The notes under the pieces are model-generated. The model did not search any database. It had not been told where the DNA came from and was given only the letters and a program-made list of their open reading frames with translations. From assembly GCA_963733675.1 (NCBI GenBank), contig CAVTET010000001.1, positions 768,001 to 832,000 of the forward strand: a stretch of DNA of 64,000 bases. Direction: 5' to 3'. This DNA is from an uncultured Methanosarcinaceae archaeon (GTDB lineage: Archaea; Halobacteriota; Methanosarcinia; Methanosarcinales; Methanosarcinaceae). Made by a program: the position numbers and the translations under genes. Below are positions 1-64,000 of the stretch, piece after piece (within the stretch, counting starts at the first letter, position 1; every line of letters starts with the position of its first letter).

Positions 1-871
1 CCAGTTTTGTTAGATCCTCTCCGTCCATTGTCTCAAGTACTTCATAGTCAATATACCTGCCCTGCTTGAGGACATTTTTAATCATGTCTGTAGCTGTAAT
101 GAGTATCTCTTTCGAACCATTTTGCTTGATTGCCCTGAATTTTGAGTATTTCACATGTGGGTTCACACCTACAGCTACGTTTGCCGGAATTGTCCAGGGA
201 GTTGTTGTCCATATAACTATGAAGGTGTCTTCACAATTTTTGATCTTGAATTTTACATAAATCGAAGGGTCTGTCCGCTCGGAATATTCAACCTCTGAAT
301 CTGCAATTGCAGTCTCACAGCGGGGGCACCAGTTGACAGAACGCTTGCCCATCTCCAGTAAGTCTTTTTCGTAGGCTTTTTTGAGTGTCCACCAGGCAGC
401 TTCGATGTAATCGTCTTTTAAGGTCATGTAAGGATCTGTCCATTGCATCCAGACACCAAGCCTTTGGAACTGTTCAGTCATTGCCTGCTTCTGGGTAATA
501 GCAAACTCTTTGCATTTTGCAATAAAATTTTCTACCCCAAAGCTCTCTATATCCTTCTTGGATTTGAAGCCGAGAATTCCTTCGACCTTGACCTCGATTG
601 GCAGGCCGTGCATATCCCAGCCAGGACGCTCAAGGATGTAGCGGTTGTTCATGGAATAATAGCGAAGAATAGAATCTTTGATGATCTTGTTCCAAGCAGT
701 TCCAAGATGTATATGCCCGGTAGTATACGGGGGGCCGTCAACAAAAAAAAACTTTCTTCCAATCTTGCGGAGCTCCCTGGTTTTTAGATACGCATCACTG
801 TCTTCCCAGAACTGCATTACTTTTTTTTCTATCCTACCTGCATCGTATTTGGAAATGATTTCTTTTATCAT
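1..871 (-). CDS. ileS: Isoleucyl-tRNA synthetase, N-terminal part (continues beyond the window's left edge)
   Basis: Manual translation from ATG at 871 gives [24 protein letters not shown]...[26 protein letters not shown]...[15 protein letters not shown]...[17 protein letters not shown]. This has the class Ia HIGH-type and GWDxHGLPIE motifs of archaeal IleRS. It is absent from the ORF track because it has no stop in the window. Confidence 0.95.
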
Positions 872-1537
872 ATAAGAATCTCCCTGATTGAAAATTAGAT
901 AAAGTGGAAATTCGATAAGTTTAGGCTAGATCTTGCAATTGCTCTATAGCTGCTGGTAATTAACTACTAAAGGTGGATTACTGAATAAATCTGCTATCTA
1001 CTGCATATATTCTAAATCTCAAACAAATATTTGAATCGAAAAATATCCGTATCAAATATAAAACAAACTTTGTCCTATAGGGGATATTAACAGATCTTCC
1101 GCATAGCAATCAATTTATCCAGTAATTACTGTACATAATTTAAGCTTTGTTATAACGTGAACAGAAAAACATTTTTTTTATTTTCTGTTTACGTCCACAA
1201 TATTGATCAATTCTAAAGACACATGGTAACATTTTTAGCATATGTAAATGTGTTAAAAGGCTTTATTTATGGGGAAGCGACAAAATATTGAGTTATTGAA
1301 CATAGTTAATACTAATTTTTTTCAGGCTAAAACAAGTTGCAGAATTGTGAAATAACGATTAATTTTTTGATTCCATCATATATTTAAAAAAATCTCAGTC
1401 TTTTTATTCCCATAGCCAACTTGCATAAAGTTCTCATTTATTTTATATGCAGTTTTGCAGGTGGTTCAAGCTCCCAGTTTTTCTGAGCTGAAGAATTGGA
1501 AGAATAAAGTTTTGGATCCCAGTAGTATAATCTGAAT

Positions 1538-2805
1538 GTCAACTACCTGCTACTTAAGTAACAGGGCTGGATATCTCTCTGATCAATTAATCATATTATC
1601 CGTGTGGTGGTTGACAGAAACCCATGAGACTCTAGATATACGTATAGTTTCATGTTCTATGTTCGATGTTTTTAGCGCCGTTCAAATCGGCACTAAGTTC
1701 AAAACTACAAGCTTTACACAGGAATTTCAATCCATTTATACTGTTTTTAGAGATATAGTCACATCTACAACAAATTCTAAAAGTATGCCCCAAATTCACA
1801 TATTCTGTTATTAATCCAGAACTCTTTGCCGTCATATTCGATGAATTGTTGTTAGTTCTATCCCTTATTCTTGTTAAGTCCTCTAAACCTATTACAGAAA
1901 CACCGTTTTCAACTGCAAATTTTACGATTTCTTTGGAGATACAATGATTAATATCTGTTATTAGACGTTTCTCTTTCCAGTTAAATGCTTTATCGTCCTC
2001 TTAGCTGACAAAATTCCCTTAAATCGTAATCTGGCTCTCATATTTTTATATGCGTTTCGTTTGTTTTTTATTTCTCCACCGGCAAAAGACTTGCATTTCT
2101 TGTCAGTAGTGGAAGCTACAGCTAAGAAATTTATACCTAGATCTATACCCATGAAAGTCCAAGCTTCTTCTATTTTCTTTGTCTGGAAGTTCTTGTGATG
2201 AGTAAGATGGAAATAATAATCACCATCTTTATGCTTCACTACTTTAGAAGCTTCAAATTTCCAAGGAGACTTAAGTAATTGTTTTGCATAAGGATAGTTA
2301 CAGATTTTATAGGTTTTCCTATCATGACTAAATGTAATTATACTCACTGAGTCTTCGGTTATAATATAATCTCTTATAAGATAATGTCATAGAAGTCAGA
2401 AAGTAAGTTATTTTTGCCAGTGACTCTTTCCTGTTTTTTCAAGTTCTATTATTGTTTTGTAGGTCTCAGCCACTTGTCTTGGAATGTTACAACTCACTTG
2501 AGACTTCAAACAGATGTTTCCTCGGAGATGAGCATAAACCATAGGTTATAATTTTCTAGCTGGAATGTTTCTCCCATTATCAAAAACTACACTAGAAACG
2601 TAGTTCATTCCATATGCATATTTTTTCAGAGTCTTTACTAAATCAAAATAAGTATCCATTATTTTCAATGGTATTGTTTTAGTAGATTCCATGACAAGTG
2701 TACTCATACAAAAAAATTTATAATTTTCGTGTGAATATTATACTAAAACAGGAGTTAATAAAATTACGCATTCCTCTCACATCTAAAGAAGTTTGAATCC
2801 TGTTT
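1538..2805 (-). mobile_element. IS200/IS605-family tnpB-only (IS1341-like) element, decayed
   Basis: tnpB pseudogene flanked by a right-end motif (minus strand ...CAGCCCTGTTACTTAAGTAGCAGGTAGTTGAC ending at 1538) and a left-end-like motif (GCATTCCTCTCACATCTAAAGAAG, ~2768-2800). Confidence 0.7.
1650..2692 (-). pseudogene. tnpB: TnpB RNA-guided nuclease pseudogene
   Basis: Fragments carry RuvC-I (MGIDLGINFLAV) and the zinc finger plus RuvC-III (CCRC...FLCKACSFELSADLNGAKNI). There is an ATG at 2692, an early TAA and several frameshifts. Confidence 0.88.
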
Positions 2806-2909
2806 CGATTCTTGAATTTTTTATTTTATATCTCAAATGCAGGATTATTACCCATTTTTTAGAATTGTTTAATAACTCATGAACAAGGCCCAAGTTCGTA
2901 AATCCACTA

Positions 2910-3783
2910 AGAGCCTATCCGAAAAATAATATACTTTCAATTTAAGATCATGTGTGGTAATGACAAAACGGAAAATTGTTCATGACTACGAAATTTCTGA
3001 AGATTATTGGAAAAAAATAGAACCTTTACTACCTGTACCTAAGCCAAAAAAGAAGTCTGGAAGACCTAGGAAGGGTGATAGGAAAATAATGAGTGACATC
3101 TTCTATCTCCTTGTTACTGGTTGCCAATGGAAAACATTGCCACGATTTTATGGAGCTCCAAGCACTGTACATGATCGATTTCAGGAATGGCAACTATCAG
3201 GCTTATTTGAGAGCATGTGGCTGGCTGGTCTTGTTGAGTGTGATTTCGAAAAAGGATTAGAATGGGAATGACAATCAACCGATGGTACTATGACAAAAGC
3301 ACCATTAAGTGGAGCTGGAACAGGAGCCAATCCTACTGATCGTGGTAAAAAAGGTACAAAAAGGATTGTTTTAACTGATGGTAAAGGCATACCACTTTCT
3401 GTTGTCGTTGATGGAGCCAATCGTCACGATAAAAAGCTTGTAAAAAGGACTTTAGACGCCATATTCTTTGAAAGACCTTCTCCAGAAGACATAATTCAGA
3501 ATATATACATGGATAAGGGTTATGATTTCACCGATATCAGAAAATTGGTTGAAGAATATGGTTATACTGCGCATATCAAAAGTCGTGGAGACGAAAACAT
3601 CAGAAGAGACATACCTGGTTTTAGGGCAAGAAGATGGGTTGTAGAAAGGACACATTCTTGGCTGAATAGATTCAGAAGACTCCTTATAAGATGGGAAAAG
3701 AAAATTGGAAATTACCTTGCTATCCTACATTTAGCGTGCGCGTTGATAACATTCAGATCAGCAGGACTTTTCAGATAGCCTCT
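2910..3783 (+). mobile_element. IS5-family (IS427/IS1031-like) insertion sequence
   Basis: 16-bp terminal inverted repeats AGAGCCTATCCGAAAA / TTTTCAGATAGCCTCT (2 mismatches), with TA on both flanks. The transposase has GRPR...GCQW..LP, DGANRHD, DKGYD and RWVVERTHSWL motifs. Confidence 0.9.
2954..3778 (+). pseudogene. IS5 transposase interrupted by an in-frame TGA at 3269-3271
   Basis: ORFs 2954..3271 and 3290..3778 are in the same frame: GAA TGG GAA TGA CAA TCA ACC GAT GGT. A Trp is expected at the TGA (LEWEWQS.DG). Confidence 0.85.
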
Positions 3784-3789
3784 TACTAT

Positions 3790-4687
3790 AATTTTTTTCT
3801 TTGCTGGCCCCCTGTCCAAATCTTTCTTGCTAATTTCTATATTTGACCTGATTTTTTTCTTTTCTGGTTCATTATCCTTTTATTTTAAAAATAGAGTCCC
3901 TATCCTTAAAATACTCCTTTTAATTACATTTTGATTTTACTCCAAAGTATCCTCTGGCCTTGTAAACCACTTCATTTTTTTCAGATAAATCTACATACGA
4001 ATCACGAATTTATGTGGTTGTTGTTTTGAATTTTCCAATCAGCTCATAAACCCGCTATATTGTATTATGACATTTAATATCCTCAGTGTGACTTACCACC
4101 CACTTTTTGTCCATGTTCAATCTTTTCCCCTCCTTGTTTTTGCCTTATTTTGTAGAGGTTTATCCGCTTTTGCATGCCCAGGATTTTAATGAATAAAAGT
4201 AGAGCTCTGAATCATTCCTTTTTTTATTTTCAAATCAAGATAAACAAGTTGGCTTTGCAACTGTCATCACATTTGTTCTTCTTTACAATTACCAATAATT
4301 CTTTTCGGAATGACTAGATTGTGGTGCTGTATGCTATTTGCTCAGGCGAACAAATAAATTTTCTGAAAGAAATTCGATTAATACATTGTTTTAAGGTTCA
4401 AAGTATGAAAGATCATGAAATTTCTTTAAAAAACATTTTTAATATAATGATTACTTAAGCTTCAGGTCTAACTCATGGAACTATTTTGTTAAAATATATG
4501 GACTCAAAAATAATATGAAAAGATTTCCAATCAATTAAGGAATTAATTTCAGGAACTTTGTATCTATTATTGGAGACGTTTGTATTCTTCTTTGAGAGCA
4601 AAATCAGAAAAAGTTTTCAAAAGTAAAAATTAATGTTAAGAAATTTAAAATCTCCAATACTCAAGTTCATGAGAATTTATCGAAATT
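3790..4687 (-). mobile_element. Decayed IS5-group element remnant
   Basis: Homologous to the copy at 36683-37837 (shared blocks such as GTTGGCTTTGCAACTG). TIR GAGAATTTATCGAAATT at 4671-4687. Many stops. Confidence 0.8.
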
Positions 4688-4755
4688 AAAAATTTCGATC
4701 AAAATTTCTCTCCTGTATTTTATTTTCCGGAACAGAAAAAGGTCTAATTGCGAGC

Positions 4756-7623
4756 TTACTTATTCTCAGCACTTTCAGACTGCAGAGACTGAATTTCTCC
4801 GTGAACTACCCTATACGATTCGACAGCTTTTGGGGCTCCGAGAAGGAGTTTCCTAATCCTGTTATGAACGCTAGGAAACTTCTGGTAGTCCAGTTCTTCA
4901 AGGAGATTTGCCAGGATTTTTATCAGTGGAATATGGTACTTTACCTCCATCTGGTCTATATTTGCAAAAGCATTGAGCATATTGACAGTACTATACTCAT
5001 TTATTGGGGCCAGTTTTCGCAGGCTCTCTGCAAAGAGATCTCTGCCTTCTTCTGTCTGGAGAGACTTCTTGCGGTTGCGAGCAAAGCTTCCGTAAAGGGC
5101 TCGCTGGTCATTTGTTTGTTCAATCCTGAAAGCTGTTGACCTTCCCATTTCTCTGATCAGTTTGACAGCATCAGCACTGCTGTTGTTTCCTATAACTGCA
5201 AGGAAGGCTTCCCAGGCAACGAGGTTCTGCTTTGATTCTGCTTCAAAAGCTCTTAGGACTTCAATTTTGTCAGATGCGGAGCTATTAAGGTATGTAGCAA
5301 ATGCACTAAGCCTATCAGTTGCGCAGGTTGCAGTCTCAAACTGCTGTTTTATGAGGAAATGGATGTCAGGAGTATCAAGTGTTGCAAGAATGCCTAGGCA
5401 TATATTTTTTGCCTGTCTGCTTTTGATCACTCTTGCTGTCTCGTCTAGCGTCGAATCCCTCGTAACTGATGAATTTTCAAAAAAACGGTAGGCAGAAACA
5501 ACGGAATTTCTGTATTTCCAGGCAACTGCCTTTAAAAGCTTATTTTTTACATCATAAAGTGCCTGATAATGGTGGGCAAATTCCTCGTCTTCCACGGACT
5601 CAAAGATGGTCAAAAATTGCCCTCCTGCCTTTTCGAGAAGCTGTCGATCGTTCAAGAGTTTGTAGTAGAGCTCAATAAAATCTTCTGAAGGCTTTGATTC
5701 AGAATTTGTTAGTAGCCTCATCTTTTCCCTGTCAACCAGGGTATAGAAGGCTATAAATCTGCCTATTGTATCGCTGTCTTTTCTTACCTGCAGCAAAAGT
5801 TCATCTTGGCTGGCTCTGTAGACAAGTTTCCCGTAAAAAGAATAGCCTCTATTGAGGGAGAGAAAGGCTGGAATGTCCACGTTTTCAACATTTATTTTCG
5901 CAGTTTCTCCACTGACCCTTTCCAGAACTTCGACAAGGTCATTTCCGTTTTCGTCCACAAGTGCTACTCTGAAAGGGAACTCCCATGGCTTTGCTCCCTC
6001 AGGAACATTCTGTTTCAGGGTGATAGTGAACTTTCTGGAAGCTTTTTCATGTTTAGTTGAAACCTCTACTGTAGGAAATTTTATCTGTCTTAGCCAGGTT
6101 TCAGACATCTCTTTTAAGGGCTGACCGCTTTCTTTTTCCATTGCTTCTATCCAATCCTGCGTACCTGCATTGGAGTGCTTGAATTTCCTGAAGTAAAGAT
6201 CCAGGCCCCGGGAAAATGTATCTTTTCCTATCAGGGTCTCGACCATGCGCACGTATTCCGGGGCTTTGATGTAGGTAACTGCAGTGATCAGATCATTAGG
6301 ATCATTAAAACCATCAGGAATAATCGGCATGGAAGCAGCTCCAGAGTCTAGGGCTAGAGTACCAGATGCAGGTGCGAGCAGTTCTAGCACCCTACCCAGC
6401 CTCTGGTAGTCTTCGCCAAAGATTAAGGCATGGTATTGCTCTTCCACATGCACAGTCACTGCTTCATTCAACCAAATCTCAAATGGGCTTTTTCCTGTCA
6501 CTTCGGATCCGTTCTGGTTATGGTAATATTCATGTATCTTGACCCGAATCATATACTCAAAAGCTGGGTCAGTTGTCTGAGGGAAAGGCATAATACGATT
6601 TGTGGTAATTGTGGTGTTTCCCACATTTTCCATACCCCCAAAGTCCGAATTCTGCATCCCTATTTCCCTGTACACGGTACCTGTATACTTGTACCCGTGA
6701 CTGATGGTTTTGACAAGTTCTGTAAGCTCATTCCGGATCTGTGCGAATTCTTTTAGCGTGGATTCGGACTTTGTCTCAAGTTTTATTTTTTCTTGCTTGT
6801 GGACAAGTTCCCAGACTTTCTTCCTGATCGGTAATTTCTCTTTGTCGAACTGCCCAGGCCCTGTAAAGATGTACACCCACATGATTGCATCATGAAGAAT
6901 GCTGAGAGCTCTTTCTGCAGCTTCTGCGCTTGAATCTGGTGGCACGAGCAGCTCAAGCATGAAGGTTCCTCCATCAGGGTACTCAAACTCCTTGGTAAAG
7001 GTTGAATAGGTCCCCACTCCAAGGAAAAAGAGATAGGTAGTCATTGGAGTGATCGAGTTCTCATAGACTATTTTGTCCCTCCCAGGCTTTAAGTTGTGTC
7101 GATTGAGCTGGATATTCCCGTTTGTGATAAGGTTTGTGTACCTTGAGTCTGCAATTATGGTAGTTTTATAAGTGCACTTTGCTCTCATGTCATCAATGCA
7201 GGGTACAATCCTCTGGAATCCCCACTGCTGGCATTGTGTGATCTGCTGCGGAGGAGCCTCTGCGGGAGTTTCGTCATAATAAAGTCCCTCAAGGATGTTA
7301 TTTGTCGGCCTACATACCGTATCTGTAATGACAGAGATCTCAGTATATGGGGGGATCATATCCATGAAATTAATCTCAAGAATCGCATCATGTTCCCTAT
7401 ATTTATAAGAGATCTCGGATTGTATGCAGCTCACAGCCCTAATCTCAAGGTTCTTGCAGTTTAATTCCAGTTTCTCTATAGGTTCATTTCTGGTCTTTAC
7501 CCTTAGCATGGATTTCACATTAGTCCTATCATCATAAACATCAAACACAAGGTCCATGTGCAAAACTTCAACTGTAAGATCTCCGAAGTCCTCGGGGTAA
7601 TACTTGTAAATCCTATGTTTCAT
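4756..7623 (-). CDS. pepN: Aminopeptidase N (M1 family metallopeptidase)
   Basis: GGMEN and HEYYH-x18-E zinc motifs, plus a C-terminal DUF3458-like region. Likely start is ATG at 7623, after an AGGTGA RBS. Confidence 0.93.
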   Translation of the reverse strand: MKHRIYKYYPEDFGDLTVEVLHMDLVFDVYDDRTNVKSMLRVKTRNEPIEKLELNCKNLEIRAVSCIQSEISYKYREHDAILEINFMDMIPPYTEISVITDTVCRPTNNILEGLYYDETPAEAPPQQITQCQQWGFQRIVPCIDDMRAKCTYKTTIIADSRYTNLITNGNIQLNRHNLKPGRDKIVYENSITPMTTYLFFLGVGTYSTFTKEFEYPDGGTFMLELLVPPDSSAEAAERALSILHDAIMWVYIFTGPGQFDKEKLPIRKKVWELVHKQEKIKLETKSESTLKEFAQIRNELTELVKTISHGYKYTGTVYREIGMQNSDFGGMENVGNTTITTNRIMPFPQTTDPAFEYMIRVKIHEYYHNQNGSEVTGKSPFEIWLNEAVTVHVEEQYHALIFGEDYQRLGRVLELLAPASGTLALDSGAASMPIIPDGFNDPNDLITAVTYIKAPEYVRMVETLIGKDTFSRGLDLYFRKFKHSNAGTQDWIEAMEKESGQPLKEMSETWLRQIKFPTVEVSTKHEKASRKFTITLKQNVPEGAKPWEFPFRVALVDENGNDLVEVLERVSGETAKINVENVDIPAFLSLNRGYSFYGKLVYRASQDELLLQVRKDSDTIGRFIAFYTLVDREKMRLLTNSESKPSEDFIELYYKLLNDRQLLEKAGGQFLTIFESVEDEEFAHHYQALYDVKNKLLKAVAWKYRNSVVSAYRFFENSSVTRDSTLDETARVIKSRQAKNICLGILATLDTPDIHFLIKQQFETATCATDRLSAFATYLNSSASDKIEVLRAFEAESKQNLVAWEAFLAVIGNNSSADAVKLIREMGRSTAFRIEQTNDQRALYGSFARNRKKSLQTEEGRDLFAESLRKLAPINEYSTVNMLNAFANIDQMEVKYHIPLIKILANLLEELDYQKFPSVHNRIRKLLLGAPKAVESYRVVHGEIQSLQSESAENK

Positions 7624-7857
7624 AAAAAGGTCACCTAGTGAAATTTGCAAGAGTTCTATTATGGGATAAAAAGGAAGGTATGTGATTTAAAGTTGTAGCT
7701 TAGGGGAGAAGACTATCTTTTTTCGTCCTCTTAATTTGATTGTTGTTTGGTAGACTCAAGGATCGATTATATTTTTTAAAAAATTGACAGTTTTAAACGC
7801 AATTATTTATGCTTAAGCTACTCAAAATTCTGTAATCACGAAAAACTAGACGGAAAC

Positions 7858-8712
7858 GGGTTCCGTTGCAAAAAATCTTTTCTAATGATACAATAGAATA
7901 AAAAGAAAACCAAAGATAGTAACATGCTATCTAATTCCTTTAAATGGAAGCATTATGAAGGGGAAATTATCTTATTGAATGTAAGATGGTACTTAAAATA
8001 TGCATTAAGTTATAGAAATTTAAAGGAAATGATGGCAGAAAGGGGAGTAAAAGTCGACCATACAACAATCATGAGATGGGTACATCAATATTCCCCTGAA
8101 ATAGAAAAGAAGATAAGAAGACATTTAAGACCAACAAATGATTCGTGGAGAGTTGATGAAACCTATATCAAAGTAAAAGGTAAATGGAAATATTTTTACC
8201 GAGCAGTTGACTCAAATGGAGATACAATTGATTTCATGTTAAGTTCAAAACGAGATAGAAAGGCAGCGAAGAGATTCTTTAAGAAAGCTTTAAGTTCTAA
8301 TCATAATCAAATTCCAAGATTAATAACCGTTGATAAGAATCCAGCTTATCCACCTGCTATAGATAAACTAAAAATTGATAAAATACTACCTAAAAACGTA
8401 GGCATTCGACAAATCAAGTATTTGAATAACATTATAGAACAAGATCATAGATCTATAAAACGGATAATTCGTCCAATGTTAGGATTCCAGTCTTTTCGAT
8501 TTGCTAATAAGACTTTAAAAGGAATTGAAGCTATGAATATGATCAAAAAAGAACAAGTAAATGATTTAAATTACTTTGGTTTTGATGAAGTCAAATACAT
8601 TAATCAATTGTTTGGTATAGTTTTATAATGTTAATACATTTTTCTTGAATATTTTGACTTTTTTATACTCATAGATTTACATATTTTTTTTGAATTTTTT
8701 GCAACGGAACCC
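7858..8712 (+). mobile_element. IS6-family insertion sequence, apparently intact
   Basis: Perfect 19-bp TIRs GGGTTCCGTTGCAAAAAAT at 7858 and 8712. No target-site duplication is visible. Confidence 0.95.
7924..8628 (+). CDS. IS6-family DDE transposase
   Basis: 234 aa, with FKWKH, WRVDETYIKVKGKW, TVDKNPAY and LNNIIEQDHR motifs. Confidence 0.95.
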   Translation: MLSNSFKWKHYEGEIILLNVRWYLKYALSYRNLKEMMAERGVKVDHTTIMRWVHQYSPEIEKKIRRHLRPTNDSWRVDETYIKVKGKWKYFYRAVDSNGDTIDFMLSSKRDRKAAKRFFKKALSSNHNQIPRLITVDKNPAYPPAIDKLKIDKILPKNVGIRQIKYLNNIIEQDHRSIKRIIRPMLGFQSFRFANKTLKGIEAMNMIKKEQVNDLNYFGFDEVKYINQLFGIVL

Positions 8713-8725
8713 ATTTAAGTCTTAT

Positions 8726-10231
8726 TCATTTGAGTCGTAATCGAGATCCGATTTCTTTCATAAAACTGTTGATACTGCTGGAAGAATCTGTCACGATAAT
8801 TTTTGCTTTTTCTTCTGCACACTGTGGTTTAGGCTTTACTTGCCTGCTCTCTAGCCCAAGCATTGAATAAACTTTAGAGATAATGGTATCGAGCTCGACT
8901 AATTCAATACTTCTGGAATCATGAAGCATGAGAGCTTCTTTTCTGTCAAGGGTTGAAAGCCAGATATTTTTCTCTATCAAGATCCTGAGGAGTTCTCTTT
9001 CTTCTTCAAGCCTGCATTTTACGCGCCTTATTCTATCGACGAGGGATTCGATTTCGTTTTCAAAAACTTTATTCTGAGCTGAGGTTAAAGTGCTTTTTTT
9101 TCCCACAGTTTCATCGATTGAATCAATTTCCCTGACTAGGTTATCGTAAGGATAGATCTTAGGAACTCCGTCTTTTTTAAAGGTATAGCTGTGGTTCTTA
9201 TGAGATAAATGATGAGTTTCGATTTCTTTTCTCAGCAGGAACTCTTCCCCACAGCTATCACAGATAACCTTTACAGAGAGTTCGTTTTTCAGAGCAATGC
9301 TTGCTGCAGCATGCAGGTCTTCTGCTTCCTGGCGCAGTTTTTCTGTGCTGATCCCTCCAGATACTACAAGTTCAAATACAACTTTTCGTAGATTTTCCCT
9401 CTCTTCAGGCAGATTCCAGAGCATATGCTGTAGCAAGAGTGCCATTGTTCTGTCTACTGCCATGCAGCCACTGCTACAAGCTGCAACTTTTAGGACCTGG
9501 ATAACTTTCTTCCAGCGCCTGTCCGAAATGTCAATCTCTTGCAACTGAAGATTTTTCCTAAGTTCGAGAATAATAAGCTCAACATCAGGGTCAACATGAA
9601 TATTTTTTGCACTTTCTCGAAGTTTGTATATCTCCGAAACTTGGATATTTAAAGAAGGTTTGAAATCGCCATGGTCTCTGAAAAGGAGATTTCGGAAGTT
9701 TTCATCGTCCTGAATATAGGTGAGTCTATACCTGAACAAAAAGCGGTCATAAAGAGCTTCGAGACTTTCATCTTCTTCAGGCAGCTCGTTAGAAGCTCCG
9801 AAAACAGATAACAAAGGAACATCTACAATCTCTTTACCATTATGGTATTTGCGTTCATTCAGGATCGTCAAGAGACTGTTTAGTATTGCACTGCTAGCCT
9901 TAAAAATCTCATCTAGTAAAGCGATATGAGAAGTTGGGAGGCAGCCCTCTATTTTTCGGCGGAACTCGTCTTCTTCTAGAGCTTTTAATGAGAGAGGGCC
10001 AAATATCTCCTCTGGAGTTGAGAAGCTTGTAAGGAGATAATTAAAAAAATTTCCTCCTTCAATGGACTGACATATATTCTTTGCGAGCTGGGTTTTTGCC
10101 GTTCCTGGAGGACCAAGAAAAATTATGTTTTCCCCCGACAGTACGGCAATAAGAGAACCACTAATTTCGGCTTCCCGCTCTTTGAAATAGCTCATAAATG
10201 TGGATTTGATTTCGATGAGTTTTTCTTTCAA
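8726..10231 (-). CDS. MoxR/RavA-type AAA+ ATPase with a C2H2 zinc-finger insert
   Basis: Walker A GPPGTAKT, STPEEIFGP, Walker B LLDEIFKA, ASNELP, ALYDRF and ISDRRW are RavA signatures. TTG start after a GGAGG RBS. Confidence 0.88.
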   Translation of the reverse strand: MKEKLIEIKSTFMSYFKEREAEISGSLIAVLSGENIIFLGPPGTAKTQLAKNICQSIEGGNFFNYLLTSFSTPEEIFGPLSLKALEEDEFRRKIEGCLPTSHIALLDEIFKASSAILNSLLTILNERKYHNGKEIVDVPLLSVFGASNELPEEDESLEALYDRFLFRYRLTYIQDDENFRNLLFRDHGDFKPSLNIQVSEIYKLRESAKNIHVDPDVELIILELRKNLQLQEIDISDRRWKKVIQVLKVAACSSGCMAVDRTMALLLQHMLWNLPEERENLRKVVFELVVSGGISTEKLRQEAEDLHAAASIALKNELSVKVICDSCGEEFLLRKEIETHHLSHKNHSYTFKKDGVPKIYPYDNLVREIDSIDETVGKKSTLTSAQNKVFENEIESLVDRIRRVKCRLEEERELLRILIEKNIWLSTLDRKEALMLHDSRSIELVELDTIISKVYSMLGLESRQVKPKPQCAEEKAKIIVTDSSSSINSFMKEIGSRLRLK

Positions 10232-10567
10232 GGCCAGGCCTCCAGGCTACAAGATGAAATGTGAAATAAAATCTCACAGCCATTTCTCTGAAGTGTTTAG
10301 CCTGAATCTATTTATATCCGATTTTAATTCTTCCAATAATTCCGTTACGTTATCCAATTTATAGTTTCATTTAACTACCATACATACCTATATTGGTTAC
10401 AACTATGATTGTTCATTTTTTAAATTAATTAATCTCTTCTCGTAAAATAATAAGTATATTATTTATTATGTGGCTAAATTTGTCAATGGTGAAAGTTTCA
10501 ATTCTTATTTTGGTGGATCTTGTTCTCAATGAGAATATCAGATTATGTTTCGTCATTCCAGCAATTT

Positions 10568-10657
10568 TAGAAGTTTCATTAGGCCTATGAGAATTCATAT
10601 TATCAAAAGTAGCTTCAGGCTGTTACCCCGGTCCATTCCCACTCCTCTGGGGAATTC
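10568..10657 (-). CRISPR. Orphan type I-E-like mini-array remnant: one 29-nt repeat, 32-nt spacer, degenerate second repeat
   Basis: Minus strand GAATTCCCCAGAGGAGTGGGAATGGACCG (10657-10629) fits the I-E pattern GWRTTCCCCRCnnnnGYGGGGATRRACCG. A second GAATTCTC begins exactly 61 nt downstream (10596). No cas genes occur in the window. Confidence 0.5.
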
Positions 10658-10996
10658 ATTTGTATACACTTCAAACTTGTTTTCATTTTATAATATTTTT
10701 AAGATACTTGATGCCTTAATTTACTTTCAACTGGAGAATCACTGGTAAACGTTATTAAACAACTGGGTAATCCAAGGTCATTAATTAAAAGAAAATGATC
10801 CTATATTAATACTGTCACTCAATCATTTGCAAACTTGAACAATTACATATTCAACTATTAGATTATATTTGGGTAATACATTATAACATGTGGTGAATAA
10901 TAACTCCGAAACTAATAGTAAATTGAAATAATGAAAGGATAAAGAGCCAATCATATTTTACAGAAATTTAGTTAGAATAGCTACAAGTCTAGTTTA

Positions 10997-11150
10997 TTTA
11001 ATTTGTTTAGATAAAGTTCCTTTATTGTACCAAACTTTTGAATTCTGCGGGTTAATTTCAATTGCTTTGCCATAAGCTTTTATTGATTCATAATGCTTGT
11101 TTAAATAATCAAGAGCAACTCCTTTATTAAACCAAGGATCTGAATCCTGC
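10997..11150 (-). pseudogene. Tetratricopeptide-repeat protein fragment
   Basis: Translates to QDSDPWFNKGVALDYLNKHYESIKAYGKAIEINPQNSKVWYNKG, a typical Methanosarcina TPR unit. No start codon. Confidence 0.75.
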
Positions 11151-11329
11151 GATGCTAACTAGGATCAAAAAAGATCCAAAAAACGTTGAAAAATAATATT
11201 TACTTAGAACTATTTGGAATATTTTTGCATTTCTATTTAGAATATATAAAAAAATACAATAAATTAAATCTATTATATTTAATAGGTTTTCAGCATCTTC
11301 AAGTGGACCTTCTATCAAGCTTAAGGCAT

Positions 11330-11395
11330 CTCTTCACCTACAGATAACAAGATCAACTTTTTGACATTTCAGATCAGCCTGGTCACCTAAGCTAG
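11330..11395 (-). repeat. ~65-bp dispersed repeat, second copy at 50728-50797
   Basis: Minus strand TAGCTTAGGTGACCAGGCTGATCTGAAATGTCAAAAAGTTGATCTTGTTATCTGTAGG versus plus strand TAGCCTGGGCGACCAGACTGATCTAAAATGTCAAAAAAGTTGATCTTGTTAGCTGCAGG. Confidence 0.75.
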
Positions 11396-12072
11396 TAAAA
11401 AGAAGAAAATTCTAGTACCTTGTTTTATTGGGGGTATTAAATGAAAGACGGAAAAAATATATGTGGATATCCCAAATAAAGTTCTAAGCCGAAATCCGAC
11501 TATAGACACCATAACAGTGGATGTTTACGACGTTTATTGGTAAGGAATTAATCGAAAGAGTAATGCCGGTAAATTCAGTCTGCAGCCTGGTAACGATTCC
11601 TACAACATATAGAGATCCATTAAAGTCACTCTGGAATATGAAATAAGTAGGGATGGTTTTCGGGAAAGTTTTTATTCCCTCAACCAGCTACTATGTATTT
11701 ATTTCACTGAGTAAAACATATAATTATTTTTTCCTATTTTCGGAGTATTTTTTTTATGCAGTTTATTTTTCAGCAAGTTCTCTTCTGCATCTCTTTCATT
11801 CTCTTAAATTTTTGAGATTTGATCTATGTGTTATAATTATTATACAATAATATTTAACAATTATTTAGTTTAAGTTGTATAAAAATTTAACAATTTAGAT
11901 AAAAATAAATACCCTTTGACCGAGAACAAAGACAGTCTTTAGATCTCCGAATATAAACTAAATCAGATCCAGATATCCTCTTCCACATTATCAAATAATA
12001 ATTTGAGCGGATCAGAACGAATAACTCTCTATCTTCTCATCAGCAATGAAAAACAGAAATATTCACCAGCAG

Positions 12073-12207
12073 TCATTTTCTCTTCATTTCCTTTGCAAGC
12101 TTCTTTTTTGCATCTTTGTTGCCTGAAGAAGCCATTTTTTCCAGCTCTTCCATTTTTTCTTTCTTAGCGCTCTTTTTCTTATCCATATCTTTTTTCGACA
12201 TTGCCAT
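12073..12207 (-). CDS. Small lysine-rich protein (44 aa)
   Basis: MAMSKKDMDKKKSAKKEKMEELEKMASSGNKDAKKKLAKEMKRK*, with a GAAGGT RBS-like motif upstream. Below the ORF-track cutoff. Confidence 0.7.
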   Translation of the reverse strand: MAMSKKDMDKKKSAKKEKMEELEKMASSGNKDAKKKLAKEMKRK

Positions 12208-12666
12208 AGTGCATACCTTCATATATCTTAGTAAGTGCAATATCTAGCAGGCAATATTACAGTAAGGTACCTAAGTAAATAAAGTGCCTCAATAGATATT
12301 GGCTTAGTCAATCATTTCAGTTTCAAAAGTATTTATTAGTTTCCCACGAAAGAAAAATGTTTAGCTCATTGTTAGTTTCTATGAAAAAATAAATCATCTA
12401 GATTATCGAGATGTAATCAAAAAAGAGCAAGATTTTTTGATTTTCGGAAATCATAGCTGGCAGCCAGAAGGAGATCCCATCATTTAGGGTCAGATGGATG
12501 CATACAATTTTATTTAATATTTGAGGCAAAAAATTCGGAAAATTAAAACTTCTTCTTTAGTTTTTTTTCACTTATTGCTGCTGTACTTTCGGTGTATTCT
12601 TAAGTAGCTCAAAACAATGTAATGATCTGGAAATATGACTTCCCAATAAAACAGAGATAAAATTGT

Positions 12667-12756
12667 AAAGGATTTCGATAAACCCCATATTTCGTGATAT
12701 CCATATAAATGGCGCATATACAACTCGTGAAAATTAAAAATGCATCGAAATCCTCA
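12667..12756 (+). mobile_element. ~90-bp MITE (IS5-type TIRs); a partial inverted copy follows to 12825
   Basis: AGGATTTCGATAAACCCC...ATCGAAATCCTC ends and internal ATAAATGG/ACTCGTGAAAAT blocks shared with the other copies. Confidence 0.75.
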
Positions 12757-12886
12757 TAATTTCAAAGCATCATTTATGACTACTATACGCATATGATGAA
12801 ATTTGGGGATTAATCAAAATCCTCTTTTAGTATTGTAACGAGTTTAAAGCCATGAAGAATATCTAATAACTAAATCAAAATTTTAA

Positions 12887-12961
12887 TGGGGCCGTTGAGA
12901 TTCGAACTCAAGTCGCAAGACCCCCAGTCTTGCAGGATGGACCAAGCTACCCTACGGCCCC
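12887..12961 (-). tRNA. tRNA-Pro (GGG)
   Basis: GGGGCCGTAGGGTAGCTTGGTCCATCCTGCAAGACTGGGGGTCTTGCGACTTGAGTTCGAATCTCAACGGCCCCA folds as a cloverleaf with anticodon GGG. Confidence 0.97.
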
Positions 12962-13419
12962 GCAGTGAAGACTATGTGTTTTGGTGGAAATTTTCTTCTT
13001 TATCTGATACCTTCAATAGTGTAATAAAATATATAGTATAAATGTATATCGGTAAGAGGAAGCCAGATTTCCCCTGAAAAGATTTCGCTTTGAATATGTT
13101 AGGTGAATCTATTTTAAAGATCAACGGTCGAAGATCAGATAGAGCATTGCTCAGAATACGAATTGAGACGAGATCTAACATAGATTAATCTAGGGATCTC
13201 ATTTCGCCAAATTCAACTGATCTTTTGGAAAGAACAATTGGCGCTGATCAGGAATCTCTCATGGACGCGAATATTGGTAAGCTAAAAAACAATTATTTAT
13301 GACTGAATAAAGCTAATTGGATAAACTTATCGCTACCATAATTTTGGAGCATGTTAACTTGAGCAGGCCATAGAAGCTAAGTATAGAGTACTCCAATTCA
13401 TCTATAATTTTTTCTCAAA

Positions 13420-14122
13420 GGAATCTTGTCCAAAATTTTCCCCGCCAATTTCTGTATTTACCCCGACTTTTTTCTAGATCATTATTCTTTGATTTTAAAG
13501 GTAGTTTCCACCATCCTTAAAATAATCTTTTTATTTTCAATATCATCAACTGATAGAGATTAAAATAAAGAGTTGTATATATCATTTTTGGATTCACTCT
13601 TTGAACAGTAGTGAAAAGGACTTTTCCTTCTTTGAATATCTATTTAGTTGCGCAGATACTCGTTCCTCTGGAGCGCTTCTTGAGCTGATTCTCTTTTTCT
13701 TTAACATGTATATATTCCAAAGGATATTCTTTTACTGCTCTTTTCATTGTCGCATCAAACCTTTTGATTTTATTCCAAAGTATTCTCTGTATATAAAACC
13801 AGTTCATTTTTTTCAGAAAAATATACTTTGGAATCAGGAAGTTAGAAGATTGTTGTTTTTACTCTTCTGATCAGTTCATAATCCCTTTCTATTATGATAT
13901 GAAATTTATATCAAAATTGTTAAGATATATAGATTCAAAAATGATAAGAAAAAATTTCCAATCAATTAAGAAATGAATTTCAGCAAGTTATTATCCAATT
14001 GACTGAAGATGTTTATATTCTTCTTTAAGAACCAAATAAGTAGGAGTTTTCATGAGCAAAAATTAATGTTAAATGATTTAAACTCTTCAATGCTCAATGC
14101 ATAGAAGTTTATAAAAATTCTA
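13420..14122 (-). mobile_element. Decayed, internally deleted IS5-group remnant
   Basis: Homologous to both ends of the 36683-37837 copy. TIR-like AGAAGTTTATAAAAATTC at ~14103-14120. Confidence 0.75.
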
Positions 14123-14508
14123 CGGAGAATCGCTCTCATGACTTCGAGTTTTACTTGCTTATGGAATCTAATCGATGTGATTTTGCCTCAAAGCTTTCCT
14201 GCGGACAACGAGAAGCTGCAGATATCTGCTTACTGTATGAATGCTATCGGAGTTCACAGATCTTCTGAATAAGTTTGACTCATTTATATACAATTCTTTT
14301 CTGGGAATGAGTGATTTTGGGACAATTTCTATAAATTGAAGCTGGGCAGATGATTTCATAGGCTGCGAAATTGAATGCTTTTTCACGGATTCTTTATTTA
14401 GGGCATTGGGCTTAACGAGCTTGAATGCTAGGATATCTATACTTCGTTATTATTTCACCTCTTTAAGAAATCAGCGTTATAATTCTTGCTGAATAATAAG
14501 AGTGAATC

Positions 14509-15633
14509 TTATTCTTTTTTTTGCTCTTCACTTTCGGTTTTTTTTTCTATTCTCAAAGTTGTCATTCTTACAACTCCGGGACTTGAGGGAGGGGTATTTT
14601 TCTCACACTCTGCCCCAAGTTCGCACTCCACTACAATCCCACGGAGTAAGCGACCCAGAATATCAGAACCAGTTATAATCCTTTTCTCCTGACCCCAGTA
14701 GAGAATAAGGTCCTGGTCGATTACGTCATCTTCTGGGTATTGCGGAAACACCTTAAATTGCCGGATTACTCTTTCAAGCCTTGTCTTCGGAGATGTCACA
14801 ATAACTGGGGAATGGCAATAGGAAAGAGGGGTGAATGGACCTTTCTTGTAAACCGCATCACGAAGGAAATGGTCCGCATCAAGAACCATGACAGGTTCGC
14901 CAGTGGGACTGGTGATTATCACCCATTTCTTCCCAGAAGCTTCTATTTTCTGCAAAAAGGGATCAGATGGTTCCATGTTGAATGGAGGAAAAACTGGCCG
15001 ACTATTTTTGACAGGAAGAGATATTATGCTTCTTGGGTCTATTATCGAGCCTTCATCTGAAATACTAACGTCATCTATGGAAAGAAAGTTCAAGGCTCCT
15101 CTCCCTTCAAAGGCACTAATATCGGATTTTCCTGATTCTATATGCTTTTCGAGCATAATTCTCACAGCATGTTCCTTGAAGAGTTCAAGTTTTTCTTTCC
15201 CAAGCCACCAGTCAAGGATAAGAGCTGTTGGTTTGGCTACAGGATAGAGAATAAACTGATAGAAATAAATGAGAGGGGTTAGTTTTGCCCCAAGTGAGAG
15301 GGCATTTCGGGAAAAATAAGCTTGGGGTGCAATTTCTGCGAAACATGTGATCCCAAAGGTCGAAAAGAGGAAAGCTGATGCTCCTGTCATTACAGAGTCT
15401 GTAAGCAGGGTAATCAGGACATTTATGCCTATATTTCCCCAGAGCAATGTGGTAAGCAAAAAATTTGAATCCTTTCGGATCTGTAGGATTTTTATAGCTT
15501 CTTTATTGTTTGCCTCGGCCTCGATTTCGAGCTTAAGTCTACCAAGGCCAAAAATTCCAATAGTCAGCCCGGCAAAAATGGCGGACTGAATCAGGCAGAG
15601 TATTATTAATATCCAAGTAATTATTTCATTCAT
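14509..15633 (-). CDS. CNNM/DUF21 domain membrane protein (CorB-like metal transporter)
   Basis: N-terminal SAIFAGLTIG...NFLLTTLLWGN...FAEIAPQA...YPVAKPTALILD DUF21 pattern, followed by a CBS-like region. Confidence 0.85.
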   Translation of the reverse strand: MNEIITWILIILCLIQSAIFAGLTIGIFGLGRLKLEIEAEANNKEAIKILQIRKDSNFLLTTLLWGNIGINVLITLLTDSVMTGASAFLFSTFGITCFAEIAPQAYFSRNALSLGAKLTPLIYFYQFILYPVAKPTALILDWWLGKEKLELFKEHAVRIMLEKHIESGKSDISAFEGRGALNFLSIDDVSISDEGSIIDPRSIISLPVKNSRPVFPPFNMEPSDPFLQKIEASGKKWVIITSPTGEPVMVLDADHFLRDAVYKKGPFTPLSYCHSPVIVTSPKTRLERVIRQFKVFPQYPEDDVIDQDLILYWGQEKRIITGSDILGRLLRGIVVECELGAECEKNTPPSSPGVVRMTTLRIEKKTESEEQKKE

Positions 15634-16278
15634 TATGAGTCTATAACCTCTATAATATTCATCTAAGCTTCATCAAATGCCTTAGCCTAGTCGATCACTC
15701 TTTTGTATTTAAGATAAATATGATCTAAGAGCCTTGATTTTAGTAAATTTAATCTTATATTTCACTACTATTTAAATAATTAACTTTTTGTAAATTTTCT
15801 GCATTTTTAAAGACCCTATTGGCAAGTTTCAATATATCTTTAATTTAAGTTTTAATACCCTATTCCTTCTTGTTATGAGTAAATAGAGTCGTAATTAATT
15901 GTTTATCATATAAATAATTTCATTTCAAAATCAAAGTTATGGTATTAAATACAGGTACATGCGACTGGTGTGACACCATAACTTTGATGTTATGGTTATG
16001 TCATTTGGTTACTTTATCCGTAAGCTCAAACATGGCAATGTATTGTTATTCTTAAATATTATTAAAATATTTACCTAATTATGGTAAGACAAAATCTATA
16101 AAATACATACTTTAGTAAATTATAAAACAGATTTAATATATAATTTAACACTGGATTATTTTCTATAAAATCATCAATATACACAAACAAGTTCTTAAAT
16201 AGAAAAATATCGTATCTCAAGAACCAATTTCATGAGGTGAGCAAAAATTTGATTTGAATTCACAGTAAATTCGCACCA

Positions 16279-17646
16279 CTATCCAGTTATAAGATAGTAA
16301 AAGACCACTGATATTCCTGCACCTGCAAAAGTTGCCAGAAAATTGACTCCGCTGTTTGAAAGCATCCCATTTTTTTGAAGCGTAGCTCCAAGGAGGCTGT
16401 CCACATTAGTACCAAAAAAACCACCGACAGTTGCAATCCCGACTGAAAGTAAAAGGTTATCAGACACCCCTAAGACGTAGGCAAGCAGTCCTATCATCGC
16501 AGAGGCAAAAATTGAAGAAATTTCGCCAAGTAAGGAAACAGCTCCATCAGTTCCAGGTTTTGCAAACTTAAGAGTTGTAATCATCCTTGGTCTTTCTTTT
16601 GATGTTGTCCCAATTTCACTTGCTAGGGTATCACCGGTAGCAGTTGCAATCGTGCCCAGATATGCATAAACGATCGGAAGACTATGTTCCGGAAAAATTC
16701 CAGATGCTATTGCCAGGATTAGGGCTGCAGTGCTGTTTGAAAATACATTTTCATAACTGCGGATTCCTTCCTTAGTCTGTGCAATTCCTATGGATTTTTT
16801 GTATTTATACTTATATCTGGTAAATCCTCCTCCCAGAATAAAAAAAATTAACAGAAGCAGGAACCAGGAAAGATCGGTGAAGACAATTATTAAGGCTCCA
16901 AGTAGGGCAGCACTTAGAAGAGCCGAAATGTCGGCAATTTTCGCCCTGTAGGCAAGTACGCCAAGGAAAAAAGAGAAGGTGACAGCTATTAGCATTTTTT
17001 CCGGAGGGACCCAGTATCTAAACTCTTCAAAGATCCACATAGTCATCCCTACACCCAATGGTACCGATATATTTCTTTCTATTCTGGATGGAATCGACTC
17101 GAAAAGAGAGCCTGTGACTGCTCCTATTACGGCTATGAAGAATACCATATTATATGAAACCGAAATCTTCTCCCAGTAAACGATCCAGCCCGCCGCAAGA
17201 AATGCCGCAACAATACGAATCCCCAGGACAGCCGAACTCAAGAATATTGAGAAATTTCTCTTTTTAATCCTGCTACATTTTGGCTTAAAATCAGAATCAT
17301 ACTCTTTTTCCACAAAAGAATAATTATGGTTTCCGATTGCTGCAACTGCAAACGCGGCAAATACGATATATAACGGATACGTGTATGAAGAATTCCCTGA
17401 AATAAAGGATACAAATAGCATCAAAGATAGGGAAAAACAGAGACTAATGACTTCCCTGTAGTTGTTAATATAATTTCCTGAAAACCTGATAGCTAGGAAA
17501 AGTATGATTGACAGAAGAAAAACAAGATTAGTCCCCGCAAAAGGGGCTATTAGAACGAGTAGAAGATATAGTGTGGGGATTACAGGAATTCCATGGTAGA
17601 AATCCTCTTTTTTGAAAGTCATGGTAGCTTTGTTCATATAAGACAT
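16279..17646 (-). CDS. TIGR00297/DUF92 (TMEM19-like) membrane protein with an N-terminal polyprenol-kinase-like membrane region
   Basis: R.YENVFSN, ATATGDTLASEIG, GTDGAVSLLG, DSLLGATLQ and NSGVNFLAT motifs. The ORF-track start at 17958 is probably too far upstream. Confidence 0.85.
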   Translation of the reverse strand: MSYMNKATMTFKKEDFYHGIPVIPTLYLLLVLIAPFAGTNLVFLLSIILFLAIRFSGNYINNYREVISLCFSLSLMLFVSFISGNSSYTYPLYIVFAAFAVAAIGNHNYSFVEKEYDSDFKPKCSRIKKRNFSIFLSSAVLGIRIVAAFLAAGWIVYWEKISVSYNMVFFIAVIGAVTGSLFESIPSRIERNISVPLGVGMTMWIFEEFRYWVPPEKMLIAVTFSFFLGVLAYRAKIADISALLSAALLGALIIVFTDLSWFLLLLIFFILGGGFTRYKYKYKKSIGIAQTKEGIRSYENVFSNSTAALILAIASGIFPEHSLPIVYAYLGTIATATGDTLASEIGTTSKERPRMITTLKFAKPGTDGAVSLLGEISSIFASAMIGLLAYVLGVSDNLLLSVGIATVGGFFGTNVDSLLGATLQKNGMLSNSGVNFLATFAGAGISVVFYYLITG

Positions 17647-18544
17647 CTTTTGCTTTTTTATACTTTCCAGGGAAACTAAACCGAATGGATTTTTCTTTGT
17701 AGAATAAATAGTTGTTTTTCTTTCACGTTTTATCCAGAAATACTTTCGCTTCGAAAGTTGTTTCATCTTATTTATATTTTCACAATTTAAATAACTCCAT
17801 GTGTTATATATTAGTAGGCTCAGCATACCGCTTAGTCTATGAATCATAAAACTTTTTAGTATCTTCTGGCTGCCAAAATTTATTATTAACTCCACTAGAA
17901 ATTTATTATAATCAATTCTATAACTTAACAGCAACAGGCCCAAAAAATAGTTACACACAAACTTTTTCGATATTATACTAATTTGATTTATATTTTCGTT
18001 GGCTTATGTATTAAATTGTTGCCAATTTGGAATTTTTTGTTTTACTCCCAAACCAAAAAAATCATGTTTCTGATTTTTTTCTTCTATTTTTCAGAACTTG
18101 TCAGCAAGATCTTTTCTCTTTTATTCATCCATTATCCGTTATATTTGTGACTCAGTATTGCAGTTCTTCGTTTTTCTAACCATCTAAAATAATCTAAATC
18201 AATATGCCTACAGATGGACCCCGATTTCTTTGTTAGAGATTTCAACTTTTTTGAGTGGTATATTTCTCGTATCATCAGCATTCATCAAACCATTTATTAA
18301 GAAATTAAAGCCAATTTATCCACTTTTGTGCTTACCTAAATAAGGACAAATTGAGATATTCATACTAATTTTCAACAGCAAGAACCATCCAGATAGGAAA
18401 GCATATGAAAGCATATATTAGTGTTAGGAGTGATGTAATATGTTATTATTTTGGTTTACATTTTGGTTGGTCTAACGTAACTAAGAACATCAATCTTGAT
18501 TTATTTTTTAAAGTAATTATGTAATAATATCAAAGAGGGGAACT

Positions 18545-19216
18545 ATGAAAATAGTTGGTATACAGTCAAGCCCACGGGGCAAACAGAGTAATACTTTAAA
18601 ATTGCTGGATGCAGCCCTGAACGGAGCTTTAGAAGTCGGAGCTGAAGTCGAAGCTATCGACGTTACGAAGCTAAATATTAAATATTGTACTGCCTGCGAT
18701 TCCTGCCATGAGACAGGGGTATGCTCAATAAAAGATGATTTCAATATCGTGCTGGAAAAGTTATTGGCTGCAGATGGTCTAATATGGAGCAGCCCTAATT
18801 ACATAAAAAATGTGACAGCCCAGCTCAAGACACTGTTCGATAGAAGTCCACTTATCGTTCATGAACAGCTCTTTGATGGAAAATATGGTTTTTCCTTGAC
18901 AACTGCAGGTAGTGGGGAAGTGGATTTTGTCCTTGACACTATGAACAACTATATGATAAATTGCGGGGGCATCATCATAGGAGGAGTGGGCTGCACAATA
19001 GCGCAGGGTCCTTCAGCATTGTTAGGAGCCATTGAAAAATCGCAAGAAATGGGCAAAGATCTTGTTGAAGCAATCAAAAAGAAAAGGCAATACTCTGAGC
19101 AGGAAGATGCACATAAAGCATGGAGAGAAAGGTTCAAGTATGTCCTCATTGCCAATAAAGACCATTGGACGCATAACTGCGATTATTGGGCTGAAAAAGG
19201 CTGGATCCAAGAATAG
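18545..19216 (+). CDS. Iron-sulfur flavoprotein (Isf-like flavodoxin family)
   Basis: SSPR..SNT motif, CTACDSCHETGVC 4Fe-4S motif and SSPNY...QLKTLFDR. GAGGGG RBS. Confidence 0.92.
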   Translation: MKIVGIQSSPRGKQSNTLKLLDAALNGALEVGAEVEAIDVTKLNIKYCTACDSCHETGVCSIKDDFNIVLEKLLAADGLIWSSPNYIKNVTAQLKTLFDRSPLIVHEQLFDGKYGFSLTTAGSGEVDFVLDTMNNYMINCGGIIIGGVGCTIAQGPSALLGAIEKSQEMGKDLVEAIKKKRQYSEQEDAHKAWRERFKYVLIANKDHWTHNCDYWAEKGWIQE

Positions 19217-19977
19217 CTTATTGAGAAAGTGATTGCATAGCATCAACAGATTCACTAAACGTTATAAATTTTGGAAAAAATATCGAATATTGTGGGTTGA
19301 AATTCCGTTCACTACTCAGAATTCAGGGATGGCAGCCAATTGAGCTGTCGCAGAAATAAACTGGAATCCAAGATCAAGTGTAGTTTCTTTTAGTCACATG
19401 TTCTCCAGACAGTACGCAAAAGACTGCTGTTCTACCAGGGTAAATCTTTCTTTTCGTCTATTAAGAAGAAGTGGGGAGCTAGGCAAACATCCGAAAACCG
19501 TCTATATTTTCTTGAACATCGTAAGCTGTTTTACAAACAGCTGACACGTTAGATGAGCTGTGAATCATTCTCCATAGCACTTTCAAGCTGGGAATTTATT
19601 GTCGGGCCATCTTCGAAGTTAAGGAGGATGTAGTTATCATACATTTAGATCCCTTTTCGTGACGAAAAATCTACGGAAACTTAAAATTTCTGTGTTATTA
19701 CGAGCATCTCACCAAAAAAGGAACATAAAGACCTACATTTTCAATCCTTCAACATTGGTCGAAAAGTTTGCAATTTTAAGATTTCATCTCTATGTAAATT
19801 TAAGGCAGAGACATTGAAGAACGTTATTTCAAAAACATAACTCAGAGGATTTCTATATAGCCATTTTTTTTCCCGTCTTTTCTTGTCATAGAATTTTGAG
19901 TGACTTAAGCGTGAAGATTTATTTTCGAAACTGTTACTTCTTCTAAAAAGTGTAATTTATCCGTGTGTTCGCTATAG

Positions 19978-20576
19978 TTACTTTAAATTGTTATTTCTCA
20001 ACAGGTCTGTTGCTTTAATAAGCAAGTTTTCAGAGCCTTTGTCACTGATCTTCTTAGCTGGAACACCAGCTATACTTATATTTTTCTCGTGGAATGACTT
20101 ATTCACGACAGAATTGGCACCTATGGCTATTCCATCGGCAATTACAACATCTCCAAAAATTTTTACACCAGGCCCGATGTAAACATTTTCCCCAATTTTA
20201 GGGGCGACATCGATGTATTTTCCTGCTTTTATACCAATACTAGTACAAACATGTATTCTACAATTTGCTCCAATTCTAGCATATCGACTGACGACAATAG
20301 TGCCTCTATGACCAATAGATAACCCAGGCCCAAAAACATTAGGAGGGATGCTAAATCCAAGAAGAACGCTCAAAACAAAAAATTTGAAATATGTATATAT
20401 ATAAATTATTTTGTAAATCTTCGATTGCTTACAATTATGATAATATTCAACTTTTCTTAATAATTTTTCAAAAGTCCAAATTTCATCTATAACAATTCCG
20501 ATTTTTTTTTTTTTCGGCCTAATGCAATTCTATCAGCCTCTAGATAATATTTATAATCATCTTTTGATTTTATCAT
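19978..20576 (-). pseudogene. Serine-acetyltransferase-like (hexapeptide) polysaccharide acetyltransferase, frameshifted in an A13 tract
   Basis: ATG at 20576 (MIKSKDDYKYYLEADRIALGR) goes out of frame at A13 (20502-20514). The downstream frame IGIVIDEIWTFEKLLRKVEYYHN...LGFSIPPNVFGPGLSIGH...GVPAKKI is continuous with ORF 19978..20373. Confidence 0.85.
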
Positions 20577-20619
20577 AGTATCTCTCAAATTGTTTTTTCC
20601 AATTATCTCCCGACTTCAT

Positions 20620-20790
20620 TAATTCCCTGGAAAATTCTCTGCTTATGTAATAATTTCTTGTTATTTAGTCTTCATTTCTATTAATGAGTATTGAGAATGC
20701 TGGTCTAAATACTGATTCTTTCTACGAATGCTCCAATACCTTGTTTTTTTAGCTCCTTGAAGTCTTTTTCATCATATTTTCTGTTCTTAT
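20620..20790 (-). mobile_element. IS5-group 3'-end remnant
   Basis: Similar to the 3' end of the 36683-37837 copy. Confidence 0.5.
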
Positions 20791-21009
20791 TGCAGTCGAA
20801 TACCCTTAGCTTGCTGCGTGGATGGACCTTCCCAAGGCAAATAAAGAACTGAAAATAGAGCTCGAGTATAATTAGAAGAAATAAAAATGGCTAGTAAATT
20901 TACTCCGACTGAAAAAGAAGAATCGATATTCGATACGTGACATCGCCACGGTTTTTTAGTAGGTTAGGACTTTAGATGTCAGTCCAAGATTTTAGGTGTG
21001 AAAGAACTT

Positions 21010-21093
21010 AAGGTACAAGCCCTGTTTATCAAAAGTCATTTATATACCATTTATAAGCATATGACAAGATTTAGAGGTTTATCGAGATCTCCT
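21010..21093 (-). mobile_element. ~90-bp MITE copy (one TIR decayed)
   Basis: CATTTATATACCATTTATAAGCATATGAC...AGAGGTTTATCGAGATCTC matches the MITE family. Confidence 0.6.
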
Positions 21094-21166
21094 ATAAAAT
21101 CAGTTATCTCGAGCAAAGCGAAAAGAGCAGCATATGGCAAAGTTACTAATGGTACAACTTTGATAA

Positions 21167-22150
21167 TTACGCTTTATTATGGGTTTCCTTTCGTTCCTCT
21201 ATGAAATTAAGGAGTTCTTGAGAATCACTTATCCTGTCAAGTTCCTTCTTTTCGATCAAAACTGTATTTTCCACGGATTTAATTTTGGAACATCCATTGA
21301 TAATAAAAACTGATTGTGTCTTTGTAACAGAGGAAATGCTGCTCATCAGGCTAGCACGTTTGATTATGGTTGTGTTGAATTCGCTGACTCCTGTGAGGAT
21401 AACTGAAGACTTATCCCTTGAAACAGCTTTAAAAGGCGCCTGAGCTGTGGGAAGAACATCATATCCAAGAGTGGAAATCATATTAAGGATCAAATCTTCC
21501 GGTAAAAGCATGCATGATTTTTTCTGAGTTTCTAACCCGGCTTCTGTCTTTTTCCTGGACTTTCTATTCCCACAAGATTTTAGAATATTTATGGGCCTTG
21601 CCAGCTCAACCTCAAAGATATCTTCTAACTGGAGCAGGATACCAATAGAAGTGTCCATTCCTTCTTCCTCATACTTACTAATAGTTCTCCTTGAAACACC
21701 TACCGTTGCAGCAAGAGCCCCTAGAGACATCGAATGATTAATCCTAGCTTTTTTGAGGGTGCCTCCCTCGATTGAAACATATAGTCCACCGGGGGCTGCC
21801 GAAACTAACGGTGGAATGTTTTCAATAAAGTAGTCGTGAAGAGTACTAACATTAAGGGCAAGAATATCATAACGCATGTATACAACGCTATCTTCAAGCA
21901 TCTGATCTCTGGTCTTGGCCCCCACGACAATAGCAGCACCTCCAATATACTCGGCCAGGTATTTCATCTCCCTGGCAGTTTCTTCATTCAGGCCGTCAAT
22001 ATTAAATAATACCTTGCAAAATAGTAGTATTTCACCTTTCCGTGCAGCGACGTCGAAACTTCTCGGACGAATGTTGCAGCGGTCAGAGAGTGAAAAGCCT
22101 GCACGTGACAACACATCAATAATTTGATGCATGAGATCCTCTTTTGACAT
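21167..22150 (-). CDS. Conserved archaeal HTH transcriptional regulator (COG1395 type)
   Basis: N-terminal SFDVAAR...KVLFNID restriction-endonuclease-like domain and a central XRE HTH (SLGALAATVGVSRRTISKYE). Divergent from tiaS, as is commonly seen. Confidence 0.88.
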   Translation of the reverse strand: MSKEDLMHQIIDVLSRAGFSLSDRCNIRPRSFDVAARKGEILLFCKVLFNIDGLNEETAREMKYLAEYIGGAAIVVGAKTRDQMLEDSVVYMRYDILALNVSTLHDYFIENIPPLVSAAPGGLYVSIEGGTLKKARINHSMSLGALAATVGVSRRTISKYEEEGMDTSIGILLQLEDIFEVELARPINILKSCGNRKSRKKTEAGLETQKKSCMLLPEDLILNMISTLGYDVLPTAQAPFKAVSRDKSSVILTGVSEFNTTIIKRASLMSSISSVTKTQSVFIINGCSKIKSVENTVLIEKKELDRISDSQELLNFIEERKETHNKA

Positions 22151-22296
22151 TCAGTATTTATTTCTGTTTGATCATCTATATACATGTTGCTAGTTAGCGA
22201 TACTCTAAAGTGTGAAAATAATTAAGTGATAACAAAAATGCAGCTATCTAGAACTGGTTGCATAAAGTATTAAGAAAAAGATTGAAAAGACAAAAA

Positions 22297-23583
22297 ATGA
22301 TTATCGGAATTGATGATACCGACTCAAATGAAGGAATGTGCACCACATACTTGGGAGCTGTGCTTCTTGAAGAACTGCAGATATATGGGATTGTTGAAAC
22401 TCTTCCTTTCCTTGTACGCCTTAACCCTACCATTCCTTATAAAACAAGAGGAAATGCTGCAATAGCCCTGAAGCTTAAAACAAACTGCCCCGAAAAAGCA
22501 ATTGCCTATATTTTGTCCAGAATAGAAGAACTTGCACATATGGATTGTGAAAAAACCAATCCAGGAGTTGTTTTTATCCTGGAAAAAGAATGTGAGAACC
22601 TCAAGCTTGCCCTCAAGAATTTTTTAACAGAGGCTATAGTTGATGTAATTGAGATACAGAAGGCAAAAAACATTATCTCGAAACATGGAATTCACTCAAA
22701 GGGTTTCAAAAACGGAAGAGGACTTATAGGTGCTCTTGCAGCATGTGGAGCCATGCTGAATCCTGAAGAAATGGATTACACTTTCGAGCATTTGGCATAC
22801 AGACGGAAGGAAAAATATGGGACTCCACGAAAAGTATATAAGGAAAGTTTCTTTGAAGCTGACAGAGAAACATACCCTAAAACATGGGATACTGTGGATC
22901 TCACAAACAAGGTTGTAGTCTGCATACCTCACTCGTTTGATCCAGTACTCTTTGGAATCAGGGGAGAAAATCCGGAAATCGTTACTAAAGCTGCAGGGAT
23001 CATCAGGTCTGAACCTGTTGAACGCTTTGCTGTATATAGGACAAACCAGGGCACTGATATGCACCTTCTGCCTGCAACAAACATTGCTGAAATCCGAAAT
23101 ATGCATTCTTACAAGCTTGAGGGAACTGTTTCAGCAGCTCCGAATACTATCAATGGAGGACATGTCATTTTCCCTCTTAGGGATGGTAGTGGAGAAGAGA
23201 TCGACTGTGCAGCCTTTGAGCCTACCAAAAACTTCAGGGTAATTGTTAGGCGGCTCATGTCAGGAGATAGAGTCATACTTTCGGGAAGTGTCAGCTCAGG
23301 GACGCTGAACATTGAAAAAATGGAAATTAAATATCTTGTGCCTCTTTATGCCGAAGAAAATCCAAAATGTCCTAACTGCGGAAAGCATATGAAATCTGCA
23401 GGACAAGGGCAGGGTTTACGCTGTAAAAAATGTAGGATAAGAACCCCCTCAAAAATCAGATATGAAGTAAAACGAGATATTGAGGTAGGACTTTACGAGG
23501 TTCCACCCTGTGCCAGAAGGCACCTCGCAAAACCGTTAGTCAGGGAAAAGCGATCTGAAACTAGAGTCTATCCTTCCCGATAA
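22297..23583 (+). CDS. tiaS: tRNA(Ile2) agmatidine synthetase
   Basis: IGIDDTDS..GMCTTY, LVRLNP.IPYKTRGN and TNQGTD.H motifs, an OB fold, a zinc ribbon (CPNC...CKKC) and RRHLAKPL. Confidence 0.96.
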   Translation: MIIGIDDTDSNEGMCTTYLGAVLLEELQIYGIVETLPFLVRLNPTIPYKTRGNAAIALKLKTNCPEKAIAYILSRIEELAHMDCEKTNPGVVFILEKECENLKLALKNFLTEAIVDVIEIQKAKNIISKHGIHSKGFKNGRGLIGALAACGAMLNPEEMDYTFEHLAYRRKEKYGTPRKVYKESFFEADRETYPKTWDTVDLTNKVVVCIPHSFDPVLFGIRGENPEIVTKAAGIIRSEPVERFAVYRTNQGTDMHLLPATNIAEIRNMHSYKLEGTVSAAPNTINGGHVIFPLRDGSGEEIDCAAFEPTKNFRVIVRRLMSGDRVILSGSVSSGTLNIEKMEIKYLVPLYAEENPKCPNCGKHMKSAGQGQGLRCKKCRIRTPSKIRYEVKRDIEVGLYEVPPCARRHLAKPLVREKRSETRVYPSR

Positions 23584-23655
23584 AAGGAATGATCGAAAAC
23601 TGAATTCTTAAGTTTCTTGAGCATCTCTTATTTTCTCATATTATCTGTAACCAGA

Positions 23656-24426
23656 TTAGCATATTTCAGGGACAGGTGGAATTTTTCTTTTATGCTCGCT
23701 TCTCTCGATGCGCTTCATTACGGAGTTCAGTTGCTCTAGGGAAACTCCAACGGTACTCATAATTATTTCAGGAGCTTTATTTTGTTCAAGCATCATTAGT
23801 ACATTATCCAGCTTTATATAAGAAATCCCAAGTTCATCTTCATCTGTTTGGCCTGTCCAGAGGCCTGCAGACGGTTTTTTGGCAATAATAAATTCCGGAA
23901 TCCTTACCCTGCGAGAGAGTTCCCAAACTTCTGTCTTGTAAAGCCTGGCTATAGGTTCAAGATCAACTCCTCCGTCTCCGTATTTAGTGTAATAGCCAAG
24001 AATAATTTCAGTTTTGTTGCTTGTTCCCATGACCAGGCGATTCATCTGGTTTGCATGAAAATAAAGAAGAGACATCCTTATCCTTGTTTTCAAGTTACCT
24101 TTGCTGAGCTTGTCAGCAGATTCGCTCTCAGGAATTGCAGCCATAAAAGCCGAAATAATTCCTGAAATATCAATTGTCCTAACATCGATCCCAAGCCAGT
24201 CTGCGAGAGCTTTCACTTCTCTGTTATCTGTAGAATGGGTTAGGCCGAATTCAGGCATGTGGATTCCGAGTACTTTATCCTTTCCGAGGGCTTTTACGGT
24301 AAGTGTTGCTGTAAGAGCTGAATCTATTCCTCCACTAATACCTATAACAACCCCATTAGCATCTGCTTTATCAGTTTCATTCCGGATAAAATCAATAATT
24401 TTATTTTGCATTATTTCAAGTTTCAT
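23656..24426 (-). CDS. nadE: NH3-dependent NAD+ synthetase
   Basis: GISGGIDS, GNLKTRIRM, GYYTKYGDG and KPSAGLW.GQTDEDELG motifs. Confidence 0.95.
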   Translation of the reverse strand: MKLEIMQNKIIDFIRNETDKADANGVVIGISGGIDSALTATLTVKALGKDKVLGIHMPEFGLTHSTDNREVKALADWLGIDVRTIDISGIISAFMAAIPESESADKLSKGNLKTRIRMSLLYFHANQMNRLVMGTSNKTEIILGYYTKYGDGGVDLEPIARLYKTEVWELSRRVRIPEFIIAKKPSAGLWTGQTDEDELGISYIKLDNVLMMLEQNKAPEIIMSTVGVSLEQLNSVMKRIERSEHKRKIPPVPEIC

Positions 24427-25126
24427 GCTGGCTATTTCCTGAACATTAGTGATATTAAAGTCTGGGTTACACAAGTGCCATACTAAGATTAAAATTTGAA
24501 TGATGCTTAGTAAATCGAATGATACTAAAGTCTGAATGAGATAAAATAACTTTATACACCAAAGCTGTAGATATATTGATCTTTACAAGAAAGTGGAACA
24601 AAGGATAAGCTTATCTAATAAATGTAAGGTATAAGGACAATATATTCTTGGAATATACTATTCCCAGACATGTGCTTATAAATAGTTAATCATTCAAATA
24701 GTTAATTATTCAATGAACTCCTATGAAAGCAGAACTGTTGTCTTGACATAGCCATAAGACACTAAGGTATTTTTTGGCCATGAATGCTGGACAGAAAATT
24801 CGAGGTTTTTCAATCACACAATAAAAAGTCAAGATGGAATGAAATTTCTCAAAGCAAAGGTATTCAAATAAAAATAGTGCCTAATATACATAAACTAGTA
24901 GCGTATACTAAGCAAGCAAGAGTTTAGATATATATACTGGTTTATTAATTTGTATGTCTGGCTATTAGTTCGTGAGGACTTCTAAAAAAAAGAGTTTAAT
25001 TCTCGTATTTTTAGAACAATTAGAGAGTCCTTCGCTCAAGGTTTTCAGCAACTCACGGACATAACTCAATTTTTTATAATTGAACATAAATTGTAACAAA
25101 GAAGACAACTATTTTCGGGATGATCT

Positions 25127-27463
25127 ATGGAAGAAATACAGTTGAAGGTTGAAAAAGCATATCCTATCGACCTTGGAAGGGGAATTATCCGACTTGATCC
25201 TACAACTTTACTAAGACTTCAGCTTTCGCCAGGTGATATTGTGGAAATAAGGGGGAAGAAAAAAACTACGGCAAAGGTATGGAGGGCAGATAGGCAGGAT
25301 TGGGAACAGGGACTCGTGAGAATCGATAACTTCATCAGACAAAATGCAGGAGTTTCCATAGGAGAGAAGGTAATTATCAAAAAAGTGGAAGCTTTGGAAG
25401 CAAAAAAGCTCATTTTGGCGCTTCCTGAAAGCATGACACAAGGAAGCCCTGAGCTCCAGTTCGGGGAGCATGCAAATGAGATCATAAAACGGCACATACT
25501 CAAAAGGCCAGTGTTCAGGGGCGACATTATTCCGATAATTAACTCTATGTCTCAGCCAATGACTGAATCCCTGACTACAAGCCAAGTAATTCCTCTGGTT
25601 GCTGTCGAGACTGATCCTTCAAACACAATAGTCATTATCACTGAGTTAACAGCTATTGAACTTCGAAAAAAACCAGTAAAGGGCTACGAAAAAGCAACTA
25701 AGGGCATAACTACTTATGAAGACATCGGAGGTCTTGGCGAGGAGATCATGCGTGTTCGGGAAATGATAGAGCTGCCTATGAAGCACCCGGAACTTTTTGG
25801 TCACTTGAATATAGAACCTCCGAAGGGAGTTATCCTATACGGCCCACCAGGCACTGGAAAAACTCTGATTGCAAAAGCCGTAGCAAATGAATCTGGAGCA
25901 AGTTTTCATTACATCGCAGGTCCAGAAATAGTAGGAAAGTTCTACGGAGAAAGTGAGGAAAGGCTCCGAAAGATCTTCGAAGAGGCAACACAGGATGCAC
26001 CTTCGGTCATTTTCATAGATGAAATTGACTCCATCGCTCCAAAAAGAGAAAATGTAACCGGAGAAGTGGAAAGGCGAGTGGTTGCTCAGCTCCTGACCCT
26101 TCTTGATGGAATGGAAGAAAGAGGTCAAGTTGTGGTTATAGGAGCCACTAATCGTGTGGATGCAATCGACCCTGCGCTCAGAAGACCAGGTCGTTTTGAC
26201 AGAGAAATCCATGTCGGTGTGCCTGATACGAAAGATAGATACGAAATCCTGCAAATTCACACACGTGGCATGCCTATCGAGAGAGTTGATAAACTAGAAA
26301 CCGAAACAGAAATAGAAGTCGAGGCTTATGAGGCTGATGAAGCTTCCCTTGAGAGGGAAAAGAAGGATAAGATAAACAAATACTTGATGTATCTGGCTGA
26401 GCGAACTCAAGGATTTGTAGGTGCGGACCTTCTGGCTCTAGTGCAGGAAGCTGCCATGCGCTGCCTAAGGGAAAATTTGCCTGAACTTGATCTCGAAAAG
26501 GAAACAATCCCCCCGGAAAAACTGGAAAAAATAGTTGTGACCAAGAAAAATTTTGAAGATGCCTTGATGGAAGCTGAACCTTCAGCTCTGAGAGAAATTT
26601 TTGTAGAAATGCCCACCGTAACCTGGGATGATGTTGGAGGGCTGGATGAAGCAAAGCAGTCAATCATTGAGGCTGTAGAGTGGCCCATTAAAAGTCCACA
26701 AAAATTTATCCAGATGGGTATAAAGGCTCCAAGAGGAATCCTGCTTTACGGTCCGCCAGGGACAGGAAAAACACTTCTAGCCCAAGCTGTTGCCAGGGAG
26801 TCAAATGCAAATTTCATAAGTGTTAAAGGGCCAGAGATATTCTCAAAATGGCTTGGGGAATCGGAAAAAGCTATCAGGGAAACTTTCAAAAAAGCGCGAC
26901 AAGTTGTTCCCTGTGTAATTTTCTTCGATGAAATAGATTCAGTTGCTTCCATGTCGGGCGTGGATTCCACAGATAGTCATACTTCAGAGAGAGTGCTGAA
27001 CCAGCTCTTGACAGAAATGGACGGTCTGGAGATTCATAAAGAGGTGGTAGTGATTGCTGCAACCAATCGTCCTAACCTCTTGGATCCTGCAATCATACGT
27101 CCTGGTCGCTTCGACAGATTGGTCTATTTGGGGACTCCTGACCGCAGAGGCAGACTCAAAATTTTTAAGATACACACCAAAAATACACCCCTTAGCAAGG
27201 ATGTGAACCTTGAAAACCTTGCCGACATAACTGAGGGTTATGTGGGGGCTGACATAGAATCAATATGTAGGGAAGCTGTTTTGATTGCTCTCAGAGAGAA
27301 TTTTGGTATAGAAATGATAGAAATGAGACATTTCAGTGAAGCTCTGAAGAAGGTAAAGCCCACTATTACAGAAAATATTGCTCAATTCTACGAAAAAATA
27401 GAAGCACAATTTAAGGGAGGCCAGAAACTAACAGAATCAGGTGCATATGTTGGTTACAGATGA
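25127..27463 (+). CDS. cdc48: CDC48/VCP (VAT) family AAA+ ATPase
   Basis: N-domain plus two AAA modules (GPPGTGKT twice, DEID, RPGRFDR). Confidence 0.96.
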
Positions 27464-27610
27464 GAAATGAAATGATTAACTTTTTAAAGAATAAGTACTT
27501 GAACAGAAAAGTTTTTAAAGAATATAACTCCAATTGGAGTAAATTATCCAAAGTGAAAAGCCAGGTTTACCCTAACCCGCATAAAATTGAGAATGGAGAC
27601 ACGATATAAA

Positions 27611-27865
27611 ATGTCGACAGTATTTGCAAGGAACCTTCTCTTCAACAAGCAGGTAATGGCTACCGACGGAACGGAGATAGGAACGCTGAGCAACATTATA
27701 ATCGAGAGTAAAGGGGGAAATATCATTGACCTGATGATCACCCCAAATCCAAACTTTGACACTTCAAGGTACAAAAAAGTGGACAACTATATTATTATGT
27801 CTTTCGATTCCGTAAGCGCCATTAAGGACTACATTATAGTGGACAAGATGAAAGCAAGGGCATGA
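27611..27865 (+). CDS. PRC-barrel domain protein (CdpB-like)
   Basis: MSTVFARNLLFNKQVMATDGTEIGTLSNI...G.IIDL...V.AIKDYIIV is an archaeal PRC-barrel pattern. GGAG RBS. Confidence 0.85.
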   Translation: MSTVFARNLLFNKQVMATDGTEIGTLSNIIIESKGGNIIDLMITPNPNFDTSRYKKVDNYIIMSFDSVSAIKDYIIVDKMKARA

Positions 27866-28367
27866 ATTAAAACATAAGGGAACGGAATAATAGATCTCTT
27901 TCTATTAGAATCTTGTCTTCATTTTTTTAATTTATCTATATTTCAGCCCAAAATAACTCCTTTTTTAACTCCTAAAATGGTAAATTTCCTTCCTCGACGA
28001 GTGCCATTCCTGCAGATGGAAGATTAGACTAGTCGACTTTTCAGCATAACATAAGCTACGTATTCATGTAGGTACAGATAGTAATTATATGGCAAGATAT
28101 ATATATATACTTATATAGTCTTACATGAATAAATAGATGTTTGATGTGATCTTGATCATCAAAATAATTCTATATGTTCATTAAAGCATCACTTTGTGTT
28201 AAGTATAAAGATAGAGAAAATATCTTACATATCAGAAATAGTTGCTACCCTGAAAGCAAAAATCCATCTTTTCAGTGATTAATTCGAGGTGGATGTACTG
28301 AATCTGGAGTGCGATGAAGCTTATTTTGATATGATCTTTGCATCAAAACCAACAATCTGTACCCTAA

Positions 28368-28457
28368 AGAGGATTTAGATAAGACACTGATTTTCACGAG
28401 TCACATATATACAATTTATAAGCATATAACTAAATTCAGGGTTTATTAAAATCCTTT
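28368..28457 (-). mobile_element. ~90-bp MITE copy
   Basis: AGAGGATTTAGATAA...GGGTTTATTAAAATCCT ends, with internal TTTTCACGAGT. Confidence 0.75.
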
Positions 28458-28604
28458 GCAATTAGTATAAGATGTCCACGAAAAAAATTGAAGACATCGG
28501 TTTTCAACTAATATTCCTCCAAAGGAATCATTGTATTACCTTCAATATCGTTTTAATCTTGATACATCGATCGATACATCCATTGCTTTGTTTTCCTCTG
28601 TCAT

Positions 28605-28942
28605 TATCAATTGTTCCAACGCAACTTCCATCAGTTCACAGTTCGCCATCCTATAACTGTTATTTAAATCTTAGCGTATTTTTTAAAGATTTTTCTTGCT
28701 ATGGCACTTTTTAGAATCTACCTTACTCTTTAAAGAGAATATTTTGGGTTTGATGCACTTAGTAATGATGTTGATTATTTACATTTTTTTGGTGCTAAAC
28801 CAAAATTTACTTCTTCAAGAGTTGTGGGCCTCATAAAAAGTGCCATAGCAAGAAAAATCTTTAAAAAATACGCTAAGATTTAAATAACAGTTATAGGATG
28901 GCGAACTGTGAACTGATGGAAGTTGCGTTGGAACAATTGATA
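28605..28942. repeat. Perfect 109-bp inverted repeat (28605-28713 / 28834-28942), 120-bp spacer
   Basis: Base-by-base comparison found no mismatch. Confidence 0.95.
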
Positions 28943-29100
28943 TAGTACAAATTCTAAGTCGCAAAAACTATGTTGAAAATCATGAAACTAGAAAGAAAAA
29001 AGCATATAATCAAATTAAAAATATTTGCTTCTGAATAATTCCTTTATATCCATGTGGGGGTGTGAACATATTCAGTCACTTGTAGTTGGGTATTTGATGA
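28730..29100 (+). mobile_element. IS200 tnpA remnant with right end
   Basis: Translates with frameshifts to IKSAIARKIFKKY...GEL..DG...GT, the Y1 transposase KSITARKIF...LWGGELWSDGGY region. Confidence 0.7.
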
Positions 29101-29178
29101 GGTTTAGAACAAATGATGCTCATATATGTTAGGTATACAAGTTGAAAAAACAATGCAAGATGCCATATCTTGCAAATT

Positions 29179-30315
29179 TTATCTTTCTTTATCTCTAAGA
29201 ATCACTATGTTCCCCCGTCCTCTTTTGAACTTCTCAACCAATTTTCTCTTTTCGAGGTCAGCGAGCATGAGGCTAACTTTTCCTTCGGAATATTTCAGCC
29301 TGCTGCGTAGATTTTTCTGAGTAATCCGACCACCTTGGCCTCTAATTATGTCTATAACTTCCTGGAGGTCTGCGGGAAGTGGGAGCTTTTTCTCAGGGGC
29401 AGGAGTTTTAATTTGTGGATTTTCCGCGGTTTCTTCAAGGGAAATTTTCAGATTTTCTTCTTCTACCCAGAATTTCGCTAATTCAGTTTCATTTTCTGGA
29501 AGTTTAGTTTCCTGTACTGGATATTCTTCTTCATTTTCTGCAAGTGTTTTCCTCTCCAGTATTTCGGATTTGAGTTTTGTTACTGGCTCTGTTATGGATT
29601 CAGTTTCGTCAGTATATCCCTGAAAATCCTGCATCACTTCAGGATCAATGATTTTATATGGAACTTTCATCGAAAGCTCTTGAGTATTTATAATTCCGAC
29701 TGTGTCTTCGATTTTGTGCCTTGTTTTTTCTTTATGAGGCGCTATTTTTACCATCTTATGCTTTCTAAAAAATTGATAGCTTCCAACTAGTAGAATTAAA
29801 AGCATAAGAAATATTAGCAGATAATTTACATTTGGAAAGTTAAATCCGTTTTTTTCGGTGATATTCACGCCATTAGAAGTATTTATTTTGGGTAAGGCTG
29901 GTTTTGTCGCTGATTTTCTTTCAATGGAGGTTGAGTTTTTAGAAAATACATCTAATCCAGAGCCAGTCATTAGCTCTTCGGAGTAAACGGGAAGAAGCAG
30001 AAGGTCAAGAACATAATTTCCGTCACCTTTAATTTTGATTATTCCTGTTGCTGAATGAGTGAGGGTGTTGTTCTGGTAATATTTAGCTGTGATATAGTAG
30101 TCCCCAGGCGTAAGTTCAAAGGAATATAGGCCATATTTTGCCACCATAAATTGTAAAGGAGTTGAATTTACTTCGACAACGGCATTTTCCAGGGGTTCGA
30201 AAGTATCCCATCCATAAACTTCACCATGAACTGTAGCGGTGTTGCCTGCTATGGCAGGTGCAACCAATGCGAATACTATAGCAGCAATACAAGCAATAAA
30301 GAACCTTAGATTCAT
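29179..30315 (-). CDS. Membrane-anchored protein with C-terminal winged HTH (COG2512-like)
   Basis: Signal peptide, extracellular beta-sandwich, TM segment (YLLIFLMLLILLVGSY), acidic linker and C-terminal GGRITQKNLR..L.YSEGKVSLMLADLE. Confidence 0.85.
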   Translation of the reverse strand: MNLRFFIACIAAIVFALVAPAIAGNTATVHGEVYGWDTFEPLENAVVEVNSTPLQFMVAKYGLYSFELTPGDYYITAKYYQNNTLTHSATGIIKIKGDGNYVLDLLLLPVYSEELMTGSGLDVFSKNSTSIERKSATKPALPKINTSNGVNITEKNGFNFPNVNYLLIFLMLLILLVGSYQFFRKHKMVKIAPHKEKTRHKIEDTVGIINTQELSMKVPYKIIDPEVMQDFQGYTDETESITEPVTKLKSEILERKTLAENEEEYPVQETKLPENETELAKFWVEEENLKISLEETAENPQIKTPAPEKKLPLPADLQEVIDIIRGQGGRITQKNLRSRLKYSEGKVSLMLADLEKRKLVEKFKRGRGNIVILRDKER

Positions 30316-30456
30316 TTTTATCAGTAAGTCCAAACTGGAATTGGATTTTGTTATCCTTTCATGTAGCAATATATTTGTACACTTTTTTTAGAAAGTCTAT
30401 GACTTTATTTAATAAAACTTCCTTTGTTCTGGCACTTCCAGACCAAACATGTTCTC

Positions 30457-31500
30457 TTAGGTGCGATTATTTACCATCTTGTACCTAGCTTCAACATTAT
30501 AATCTTTTGAATAACGTCTGTATATATAAGGACTCATTCCTTTCTCAAAGAAAGGCTTAGCCCAGTTTTTTTCTTTTATTATTTTACCTGCATTCTCAAT
30601 CTTGTATGTGCCGTTCCCAAAGAGCGACGAATGCCCATTCCCATATGCATAGATAGTAATATTTGAACCGCTGAGCATTACTGTCTGAAGGGAATCTGGG
30701 ATTTTTATGTCAGCAGAAACTATATTGTATACTAACATTTTATCATGCACATCTTTTTTCTCTTCAAACGTGTAGTTTCCCTTTATATCTATTTCGACAT
30801 TTTTAGGTGGATTCAGTATTGTAATATTCCCATTTTCTAGATGCAGGTTAAGGGTAAAATCTCCCACAAAAATCGCTTTTCCATCTCCTGTTGCACCGAA
30901 TCTGAACTTTTTGTTTAGCTCCTCGTTACCAGGCATCATTCGATGGAATTCCTCGAAAATCTCTTTAAATATAATGTTTGCTTTAATCATTATTTTTTGA
31001 GACCTAATCAAATGTTCCCTTTCTATATTTTCGGATGGATACTTCCCTAAATTTGTGTTCATAGATGAGCTGCTGTTTTGTTTATTGAAAGTAATATTTG
31101 CGAGGGCTCTGTCTTTTTTTGCTTTTTCTATAAGGTGATCATATTGCAAAAGTAAGATCTCAAGTCTGTCAACATTCATCCCTTCTTCTTTATGATGTTT
31201 GATCCCTGCCTTAATATGCATTGAAATAATTTCTGCTTTTTCAATATTTCTGTCGAGAATGGATGTTGCATTTTTAAGATTGTGAACTGACTTAAAGCCT
31301 GGACCTTCAGAGAGATCATGAGGATGTACATCTGGCATCTGGCATTCATGATCCAGGAGTCCAGCATAAGGATAAAAGATAATCCTGTAAATATTTTCTG
31401 GAGCATTGTAATTAAGGGGCTGAGGTTCCGTATAAATACAACCTGAAATTGTGATAATGCCTGCAAGTATCAGGAGCAGGGGAAAAAATTTGATTTTCAT
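30457..31500 (-). CDS. Hypothetical lipoprotein
   Basis: 347 aa. Archaeal lipobox ITISGC after a hydrophobic signal, helical middle region and beta-rich C-terminus. Confidence 0.8.
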   Translation of the reverse strand: MKIKFFPLLLILAGIITISGCIYTEPQPLNYNAPENIYRIIFYPYAGLLDHECQMPDVHPHDLSEGPGFKSVHNLKNATSILDRNIEKAEIISMHIKAGIKHHKEEGMNVDRLEILLLQYDHLIEKAKKDRALANITFNKQNSSSSMNTNLGKYPSENIEREHLIRSQKIMIKANIIFKEIFEEFHRMMPGNEELNKKFRFGATGDGKAIFVGDFTLNLHLENGNITILNPPKNVEIDIKGNYTFEEKKDVHDKMLVYNIVSADIKIPDSLQTVMLSGSNITIYAYGNGHSSLFGNGTYKIENAGKIIKEKNWAKPFFEKGMSPYIYRRYSKDYNVEARYKMVNNRT

Positions 31501-31699
31501 AATGGGTCACATCGTATGGAAAGAACCTAATTATGGATTGTATTTTTATATCTGGATTCAAATATTTTGATTTGTTCCAAAATTTGAACGATTATTTCTA
31601 AACAATAAAGTTCCACGAATAATTATGAGGTTTATAATGATTTTCCGGAACATTTAGTGAATTCTTTTTTCCTCTGTATTTCTGAGATCTTTTAACATG

Positions 31700-32053
31700 A
31701 CTTTGTGAAAATAAGGGAGTTATTGGGCTTTTCCCAAAGGCAGTAGGTGATTATCTTTTCACTCCATAATAACCCTTTTTTCTTTATTTCTGGCTTCATT
31801 TTATCTGCTTTACCCTGGTAAATTCGGCTTCGGAGTATGATTCAATAATGTATTTTGAAGTGTTAAGTCCAATTCCAAGTATATCTAAGGTCCCCCTTCG
31901 GAAATCGCCCTCTGATTCAGAAGTTTGAGAATTTTGATTGAGGTAGCATTCGAAAGAATGAGGCAATTTTCCTGAGATCCTCGGAAAGCTGCAGAATTAG
32001 CAATTTTCCTGGTTATCAGATATTTTTATTATGTTATCTTTATCTATGTACAT
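31700..32053 (-). pseudogene. ArsR-family HTH regulator pseudogene
   Basis: Frameshifted fragments KLLILQLSEDLRKIA / ILSNATSIKILKLL / LGIGLNTSKYIIES..EA..RVKQIK*SQK resemble Methanosarcina ArsR regulators. Confidence 0.65.
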
Positions 32054-32594
32054 GTTTTCAGGTATTTATATGAATCTCTTTGGTGATATAAATATACAGT
32101 AAGAAGTACACCTATACACCTAATCAGTGTTGAGAATCTTTTACTTTATTCATATCATCGATACTTTAACATTTTTTTGCGATGGCATAAAATCATACAT
32201 CACCATACTATTTTTAGTTTCTTTTGTTGGATGGCACTACTTGAGATGTTTCTAGTATATATGCTGTATTTGGATTTAAATACACGAGCTGGTTCACTTT
32301 TTCAACAAGGTTAATGGATCAAATATTATATTTATGCCTGAAAAAATCATTTTGAATCTTAATAATCATACTTACAAAATTTTTGTTTTTAAGGCCATTA
32401 CTCTTTAAAAATTCATAATTGATTATTTATCCGATTTTGAGCCATTTTCTTGTTTAAATTCTATTTCCTTCTTTAAAGTTACATTAAAATAAAAGAACAT
32501 CGGTGGATCTAAGAGTCTATAGAACAGATCTTTGCCCTAAAGTTCATGTGTCAATTAATATAATAAATTTTTTTTGTTCAAAAATATATCAAAT

Positions 32595-32885
32595 TTAGAT
32601 AAATTCCTATGCAGTTGATTATTGGCTAGTTTAATTATTTTAACAAAAATTTTTACTCATGAAAACTCTACTGAATCTGCTTTTAAAAAACAACGGAAAT
32701 TTCTTCAGTCAGTTAGAGGCCAACTTGCTGATAATAGATTAATTACTTCATCAATTGGAAATTTTTTCGTATATTTTTTGGTCCATGTATTCACAAAATC
32801 GTTTCCTGAGGAAGTACAGAAATTAGCAAAAAGATTTGGACAGGATTCACACGAAGAAAAAATTTGAGATAAATAGGAATTCTAT
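32595..32885 (+). mobile_element. Internally deleted IS5-group remnant with both TIRs
   Basis: The 5' ~200 bp are highly similar to 36714-36900. A right TIR GAGATAAATAGGAATTCT lies at ~32866-32883. Confidence 0.75.
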
Positions 32886-32973
32886 GTATATCCTATATTT
32901 TCATAGTTCCTTACTTATTAACTGTTTCCTAGAACCGAAATCCTTATTCAAAATCTCGATCTATGGAAAGAGC

Positions 32974-33501
32974 ATGGAAATACAAAAGGAAATCCAGATA
33001 ATTTGCGGAACTTTACGTATCCAGAATCTTCCCAGCTTTCTAAAAGCAGTAAATTCAATAGCTTCCGAAAATGAAGTTATTATCCAGGGATTGAATGCAG
33101 ATCTGTTCGCAGGCGAAAGACATTTAAATTTTGCTGTAGGAAAAGCTCTCAGGGCAATAAATGCAGGAAGAAATATCGCAAAAAATCCCGGAATCGAGAT
33201 TATGAGATACGCAGCTGGAGAAAGGCAAATTGATAGAAGTTTTTCTATCGGATTGTGTGAAGGAAAAAACAATGCCGTTTTCGTATTGCTTGGGGAAATG
33301 GACCATTTGATTTTGGCGTCCTCTGCCATTAGAAAAATGATTGAAGAAAAGCCCTGTTCTGAATTACTTGCATATTCAGATTCCAAAAAAAGAGGGATCC
33401 TTTCACTATTCGAAATAACAAATGCGGAAATTGAAGCATCAGGGGAAGAATCCATTCCTGAACTAGTGACCGAGAGGGTGGCATTAGCAGATTTCTTATA
33501 A
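32974..33501 (+). CDS. cgi121: KEOPS complex subunit Cgi121
   Basis: IQGLNAD...HL.FAV.KA..A...NIAK..GIEIMRYAAGERQI...L.TERVAL. Start at ATG 32974; the ORF-track extension lies in IS DNA. Confidence 0.92.
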   Translation: MEIQKEIQIICGTLRIQNLPSFLKAVNSIASENEVIIQGLNADLFAGERHLNFAVGKALRAINAGRNIAKNPGIEIMRYAAGERQIDRSFSIGLCEGKNNAVFVLLGEMDHLILASSAIRKMIEEKPCSELLAYSDSKKRGILSLFEITNAEIEASGEESIPELVTERVALADFL

Positions 33502-33779
33502 TGAAAAGAATGTCAAAATTATACCCATAATTGATCTTCAATTTTTTTTCTTTAAAAAATTTCATTATTTCACAGATGGCTTAGATGCTCAATAGAATTC
33601 CACCATTTATCAAGATTCTTAAAGAAAAGTAATGGCAACTATACAGCCTTAATAAACACTTTCAATAGCTATATCTACTGTGATTGATAATCAAATTTAT
33701 GTGAGCTGACAACAATAATTATCGGCTATTGATTATGTTTTTTATTTTTCCATCAGTTAGTGATCCGAAGGCTCTGTTT

Positions 33780-34400
33780 CATAACAAAAGAGGACGAGAC
33801 GAAATCTGGAAAAAAGGATTATAAGTCACGCTTTAGATATGAACTTCATTTTCTCGAGGTTTAGCCTTTTTGGCATTCCAGGATCTAAATGGATAAAAGT
33901 ATCTCCTTAATCACTCAACTTTTTATTTTTAAACAAAGGCAATCAAGTTGGCTTTGCAACTGGTCCCATTATTTCTTCTTCTATGCAGTTATCGAGAATT
34001 CTCTTTCTGAATGACTAGACTGCTGTACTATGTGATATATATTCAGGAAAACCAAGAAATTTCCTAAAAAAAATTCAATCAATACTTTGTTTCTCAAGTT
34101 CAAAGCCGTAAAACCATGCTATTGCTGTAGAACAAGCATTATTACACATAGTTATGACATCAGCTTCGGTTCTGCATTAGAAAAATGTTTTGTTAAAATA
34201 TATGGGCCATAAATTATACTAAAAAATTTCCAATTGATGAAGTAATTAATCTATTAATCAGCAGTTTTGTCTCTAATTGACTGAATAAATTTCCGTTATT
34301 TTTTAAAAGCAGATTCAGTAGAGTTTCATGAGTAAAAATTTTTGTTAAAATAAGTAAACTAGCCAATGCCCAAATACATCGAAATTTATCGAGATCCTCA
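33780..34400 (-). mobile_element. IS5-group remnant; 33854-34369 is a near-identical inverted copy of 36714-37229
   Basis: Direct comparison shows only two 1-bp homopolymer indels over 516 bp. Confidence 0.9.
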
Positions 34401-34536
34401 ACAGATATTGTATTTACTAATCTGAATTATGTTATGTTTCCTATCCCAAAATACCATGTTTGGACTTATGTTTTCGACAATTCTTTGTTTAAGGTTATTG
34501 GTTTCTTAGTTTGATTGTGTAAGTCATACGAAGTGT

Positions 34537-35799
34537 TCATTTATTTTTTACTGTGATATAATTAGACACTGGTTTATCATTGCTACCATCAACATTTTTT
34601 ACCTTTAAGCTAACCTTGTGCCTTCCGACTTTACTGTATTTATGTACGGAGTTCTGGCTTTTAGAAATATTTCCATCTTCAAATTCCCAAGACCATGAAT
34701 TAGGTGATTCAGTACTTTTATTATTAAATCTTGCTGTCAATGGCGCTTTTCCAAATATAGGAGATTCAGAGAATACAGCAATAGGAAGTACTGGTTTTGC
34801 TGAAAAATGACCTATAAATTGCCCGAGTGCTATAGGACTTTCACCTACATTCACCGTGGCAGTAACTTTGCTTGTTACTGCGTCAATTATGGAAACACTA
34901 TTGCTGCCGCCGCTTGTTTACAACATAAACTTTTGTTCCATCCTGGGTGATCGCAACTCCAATAGGTTGGAATCCTACATTCACCATAGCTGTAACGTTG
35001 TTAGTTGCAGTATCAATTACATAGACCTTATTAGCATACTCATTCGACAGATATACTTTTGTTCCATCTGGATTGACTGCAATTCCATTAGCTCCAGTTT
35101 CAACAATCACTGTGGAAGTAACTGTGTTTGTGGTTGTGTCAATTACAGAAACAGATTTGCTGCCCATGTTTGTTACATATACTTTTGTTCCTTTCGGGTT
35201 GACTGCTATTCCACTAGGATAATTTTCTACATTCACCGTGGCAGTAACTGTGTTTGTGGCTGTGTCGATTACAGAGACATTGTTACTAACCAAATTTGTC
35301 ACGTATGCTCTCGTTCCATCTGGACTAACTGCAATCGCTTGAGGATAACTTCCTACAGGCACCGTGGCTATCACAGTGTTAGTCATAGTGTTAATTACAG
35401 AGACAGTATTGCTGATAATGTTTGTTACATACACCTTCGTTCCAGCTGGGTTGATTGCAACTCCAAAAGGTTCGGATTCTACATCCATTGTTGATGTAAC
35501 CCTTTTCTTGGTAGTATCAATTATAGAAACGTTGTTGCTACCTGCGTTCGTCACATATACCTTTTTTCCATCTGGCGTGACTGCAACTCCACAAGGTATA
35601 TCACCAACATTCGCTATGGATGTAACTTTGTTTATAGCTATGTCAATTGCAGAGACAGTATTGCTGCCCGAGTTCGTAATATATGCATATGGCTCTACGC
35701 CTACGATACTCACCATGATTAAAAGAGCCAGAATAGTAATTCCTAAGGCTTTTAAGAGTGTGTGCCCTCTACTTGCTTTATTATTTGCTACTTGCTCAT
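34537..35799 (-). pseudogene. YVTN beta-propeller plus PKD-domain surface protein, frameshifted
   Basis: Seven YVTN/SVID repeats (34898..35716) and a PKD domain (SWSWEFEDG...HKY...G...VSLKV). There is a +1 frameshift at ~34915. The signal-peptide frame lacks an ATG, and the RBS-preceded ATG at 35799 is out of frame. Confidence 0.88.
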
Positions 35800-36134
35800 A
35801 TCCAGCCTCTAGATTTGGATTTAGATATTAATAATGAAGATCGTTACAAAAATACAAATGGATAATACTTCATTCTACAAAGTAAACGTTTCTACTTAAG
35901 AAATATATTTTTTGAGTTATCTAAATAGTTATTATATTGAATTTAATTATCAAACTTATAAAAATCTTAATAATATCCTCATGACAACAGCATTTTAACT
36001 TGCAAAACAGGCGTTCTGAAAAAAATTTAACTCTAAGGCGGGGAGCCCCCTTTCTCGGAGGGCATCAACACGACAGAGAAGGTGAGTTAACTTCACAAAT
36101 TAAAATTGTAATTCATTAAAGCAGGAGCTATAGC

Positions 36135-36224
36135 TGAATTAGATAATCTCCAAAATTTAATTATATGTTTATAATTTGTGTATATATATTACTCGTAAAA
36201 ATCAGAAATTTATCAAAATTTTCT
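36135..36224 (+). mobile_element. ~90-bp MITE copy
   Basis: TTTAATTATATGTTTATAATTTG...ACTCGTAAAAATCAGAAATTTATCAAAATTTTCT matches the MITE family. Confidence 0.65.
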
Positions 36225-36682
36225 TAAATTTATTATATAGATATATTATATTTAGCATAGTTTTGAGATATATATCATTACAAAAATTTATTTTTGTAAA
36301 ATCTTGGGATCTAAATATCCTGACATTTCCAATGAAGGTACACCCCATACATTGTTAGCATGTATACGTTCCTTCAAATACCAGTAATTGGATTTGCTGG
36401 AGTTCCTAATAAATAATCTCATTAGGTTATAACTTTCCCTCAATTGTTCACAGGAAAAAGTTTTATCCACACATCTATAATTCTATTTTTTTGTGCTTGA
36501 CTCACGAAATTCATATTGTGGAGTTATAAAGTAGAAATTATAGATCTTTTCCAGAAAACAATTTTGGGCTTTTTTAAAATGAGATCTTATGATTTATAAA
36601 CTCCCAAATAAAGCACCCTACAGCTTTCTGAGTTGGTGGAAACTCTCCAGAGAACCTTTATTAACCAACTGAGATGTATTTT

Positions 36683-37837
36683 AGATAATTTCGATAACCT
36701 CTATGTATTTTGAGCATTGGCTAGTTTACTTATTTTAACAAAAATTTTTACTCATGAAAACTCTACTGAATCTGCTTTTAAAAAATAACGGAAATTTATT
36801 CAGTCAATTAGAGACAAAACTGCTGATTAATAGATTAATTACTTCATCAATTGGAAATTTTTTAGTATAATTTATGGCCCATATATTTTAACAAAACATT
36901 TTTCTAATGCAGAACCGAAGCTGATGTCATAACTATGTGTAATAATGCTTGTTCTACAGCAATAGCATGGTTTTACGGCTTTGAACTTGAGAAACAAAGT
37001 ATTGATTGAATTTTTTTAGGAAATTTCTTGGTTTTCCTGAATATATATCACATAGTACAGCAGTCTAGTCATTCAGAAAGAGAATTCTCGATAACTGCAT
37101 AGAAGAAGAAATAATGGGACCAGTTGCAAAGCCAACTTGATTGCCTTTGTTTAAAAATAAAAAGTTGAGTGATTAAGGAGATACTTTTATCCATTTAGAT
37201 CCTGGAATGCCAAAAAGGCTAAACCTCGAAAAAATAAAGAAAAAACAAGGAGACTCAGAGATGGAACATGGACAAAAAAGGGTAGTAAGTCACACTTTGG
37301 ATATAAAGTTCATAGAATAATAGCTAAAAATTATGAGCTGATCCGAAGGTTCAAAACAACGATAGCATCACTTCATGATTCGTATGTAAATTTCTCAGAA
37401 AAAAATTAAGTTGTTTATAGATACAGAGAATACTTTTGAACAAAATCAAAAGATTATAATTCAACAATGAAACGAGCAGTAAAAGAACTTCTTCTGGAAA
37501 TAAGAGATATATTAAGAAACAAGAGAATCAGCTCAAAAAAAGTCACATGTGAACGAGTTTATGCAGTGACTAAAAAGATATTCAAAGCAGGACAAGTTCT
37601 TGTAACTATTATCCAATGAGTGAATCTAAGGATGTTATGTACGCTTTTTGTTATAATTTTTATCAATTGAGGACATTAAGAATAAAAGGAGTGTTTTAAG
37701 GATACTGGAAGCTATCTTCAAAATCAAAGAATAATTAATAGGAAAAGAAAAAATCTGATCAAATACAGAAATTCGCGGGAAAGATTTAAACATGATTCTC
37801 ACGAAGAAAAAAACTTAGAGGTAAATCGGAATCCTCT
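36683..37837 (+). mobile_element. Full-length but decayed IS5-group element (~1.15 kb), inserted next to an IS200 left end
   Basis: TIRs ATTTCGATAACCTCT / AGAGGTAAATCGGAATCCTCT. Frameshifted transposase motifs QLQSQLD, DGTWTKK, YELIRRFKTT.ASLHDS and CERVYAVTK. Confidence 0.88.
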
Positions 37838-37999
37838 ATATTTATACGTGATAAATTTCGCATGTATATATCTACACGAAGCGAATTTGTGAGCATCAGG
37901 CTCTCTATCTATATTAAAACATCAAAACCTTATGAATTTTAAATTGAACAAATGTTATCTTATGTTCTGGGCCGAAGTGCTTGAAAAAACACCTATTGG

Positions 38000-38014
38000 G
38001 AAAGTTATATATAC
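38000..38014 (+). promoter_or_regulatory. BRE/TATA promoter of the rRNA operon
   Basis: GAAAGTTATATATAC lies ~250 bp upstream of the 16S gene and is followed by a leader hairpin. Confidence 0.65.
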
Positions 38015-38256
38015 TGGGAGCATATTCTATGATTCCCCAACACATAGTAATTGTGTGGGGTGAAGTACAAATCTCTTTCATCTTTTAATGGAGTCAGGAG
38101 TTTTTTCCTGTCTGACGAGGATTTTGTCGGTTCGGTTAATTCTGGTTGGTAGTTGTTTTACAAAAACATCTATCGCAAAACTGAAAATAACTGAATTGAT
38201 AGTTGTTAGTGCAAGTTTCTGCGACCAAAAACTTTAAGTGTGTGATATTATTGACA

Positions 38257-39734
<1,478 letters not shown>

Positions 39735-39836
39735 AAGCAATAAACACGCCAACCAGATGCCGATAAATCGACAAAACCTCAAAAAAGAAGTATAATATGA
39801 GAAGTCTGTCATAAAGTACTTTTCTCTATTTACTTA

Positions 39837-39909
39837 GGGCTTGTAGATCAGTTGGAAGATCGCTGCCTTTGCAAGGCAGAGGCCCTGGGTTCGAATCCCA
39901 GCAAGTCCA
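39837..39909 (+). tRNA. tRNA-Ala (TGC) in the ITS
   Basis: GGGCTTGTAGATCAGTTGGAAGATCGCTGCCTTTGCAAGGCAGAGGCCCTGGGTTCGAATCCCAGCAAGTCCA. Confidence 0.98.
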
Positions 39910-40035
39910 TTTTTATGCACCTGATAATTTAATTATCAGGGAAGGACTGATTACCTGCTTGGCAGGTAAATGAAGTCATGTATAAGATACTGTATACTGG
40001 ACGCTTACTGGACCTGGTTAGGTGTAACAGGAATT

Positions 40036-42925
<2,890 letters not shown>

Positions 42926-43005
42926 CCATACCAGGTCTAGGCGAAATTCAGTATGCAGTATTTCTATACATGACTCATTTTGTCTTTATAAAAAATCCTA
43001 TTGTA

Positions 43006-43134
43006 GGAGTATGGCGGCCATAGCGGCAGGGTAACTCCTGTACCCATCCCGAACACAGAAGATAAGCCTGTCCACGTTCCTTATTGTACTGAAGTGCGCG
43101 AGCCTTCGGGAACTCTGGATAGTTGCCATATTCA
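43006..43134 (+). rRNA. rrf: 5S rRNA
   Basis: GGCGGCCATAGCGGC...CCCATCCCGAACACAGAAGATAAGCC, with terminal stem GAGTATGGC/GCCATATTC. Confidence 0.96.
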
Positions 43135-43754
43135 CTCTTTACTATAAAAATTTAAAATGTATTTATGATATGATTATTGGTATTGAAATTTTATAGTGGA
43201 AAATAGATCATTTTGTACTTATGGAAGTAAATATGTGAGTCTTACACTAATTAATCAGTTATTAATCAGTTATTTCTTAATTGCATTTAAGATCATACTT
43301 TACTGTTCTTACTAATTTTTTCTCGTTATAAATTTTATTTGTATTAGATGATGGGATATTTTATTTGTAAATATATATTCTTTAGAAATTTATATATTTA
43401 AGCTTTAAGGTATTTGGGTGTTTTTTGTCTTGCTCGATTACCTAGCAGCTTGCTTGGATATGGTAATTTTTCGGAGAGTTTTTATTAATTAGCCGATTTA
43501 GATTTTAATTCAACCTTATCAATATTATAAATTTATAAAGTATTTTGTCCTAAAAAACGTGTTTTCCGACAAAATATTTCGGACAAAATATAACAAATCT
43601 TATAAAAAGATCATGAAATATAATTTTTTTATCTTATGAGGAACTTGGGAGCATGAAGCTCTTTATGTCTACTAAAATTCTTTTTGGTCAAAGATGTGTT
43701 ACTAAGCTGTTAGTGTCATAAAATGGGATTACTGCTTCTAAATCATTTTTTCTG

Positions 43755-44790
43755 GTTCATTATTCCTTGATTTTAAAGATAGCTTCATCTATCGTTAGAA
43801 TACTCCATTTATTTCCAATGTCCCCAAATGATAGGGATTATACCAAAAAGCTGTCCAAAATATCTTCAAATTTACTATTTGAACATTCGGGACATGAACT
43901 TTTCCTGCTTTGAGTAACTTTTTAGTTACTGCTAAACTCGTTTCCTTGGAGCTTTTTGAAATGATTCTTTTGTTTCTCAATTTATCACTCATTACCAGAT
44001 GATGTTTTCTATTGATCTTTTCATTGTTTTATCAAGACTTTTCGATTTGCCCCAAAGTATCTTCTGCCCTCTAAACAACTTCATTTTTTTAAGATAAATC
44101 TATATCTGAATCATGAAGTGATGTAGTTGTTTTTTTAAATCTTCCGTCAGTTAATAATCTCTGTACACTTAGCTGTGAATTTATATCCAAAGTATAACTT
44201 ATTACTATTTTTTCTTCAGATTCCATCTCTGTTTCTCATTGTTTTTGCTTCGTTTTCTCGATATTTATCCTATTTTGCATGGCAGGATATTAATGTATAA
44301 TGTAGCTCTCAGAATCTTTTTTTATATTCAAACCAAGGCAATTAATTGCCTTTGAACTGTCATCAGATTTCTTATTCTTTGAAGTTATCAACAATTTCTT
44401 TCTACTGATCAAACTGTGCTAATGTCTGGTATGTACTCAGCAAAAACAAAAAATTTCCTGAAATAAATTCGATCAATACTTTGTTTCTCAAGTACAAAGT
44501 AAGAAAGACCATTCCATTGCTGTAATCAAGAATTTTCGAAATAATGATTACTTCAGCTTTAGGTCTTTCTCTGGGAACGGTTTTGTTAAAATCTGTTAAT
44601 TCAAAAATGATACGAGAATATTGCTAATCAATTAAGGAATAAGTTTCAGCCTTTATGTCTCCTACTAACTGAAGATGTTTGTATTAACTCTTTGAAAGCA
44701 AAATCAGCAAACGTTTTCGCATGGAAAATTATTGTTAAGTATTTTAACTCTCCAATACTTAAACGCAAAGATATTTTTGAAATTTTCCTT
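43755..44790 (-). mobile_element. Decayed IS5-group element
   Basis: Collinear homology to 36683-37837, with many stops. Confidence 0.8.
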
Positions 44791-44988
44791 AGTAGTAAAT
44801 AGAGGTATGCTACTCTAAATCCATTTTTTTCTATTTTTTTGAAGTATTAATTTTTCATTGATTGACATTATTCGAATTAGCATTGTCGAGATCTTCGTAA
44901 AATATTTCAAGATTTTTTTGTAAAATTATAATTTAGTTAATTTATTCTCAGCTATAGTGGCTTTATTTATGTTTTTATTTTCTAAGTC

Positions 44989-45510
44989 TCATTCGATTTT
45001 TTTAAGCGCGAGTTCGATGGCATCTAGAAGGCTGTCTTTCGGGATGATGGTTGTAACAGGGATGTTAATAATTTTTTCTACAGTTGGGCTTACTATTGGA
45101 GCACATACCAGGGCCTTTGCTCCATCTCTTTCAGCGTTAACAGCTGCTATTATTGCTTCTTCCATTGAGGTTGCTGAATATTCCCTTATTGTGACCAGCC
45201 TGCCAGCTATTTTTTTCTTAGTTTCTACGATATTATCAAGCACTGAGCGAGCTGCAATTACTGCTATAAAATCCCCACTGTCCGATTCTGTGATATCGCG
45301 GATTGTTTTCACTATCTGACGGAGGGTTTTGATATTTGGATCTCGATTACCTGATAATATTTTATAGAGTGTACTCGGGGGGATATTTGCTTTTTTGGCA
45401 AAATCTACGGCAGTTAGGTTAAGGTCCTCCTTAATTACAATCGAAAATGTTTTTTGAAATACATCATCGGATTCGAAAGCTGATTTGATAACTTTATCTG
45501 CAGCATTCAT
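44989..45510 (-). CDS. HTH (XRE-like) transcriptional regulator, COG4800 type
   Basis: FAKKANIPPSTLYKILSGNRDPN HTH and C-terminal FIAVIAAR...GAKALVCAPIVS. ATG at 45510 after GAGG. Confidence 0.88.
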   Translation of the reverse strand: MNAADKVIKSAFESDDVFQKTFSIVIKEDLNLTAVDFAKKANIPPSTLYKILSGNRDPNIKTLRQIVKTIRDITESDSGDFIAVIAARSVLDNIVETKKKIAGRLVTIREYSATSMEEAIIAAVNAERDGAKALVCAPIVSPTVEKIINIPVTTIIPKDSLLDAIELALKKIE

Positions 45511-45989
45511 GATATTCAACCTCTGAAATCCTGTAAAGACTTTCAATAGGTATAAATATTTTGCACCTAAAGAGATTTTGGACCAGATGAAAATATATCC
45601 AGATATATTAATAAATTTGGTATATAGTGATATTTTCCGAATTTTTTCAAGTGCAAAATTGTTCATATATGGGATATGAATAAAATTATATATACTTTAA
45701 TTATTCAGCTTGGGGAAAACAATGCCAATAACTACATTTACTAAAATTAAATTCTTTAATTTCGGTGTGTTTATCTTTAGATTTGTCAATTATTGATCAT
45801 TTTTTACCATCAATCAGTAATAAGAAGTACATGTTGCGTCAAAAAATAGCTACCAATTGATTTTATGTAGTGTGAATAGTTACCTATCGAGAACTAATAT
45901 TGAACAAATAAGCAAGCAAATTTTACATATCTATTAACTTATAGAATGTCAAATATGGTGGACTAGTTTTGAGGCTTAGATTTTATTCC

Positions 45990-46575
45990 GGTCGAATATC
46001 ATTAGCTTGCTGAGGTGGTGTAAACTCTCCAAAAAACAGTTATTTAACTAACTTACATATATTTCAAATTACCTTGAACTATAATATATAACTATGTCAT
46101 TCAAAGCTTCGTATTCATAAATATCAGATATCACATGTTTTTTGTATGAAGTATCAAAAATTTATCTTAGAAAATGACTTTATTAACTCTTTAAAATATC
46201 TATGCTCTGAAATTGGTAAAAGATCTTCTTTTGAGTTGATACGATCTGTAATGATAGTTTTCAGGTACATTTTTTTGTTGTCGGACCTAAATCTTCATCT
46301 TTAAGAGTAATGCTAAATTTTAAAAGTATCATGATAAATAAATTTTAACTAATTCGCGAAGTTTGGAAAAAAGTTTTAGTGTGGAAACTATAGTGTAATT
46401 GAGATTGCATTGGAGCCGTGGATATGGGAGCGCTTCAGTGTAATTTAAAACTATGTCAAATATTAGGGAAACAAGTCACTAAATGAATATAAGCAAGTTA
46501 GAGTTTTAATCATGAATGTATTCCTTTAATATCCTGTGCTTTGCTGCGGGCATATCCCGTTGCTTCACCCTTGTT
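45990..46575 (+). mobile_element. IS200 (tnpA) remnant
   Basis: Left-end motif GTCGAATATCATTAGCTTGCTGAGGTGG (similar at ~20795 and ~36620) and decayed IRYHM.FC.KY...EIG...H motifs. Confidence 0.7.
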
Positions 46576-46786
46576 GAGCCACCAAAAGTTTGATTCTCAC
46601 TTAATTTTTTGATAAATAAGTACATGGATTAGTAGAAAGATTCTTCGAACAAGTGACAAAGGGTGGAAGTAAGAGCAAATGTATTTTTTTGAAAAAATCC
46701 TTATTCAGAGGGTATTGTTTAGATAGTTTCGGAAGATATTGTTAGGCTAGGAGAGGTTACACGTTATGAATATTATCATTATTTAT

Positions 46787-46877
46787 AGAGGATTTCGATA
46801 ACCCCTTCATTTCAGCGAATTGTTTATATAGGCTCTATAAGCAACCAGCCAAAAATTGTGGTCTATCAAAATTCTCT
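46787..46877 (-). mobile_element. ~90-bp MITE copy
   Basis: AGAGGATTTCGATAACCCC...CTATCAAAATTCTCT ends. Confidence 0.7.
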
Positions 46878-46879
46878 TA

Positions 46880-47520
46880 ATTCTTTTTCTAAGGCACTAA
46901 TAGAAGTTTACAGGTACTAAGTATAAAGGTAATCAAGTTTTAATTGACTTAAAATCGTTGCCTATTATCCAGGACTAATTCAAGATACCCTGTTGAGAAA
47001 ATAGCTCAAGGAAAACTGACTCCTCTGAGATGAATATGCCACTCTTTGGAATGGCTGCAGCATGAGATAACACAGCGCTATTTCATCCAACAATGTAGAG
47101 ACATTCTTCCTACAGCCTTCCTTTTCCGAAAAAGTATGGTAAAGGAAGGTGATGACGCATCATCGTACAATCTAGGCATATGGGGGTAGAGCACATATGA
47201 TGTGGCCTTTCGATGAGCGGAAAACTTGTGGGAGATCATCTGGATATTGTGGAGCAGATTGTAAAGATGTATATTAATGCAATTTAATGTACCAAAGTGC
47301 ACGTGTCTGAGGTGGTCAGGTTTTTTTAAAGAAAACTTCAAATAATCTTAAAACTGTGAGGATGTCTCTTAAAGAATGGTATATAAATGGATTACAGATC
47401 AGTCACGAATTGAAAATTCAATTGCATGTTCCTGAAATGTTCTTTATGAACTTAATTAAAATCAGAAACCTCTGACAAAAGAATATATCTTTGATACGAG
47501 TTTCTATTAGAAAGCTATCA
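46880..47520 (+). pseudogene. NitT/TauT ABC substrate-binding protein pseudogene
   Basis: Fragments LKIVAYYPGLIQDTLLRK*, IIVQSRHM.VEHI*CGLSMSGKLVGDHLDIVEQIVK and WITD...QKPLTKEYIFDTSFY match SsuA/TauA-like binding proteins. Multiple stops and frameshifts. Confidence 0.75.
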
Positions 47521-47664
47521 TCATGAAACGATACAGAAAATTTAATAAATGAAGATAAAATATGGTGATCAAATGCTACTGATTTTCTAAGGAGTGATTT
47601 GAATTTTTTTATAAAAATGAAGTCTGCCGGAAAGATAAAAAAGTAAGACTTCTTTTGATTAGAC

Positions 47665-48453
47665 ATGAAAAGTAGTTTCATCAAAATAATAAAAGAAAAC
47701 GGTATTGAAGCATTGTCTCTTATAATTGTAGTCCTGATTTGGCAGCTTGTAGCTGATAGGATTATACAGAATAATTTTCTTCTTCCGAGTTTTTATGATG
47801 TAATAACTTCTTTCTTTGCCCTTGTCAAAAACGGGCTAGTTTTTATGGATATATTCATAAGTTTACTTCACTTTTCATTAGGGATTATTGCAGCACTTAT
47901 AATCGGAATTCCCTTAGGAATATCAATGGGATGGTTCAAAAAAGTAAACAGAGTAGTGGACCCTGTAATCGAAATATTGCGGCCGATTCCCCCGCTTGCC
48001 TGGATTCCATTTGCAATTGTATGGTTTGGACTTACACATCAGGCTGCAGGTTTTGTTGTGTTTGTAGGAATGGTATTTCCAATTGTTATCAATACTTACA
48101 CAGGTTTCAAAAACGTACCGAAAGTTAATGTTGAGGCAGCAAAGGTTCTTGGATGCACCCAAAATGTAAAACTCATACGCTTTATTGCTATCCCTTCAGC
48201 TATGCCTTCAATCGCTGCGGGTATCAGAATTGCTATGGGAGTAGGCTGGATGTGCCTTGTTGCTGCAGAAATGTTCGGAGCCAGCGACAGGGGACTTGGG
48301 TATCAGCTCTGGTTTAATTATTACCTTCATAGGATGAATTTTGTGGTAGTGTATATGCTCCTCCTGGGATTCATGGGGCTTTTTATCGATCACTTTTTCA
48401 GATATTACGTGGATGCAAAATTACTAAAATGGACGGCAGGAACTGTGGTGTAA
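47665..48453 (+). CDS. NitT/TauT (SsuC-like) ABC transporter permease
   Basis: LRPIPPLAWIP, an EAA loop (VEAAKVLG) and WMCLVAAEM. Confidence 0.93.
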   Translation: MKSSFIKIIKENGIEALSLIIVVLIWQLVADRIIQNNFLLPSFYDVITSFFALVKNGLVFMDIFISLLHFSLGIIAALIIGIPLGISMGWFKKVNRVVDPVIEILRPIPPLAWIPFAIVWFGLTHQAAGFVVFVGMVFPIVINTYTGFKNVPKVNVEAAKVLGCTQNVKLIRFIAIPSAMPSIAAGIRIAMGVGWMCLVAAEMFGASDRGLGYQLWFNYYLHRMNFVVVYMLLLGFMGLFIDHFFRYYVDAKLLKWTAGTVV

Positions 48454-48454
48454 A

Positions 48455-49219
48455 ATGGGTCGAGTAAGCGTAATAAACGTTTCACGAACATTTTCAAAAA
48501 AAGAAAATAATTCTGAGACAGAGGCTTTAAAAAATGTTGGCTTTGATGTAGAGGATGGGGAGTTTGTTTGCCTTCTGGGGCCTTCCGGCTGTGGCAAGAC
48601 AACGTTGCTTAGAATCATTGCGGGACTTGAAACTCTTACCTCAGGAGAAATTACTCTAAATGGGATTCCTATAACAGGCCCAGATCCTAAAAGAGGCCTG
48701 GTTTTCCAGCAATATTCCCTCTTTCCCTGGAGAACCGTTATGGATAATATCACCTTTGGACTCGAAATGCAAGGGATTAAAAAGATTGAAGCTAGGAGAC
48801 AGGTGGAGAAGTATATAGAGCTTGTGGGCTTGGAGCAATTCAAAAATAGCTATCCATATGAACTATCTGGAGGAATGCAGCAGCGAGCAGCCATTGCAAG
48901 AGCTCTTGCGAATGAGCCGGAAGTACTCCTGATGGACGAGCCTTTTGGGGCCCTCGATGCTCAAACTAGAAATATCCTCCAGGATGAGCTCCTTAAGATA
49001 TGGGAGCAAAAACATGTGACCTTCCTTTTTGTGACCCATAGCGTTGATGAGGCTGTTTTTCTTTCAGACAGGGTGGTAGCTATGACATCAAGGCCAGGAA
49101 GGGTAAAGGAGATTGTAGATATAGATCTCCCCAGGCCACGACGTCGGACAGGTCCCGAAGCCAATAGTTTAAGGGATTATATTCTAAAACTTCTAGAAGA
49201 AGAGAGGCTAGAAAGGTGA
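48455..49219 (+). CDS. NitT/TauT (SsuB-like) ABC transporter ATPase
   Basis: GPSGCGKT, LSGGMQQR, LLMDEPFGALD and VTHSVDEA. Confidence 0.95.
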   Translation: MGRVSVINVSRTFSKKENNSETEALKNVGFDVEDGEFVCLLGPSGCGKTTLLRIIAGLETLTSGEITLNGIPITGPDPKRGLVFQQYSLFPWRTVMDNITFGLEMQGIKKIEARRQVEKYIELVGLEQFKNSYPYELSGGMQQRAAIARALANEPEVLLMDEPFGALDAQTRNILQDELLKIWEQKHVTFLFVTHSVDEAVFLSDRVVAMTSRPGRVKEIVDIDLPRPRRRTGPEANSLRDYILKLLEEERLER

Positions 49220-49824
49220 TTTTTGAAAGGAGACAGACTAAAAAAATGAGTTAACGAAATTTATTCTTCATACTGGATAATAAAATTCTTTCATGGTTCT
49301 ATATTTTTTATAAAAATCTTCCTATTATTTTTGGGTTAAGTCCTACTTTTACATAACCTATAGAACACATCCGGGTTTGATATGAGTATCTCCCTTGTAG
49401 GTAGCAACATTACTCTAGCTTTATTCGGAAGGATAAGCTTAGATATCTTCTTCATATTTCTCAGAATTTTTGTCACTGTACATACAATAGCCTTCTTGGT
49501 TTCACATTACTTTGAACAATCTCACCTTTGCAAAGGTCAGGCCTGCAAGTTACAGTAGGGTTTTAACTACCTCCTAGCCAACAATTAAATTGCTTTCCAG
49601 CTAAGGTACTTCTCAAGAAAAACTTTTTTCAATCATGTAGATATTGGACACGGGGTAATAATTTATAAAAATCATTAGCAACCATTCTTGATTATTTTTT
49701 CTAATTATCGGTATAGGATAAATATTTTAGTTGTATACTTTTTCCATAAGTTTTGTTATCAAGTTTCTAAAATATCATTGAATGTTTGTTCCAAATCGCT
49801 GAAATGTTAACTATCAACTTGTAA

Positions 49825-50275
49825 ATGAAAATATTAGATAAGCCTTTGGAAATTCTTTTAGTTGAAGATAATAAGGGAGACAATGGATTAATTCTAGAAT
49901 TCTTCAGTGATGCAAAAGTTATACCTAATCTTCATGTTGCTGAAGACGGGGAAGAAGCAGGCAATTTTTTATGTCATGAAGGGAAGTTTTTAGGTTCTCA
50001 GCGTCCAGATATAATTATTTTGGATTTGAATTTACCAAAAAAAGATGGACGTGAGGTTCTTAAAGAAATAAAAAGAGAATTGTAGCTTTAAAAACATACC
50101 TGTAATCATTTTAACTACTTCCAATGCTGAAAAAGACATCCTTAGAGTTTATGATCTTCATGCCAATGCCTATCTCATTAAATCACTTAATTTTGAAAAA
50201 TTTATGACAGTAATTGAATGCATAGAAGACTTTTGGTTTAAAGCTGTAACATTACCACCAAAACACTCGCATTAA
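49825..50275 (+). pseudogene. Single-domain response regulator (Rcp1-like), frameshifted
   Basis: ILLVED...PDIIILDLNLPKKDGREVL; after an extra A at ~50070 the other frame continues ENCSFKNIPVIILTTSNAEKDILRVYDLHANAY...IEDFWF. Confidence 0.88.
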
Positions 50276-51273
50276 AAATTATGATCGTGGAAATAATACA
50301 ACAGTTAGAATCGGTATATTCATATAAAAGTAAATTGGGCTTTAAATAAACAGATTTGCTGAAAATTAAGTGTATGTGCGTTTTTCTATACTTTTAAGTT
50401 TATGAGTATAGTTACTATGAATAGAATAGTAATGAGAATTTACGTTGAGAACATATATGAATTTTAGTGAATTTAGATAAACTTCGACACATTTGAGTAT
50501 TGAAGAATTTAAATCTCTTAAGACTAATTTCTACTTATGAAAACTCTTACTGATTTTGCTCTTAAAACTCTAATTTTTAGAAGTTAAAATGAAACAAACA
50601 TCTCTAATTTGCCTATGTCCAACTGAAAAGACTCCAGACTATGAGCGAAGACTTGGATATAAGAGAATATTAGAAGTAGCTGAAAAACTCTATAAGTGTT
50701 GACAGCTGTGGTATAATGGTCTAGTTATTAGCCTGGGCGACCAGACTGATCTAAAATGTCAAAAAAGTTGATCTTGTTAGCTGCAGGGAGGAGAATCCTG
50801 TAGCCTGTCGGAAAGTCTACTGCAAGGTACGGAATACCTATAAGAAGTAACAAGATTCGATTAAAGATATAGTTTTCGTATATCATAATTATAACTACCT
50901 TAAACTAATGAGTGTAACTCTTTAGGCGAAATTCTATCTTAAAATCAAAGTAACCATCTTTTATAAAATAAATTATATTAATTTAATGTAATATTATATA
51001 TACATATGAAATTTCGAAAACCTACCCCGAGTTATCAAGCTGCAAAGCCATGAGGATTTAGTGTGTCAGAAAAAGAACTTAATCTGGGGCTCCCAGTGGG
51101 ACTTTTATTGATTGTTATATAGGAATATATCATTATCTGAGTCAAAAACGTCTTAAAACGCTCCACAATCGTTTATTTTCTTATGCCAAGAGTTCTAATT
51201 AGGGCTTATGTATCAGAAAACGAAGAAAATATTGAAAATGAGGTTGAATAGAGCTTGACGCGAGCTCAATAAT

Positions 51274-51302
51274 AAAAGGGGAGCTATTAAGGTTCCCCTT
51301 TA
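51274..51302. terminator. Hairpin flanked by A/T tracts, downstream of the Gly/Tyr-rich gene
   Basis: AAAAGGGGAGC-TATTAA-GGTTCCCCTTTT. Confidence 0.5.
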
Positions 51303-51513
51303 TTTTTATTTTTTGGCTACATTACTTTCTGCACTTGTGGGATTTGGTAAGTTCCATTTAATACCTTGGGACCTGGTAGATTACATTCTAAAGATGACAG
51401 AAAAATCTCCATTGGGTGCAAACAGCCAATTTGATTTTTTTCCTGAAGTTCATCGTGTTGGATGTAGATGTCCAGTGAACCATTTGGGTTCACCATGTGG
51501 CACATTTTTATAT

Positions 51514-51789
51514 TTAGATCATGTAGCTGCCGTAGCCAAGACCATAGAAACCGTATCCGAGGCCGCAGCCGTAGCCGCCGTACCAGGGGTATCCAAAGCC
51601 GTAGCCCCATTCGCCATACCAGGGGTATCCAAAGCCGTAGCCCCATCCGCCATACCAGGGGTATCCAAAGCCGTAGCCTCAGCCGCCATGACCGCCATGA
51701 CCTGTACTAGCTGCAACTGCTGAAAACGATGTTACAAATAGGACTGCCAGTAAAACGGCAAGTACCTTTTTCATTCTGAGTTTTAACAT
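51514..51789 (-). pseudogene. Secreted Gly/Tyr/Trp-rich tandem-repeat protein with an in-frame TGA
   Basis: MLKLRMKKVLAVLLAVLFVTSFSAVAASTGHGGHGG*GYGFGYPWYGGWGYGFGYPWYGEWGYGFGYPWYGGYGCGLGYGFYGLGYGSYMI*, with a GGAGTGA RBS. Confidence 0.8.
51580..51687. repeat. Three tandem 36-bp coding repeats (GGWGYGFGYPWY)
   Basis: TACCAGGGGTATCCAAAGCCGTAGCC recurs at 36-bp intervals (51581, 51617, 51653). Confidence 0.92.
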
Positions 51790-52729
51790 TTATTTCACTC
51801 CTTTTATTATATTTACAACATGATATTTTGAGAGTTATCTTTGAATCATTGCTCTATCGACTAATAGTGAAACCAAACTTAACTGGCCTGCTAGTAAAAA
51901 GGCAAGTATCTTTGTTACTGAGTAACAATCATTAATAATGTCCGTATTATATATTAATATTATTAGATTAATAAAAAAATAAATGTAGACAAGTTCACTA
52001 ATGAATCCACAAGTTTAAAAAGCGCATTTCTGCATTAAAATGAAGAAAATTAAGATATCAAATACCTATCAATAAAAATTCAAGAATGTAATCAATAACA
52101 TAATTCCTGTAATAGCAGGCCAGTACAGTACCTTCATGTATATGTTGTCTTTTGTATCAAAAGCTCTAAATTTTCTAAGTTCCATCCAGAATAAGAAAAC
52201 ATTGCTGATCTATTACTAATATATGAAAAGGTTGCTGATCTATTATTAATGGAGCTTATGGAACTCATAAAGCGTTTGGAGCTCATGGAACACTTGGAAT
52301 TAATTAACCTATTTGTTTCCTGTGATCTGGTCTTCATTTATATCAATGAGTATTGAGACTACTAACCTCAATACAGGTTGCTAGTTAGGGCTGCCAAAAC
52401 CATTTTGCTTCTGAAATGTAATATTCTCTTTCCATATTGCATAATATATATGGAATTCAGTATAACTATGCACTAGGAATAACACTGTCATAATGTTTAT
52501 GCATCTATCTTTATTAACTCACAATATGTAGAATAACTAAGCTAGGTGATTTATGAGATGAATAGTTTCCTTATTTTGCTTACACTACTATAACTAAAGT
52601 TCGTATCCTTAAAAGCTTGAAATTAGAGAAACTAATGAAAACTGAAAAGCAGATCAATAAGTGGGCTAAATAAAAGATTCGAAACTTCTTTTTTTGAGAT
52701 ATTTTTTTGCTTGTTTAGTTATTTATTAC

Positions 52730-52820
52730 AGAGGATTTTGATAAATCCCTAAATTTAGTCATATTCTTATAAATGGTCTATAAATAACTCGTGAAAATCA
52801 GAGATTTATCGAAAGCCCTT
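52730..52820 (+). mobile_element. ~90-bp MITE copy
   Basis: AGAGGATTTTGATAAATCCC...TTATAAATGG...ACTCGTGAAAATCAGAGATTTATCGAAAGCCCT. Confidence 0.78.
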
Positions 52821-52971
52821 ATATTCAATTGCTAGTAGTATGAATGATAAATTTTGGCTATCCTATAGGATAATATAATGGTTCATATTTTCTTTTTCTG
52901 ATTAGCCAATTCAAAATTAGGTGAATATTTCAATGTGAGATTCTGTAGGTTTCAATTATGTGTGCCACTCA

Positions 52972-54261
52972 TTATCCCGGGAACTGCTTGATTTTTACTC
53001 CCAGATTGGCCAAATCTTTGAAGAAGTAGGGATAAGAGATGGACACAGATTCAGTTGTGTCAATTGTAGTATTCCCTGTCACCATCCCTGCTATTGCAAG
53101 GGCCATCACAATTCTGTGGTCGTGCCAGCCGTGAACTACTGCTCCCTTAAGTTTACCTCCGGTGATGGTCAGACTGTCCTTCTCTTCTTTAAGGGTGATT
53201 CCAAGCTTTGGAAGTTCGGTTGCAAGGGCACGAAGTCGGTCAGTTTCCTTATATCTAACATGTTCTGCATTTTCGATTCTGCTGATCCCTTTAGCAACTG
53301 CAGCCAGAACAGCGACTGTAGGGACAAGATCAGGGGTTCCTCCGGCATCAAAGGTGATGGCTTTTAAATGTTTACCTCCTCTGACAGTTACAGTACCAGC
53401 TTCTTTATCCCATGTTATATCTGCTCCCATTTGTTTCAGAGTTTCAATGATCAGCTTATCCCCTTGTTTAGAGGGATATAAATTTTTGACTGTGACTTTT
53501 GACTTGTCTGTCAGAGCTGCGGCTGCAAGAAGATAGGAAGCGGAAGAAAAGTCACCGGGAATTGTATAGTCTTTGAGATCATATTTTTGTTTCCCGGGGA
53601 TAATGAATCTAGTTCCATTGTGACTGTCCTTTGAAATTTTAGCTCCTGCCATTTCAAGCATCTCAATTGTTATGTCCACATAGGGTTTTGACTTCAATTT
53701 TCCTATAATCGAAAGAGTGGTGCTATTTTCTATAAGCGGGCAGGCTATAAGAATGGCGGAGATGAATTGAGAACTGATGGAACCGTTAATATTCACCTCC
53801 GTCCCTTTAAATCCACCTTTGACTACAAGCGGAGCTCTCTCGTTTCCTTGAGTGGAGCAGGCGCTGACACCCAATTTGTTGAGAACATCAAGAAGAGGTC
53901 CATTTGGTCGGGTGCGCAGGGAGTTATCTCCAGTGAGCACTGTGATTCCATCAGTAAGGCCTGCAACTGCTGTCATGAAACGGAGTGTTGTCCCTGAATT
54001 TGCAGCATCAATTACATCTTCCGGAACATTTGGTTTTCCATTAACTCCATGAATTATGAGATTTTCTTCCTCCCTTTCAATCAAGGCCCCGAACATCTCT
54101 GAAGCACGGATTGTAGCGAGGGTATCGGCGGAAATCAGAGGGTGACGTACAATTGATTCTTTCGAAAGGGCTGCCAGGGTTATAGCCCTGTGAGTATAAC
54201 TCTTTGAGGGTGGAGCAAAGACTTCCCCTTTAATTGATGATTTGCTAATAAAAACGCGCAT
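52972..54261 (-). CDS. aroA: 3-phosphoshikimate 1-carboxyvinyltransferase (EPSP synthase)
   Basis: PPSKSYTHRA, NSGTTLRF, SSQFISA, PGDFSSA, RYKETDR and DHRIVMA motifs. Confidence 0.97.
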   Translation of the reverse strand: MRVFISKSSIKGEVFAPPSKSYTHRAITLAALSKESIVRHPLISADTLATIRASEMFGALIEREEENLIIHGVNGKPNVPEDVIDAANSGTTLRFMTAVAGLTDGITVLTGDNSLRTRPNGPLLDVLNKLGVSACSTQGNERAPLVVKGGFKGTEVNINGSISSQFISAILIACPLIENSTTLSIIGKLKSKPYVDITIEMLEMAGAKISKDSHNGTRFIIPGKQKYDLKDYTIPGDFSSASYLLAAAALTDKSKVTVKNLYPSKQGDKLIIETLKQMGADITWDKEAGTVTVRGGKHLKAITFDAGGTPDLVPTVAVLAAVAKGISRIENAEHVRYKETDRLRALATELPKLGITLKEEKDSLTITGGKLKGAVVHGWHDHRIVMALAIAGMVTGNTTIDTTESVSISYPYFFKDLANLGVKIKQFPG

Positions 54262-54779
54262 ATATATAGCTCTCCTACTTTTATTTTAAACTTTTTTTCA
54301 AAATTCAGATAGCTTGTTTGTGTTTTTTTGTTAATGATTCTAAATTTAGTTTTAGGAATTCAATTCACAACTTGTACAATACTTTCCACCATGTATAAAC
54401 CATGGTCATAGGAATGAGCTGAAATGCTGATACCAGTTATCGTACCGTGTTTTGCTCTTCTACTCTGTCAGTGCATTTATTAGAGGAGTTTCGAGAGTCC
54501 ATTATGATTTACGAGGTCAGCTCCTGCTACCTAATTTCTTCTGGAAAACTAATTATGTGTGCACTCTCACCCCTTATTTCAAAGTTATCGAGCGTCATGA
54601 AAGGGACCTCATCAACTCTTGTGTATAAAGGGGTGATCCATGTAATCGCTATTTTCTGCCTGGATGTGGGGCTTTCCTAACATTTATTAATCATACATTC
54701 TATCTGGTCTGTTTTTCAGTTCTAGTTAAGAAAGCTCTTTCAGTATGTGTATTTAAAATTCTGTGTGTAATCATTCACT

Positions 54780-55046
54780 CTTTATTCTCAAAACCAAGTC
54801 GATAAAGTTGGCTTTGCAACTGCCTCCAGATTTTTTCGTTGCAGTTATCAATAATTCTTTTTCTGAATGATTAGACTTTGGTACTGTCTGGTATGTACTT
54901 AGGAAACCAATAAATTTCATAAAAGAAATTCTATTATACATTGTTTCTCAAGAGCAAATTCAGTAGAGTTCTCATAAGTAAAAATTATTGTTAAGAGATT
55001 TAAACTCTCTAATACTTAAATTCATAGGAGTTTATAGAAATTCTCT
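54780..55046 (-). mobile_element. Internally deleted IS5-group remnant
   Basis: GTTGGCTTTGCAACTG block and TIR GGAGTTTATAGAAATTCTCT. Confidence 0.7.
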
Positions 55047-55049
55047 AAG

Positions 55050-55515
55050 ATATTATGTTTTTTTTATTGAGTATAGTGAAAAGATTTTATCAAATAATGA
55101 CTTTATCAACTATTTAAAATATGTATGCTTTAAAATTGGTAAAAGGTACTTTTTTGAGTTGACGGAATAGGTATTAATGGTGATCATATGCATCTTTTCG
55201 TTGGTCTGAACCAATATATTATCCTTCAAGAGTGATGCAGATTATATAAATATATCACAGCAAGAAAAATCTTTAAATAATAATCTGATATTAAAAACAT
55301 CTTTTGTATGGTGAACTTTGGAATGCTGGAGACTGTATTGGAACTGTGGTTAATGATACAAATTCTGATTGAATTATAGAGAATGTTGAAATTAAGGAAA
55401 ACAGAAAGAAAAAAATTATACGAATAAATTAAAATATTTGATTTGAATAATTCCTTTATTCAAGATTTTGGGTGCGAACATACCCAGTTACTTGAAGCTA
55501 ATTGCGCTATTGCAA
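55050..55515 (+). mobile_element. IS200 tnpA remnant
   Basis: Decayed DHMHLFVG...YPSRVMQII..ITARKIF motifs. Confidence 0.75.
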
Positions 55516-55618
55516 CTTTTATTTTATTCTGTTTTTTAAAAATGATTTCGAAGCTAGTGAGATTCAAAATTACTGTTCGAGGTATATTTATATATATCAA
55601 TACATGTTATACACACAA

Positions 55619-55795
55619 GTCGCATTGTATAGGTCCTTGCACGAGGTAATGGGAAATCCTGACTGTGAGTGTACAGACAACCCCAATGCGGTACAACAAT
55701 AGTGTGACATTGACCGACACGAGGGTAACTGAAAGTGACTGCGGGAAACCAGAGAATGAACTTTCGGAGTTAGTGCGTTCGGGCTACAACACTAT
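55619..55795 (+). ncRNA. Possible group II intron domain I fragment or other structured RNA
   Basis: GC-richer island with nested stems GAAAGT...GG-GAAA-CC...ACTTTC and TAGTG...CACTA. The start GTCGC resembles a mutated GUGCG. No RT ORF or domain V is seen. Confidence 0.4.
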
Positions 55796-56459
55796 TCTTT
55801 ATGGTTTCAAGGGTTCCATTTGGTAGGTCCAGTACTTTGCTAAATATCTCTCTTCAACTTTTATTCCATCTATCTACCTAAGAACTTCACCATTATCCTA
55901 ACTCTTATTTTTAGTATCAGCCATCCCTCAATGAAAAATACAAACATACCAAATCTGAACTTTTCTCATCTATAGATGTATGTCCTCGTTTGATGCTCTT
56001 AGAATGTTTTTCTGGAGGTTTTCTTATGTGTTTTTTTGCAGGCATATACATTTTAGCATAAATATACAATGTTAAAATTTTTAGATGTGTTGCTTAATTT
56101 AGCCATATTTCTTATTTTACATTGTAAACTACGAAGTGATGGAGGTTACATTGAAACTGTGGGTTATGGACAACTTGCGATGTAATAAAAAACCATGTTG
56201 AAAATCAGATAAACAAGAGGAAAAAAGAATAATAGGAAAATTAAAATATTTCATTTAGGATAATTTCCTCTATATTAAGGTCTTTGAGCAATTTTGCTTC
56301 GTTTTGAAATTAGTATTGTTTCATTCTATTGGATAAGCTCTTTATGTTTAATATTTTAGGATGGCCGAATAAGTATGTTTCACACGTAAATATTGTTACT
56401 GTTTTGAGACAGACTGAACTAAATATTTCTGGCTACTCCTAATAAATGTATTAAATAAT

Positions 56460-57451
56460 GGCTCTGTAGAAATCCTCTAAATTGAATTTCTACACTATAT
56501 TTTATAGCTATTATGTTATAATATAACTCCTTATTTTTCCCCATAACAACGAAGGAATACTCAATATTGAAATCGAATAAATACATCAAATTTGTTGATG
56601 CTAGCCTTGAAACTGTGCAGTCTTCGAGACTGAAGCTTTATTACTGCAAATATTTCAAACATGTTTATACTCAGCATCAGATTCTTGTTTTATTGAAGGA
56701 GTATATAAGCACAGACTATCGTGATTTTGTAGAACTTATTGACCTTATGGATTGTATAAAAAAACTTGATCTTGATAAGATTTCACATTTCACTACTCTT
56801 AGAAAATTTGTATCAAGAATTCTTTCTTCCCCGCTTAACCTAATTTTGTCAAGGATTCTAAAGCTATTTTACTACATGGAGAAAATGTCTCTATTACAGC
56901 GATTGATGCAACAGGATTTACGAGTTCCTACGCAAGTTATTATTATTCCCGCAGAACGGGGAAGCTTCGAAAAAGCTTCCTGAAAACTTCAATATCAGTA
57001 GACACAAATAAAATGGTAATATTAGGATGGAAAATCAGTCAAAAAACAGATCACGAGATTAAACATGCAAATGCTCTGATAAGACAATCAAATAGGATAA
57101 GAAGGTCTGAATGTTATGTGATGGATAAAGGGTATGATTCTGAAAATATTCATGCTCTAATTAGATAAGAAATGAAGGCAGACTCAATTATACCTTTAAG
57201 GAAGAGAAACAGAAAGAAAGTCGGGGAAAATATAGAAAACAATTACCTCTGGTCTTTGACAAAATTAAATACAATCAAAGGAATCTGGCAGAGACAACAT
57301 TCTCTGTAGTGAAAAGGAAGTTTGGAGAAACACTTCGGGCAAGAAAGTTCCGTAATCAAGTAAAGGAAATTAAACTTAAACTCATAGTGTACAACATAGA
57401 CAAAAAAGTTGTAGAAATAATTTGCATCAAATTAAGGATTTCTACAGAGCC
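56460..57451 (+). mobile_element. IS5-family element with frameshifted transposase
   Basis: Perfect 17-bp TIRs GGCTCTGTAGAAATCCT / AGGATTTCTACAGAGCC and a 7/8-matching TSD (TAAATAAT / AAAATAAT). Motifs [26 protein letters not shown] and ETTFSVVKRKFG lie in different frames. Confidence 0.92.
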
Positions 57452-57488
57452 AAAATAATCTCTCATTTGTAAGTAAACCATTTATCAC

Positions 57489-57579
57489 AGAAGATTTCAA
57501 TAAATTTCTGAGTTTCTTGATTCATTTATATACTACTAATAAAAATATCATTAATTTTAGGGGTTTATCAAAATTCGCT
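57489..57579 (-). mobile_element. ~90-bp MITE copy
   Basis: AGAAGATTTCAATAAA...GGGGTTTATCAAAATTCGCT ends. Confidence 0.7.
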
Positions 57580-57774
57580 TAAAACTTAGCTATTAAAGTT
57601 TAGGAAAAAATATTCATAGTGTCATTATTTAAAATTTGATGGATAAGTTCTTTGAAAATCATTTTCTTTAACGATTGGCTTTGATTGTATTTTTCTTCCA
57701 AAATGTCTTGAAAATTACATATTTTTCACAACTCAAAACCAACATTTTTAGATTTATTTTGAGTAGCTAAATAA

Positions 57775-58218
57775 TTACATTAAATCAGAATAAAAGCAAG
57801 AATTTGTCTTTAATCTTAACCTGACAACGTAGGTATAAAGGCTTTCTACATCTTTAATCTCCTTATGACACATCAGCTTCATTTTGTGGCGTATCTGAAG
57901 CTCAGGTTTCAAACCAAAATTTTCGAAATAGCCTGAAAGCTTAACAGCCAGTAAATCACCCCGTCTATCCCAATCTGTTAGGACGACTACTTCATTTCCA
58001 ATTTTTGCAATTGTCTCTGTAAAATTATAAAGAGAGGTGTTGGTTGCAAGCTCAAAATTGCCTTCAATTCCAAGCCTTCTCAATGAAAAGATATCTCTTT
58101 TCCCTTCCACGATGATAATTGCTCCCCTTCCTGAATACTCTGAAAGTTCGGATAGCAACTCTTCAATTTTTTCAAGCTTTTTTCTGTAAATTTCAAGATC
58201 AACCACGGTGTTATACAA
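57775..58218 (-). CDS. Small Toprim-domain protein (UPF0292-like)
   Basis: [19 protein letters not shown] and IKDVE motifs. TTG start after GGAG. Confidence 0.88.
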
Positions 58219-58325
58219 CCTTCTCCTATATATTCAATAGTCAGGATAATAAGATGCTGAAATGTTACTTTTTAAAATCGGGGGAAAATTACTCTTAAAA
58301 CTATCCTATTTCAATAGGTCGTTTT

Positions 58326-58643
58326 TCATTTTTTAAAATAGGGCGCAAAAATAGAAACAGCCTGTTGGTAAGAAATTCCTTTTATTAGTAAGGATTTTTT
58401 ACTACTTGTTATTCCACTGGAGAGCCGAATATCCGAATTACTAATCCCAAAGAGTTTTGCAAAACATTTGACCAATTGTTCGTTTGCTTTTCCCTTATGG
58501 GCATTTTTGGTTATCTTTACTTCAATTCTCTTACGCCATTCGTTGTAACCACTCGGAATTGAGATCAAACTGGAACCAGGAATGACTTCGATATCGACAA
58601 TAATACTAGAATCCAAATCTTTTATTGCCTCTTCGAAAGACAT
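58326..58643 (-). CDS. DUF167 / YggU (UPF0235) protein
   Basis: V.PGS...GYNEWRKRI...GKANEQL...F.....I....G.TS..K pattern. Confidence 0.88.
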   Translation of the reverse strand: MSFEEAIKDLDSSIIVDIEVIPGSSLISIPSGYNEWRKRIEVKITKNAHKGKANEQLVKCFAKLFGISNSDIRLSSGITSSKKSLLIKGISYQQAVSIFAPYFKK

Positions 58644-58989
58644 ATTTTTACCTTTTTGAGGGAATACTATAAATCAATAACTGATCAACGATCAGAGTAA
58701 AGGAATTTTATAAATAGTGAGCAGTAATCATATTTAGGGTGCGAGATGTAGATATCCATTGATCAAGCAACTTCAGTAAGTCACTAATTTTTATTTGGCA
58801 ACAAACAATGCCTTAATATTATCCTTATATAATGGTGGAAACGTATCCAATGTAGTTACCATTATATTAAATCCAGTGGCACAACAATTTAATTATTATT
58901 CGTCTTAATAAACTCTGAATCCTATTACATTCCAAAACATTCACTTTGGCCCAATGTCACTTAAATAGATATCAAAGTAATGGATATTG

Positions 58990-59161
58990 AATGTAATGAT
59001 ATACGGATATGCGATGTTGAGACTCCGATTCATTGCATGGTTGCATGGCCTGGAGAGAAAAAAGGAGAACAAAAAAGATATAGACTGGAAACTTACGAGG
59101 AATCATGCTGATGGGAAACTGTTCATGATTCTATTCAATAATTAAATTGTCAACATGCTAG
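58990..59161 (+). mobile_element. IS630-family 3'-end remnant
   Basis: KDIDWKLTRNHADGKL resembles the IS630 C-terminal IDWxFTxxDARxKL motif, followed by a TIR-like end. Confidence 0.5.
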
Positions 59162-59231
59162 ATATAGTCTTAAAATAGAATTAAGGTAGAAAAAATGTAT
59201 TGATGCTTATTATAAGCCTTCAAATATTAAG

Positions 59232-60290
59232 GTGGATTCCTATTTACGTCTTATTTTTTTCTTTGTGGGGACCCTATTCAAATCTCTCTCGCTGATTCTT
59301 TTATGTGATTCAATTTCATCAATTAATATATATTATAACAAAAATCTGTGCACAATATCTTAGATTCACTCTCTGAACGATGGTGACAAAACTTTTTCCT
59401 TCTTAGGAGATCTTTTTATTACTGCAAAAAATCGTTCATTTTTAATTTTTTTGAGCTAATTTCCTTGTTCCTTAATATATCTCTTATTCCCAGAGAGTAT
59501 TCGTTTACTACTCTTTTCATTGTTGCATCATAACCTTTTGATTTTGCTCCAAAGTATCCCCTGTCTCTGTAAACAGTTTCATTTTTTTATGATAAATCTA
59601 CACTCGAATCACGAAGTGATACAGTTGTTGTTTTTGAATTTTCTGATAAGATCTAATTCCTGCCTATTATGCTATGAACTTTACATCCAAATTGTGACTT
59701 ATCAACTTTTTCATCCATGTTCCATATCTGATCCTCTTGTTTTTGCTTCATTTTCATGAGGTTTATCCACTTTTGCGGCCAGGGATCTGAACGGATAAAA
59801 ATAGAATCCTGAATAATTCTTTTTTTTATTTTCAAAAACAAGGCAATCCGGTTGGCTTTGCAACTGTCTCCATTATTTCTTCTTCATTTCAGTTACCATA
59901 ATCCTTTTCGGAATGACTGATTGTGTTATTGCTTGGTATGTACTCAGGAAAATCAAGAAATTTTCCAAAAAAAATTCGATCAATATATTGTTTATCAATT
60001 TCAAAGTTCGAAAGATAATGCTATTGCTGTAAACAATCATTTTAAGCATAATGATTACTTCAGATCTGCCTCTGTAAATTGTTTTGTTAAAATATCTGGA
60101 CTCTAAAATGATAAGAAAAGATTCCCAATCAATTGAGATATAAATTTTAGTAAGTTTCTCTCCAATTTATTGAAGACATTTTTATTCTTATTTCAAAGCA
60201 AAATCGGTAAGAGTTTTCATGAGTAAAGATTAATGTTAAGAGATCTAAACTCTCAAATACTCAAATACTAAGGAGTTTATCGAAATTCTC
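59232..60290 (-). mobile_element. Decayed near-full-length IS5-group element
   Basis: Collinear homology to 36683-37837. TIR GGAGTTTATCGAAATTCTC at 60272-60290. Confidence 0.85.
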
Positions 60291-60294
60291 AGGA

Positions 60295-60770
60295 ATCTAT
60301 TTGCTTTGATATTGGTAAAAGGTACTATTTTAAATTTGATGCAATCTTTAATAATGGTGATCTTGTACATTTTTTCGTTGGTTCTAAACCAAAATATTTT
60401 ACTTCAAGAATGATGTCGATTAGAGAGGATTTGAATAATGCAATAATTTAGTTATATGCTTATGAATGGTGTATCAATGCTCTTGAAAATAAAATGTGTA
60501 TCAAACTCCTCTATAAAAAGTATCACAGCAAGAAAAAACTTTAAAGAATACTCCTTGGTTGAAAACAAGTTATTTGATGTTGAATTGTGGGGTGATGGAG
60601 ATTCTACTGGAACTTTTGGTTATGTCCCTACTTAATATATCATCAAAAACGGTGTTGAAAATCAGGAAGGAAAAGAAACATAGTAGATAATTAAAATATT
60701 TGATTTTGAATTATCCGTTTATATCCTGAGTAATGATAAGAAAATCAGTTTTTTTGCATCGGTGTTTGGT
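60295..60770 (+). mobile_element. IS200 tnpA remnant interrupted by a ~90-bp MITE (60424-60512)
   Basis: tnpA motifs (H.FVGSKPKY..SRMM / IKSITARK) lie on both sides of AGAGGATTTGAATAA...TATCAAACTCCTCT. Confidence 0.75.
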
Positions 60771-60898
60771 ACTAAACTGTGATTTTTTCCCATCAGTTAG
60801 TACCCAGAAATATCTTTTGCACAAAAACAAATTTCTTTTGACTGATTTTCGGAAGGCGAATAGTTCTAAATTTATATGAAAGTTTAGTAGGAAACGTT

Positions 60899-61315
60899 TT
60901 AGTCTTTGTGAATCGGATTCGAAGTTTCCCCTTTCTCCTGAATCATTTCTACACTTTGTGAACTTTTTTGATGATTGAATGTTCGATCAAATTCCGGATA
61001 TTTCGAAAACTTGACAGCCAATTCTTCAAACATTTTATGTCTTGGGCTGATTATGATTATATGAGCAGGAGGATGAATTTTTTTTAACCTACTAATTGCT
61101 GCACCTGCATGATTATTCAATTCTACTAGTGCTGCAGAGTTACATTTTGATCTAAGTGATACTCCCATTATGCTTACAAGGAGCTCATCAGCATAATTAG
61201 GTTCTATGCATTTTGGGGTAGCTGAAAATTGAATGTGTCCGTATCTTTCTAGGTCATGTAATGCTATTTTCACTTTGTCCGAGTCATCCGCTCGGACTAA
61301 TGCAAAAGATTTCAT
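60899..61315 (-). CDS. DUF356 family protein
   Basis: LVRADDSDKVKIALHDLERYG...AISRLKKIHPPAHIIIIS. GGTG RBS. Confidence 0.85.
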   Translation of the reverse strand: MKSFALVRADDSDKVKIALHDLERYGHIQFSATPKCIEPNYADELLVSIMGVSLRSKCNSAALVELNNHAGAAISRLKKIHPPAHIIIISPRHKMFEELAVKFSKYPEFDRTFNHQKSSQSVEMIQEKGETSNPIHKD

Positions 61316-62456
61316 TTTTTATACACCACCAATATGGAGTTTTCCCATCTCGATATGGATCTACCCCTATTATAATCTTTATATATGAGAGAGGCTCTTG
61401 AAAAGCTGGATTTTCCATAAATAGTGACATCTTAATCACATTTATAGTGTTCTAATCTACCTGTTCTCGAGGACATGATCTCTTCGTAATCTTTTTTCTC
61501 ATATGAAGTGCCCTCACAAATTATAAGGGTTGTTTGTAACTTCTATTTTCAAGATTTCGTATGCGCTTCCGGGTAATAAAATAGCATGTTTTATAGTTAT
61601 ATGCAACCTATATATATTCGTTTTGAAATAATATTTTTTCATTTAGTAACTTTTTTGAAATCGCATTTTGTTGTGAATACAATATTTCACCAACTGGCTC
61701 AATTAACCAGTAAAATGCCACCATTTTTACGATTTTCACATAAAAGTAATGTTGAATATTGATTTTTATTCTTTCATGGTATCCTTTTTAAGTTCAAGTT
61801 GATGGTGAAAATCATAAAGATGTTCAGTTGAAATTCATTGATTATACATTGTTTTTACTGTTTATATATGTATTATTTCAGATAAATACACAGAACGTTG
61901 ATTAACTTAGATCCCAAGTTCGTCAATGATCTTTATGGATGTAATCATAAAATAAAGAGGGACATCAGGCCAGTTGGGTAAGAAGGCGATTCTAATTTTT
62001 TCCTATTGTATTAGGTGGCACTATGAATATGAGATTATGTGGTTAGTTGATGCTTTTCTAGTTTCATGTACCACATAGCTTTTATTCTTGTCACCAAAAT
62101 ATTGATCATCTGTGAATACAGCAGCAAATTTATACTTTTTGACACTTTGATTAAAGGCTTAAATTTGTTCAGCAAACATTTGGTTATTTACTTATTTTAA
62201 CAGCTTTAAGGTAGTTTTCTTCAGATGATTGTGTAACGAGCTTTCCAGGATATTCTTTGGCCTGTTCCTTGAATTGAGTGTATGGATAACCTCTGAATAG
62301 TCATTGATGCTATAACAGTGAAATAGAGTTTATGAGATAGCTTTAATCAAATAGAAATTGGAATATTTTTGATCAGAGTTATGACAACAGAAATTCATTC
62401 TGGAAATTATCTATTCAAATAAAAAGATATTATAATAATTATTTTAGATAATGAAA

Positions 62457-62859
62457 TATTTGATCCTAGCGAAGAAAAATGACTATATATATACCAGAAT
62501 GAAGGCATTTGTTTGGTACCATAATCGACGACCCTATTGCCTTCTATAAATTTGTTTGATTTTATTCAGATTTGCAGAATTTGTTTAGGAACTGATAAGA
62601 TTCTGAACTACAAGCTCCATAGATAATTTTATGCATTACTATTGTCTATATAGATCTATTTGATCAGGTTAAGGAAAAATGAATATATACAAATATAGAA
62701 TGAAGTCATTTTTTTTGATGCCATGACCAACGACTCCATTAGCTTCCATAATTTTTTTTGATTTTATTCTGATTTGTAGAAATGATGTAGGAACTGATGC
62801 GATTCAAAACTATTGATTCCAGAGATAATTTTATGTATTACTATTGTCTATATAGATCT
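62457..62859 (+). repeat. Tandem duplication (~200-bp unit) of the phoU upstream region
   Basis: Units 62457-62657 and 62657-62859. The 37-bp block AGATAATTTTATGYATTACTATTGTCTATATAGATCT has one mismatch between copies. Confidence 0.9.
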
Positions 62860-62896
62860 GGTTAAATTAATTAGAACAACTTTAGGGGGATTATTT

Positions 62897-63901
62897 ATTA
62901 CTAAGGATAAAAGAAAAGTTCAGTTTACTGGAAATTCTACTTATATTGTATCTCTCCCCATTAAATGGGTAAGGGATGTTGGCCTTGAAGCTGGGGACAC
63001 ACTTACTCTTACACCCATGCCTAACCGAACTCTAATTGTTTCTTCCAGTGCTATCTCCAGAGAACAAGCTGCTATCAAAGCAACAGTCGATTATATTCAC
63101 TCAGATGGTGCGGAAAACAATCTCAGAATTCTAATTTCTCATTATCTTGCTGGTTACGATTCTATCAGGTTGACCACCAAAAAAGGTTTTAGTGCTAATG
63201 ATCGTAAGTTTATCAAGGACTCAGTGCGTCAGAAATTGATAGGTCTCGAACTTGTGGAGGAATCTAGGAATGAATTGGTTTTCCAGTGCTTGCTTAATTA
63301 CAATGACCTTCCTCTTTGCAGGGTAATCAAAAACATGTATGGACTTGTACTTTCCATGCTTGATGACTCCATGACTGCTCTGAGAGATCGAATTGAGGAA
63401 CTCGCTGAGGATGTCATACAGAGAGATGATGATGTGGATCGTTTCTATCTTCTTGGTGTCCGCCAGCTCAAAGCCTCAATTGAGGATATGGAACTCTCTA
63501 ATAAAATAGGAATTCGGCATCCACGAGAATGCTTGGGGTACAGACTTATTCTAAAGAGTATAGAGCGTGTGGGAGACCATGCTGTAAAAATAGCTAAGAA
63601 TGTCCTGAAAATGGATGCAGGGATAAATGCTGATGACCCTATATTTAAAATGGCTGAAATTTCACGAAAAGTTTTCGAAAGCTCAATAGGTTCAATGGAC
63701 GAAGAAGACTTGCAGGTTATCAATAAAATTGTTGTTGAGGCCAAGAAAGTTTCCCAGTTTGGTATTTCTCTAGAGTCCCGGGATGATGAAAATTCATGTA
63801 CTGTTGAACTTAGTATGATCCTTGAGAGCCTACGAAGGGTAGCTGAATATGGCGCCGATATTGCAGAAGTTTCAATAAATATGAATGTAAAGCAGATCTA
63901 A
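62897..63901 (+). CDS. phoU: Phosphate-uptake regulator (AbrB/SpoVT domain plus two PhoU domains)
   Basis: KRKVQFTGNSTYIVSLPIKW AbrB domain and PhoU motifs DDDVDRFY, IERVGDHA and LRRVAEY..DIAE. The start is uncertain (ATT at 62897 after GGGGGA). Confidence 0.9.
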   Translation: MTKDKRKVQFTGNSTYIVSLPIKWVRDVGLEAGDTLTLTPMPNRTLIVSSSAISREQAAIKATVDYIHSDGAENNLRILISHYLAGYDSIRLTTKKGFSANDRKFIKDSVRQKLIGLELVEESRNELVFQCLLNYNDLPLCRVIKNMYGLVLSMLDDSMTALRDRIEELAEDVIQRDDDVDRFYLLGVRQLKASIEDMELSNKIGIRHPRECLGYRLILKSIERVGDHAVKIAKNVLKMDAGINADDPIFKMAEISRKVFESSIGSMDEEDLQVINKIVVEAKKVSQFGISLESRDDENSCTVELSMILESLRRVAEYGADIAEVSINMNVKQI

Positions 63902-64000
63902 ACCTGAAAACTTTGGGTTAAGATTTTTCTTAATTTATACCTTTTTAACATAACTGCATTTAGGAATAGATATTTTCAGTGTAGCCTGGCTATGTATTTG

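Follow-up and report, generated by a model that had tools for sequence, protein, structure and literature searches.

A two-repeat type I-E CRISPR remnant upstream of a bpMoxR-type ATPase gene in an uncultured Methanosarcinaceae archaeon is very probably a decaying genomic fossil

Introduction

When a CRISPR-like repeat and spacer stand alone behind a promoter-like element, are they a working RNA gene or what is left of an array? This question is raised by a short intergenic stretch in an uncultured Methanosarcinaceae archaeon (assembly GCA_963733675.1, contig CAVTET010000001.1). The window analysed here is 64,000 nt of that contig (positions 768,001 to 832,000 of the forward strand), and all coordinates below refer to it. 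A first-pass annotation, made from the sequence alone, described an orphan type I-E-like repeat-spacer unit upstream of an ATPase gene and left two explanations standing: a decayed array, or a functional element, that is, a crRNA-like regulator borrowing a Cascade encoded elsewhere or an RNA anti-CRISPR (Racr).

Layout of the locus

The 29-mer, the 32-nt segment that follows it, the element GAATTCTC and the TATA-like TTAAAAATATTATAAAA all lie on the minus strand where they had first been placed. In the direction of reading, the features are:

10658–10934, minus strand: captured promoter and 5′ UTR belonging to a family of paralogous genes for small secreted proteins, by alignment with four other genomic copies
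10702–10686, minus strand: TATA-like box TTAAAAATATTATAAAA, within the captured promoter and 5′ UTR
10629–10657, minus strand: R1, decayed type I-E CRISPR repeat of 29 nt, GAATTCCCCAGAGGAGTGGGAATGGACCG, 24/29 to the array repeat of genome G043
10597–10628, minus strand: S1, former spacer of 32 nt, with length and 61-nt period as in real arrays
10569–10596, minus strand: R2, second degenerate I-E repeat, 28 nt in the window after a 1-nt deletion
10596–10589, minus strand: GAATTCTC, the start of R2, 61 nt after the first GAATTC
10537–10568, minus strand: linker of 32 nt between R2 and the next repeat, possibly a second former spacer
10495–10536, minus strand: solitary I-B/III-type CRISPR repeat, whose 37-nt core (10495–10531) ends in ATTGAAAC
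10372–10475, minus strand: multi-copy element of ~104 nt, at least 11 genome copies at 74–82% identity
10232–10371, minus strand: conserved promoter and 5′ UTR of the ATPase gene, including the site 10299–10313 that S1 matches at 13/15; 127/141 columns invariant
8726–10231, minus strand: bpMoxR-type AAA+ ATPase gene, 501 aa (Pfam PF20030 bpMoxR, 6.3e-55; AAA_5; AAA_lid_8)

The linker length was read off the sequence, taking 10536 as the start of the I-B/III-type repeat. R1 starts at 10657 and R2 at 10596, giving the 61-nt period of type I-E arrays. Instead of several near-identical repeats, the I-E unit holds only two copies, and both are mutated.

Homology to type I-E arrays

The identity of the unit as a type I-E repeat and spacer is supported by its homology to I-E arrays of the same genus and order. 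G043, a genome of the same genus, carries a 25-repeat type I-E array beside an I-E cas operon (cas2e, cas1e, cas6e, cas5e, cas7e, cse1 and cas3), and R1 agrees with its repeat at 24/29 positions. In a search of both strands of the 3.92 Mb genome with the G043 repeat, R1, at 5 mismatches, was the sole site with 8 or fewer; the runners-up were one site at 9 mismatches and ten at 10. The I-E repeat of G038 (same order), which lies beside cas6e, matches R1 at 22/29 positions (7 mismatches), the next genome site having 9. A search with R1 itself found no further copy in the window with up to 3 mismatches allowed (0/100 shuffles contained one), nor in the genome as a whole with up to 8. This repeat family is present in 44/284 genomes of the order and 7/58 of the genus, always with a 61-nt period, and the reversed-sequence control of the survey gave 0 matches. 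Moreover, the R1 sequence of the ancestor of the four species that share the locus, reconstructed by parsimony before the G043 repeat had been seen, equals that repeat at 28/29 positions, including the loop AGGC.

The first-pass annotation had taken the 8 nt of GAATTCTC as a second repeat. This was correct, and the similarity extends further, as is seen in the orthologous copies of two sister species (GAGTTCCCCATAGGCTTGG in G019, GAGTTCCCCATAGGTTTGG in G064); the window copy has a 1-nt deletion. Similarity of R2 to the I-E repeat covers about the first 19 nt; the 3′ half is divergent, resembling a terminal repeat in this. The last repeat of the G043 array likewise retains only its 5′ part. When the genomes of G019 and G064 were searched whole with the first 19 nt of the G043 repeat (up to 3 mismatches; reversed control, 0 matches), the R2 orthologue was the sole match in each.

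The locus thus has in common with G043-type arrays a 29-nt repeat, a 32-nt spacer, the 61-nt period, an 8-nt 3′ handle region (ATGGACCG here, ATGAACCG in the G043 array) and a degenerate terminal repeat. It differs from them in having just two mutated repeats, a broken stem-loop and no leader, and in the cas genes not being found in the genome. Synteny with real arrays is lacking: in G043 and G051 the I-E array is ~260–280 kb away from the ATPase orthologue. The three repeat sequences were absent from the full texts searched; supplementary repeat-collection tables, which lay outside that search, could contain them.

Rfam scans of the 29-mer region gave no match at E≤10. This result is uninformative, since intact G043 repeats are also missed by Rfam at E≤1. 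RF01315 (CRISPR-DR2), tried as an I-E model, is the wrong family and gave sub-threshold noise only. Because Rfam holds no model for this archaeal I-E repeat family, automated screens will overlook relics of this kind.

Decay across four species

The block is common to four species, which share it by descent at an orthologous chromosomal locus. Across the four, 19/29 columns are invariant in R1, 23/32 in S1, 21/29 in R2 and 26/37 in the linker, as compared with 200/275 and 77/105 in neighbouring non-coding DNA. The ATPase promoter (127/141) and the ATPase coding sequence (277/300) are far more constant, and R1 is the least conserved segment. The I-E unit therefore changes as fast as the flanking non-coding DNA, and its substitution pattern is neutral-like. 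Indels also disrupt the unit in sister species: R1 has lost 2 nt in G019, and S1 has lost 1 nt in both G019 and G064.

R1 does not form the stable Cas6e hairpin of a 7-bp stem and 4-nt loop. Its predicted fold has a bulged stem at −7.2 kcal/mol (z = −0.54), and 61/200 shuffles fold as well; for the intact G043 repeat the values are −12.8 kcal/mol and z = −2.53, equalled by 5/200 shuffles.

Search for cas genes

A Pfam search of the genome returned no match to Cas1, Cse1, Cas6e or Cas6. Similarly, tblastn found nothing at E≤1e-5 for the ORFs encoded in the G007 and G023 cas loci of types I-B, III and I-E, and nothing at E≤1e-2 for ORFs of the G043 I-E operon; the family-typed queries numbered 12 from the G007/G023 loci and 7 from the G043 operon. 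The three sister genomes with the same relic, which are 73–92% complete, likewise yielded no cas6e. The assembly of this genome comprises 15 contigs and is 92% complete, and CRISPR arrays and cas islands are often lost in assembly gaps; the absence of cas genes is therefore not proven. A lack of any I-E system or similar repeat, which the first-pass annotation had named as evidence against its reading, holds for this genome and does not hold for related ones, as the G043-type arrays attest.

Upstream promoter, ATPase gene and neighbours

The AT-rich segment with a TATA-like box upstream of R1 had been described as a leader. The sequence is real, but it is the promoter and 5′ UTR of a small secreted-protein gene family and not a CRISPR leader. 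Its four other genomic copies lead into ORFs encoding 35, 89, 93 and 105 aa, with N-termini that resemble signal peptides by eye. Our locus lacks the coding sequence, even as a remnant further downstream, and R1 starts at the expected position of the ATG. We had considered a MITE for 10658–10934; this was rejected, since the other copies continue straight into the small ORFs, and it is the same continuity that identifies the segment as a gene-family promoter and 5′ UTR. Accordingly, the 277 nt upstream of R1 supply no leader of the kind found in type I-E arrays. A direct comparison, which took in the 43 nt before R1 (10658–10700) out of these 277, found no match to the array-flank loci of G043, G048, G050 and G051.

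The downstream gene, first called RavA-like, does encode an AAA+ ATPase; Pfam types it as bpMoxR (PF20030), the MoxR domain of MoxR-vWA-beta-propeller ternary systems. A role in biological conflict has been proposed for systems of this kind. An orthologue is present in 59/59 genus genomes searched, and the promoter portion 10232–10340 is also conserved in further genus members. The immediate neighbours are a TPR gene fragment, the bpMoxR ATPase gene and an IS240-type transposase gene, and there were no phage-like genes among those typed. Contigs from metatranscriptome libraries of two studies span the relic contiguously with the 5′ end of the ATPase gene. The relic stretch may thus be transcribed, on the evidence of RNA-library contigs that carry no strand, end or processing information and possibly include DNA.

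Could the unit be functional?

A crRNA-like regulator of the crlRNA/CreA kind would be an R1-S1-R2 RNA that guides Cascade to the bpMoxR ATPase promoter for non-cleaving repression, either now, through a Cascade in the unassembled part of the genome, or formerly, in an ancestor. In favour of this, the unit has the same orientation as the ATPase gene and lies about 330 bp upstream, right behind a promoter-like element; RNA-library contigs cover it, and the target would be a bpMoxR gene, of a class with a proposed role in conflict. The spacer match to the conserved ATPase promoter on which the first-pass annotation drew does exist, S1 positions 8–22 agreeing at 13/15 with 10299–10313. It is nevertheless weak: of 200 shuffled spacers compared with the same intergenic DNA, 5 equal it, few as these are. 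The seed mismatch noticed at first sight also holds, positions 1–7 of S1 pairing at 1/7. Moreover, the triplet 5′ of the would-be protospacer on the plus strand is TGA, which is none of the I-E PAMs of E. coli (AAG, ATG, AGG and GAG), although the PAM of an archaeal system may differ from that set. In G019 and G064, deletions and substitutions fall within the matching stretch of S1, and the highly conserved promoter shows no compensating changes.

As described in the part of the crlRNA study drawn on here (bioRxiv 10.1101/2024.12.27.630466), type I-C crlRNAs repress defence-gene promoters and pair PAM-proximally next to a PAM. Our locus shares with these and with CreA a repeat-spacer-repeat arrangement near the promoter of a neighbour and a partial spacer-promoter similarity, but differs in having neither a PAM nor PAM-proximal pairing, in that no Cascade was found, and in lacking both adjacency to a cas operon and conservation. 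With a degraded hairpin besides, we regard a crRNA-like regulator as very unlikely. We hold a more specific version to be highly improbable too, namely that R1-S1-R2 is a relic or re-activatable 'supervisor' of the bpMoxR ATPase, a one-spacer mini-array behind a captured promoter through which Cascade once throttled the gene. If true, it would extend the supervision of neighbouring genes from bacterial type I-C to archaeal type I-E, and would be an example of such a module after loss of Cascade.

The unit might instead be an orphan mini-array on standby, kept for use by a horizontally acquired I-E system as memory or as an anti-cas device. I-E systems with the same repeat family do circulate in the genus and order (44/284 genomes), and anti-cas spacers have been described in orphan arrays (Almendros et al. 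2016, as presented in PMC8616872). A close parallel is offered by the small I-F orphan arrays found in E. coli lineages, as far as the relevant portion of PMC8616872 describes them: there too a remnant occupies a fixed locus in related lineages that lack the cognate cas genes. Those arrays, however, are intact and expressed and carry anti-cas spacers, whereas here the repeats are decayed and the spacer is without a match. An anti-cas role was considered and dropped, as S1 and the linker have 12/32 and 11/32 mismatches to I-E cas loci, values that 99/200 and 51/200 shuffles reach. The search for a target suggested by the first-pass annotation likewise found no protospacer of S1 in viral contigs, phages, plasmids or the archaeon's own genome. 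An exact degenerate 23-mer of S1 had 0 matches in the viral contigs, blastn of S1 against phages and plasmids gave only hits at E of about 1–9 from unrelated bacterial hosts, and a comparison of S1 and the linker with the rest of the genome found no self-target and no other copy of the linker. A degenerate 20-mer of the linker matched two viral contigs, one of them 65% GC and neither with tblastx similarity to the genome; the matches extend by only 2–6 nt, and for an assumed collection size we estimate that two of them are at chance level. Together with the neutral-rate substitutions, the indels and the broken stem, this leaves the standby mini-array with very little credibility.

We consider it extremely unlikely that the unit acts as a Racr or decoy, its lone repeat RNA titrating away Cas6e or Cascade subunits from an I-E system, whether resident or newly arriving. 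With solitary repeat units the locus shares a sequence that resembles a repeat, lies apart from any cas locus and sits right downstream of a promoter-like element; in the portion of PMC10651486 concerned with them, such units act as Racrs in phages and plasmids. The known examples reside on viruses, prophages and plasmids in hosts with a cognate system; about 90% of Racr hosts are given there as having CRISPR-Cas, with an 83% subtype match. Our unit, in contrast, is chromosomal, vertically inherited and orthologous in four species, flanked by a TPR gene fragment and by a gene that is conserved throughout the genus. Searches of this genome and the three sister genomes revealed no cognate system, and the Cas6e-binding hairpin is broken. 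Nor is R1 solitary under the SRUFinder rule of the same paper, which excludes repeats accompanied by a partial repeat within 100 bp, since R2 begins 61 nt from the start of R1 and 32 nt downstream of its end.

That AT/GC-mixed intergenic DNA resembles an I-E repeat by chance, for which a single full unit and a 29-mer with no Rfam match might speak, has a negligible probability and is already refuted by the unique matches of R1 to the G038 and G043 repeats (with a 4-mismatch gap to the next site for the latter), by R2 being the sole match in two other genomes, by the exact 61-nt spacing, and by the convergence of the four-species ancestor on the real repeat.

A neutrally decaying fossil

Of the two explanations first offered, the decayed array is borne out by the homologous repeat, the 61-nt period and a second repeat degenerate in the manner of G043. 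The functional one, whether crRNA-like or Racr, is not: no cas genes were found, the hairpin is degraded, the unit evolves at the rate of its flanks, and the promoter match has neither PAM nor seed pairing. Very probably, then, the stretch is a genomic fossil, two decayed I-E repeats around one spacer (R1-S1-R2), with the 32-nt linker and a stray I-B/III-type repeat behind them, that persist as a neutrally decaying CRISPR remnant. The most likely origin of R1-S1-R2 is the trailer end of an array now lost.

We infer an absence of function and the following order of events. The ancestor of the four-species clade would have had, or gained a fragment of, the I-E system that some members of the genus retain intact; loss of the cas genes and of the remaining array would have followed. 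The promoter of an unrelated small-protein gene would have come to sit directly upstream of the remnant, which may have drifted neutrally since. Passive transcription is conceivable, whether it starts at the captured promoter or reads through towards the ATPase gene, and, with no Cas6e or Cascade, such a relic RNA would be without CRISPR function.

The outcome is mostly a clean negative, in that an attractive candidate for an orphan crRNA regulator turns out to be the remnant of a decaying array. It nonetheless suggests that this methanogen clade once held an I-E repeat family still active in its relatives, and that all detectable CRISPR-Cas has since been lost. It may also serve as a worked example of how a fossil can be told from a functional solitary repeat, through the arrays of relatives, substitution rates in the flanks, the hairpin, and PAM plus seed.

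A second repeat family beside the unit

The near-intact core of the I-B/III-type repeat lies 37 nt beyond R2, with a 5-nt insertion near its 5′ end (by eye). It agrees at 30/37 positions with the repeat of two real arrays in G007, which adjoin I-B and type III cas operons, and the repeat also matches arrays of many genomes of the same genus. On Rfam CRISPR-DR7 (RF01320) the core scores 33.8 bits (E = 1.8e-4), below the gathering score of 37, which the G019 orthologue exceeds at 37.2 bits. The element thus shares with the CRISPR-DR7 repeats of the genus's I-B and type III arrays an end-to-end match to the model and the ATTGAAAC terminus, and differs from them in being a single copy outside any array, in its score under the gathering value and in its altered 5′ end. 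Its 37 nt are somewhat better conserved than the flanks (31/37 invariant as against about 73%), a surplus that is not significant by a rough normal approximation (one-sided p about 0.1). A further degenerate I-B/III-type repeat upstream, at a 78-nt period and ending in AATGAAAC at 10573, was considered and rejected; it agrees at 15/37 by eye, and the stretch is R2.

The gap between R2 and the I-B/III-type repeat is exactly 32 nt, a length for which decay of a fossil offers no explanation.

Elsewhere in the genome there are at least 6 further scattered, decayed I-B/III-type repeats and no intact array, which fits a lineage-wide loss of CRISPR-Cas. Scattered repeat fossils of both the I-E and the I-B/III type could be used to date that loss.

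A degenerate type I-E repeat pair upstream of the ATPase gene

The stretch upstream of the ATPase gene is a degenerated orphan CRISPR remnant, one more example of a kind already described (review PMC8616872). The elements reported in the first-pass annotation, namely a TATA-like box, a 29-mer (R1), a 32-nt segment (S1) and a second GAATTC, lie exactly where it placed them.

Layout of the relic and its surroundings, in minus-strand order
10658-10934, minus: gene-family promoter and 5′ UTR, 277 nt, directly upstream of R1
10702..10686, minus: TATA-like TTAAAAATATTATAAAA (sequence inspection)
10657..10629, minus: R1, 29-mer GAATTCCCCAGAGGAGTGGGAATGGACCG (sequence inspection)
10628..10597, minus: S1, 32-nt segment (sequence inspection)
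10596, minus: second GAATTC, start of the second repeat (R2), 61 nt after the first
Between R2 and the I-B/III-type repeat, minus: 32-nt linker, downstream of R2
10495-10536, minus: I-B/III-type CRISPR repeat (5′ start at 10536 and a 5-nt insertion, both placed by eye)
Between that repeat and the next element, minus: 19 unique nt
10372-10475, minus: ~104-nt multi-copy element
10232-10371, minus: ATPase promoter with its 5′ UTR, well conserved, upstream of the gene

R1 is a type I-E repeat, as first proposed. It has one match in the window at ≤3 mismatches (0/100 shuffles) and is single in the 3.92-Mb genome at ≤8. The suggested alignment to a repeat database yielded nothing for the 29-mer in Rfam (scan of 9800-11500, E≤10), and its identity is borne out by array repeats of relatives. 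In a genome of the same order (G038), GAGTTCCCCACACACGTGGGGATGAACCG recurs every 61 nt beside a cas6e gene; against both strands of the window's own genome this repeat finds R1 as its single best site (7 mismatches), followed by one site with 9 mismatches and sixteen with 10. A degenerate form of the I-E repeat (≤3 mismatches) occurs in 44/284 genomes of the order and 7/58 other genomes of the genus, the reversed control giving 0 matches, and full arrays of 25, 56, 64 and 118 repeats are present in four same-genus genomes. The 25-repeat array, in G043, has the repeat GAGTTCCCCACAGGCGTGGGGATGAACCG and is adjoined by Cas2e, Cas1e, a Cas6e fragment, Cas5e, Cas7e, Cse1 and Cas3. R1 is identical to this repeat at 24/29 positions (5 mismatches) and is the genome's only site at ≤8 mismatches; next come a single site with 9 mismatches and ten sites with 10. 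Moreover, the parsimony ancestor of R1 in four species, fixed before any same-genus array was known, equals the G043 repeat at 28/29 positions, loop included. The G043 cas6e itself (L059, G043:C1:979844-980479) has an in-frame TAA that leaves intact only a 118-aa C-terminal ORF, and this 'intact' I-E system may be decaying as well.

The second repeat is real as well. Three further species of the genus, G055, G019 and G064, share the relic locus, and these, the window's own genome (G000) and G066 were searched at ≤3 mismatches with the 5′-most 19 nt of the G043 repeat. Four genomes gave one match each, always at the relic locus: R1 in G000 and G055, and R2, thus recovered independently of the window, with 2 mismatches in G019 and 3 in G064. 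G066 gave none, nor did the reversed control. The window's R2 is short by one base (GAATT-CTC...) and its 3′ half is unrelated to the I-E repeat; likewise, the last repeat of the G043 array retains only the first ~13 nt. The check for conservation in relatives thus places the relic block at the same ATPase locus in four species: among 14 ATPase loci examined, 4 have the whole block, G066 shares 10235-10475 only, five have the promoter only and four show no match. The ATPase, a bpMoxR-type AAA+ protein (PF20030, 6.3e-55), was found in 59/59 genus genomes searched. Directly downstream of its gene lies an IS240/IS6-family DDE transposase gene (7924-8628, plus strand; PF13610, 4.2e-47).

A second CRISPR type and further repeat fossils

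The Rfam scan of 9800-11500 also turned up an element missed in the first-pass annotation: 10495-10531 on the minus strand, CATTGAGAACAAGATCCACCAAAATAAGAATTGAAAC, aligns over the full length of the CRISPR-DR7 model (RF01320) with 33.8 bits (gathering score 37; E = 1.8e-4). This 37-mer is single-copy in window and genome. It resembles the repeats of many real same-genus arrays, matching at 30/37 positions the repeat of two arrays in G007 (38 and 52 copies), which adjoin operons for type III proteins and for the type I-B proteins Cas8b, Cas7, Cas5, Cas3, Cas1 and Cas4. Remnants of two CRISPR types are therefore juxtaposed, the I-B/III-type repeat following the degenerate R2 after exactly 32 nt.

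A k-mer scan found no intact CRISPR array in the genome. At least 7 decayed I-B/III-type repeats are scattered through it, window copy included, with 7-11 mismatches to a real repeat, and background matches mount only from 12 mismatches up. Copies outside the window (8-11 mismatches) lie at G000:C1:852382-852571, C4:700775, C4:755911, C1:1126086 and C12:154996. A solitary I-E repeat, 27/29 identical by eye to that of G043, occurs in the same-genus genome G001 (L058, G001:C44, about 880-908, minus strand), where neither cse1 nor cas6e was found. Therefore, repeat fossils left after CRISPR-Cas loss recur in the genus. At its start, contig C1 carries an AT-rich unit of ~97 nt in about 14-17 tandem copies (G000:C1:1300-2630), which is not a CRISPR array.

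Decayed array or crRNA-like regulator

Of the two readings first offered, a decayed array and a crRNA-like regulator borrowing a Cascade encoded elsewhere, the former stands. The evidence speaks against a functional unit because no partner proteins were found, drift looks neutral, the hairpin is degraded, the promoter match is weak and no target was found. The proposed search for cse1 and cas6e elsewhere came back empty: this genome gave no match to the Pfam models of Cas1, Cse1, Cas6e and Cas6, and none in tblastn with ORFs from the I-B and type III loci of G007 and the I-E locus of G023 (E≤1e-5) or from the G043 I-E operon (E≤1e-2). Cas6e was likewise not found in G055, G064 and G019 (positive control G043, 1.8e-46), although absence is not proven since the genomes are 73-92% complete.

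Drift in the relic looks neutral. In the four-species alignment, invariant columns number 19/29 in R1, 23/32 in S1, 21/29 in R2 and 26/37 in the linker, compared with 200/275 and 77/105 in the adjacent non-coding elements, 127/141 in the ATPase promoter and 277/300 in its coding sequence. The I-B/III-type repeat, at 31/37, is slightly above its flanks, which is not significant by a rough approximation. G019 has deletions of 2 nt in R1 and 1 nt in S1, G064 one of 1 nt in S1, and R1 is also where the variants seen in metatranscriptome contigs cluster. The R1 hairpin is degraded: it folds with a bulge at -7.2 kcal/mol (z = -0.54), whereas the intact repeat reaches -12.8 kcal/mol (z = -2.53).

The reported match of S1 to the ATPase promoter exists (13/15 at spacer positions 8-22), with the seed as poorly paired as noted (1/7 at positions 1-7), but 5/200 shuffled spacers equal it. 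The putative protospacer is preceded on its 5′ side by TGA, which is absent from the E. coli I-E PAMs, a set that may not be the host's. In the crlRNAs described in bioRxiv 10.1101/2024.12.27.630466, pairing starts at the PAM-proximal end, next to a PAM. Of the defining features of crlRNA and CreA regulators, the relic lacks such pairing, a detected Cascade and a position at a cas locus; of the Racr features compared (PMC10651486), it lacks a mobile-element location, solitariness, an intact hairpin and a detected cognate system in its host. Neither S1 nor the linker yielded a target when compared, as suggested for the spacer, with viral contigs, phages, plasmids and the host genome, or when compared with I-E cas loci.

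Captured promoter and flanking elements

The TATA-like box is present but belongs to the promoter of a small-ORF gene family, not to a CRISPR-specific leader. The multi-copy state of 10658-10934 first suggested a MITE, which was rejected: at about 10 loci homology reaches an ATG and ORFs of 35, 89, 93 and 105 aa, so that this element is a gene-family promoter and 5′ UTR. Further copies of ~275 nt lie at G000:C7:~2767-3024, C1:~1010487-1010761, C1:~355600-355873 and C3:~362144-362415. The ORF N-termini resemble signal peptides by eye, and a GPYGC motif is common to three of the four. The window copy stops short of its coding sequence exactly at the ATG, R1 beginning where that codon would be expected, and no coding remnant was found in 10200-10700.

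Given this captured promoter, transcription of the relic would be expected, and metatranscriptome contigs from three runs in two studies provide only a weak hint of it, as such contigs reveal neither strand nor ends nor processing, and the libraries may contain DNA. X11 (10178-10761) and X12 (10178-10593) are single contigs that extend into the 5′ end of the ATPase gene. In X13, several contigs span 10342-10873 and another one spans 10100-10336.

The ~104-nt element has at least 11 genomic copies (74-82% identity), a conserved core ending ...GTAAACAATATAGGTA.TTATGGTAGTT and no Rfam match; a small RNA, a MITE and a promoter module are candidates. Farther upstream, 10993-11400 (minus strand) holds the tail and further pieces of a gene with TPR repeats (internal period 102 nt), probably a pseudogene because the frame is broken into short ORFs. 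Its paralogous family is very large, with hundreds of BLAST matches in the genome.
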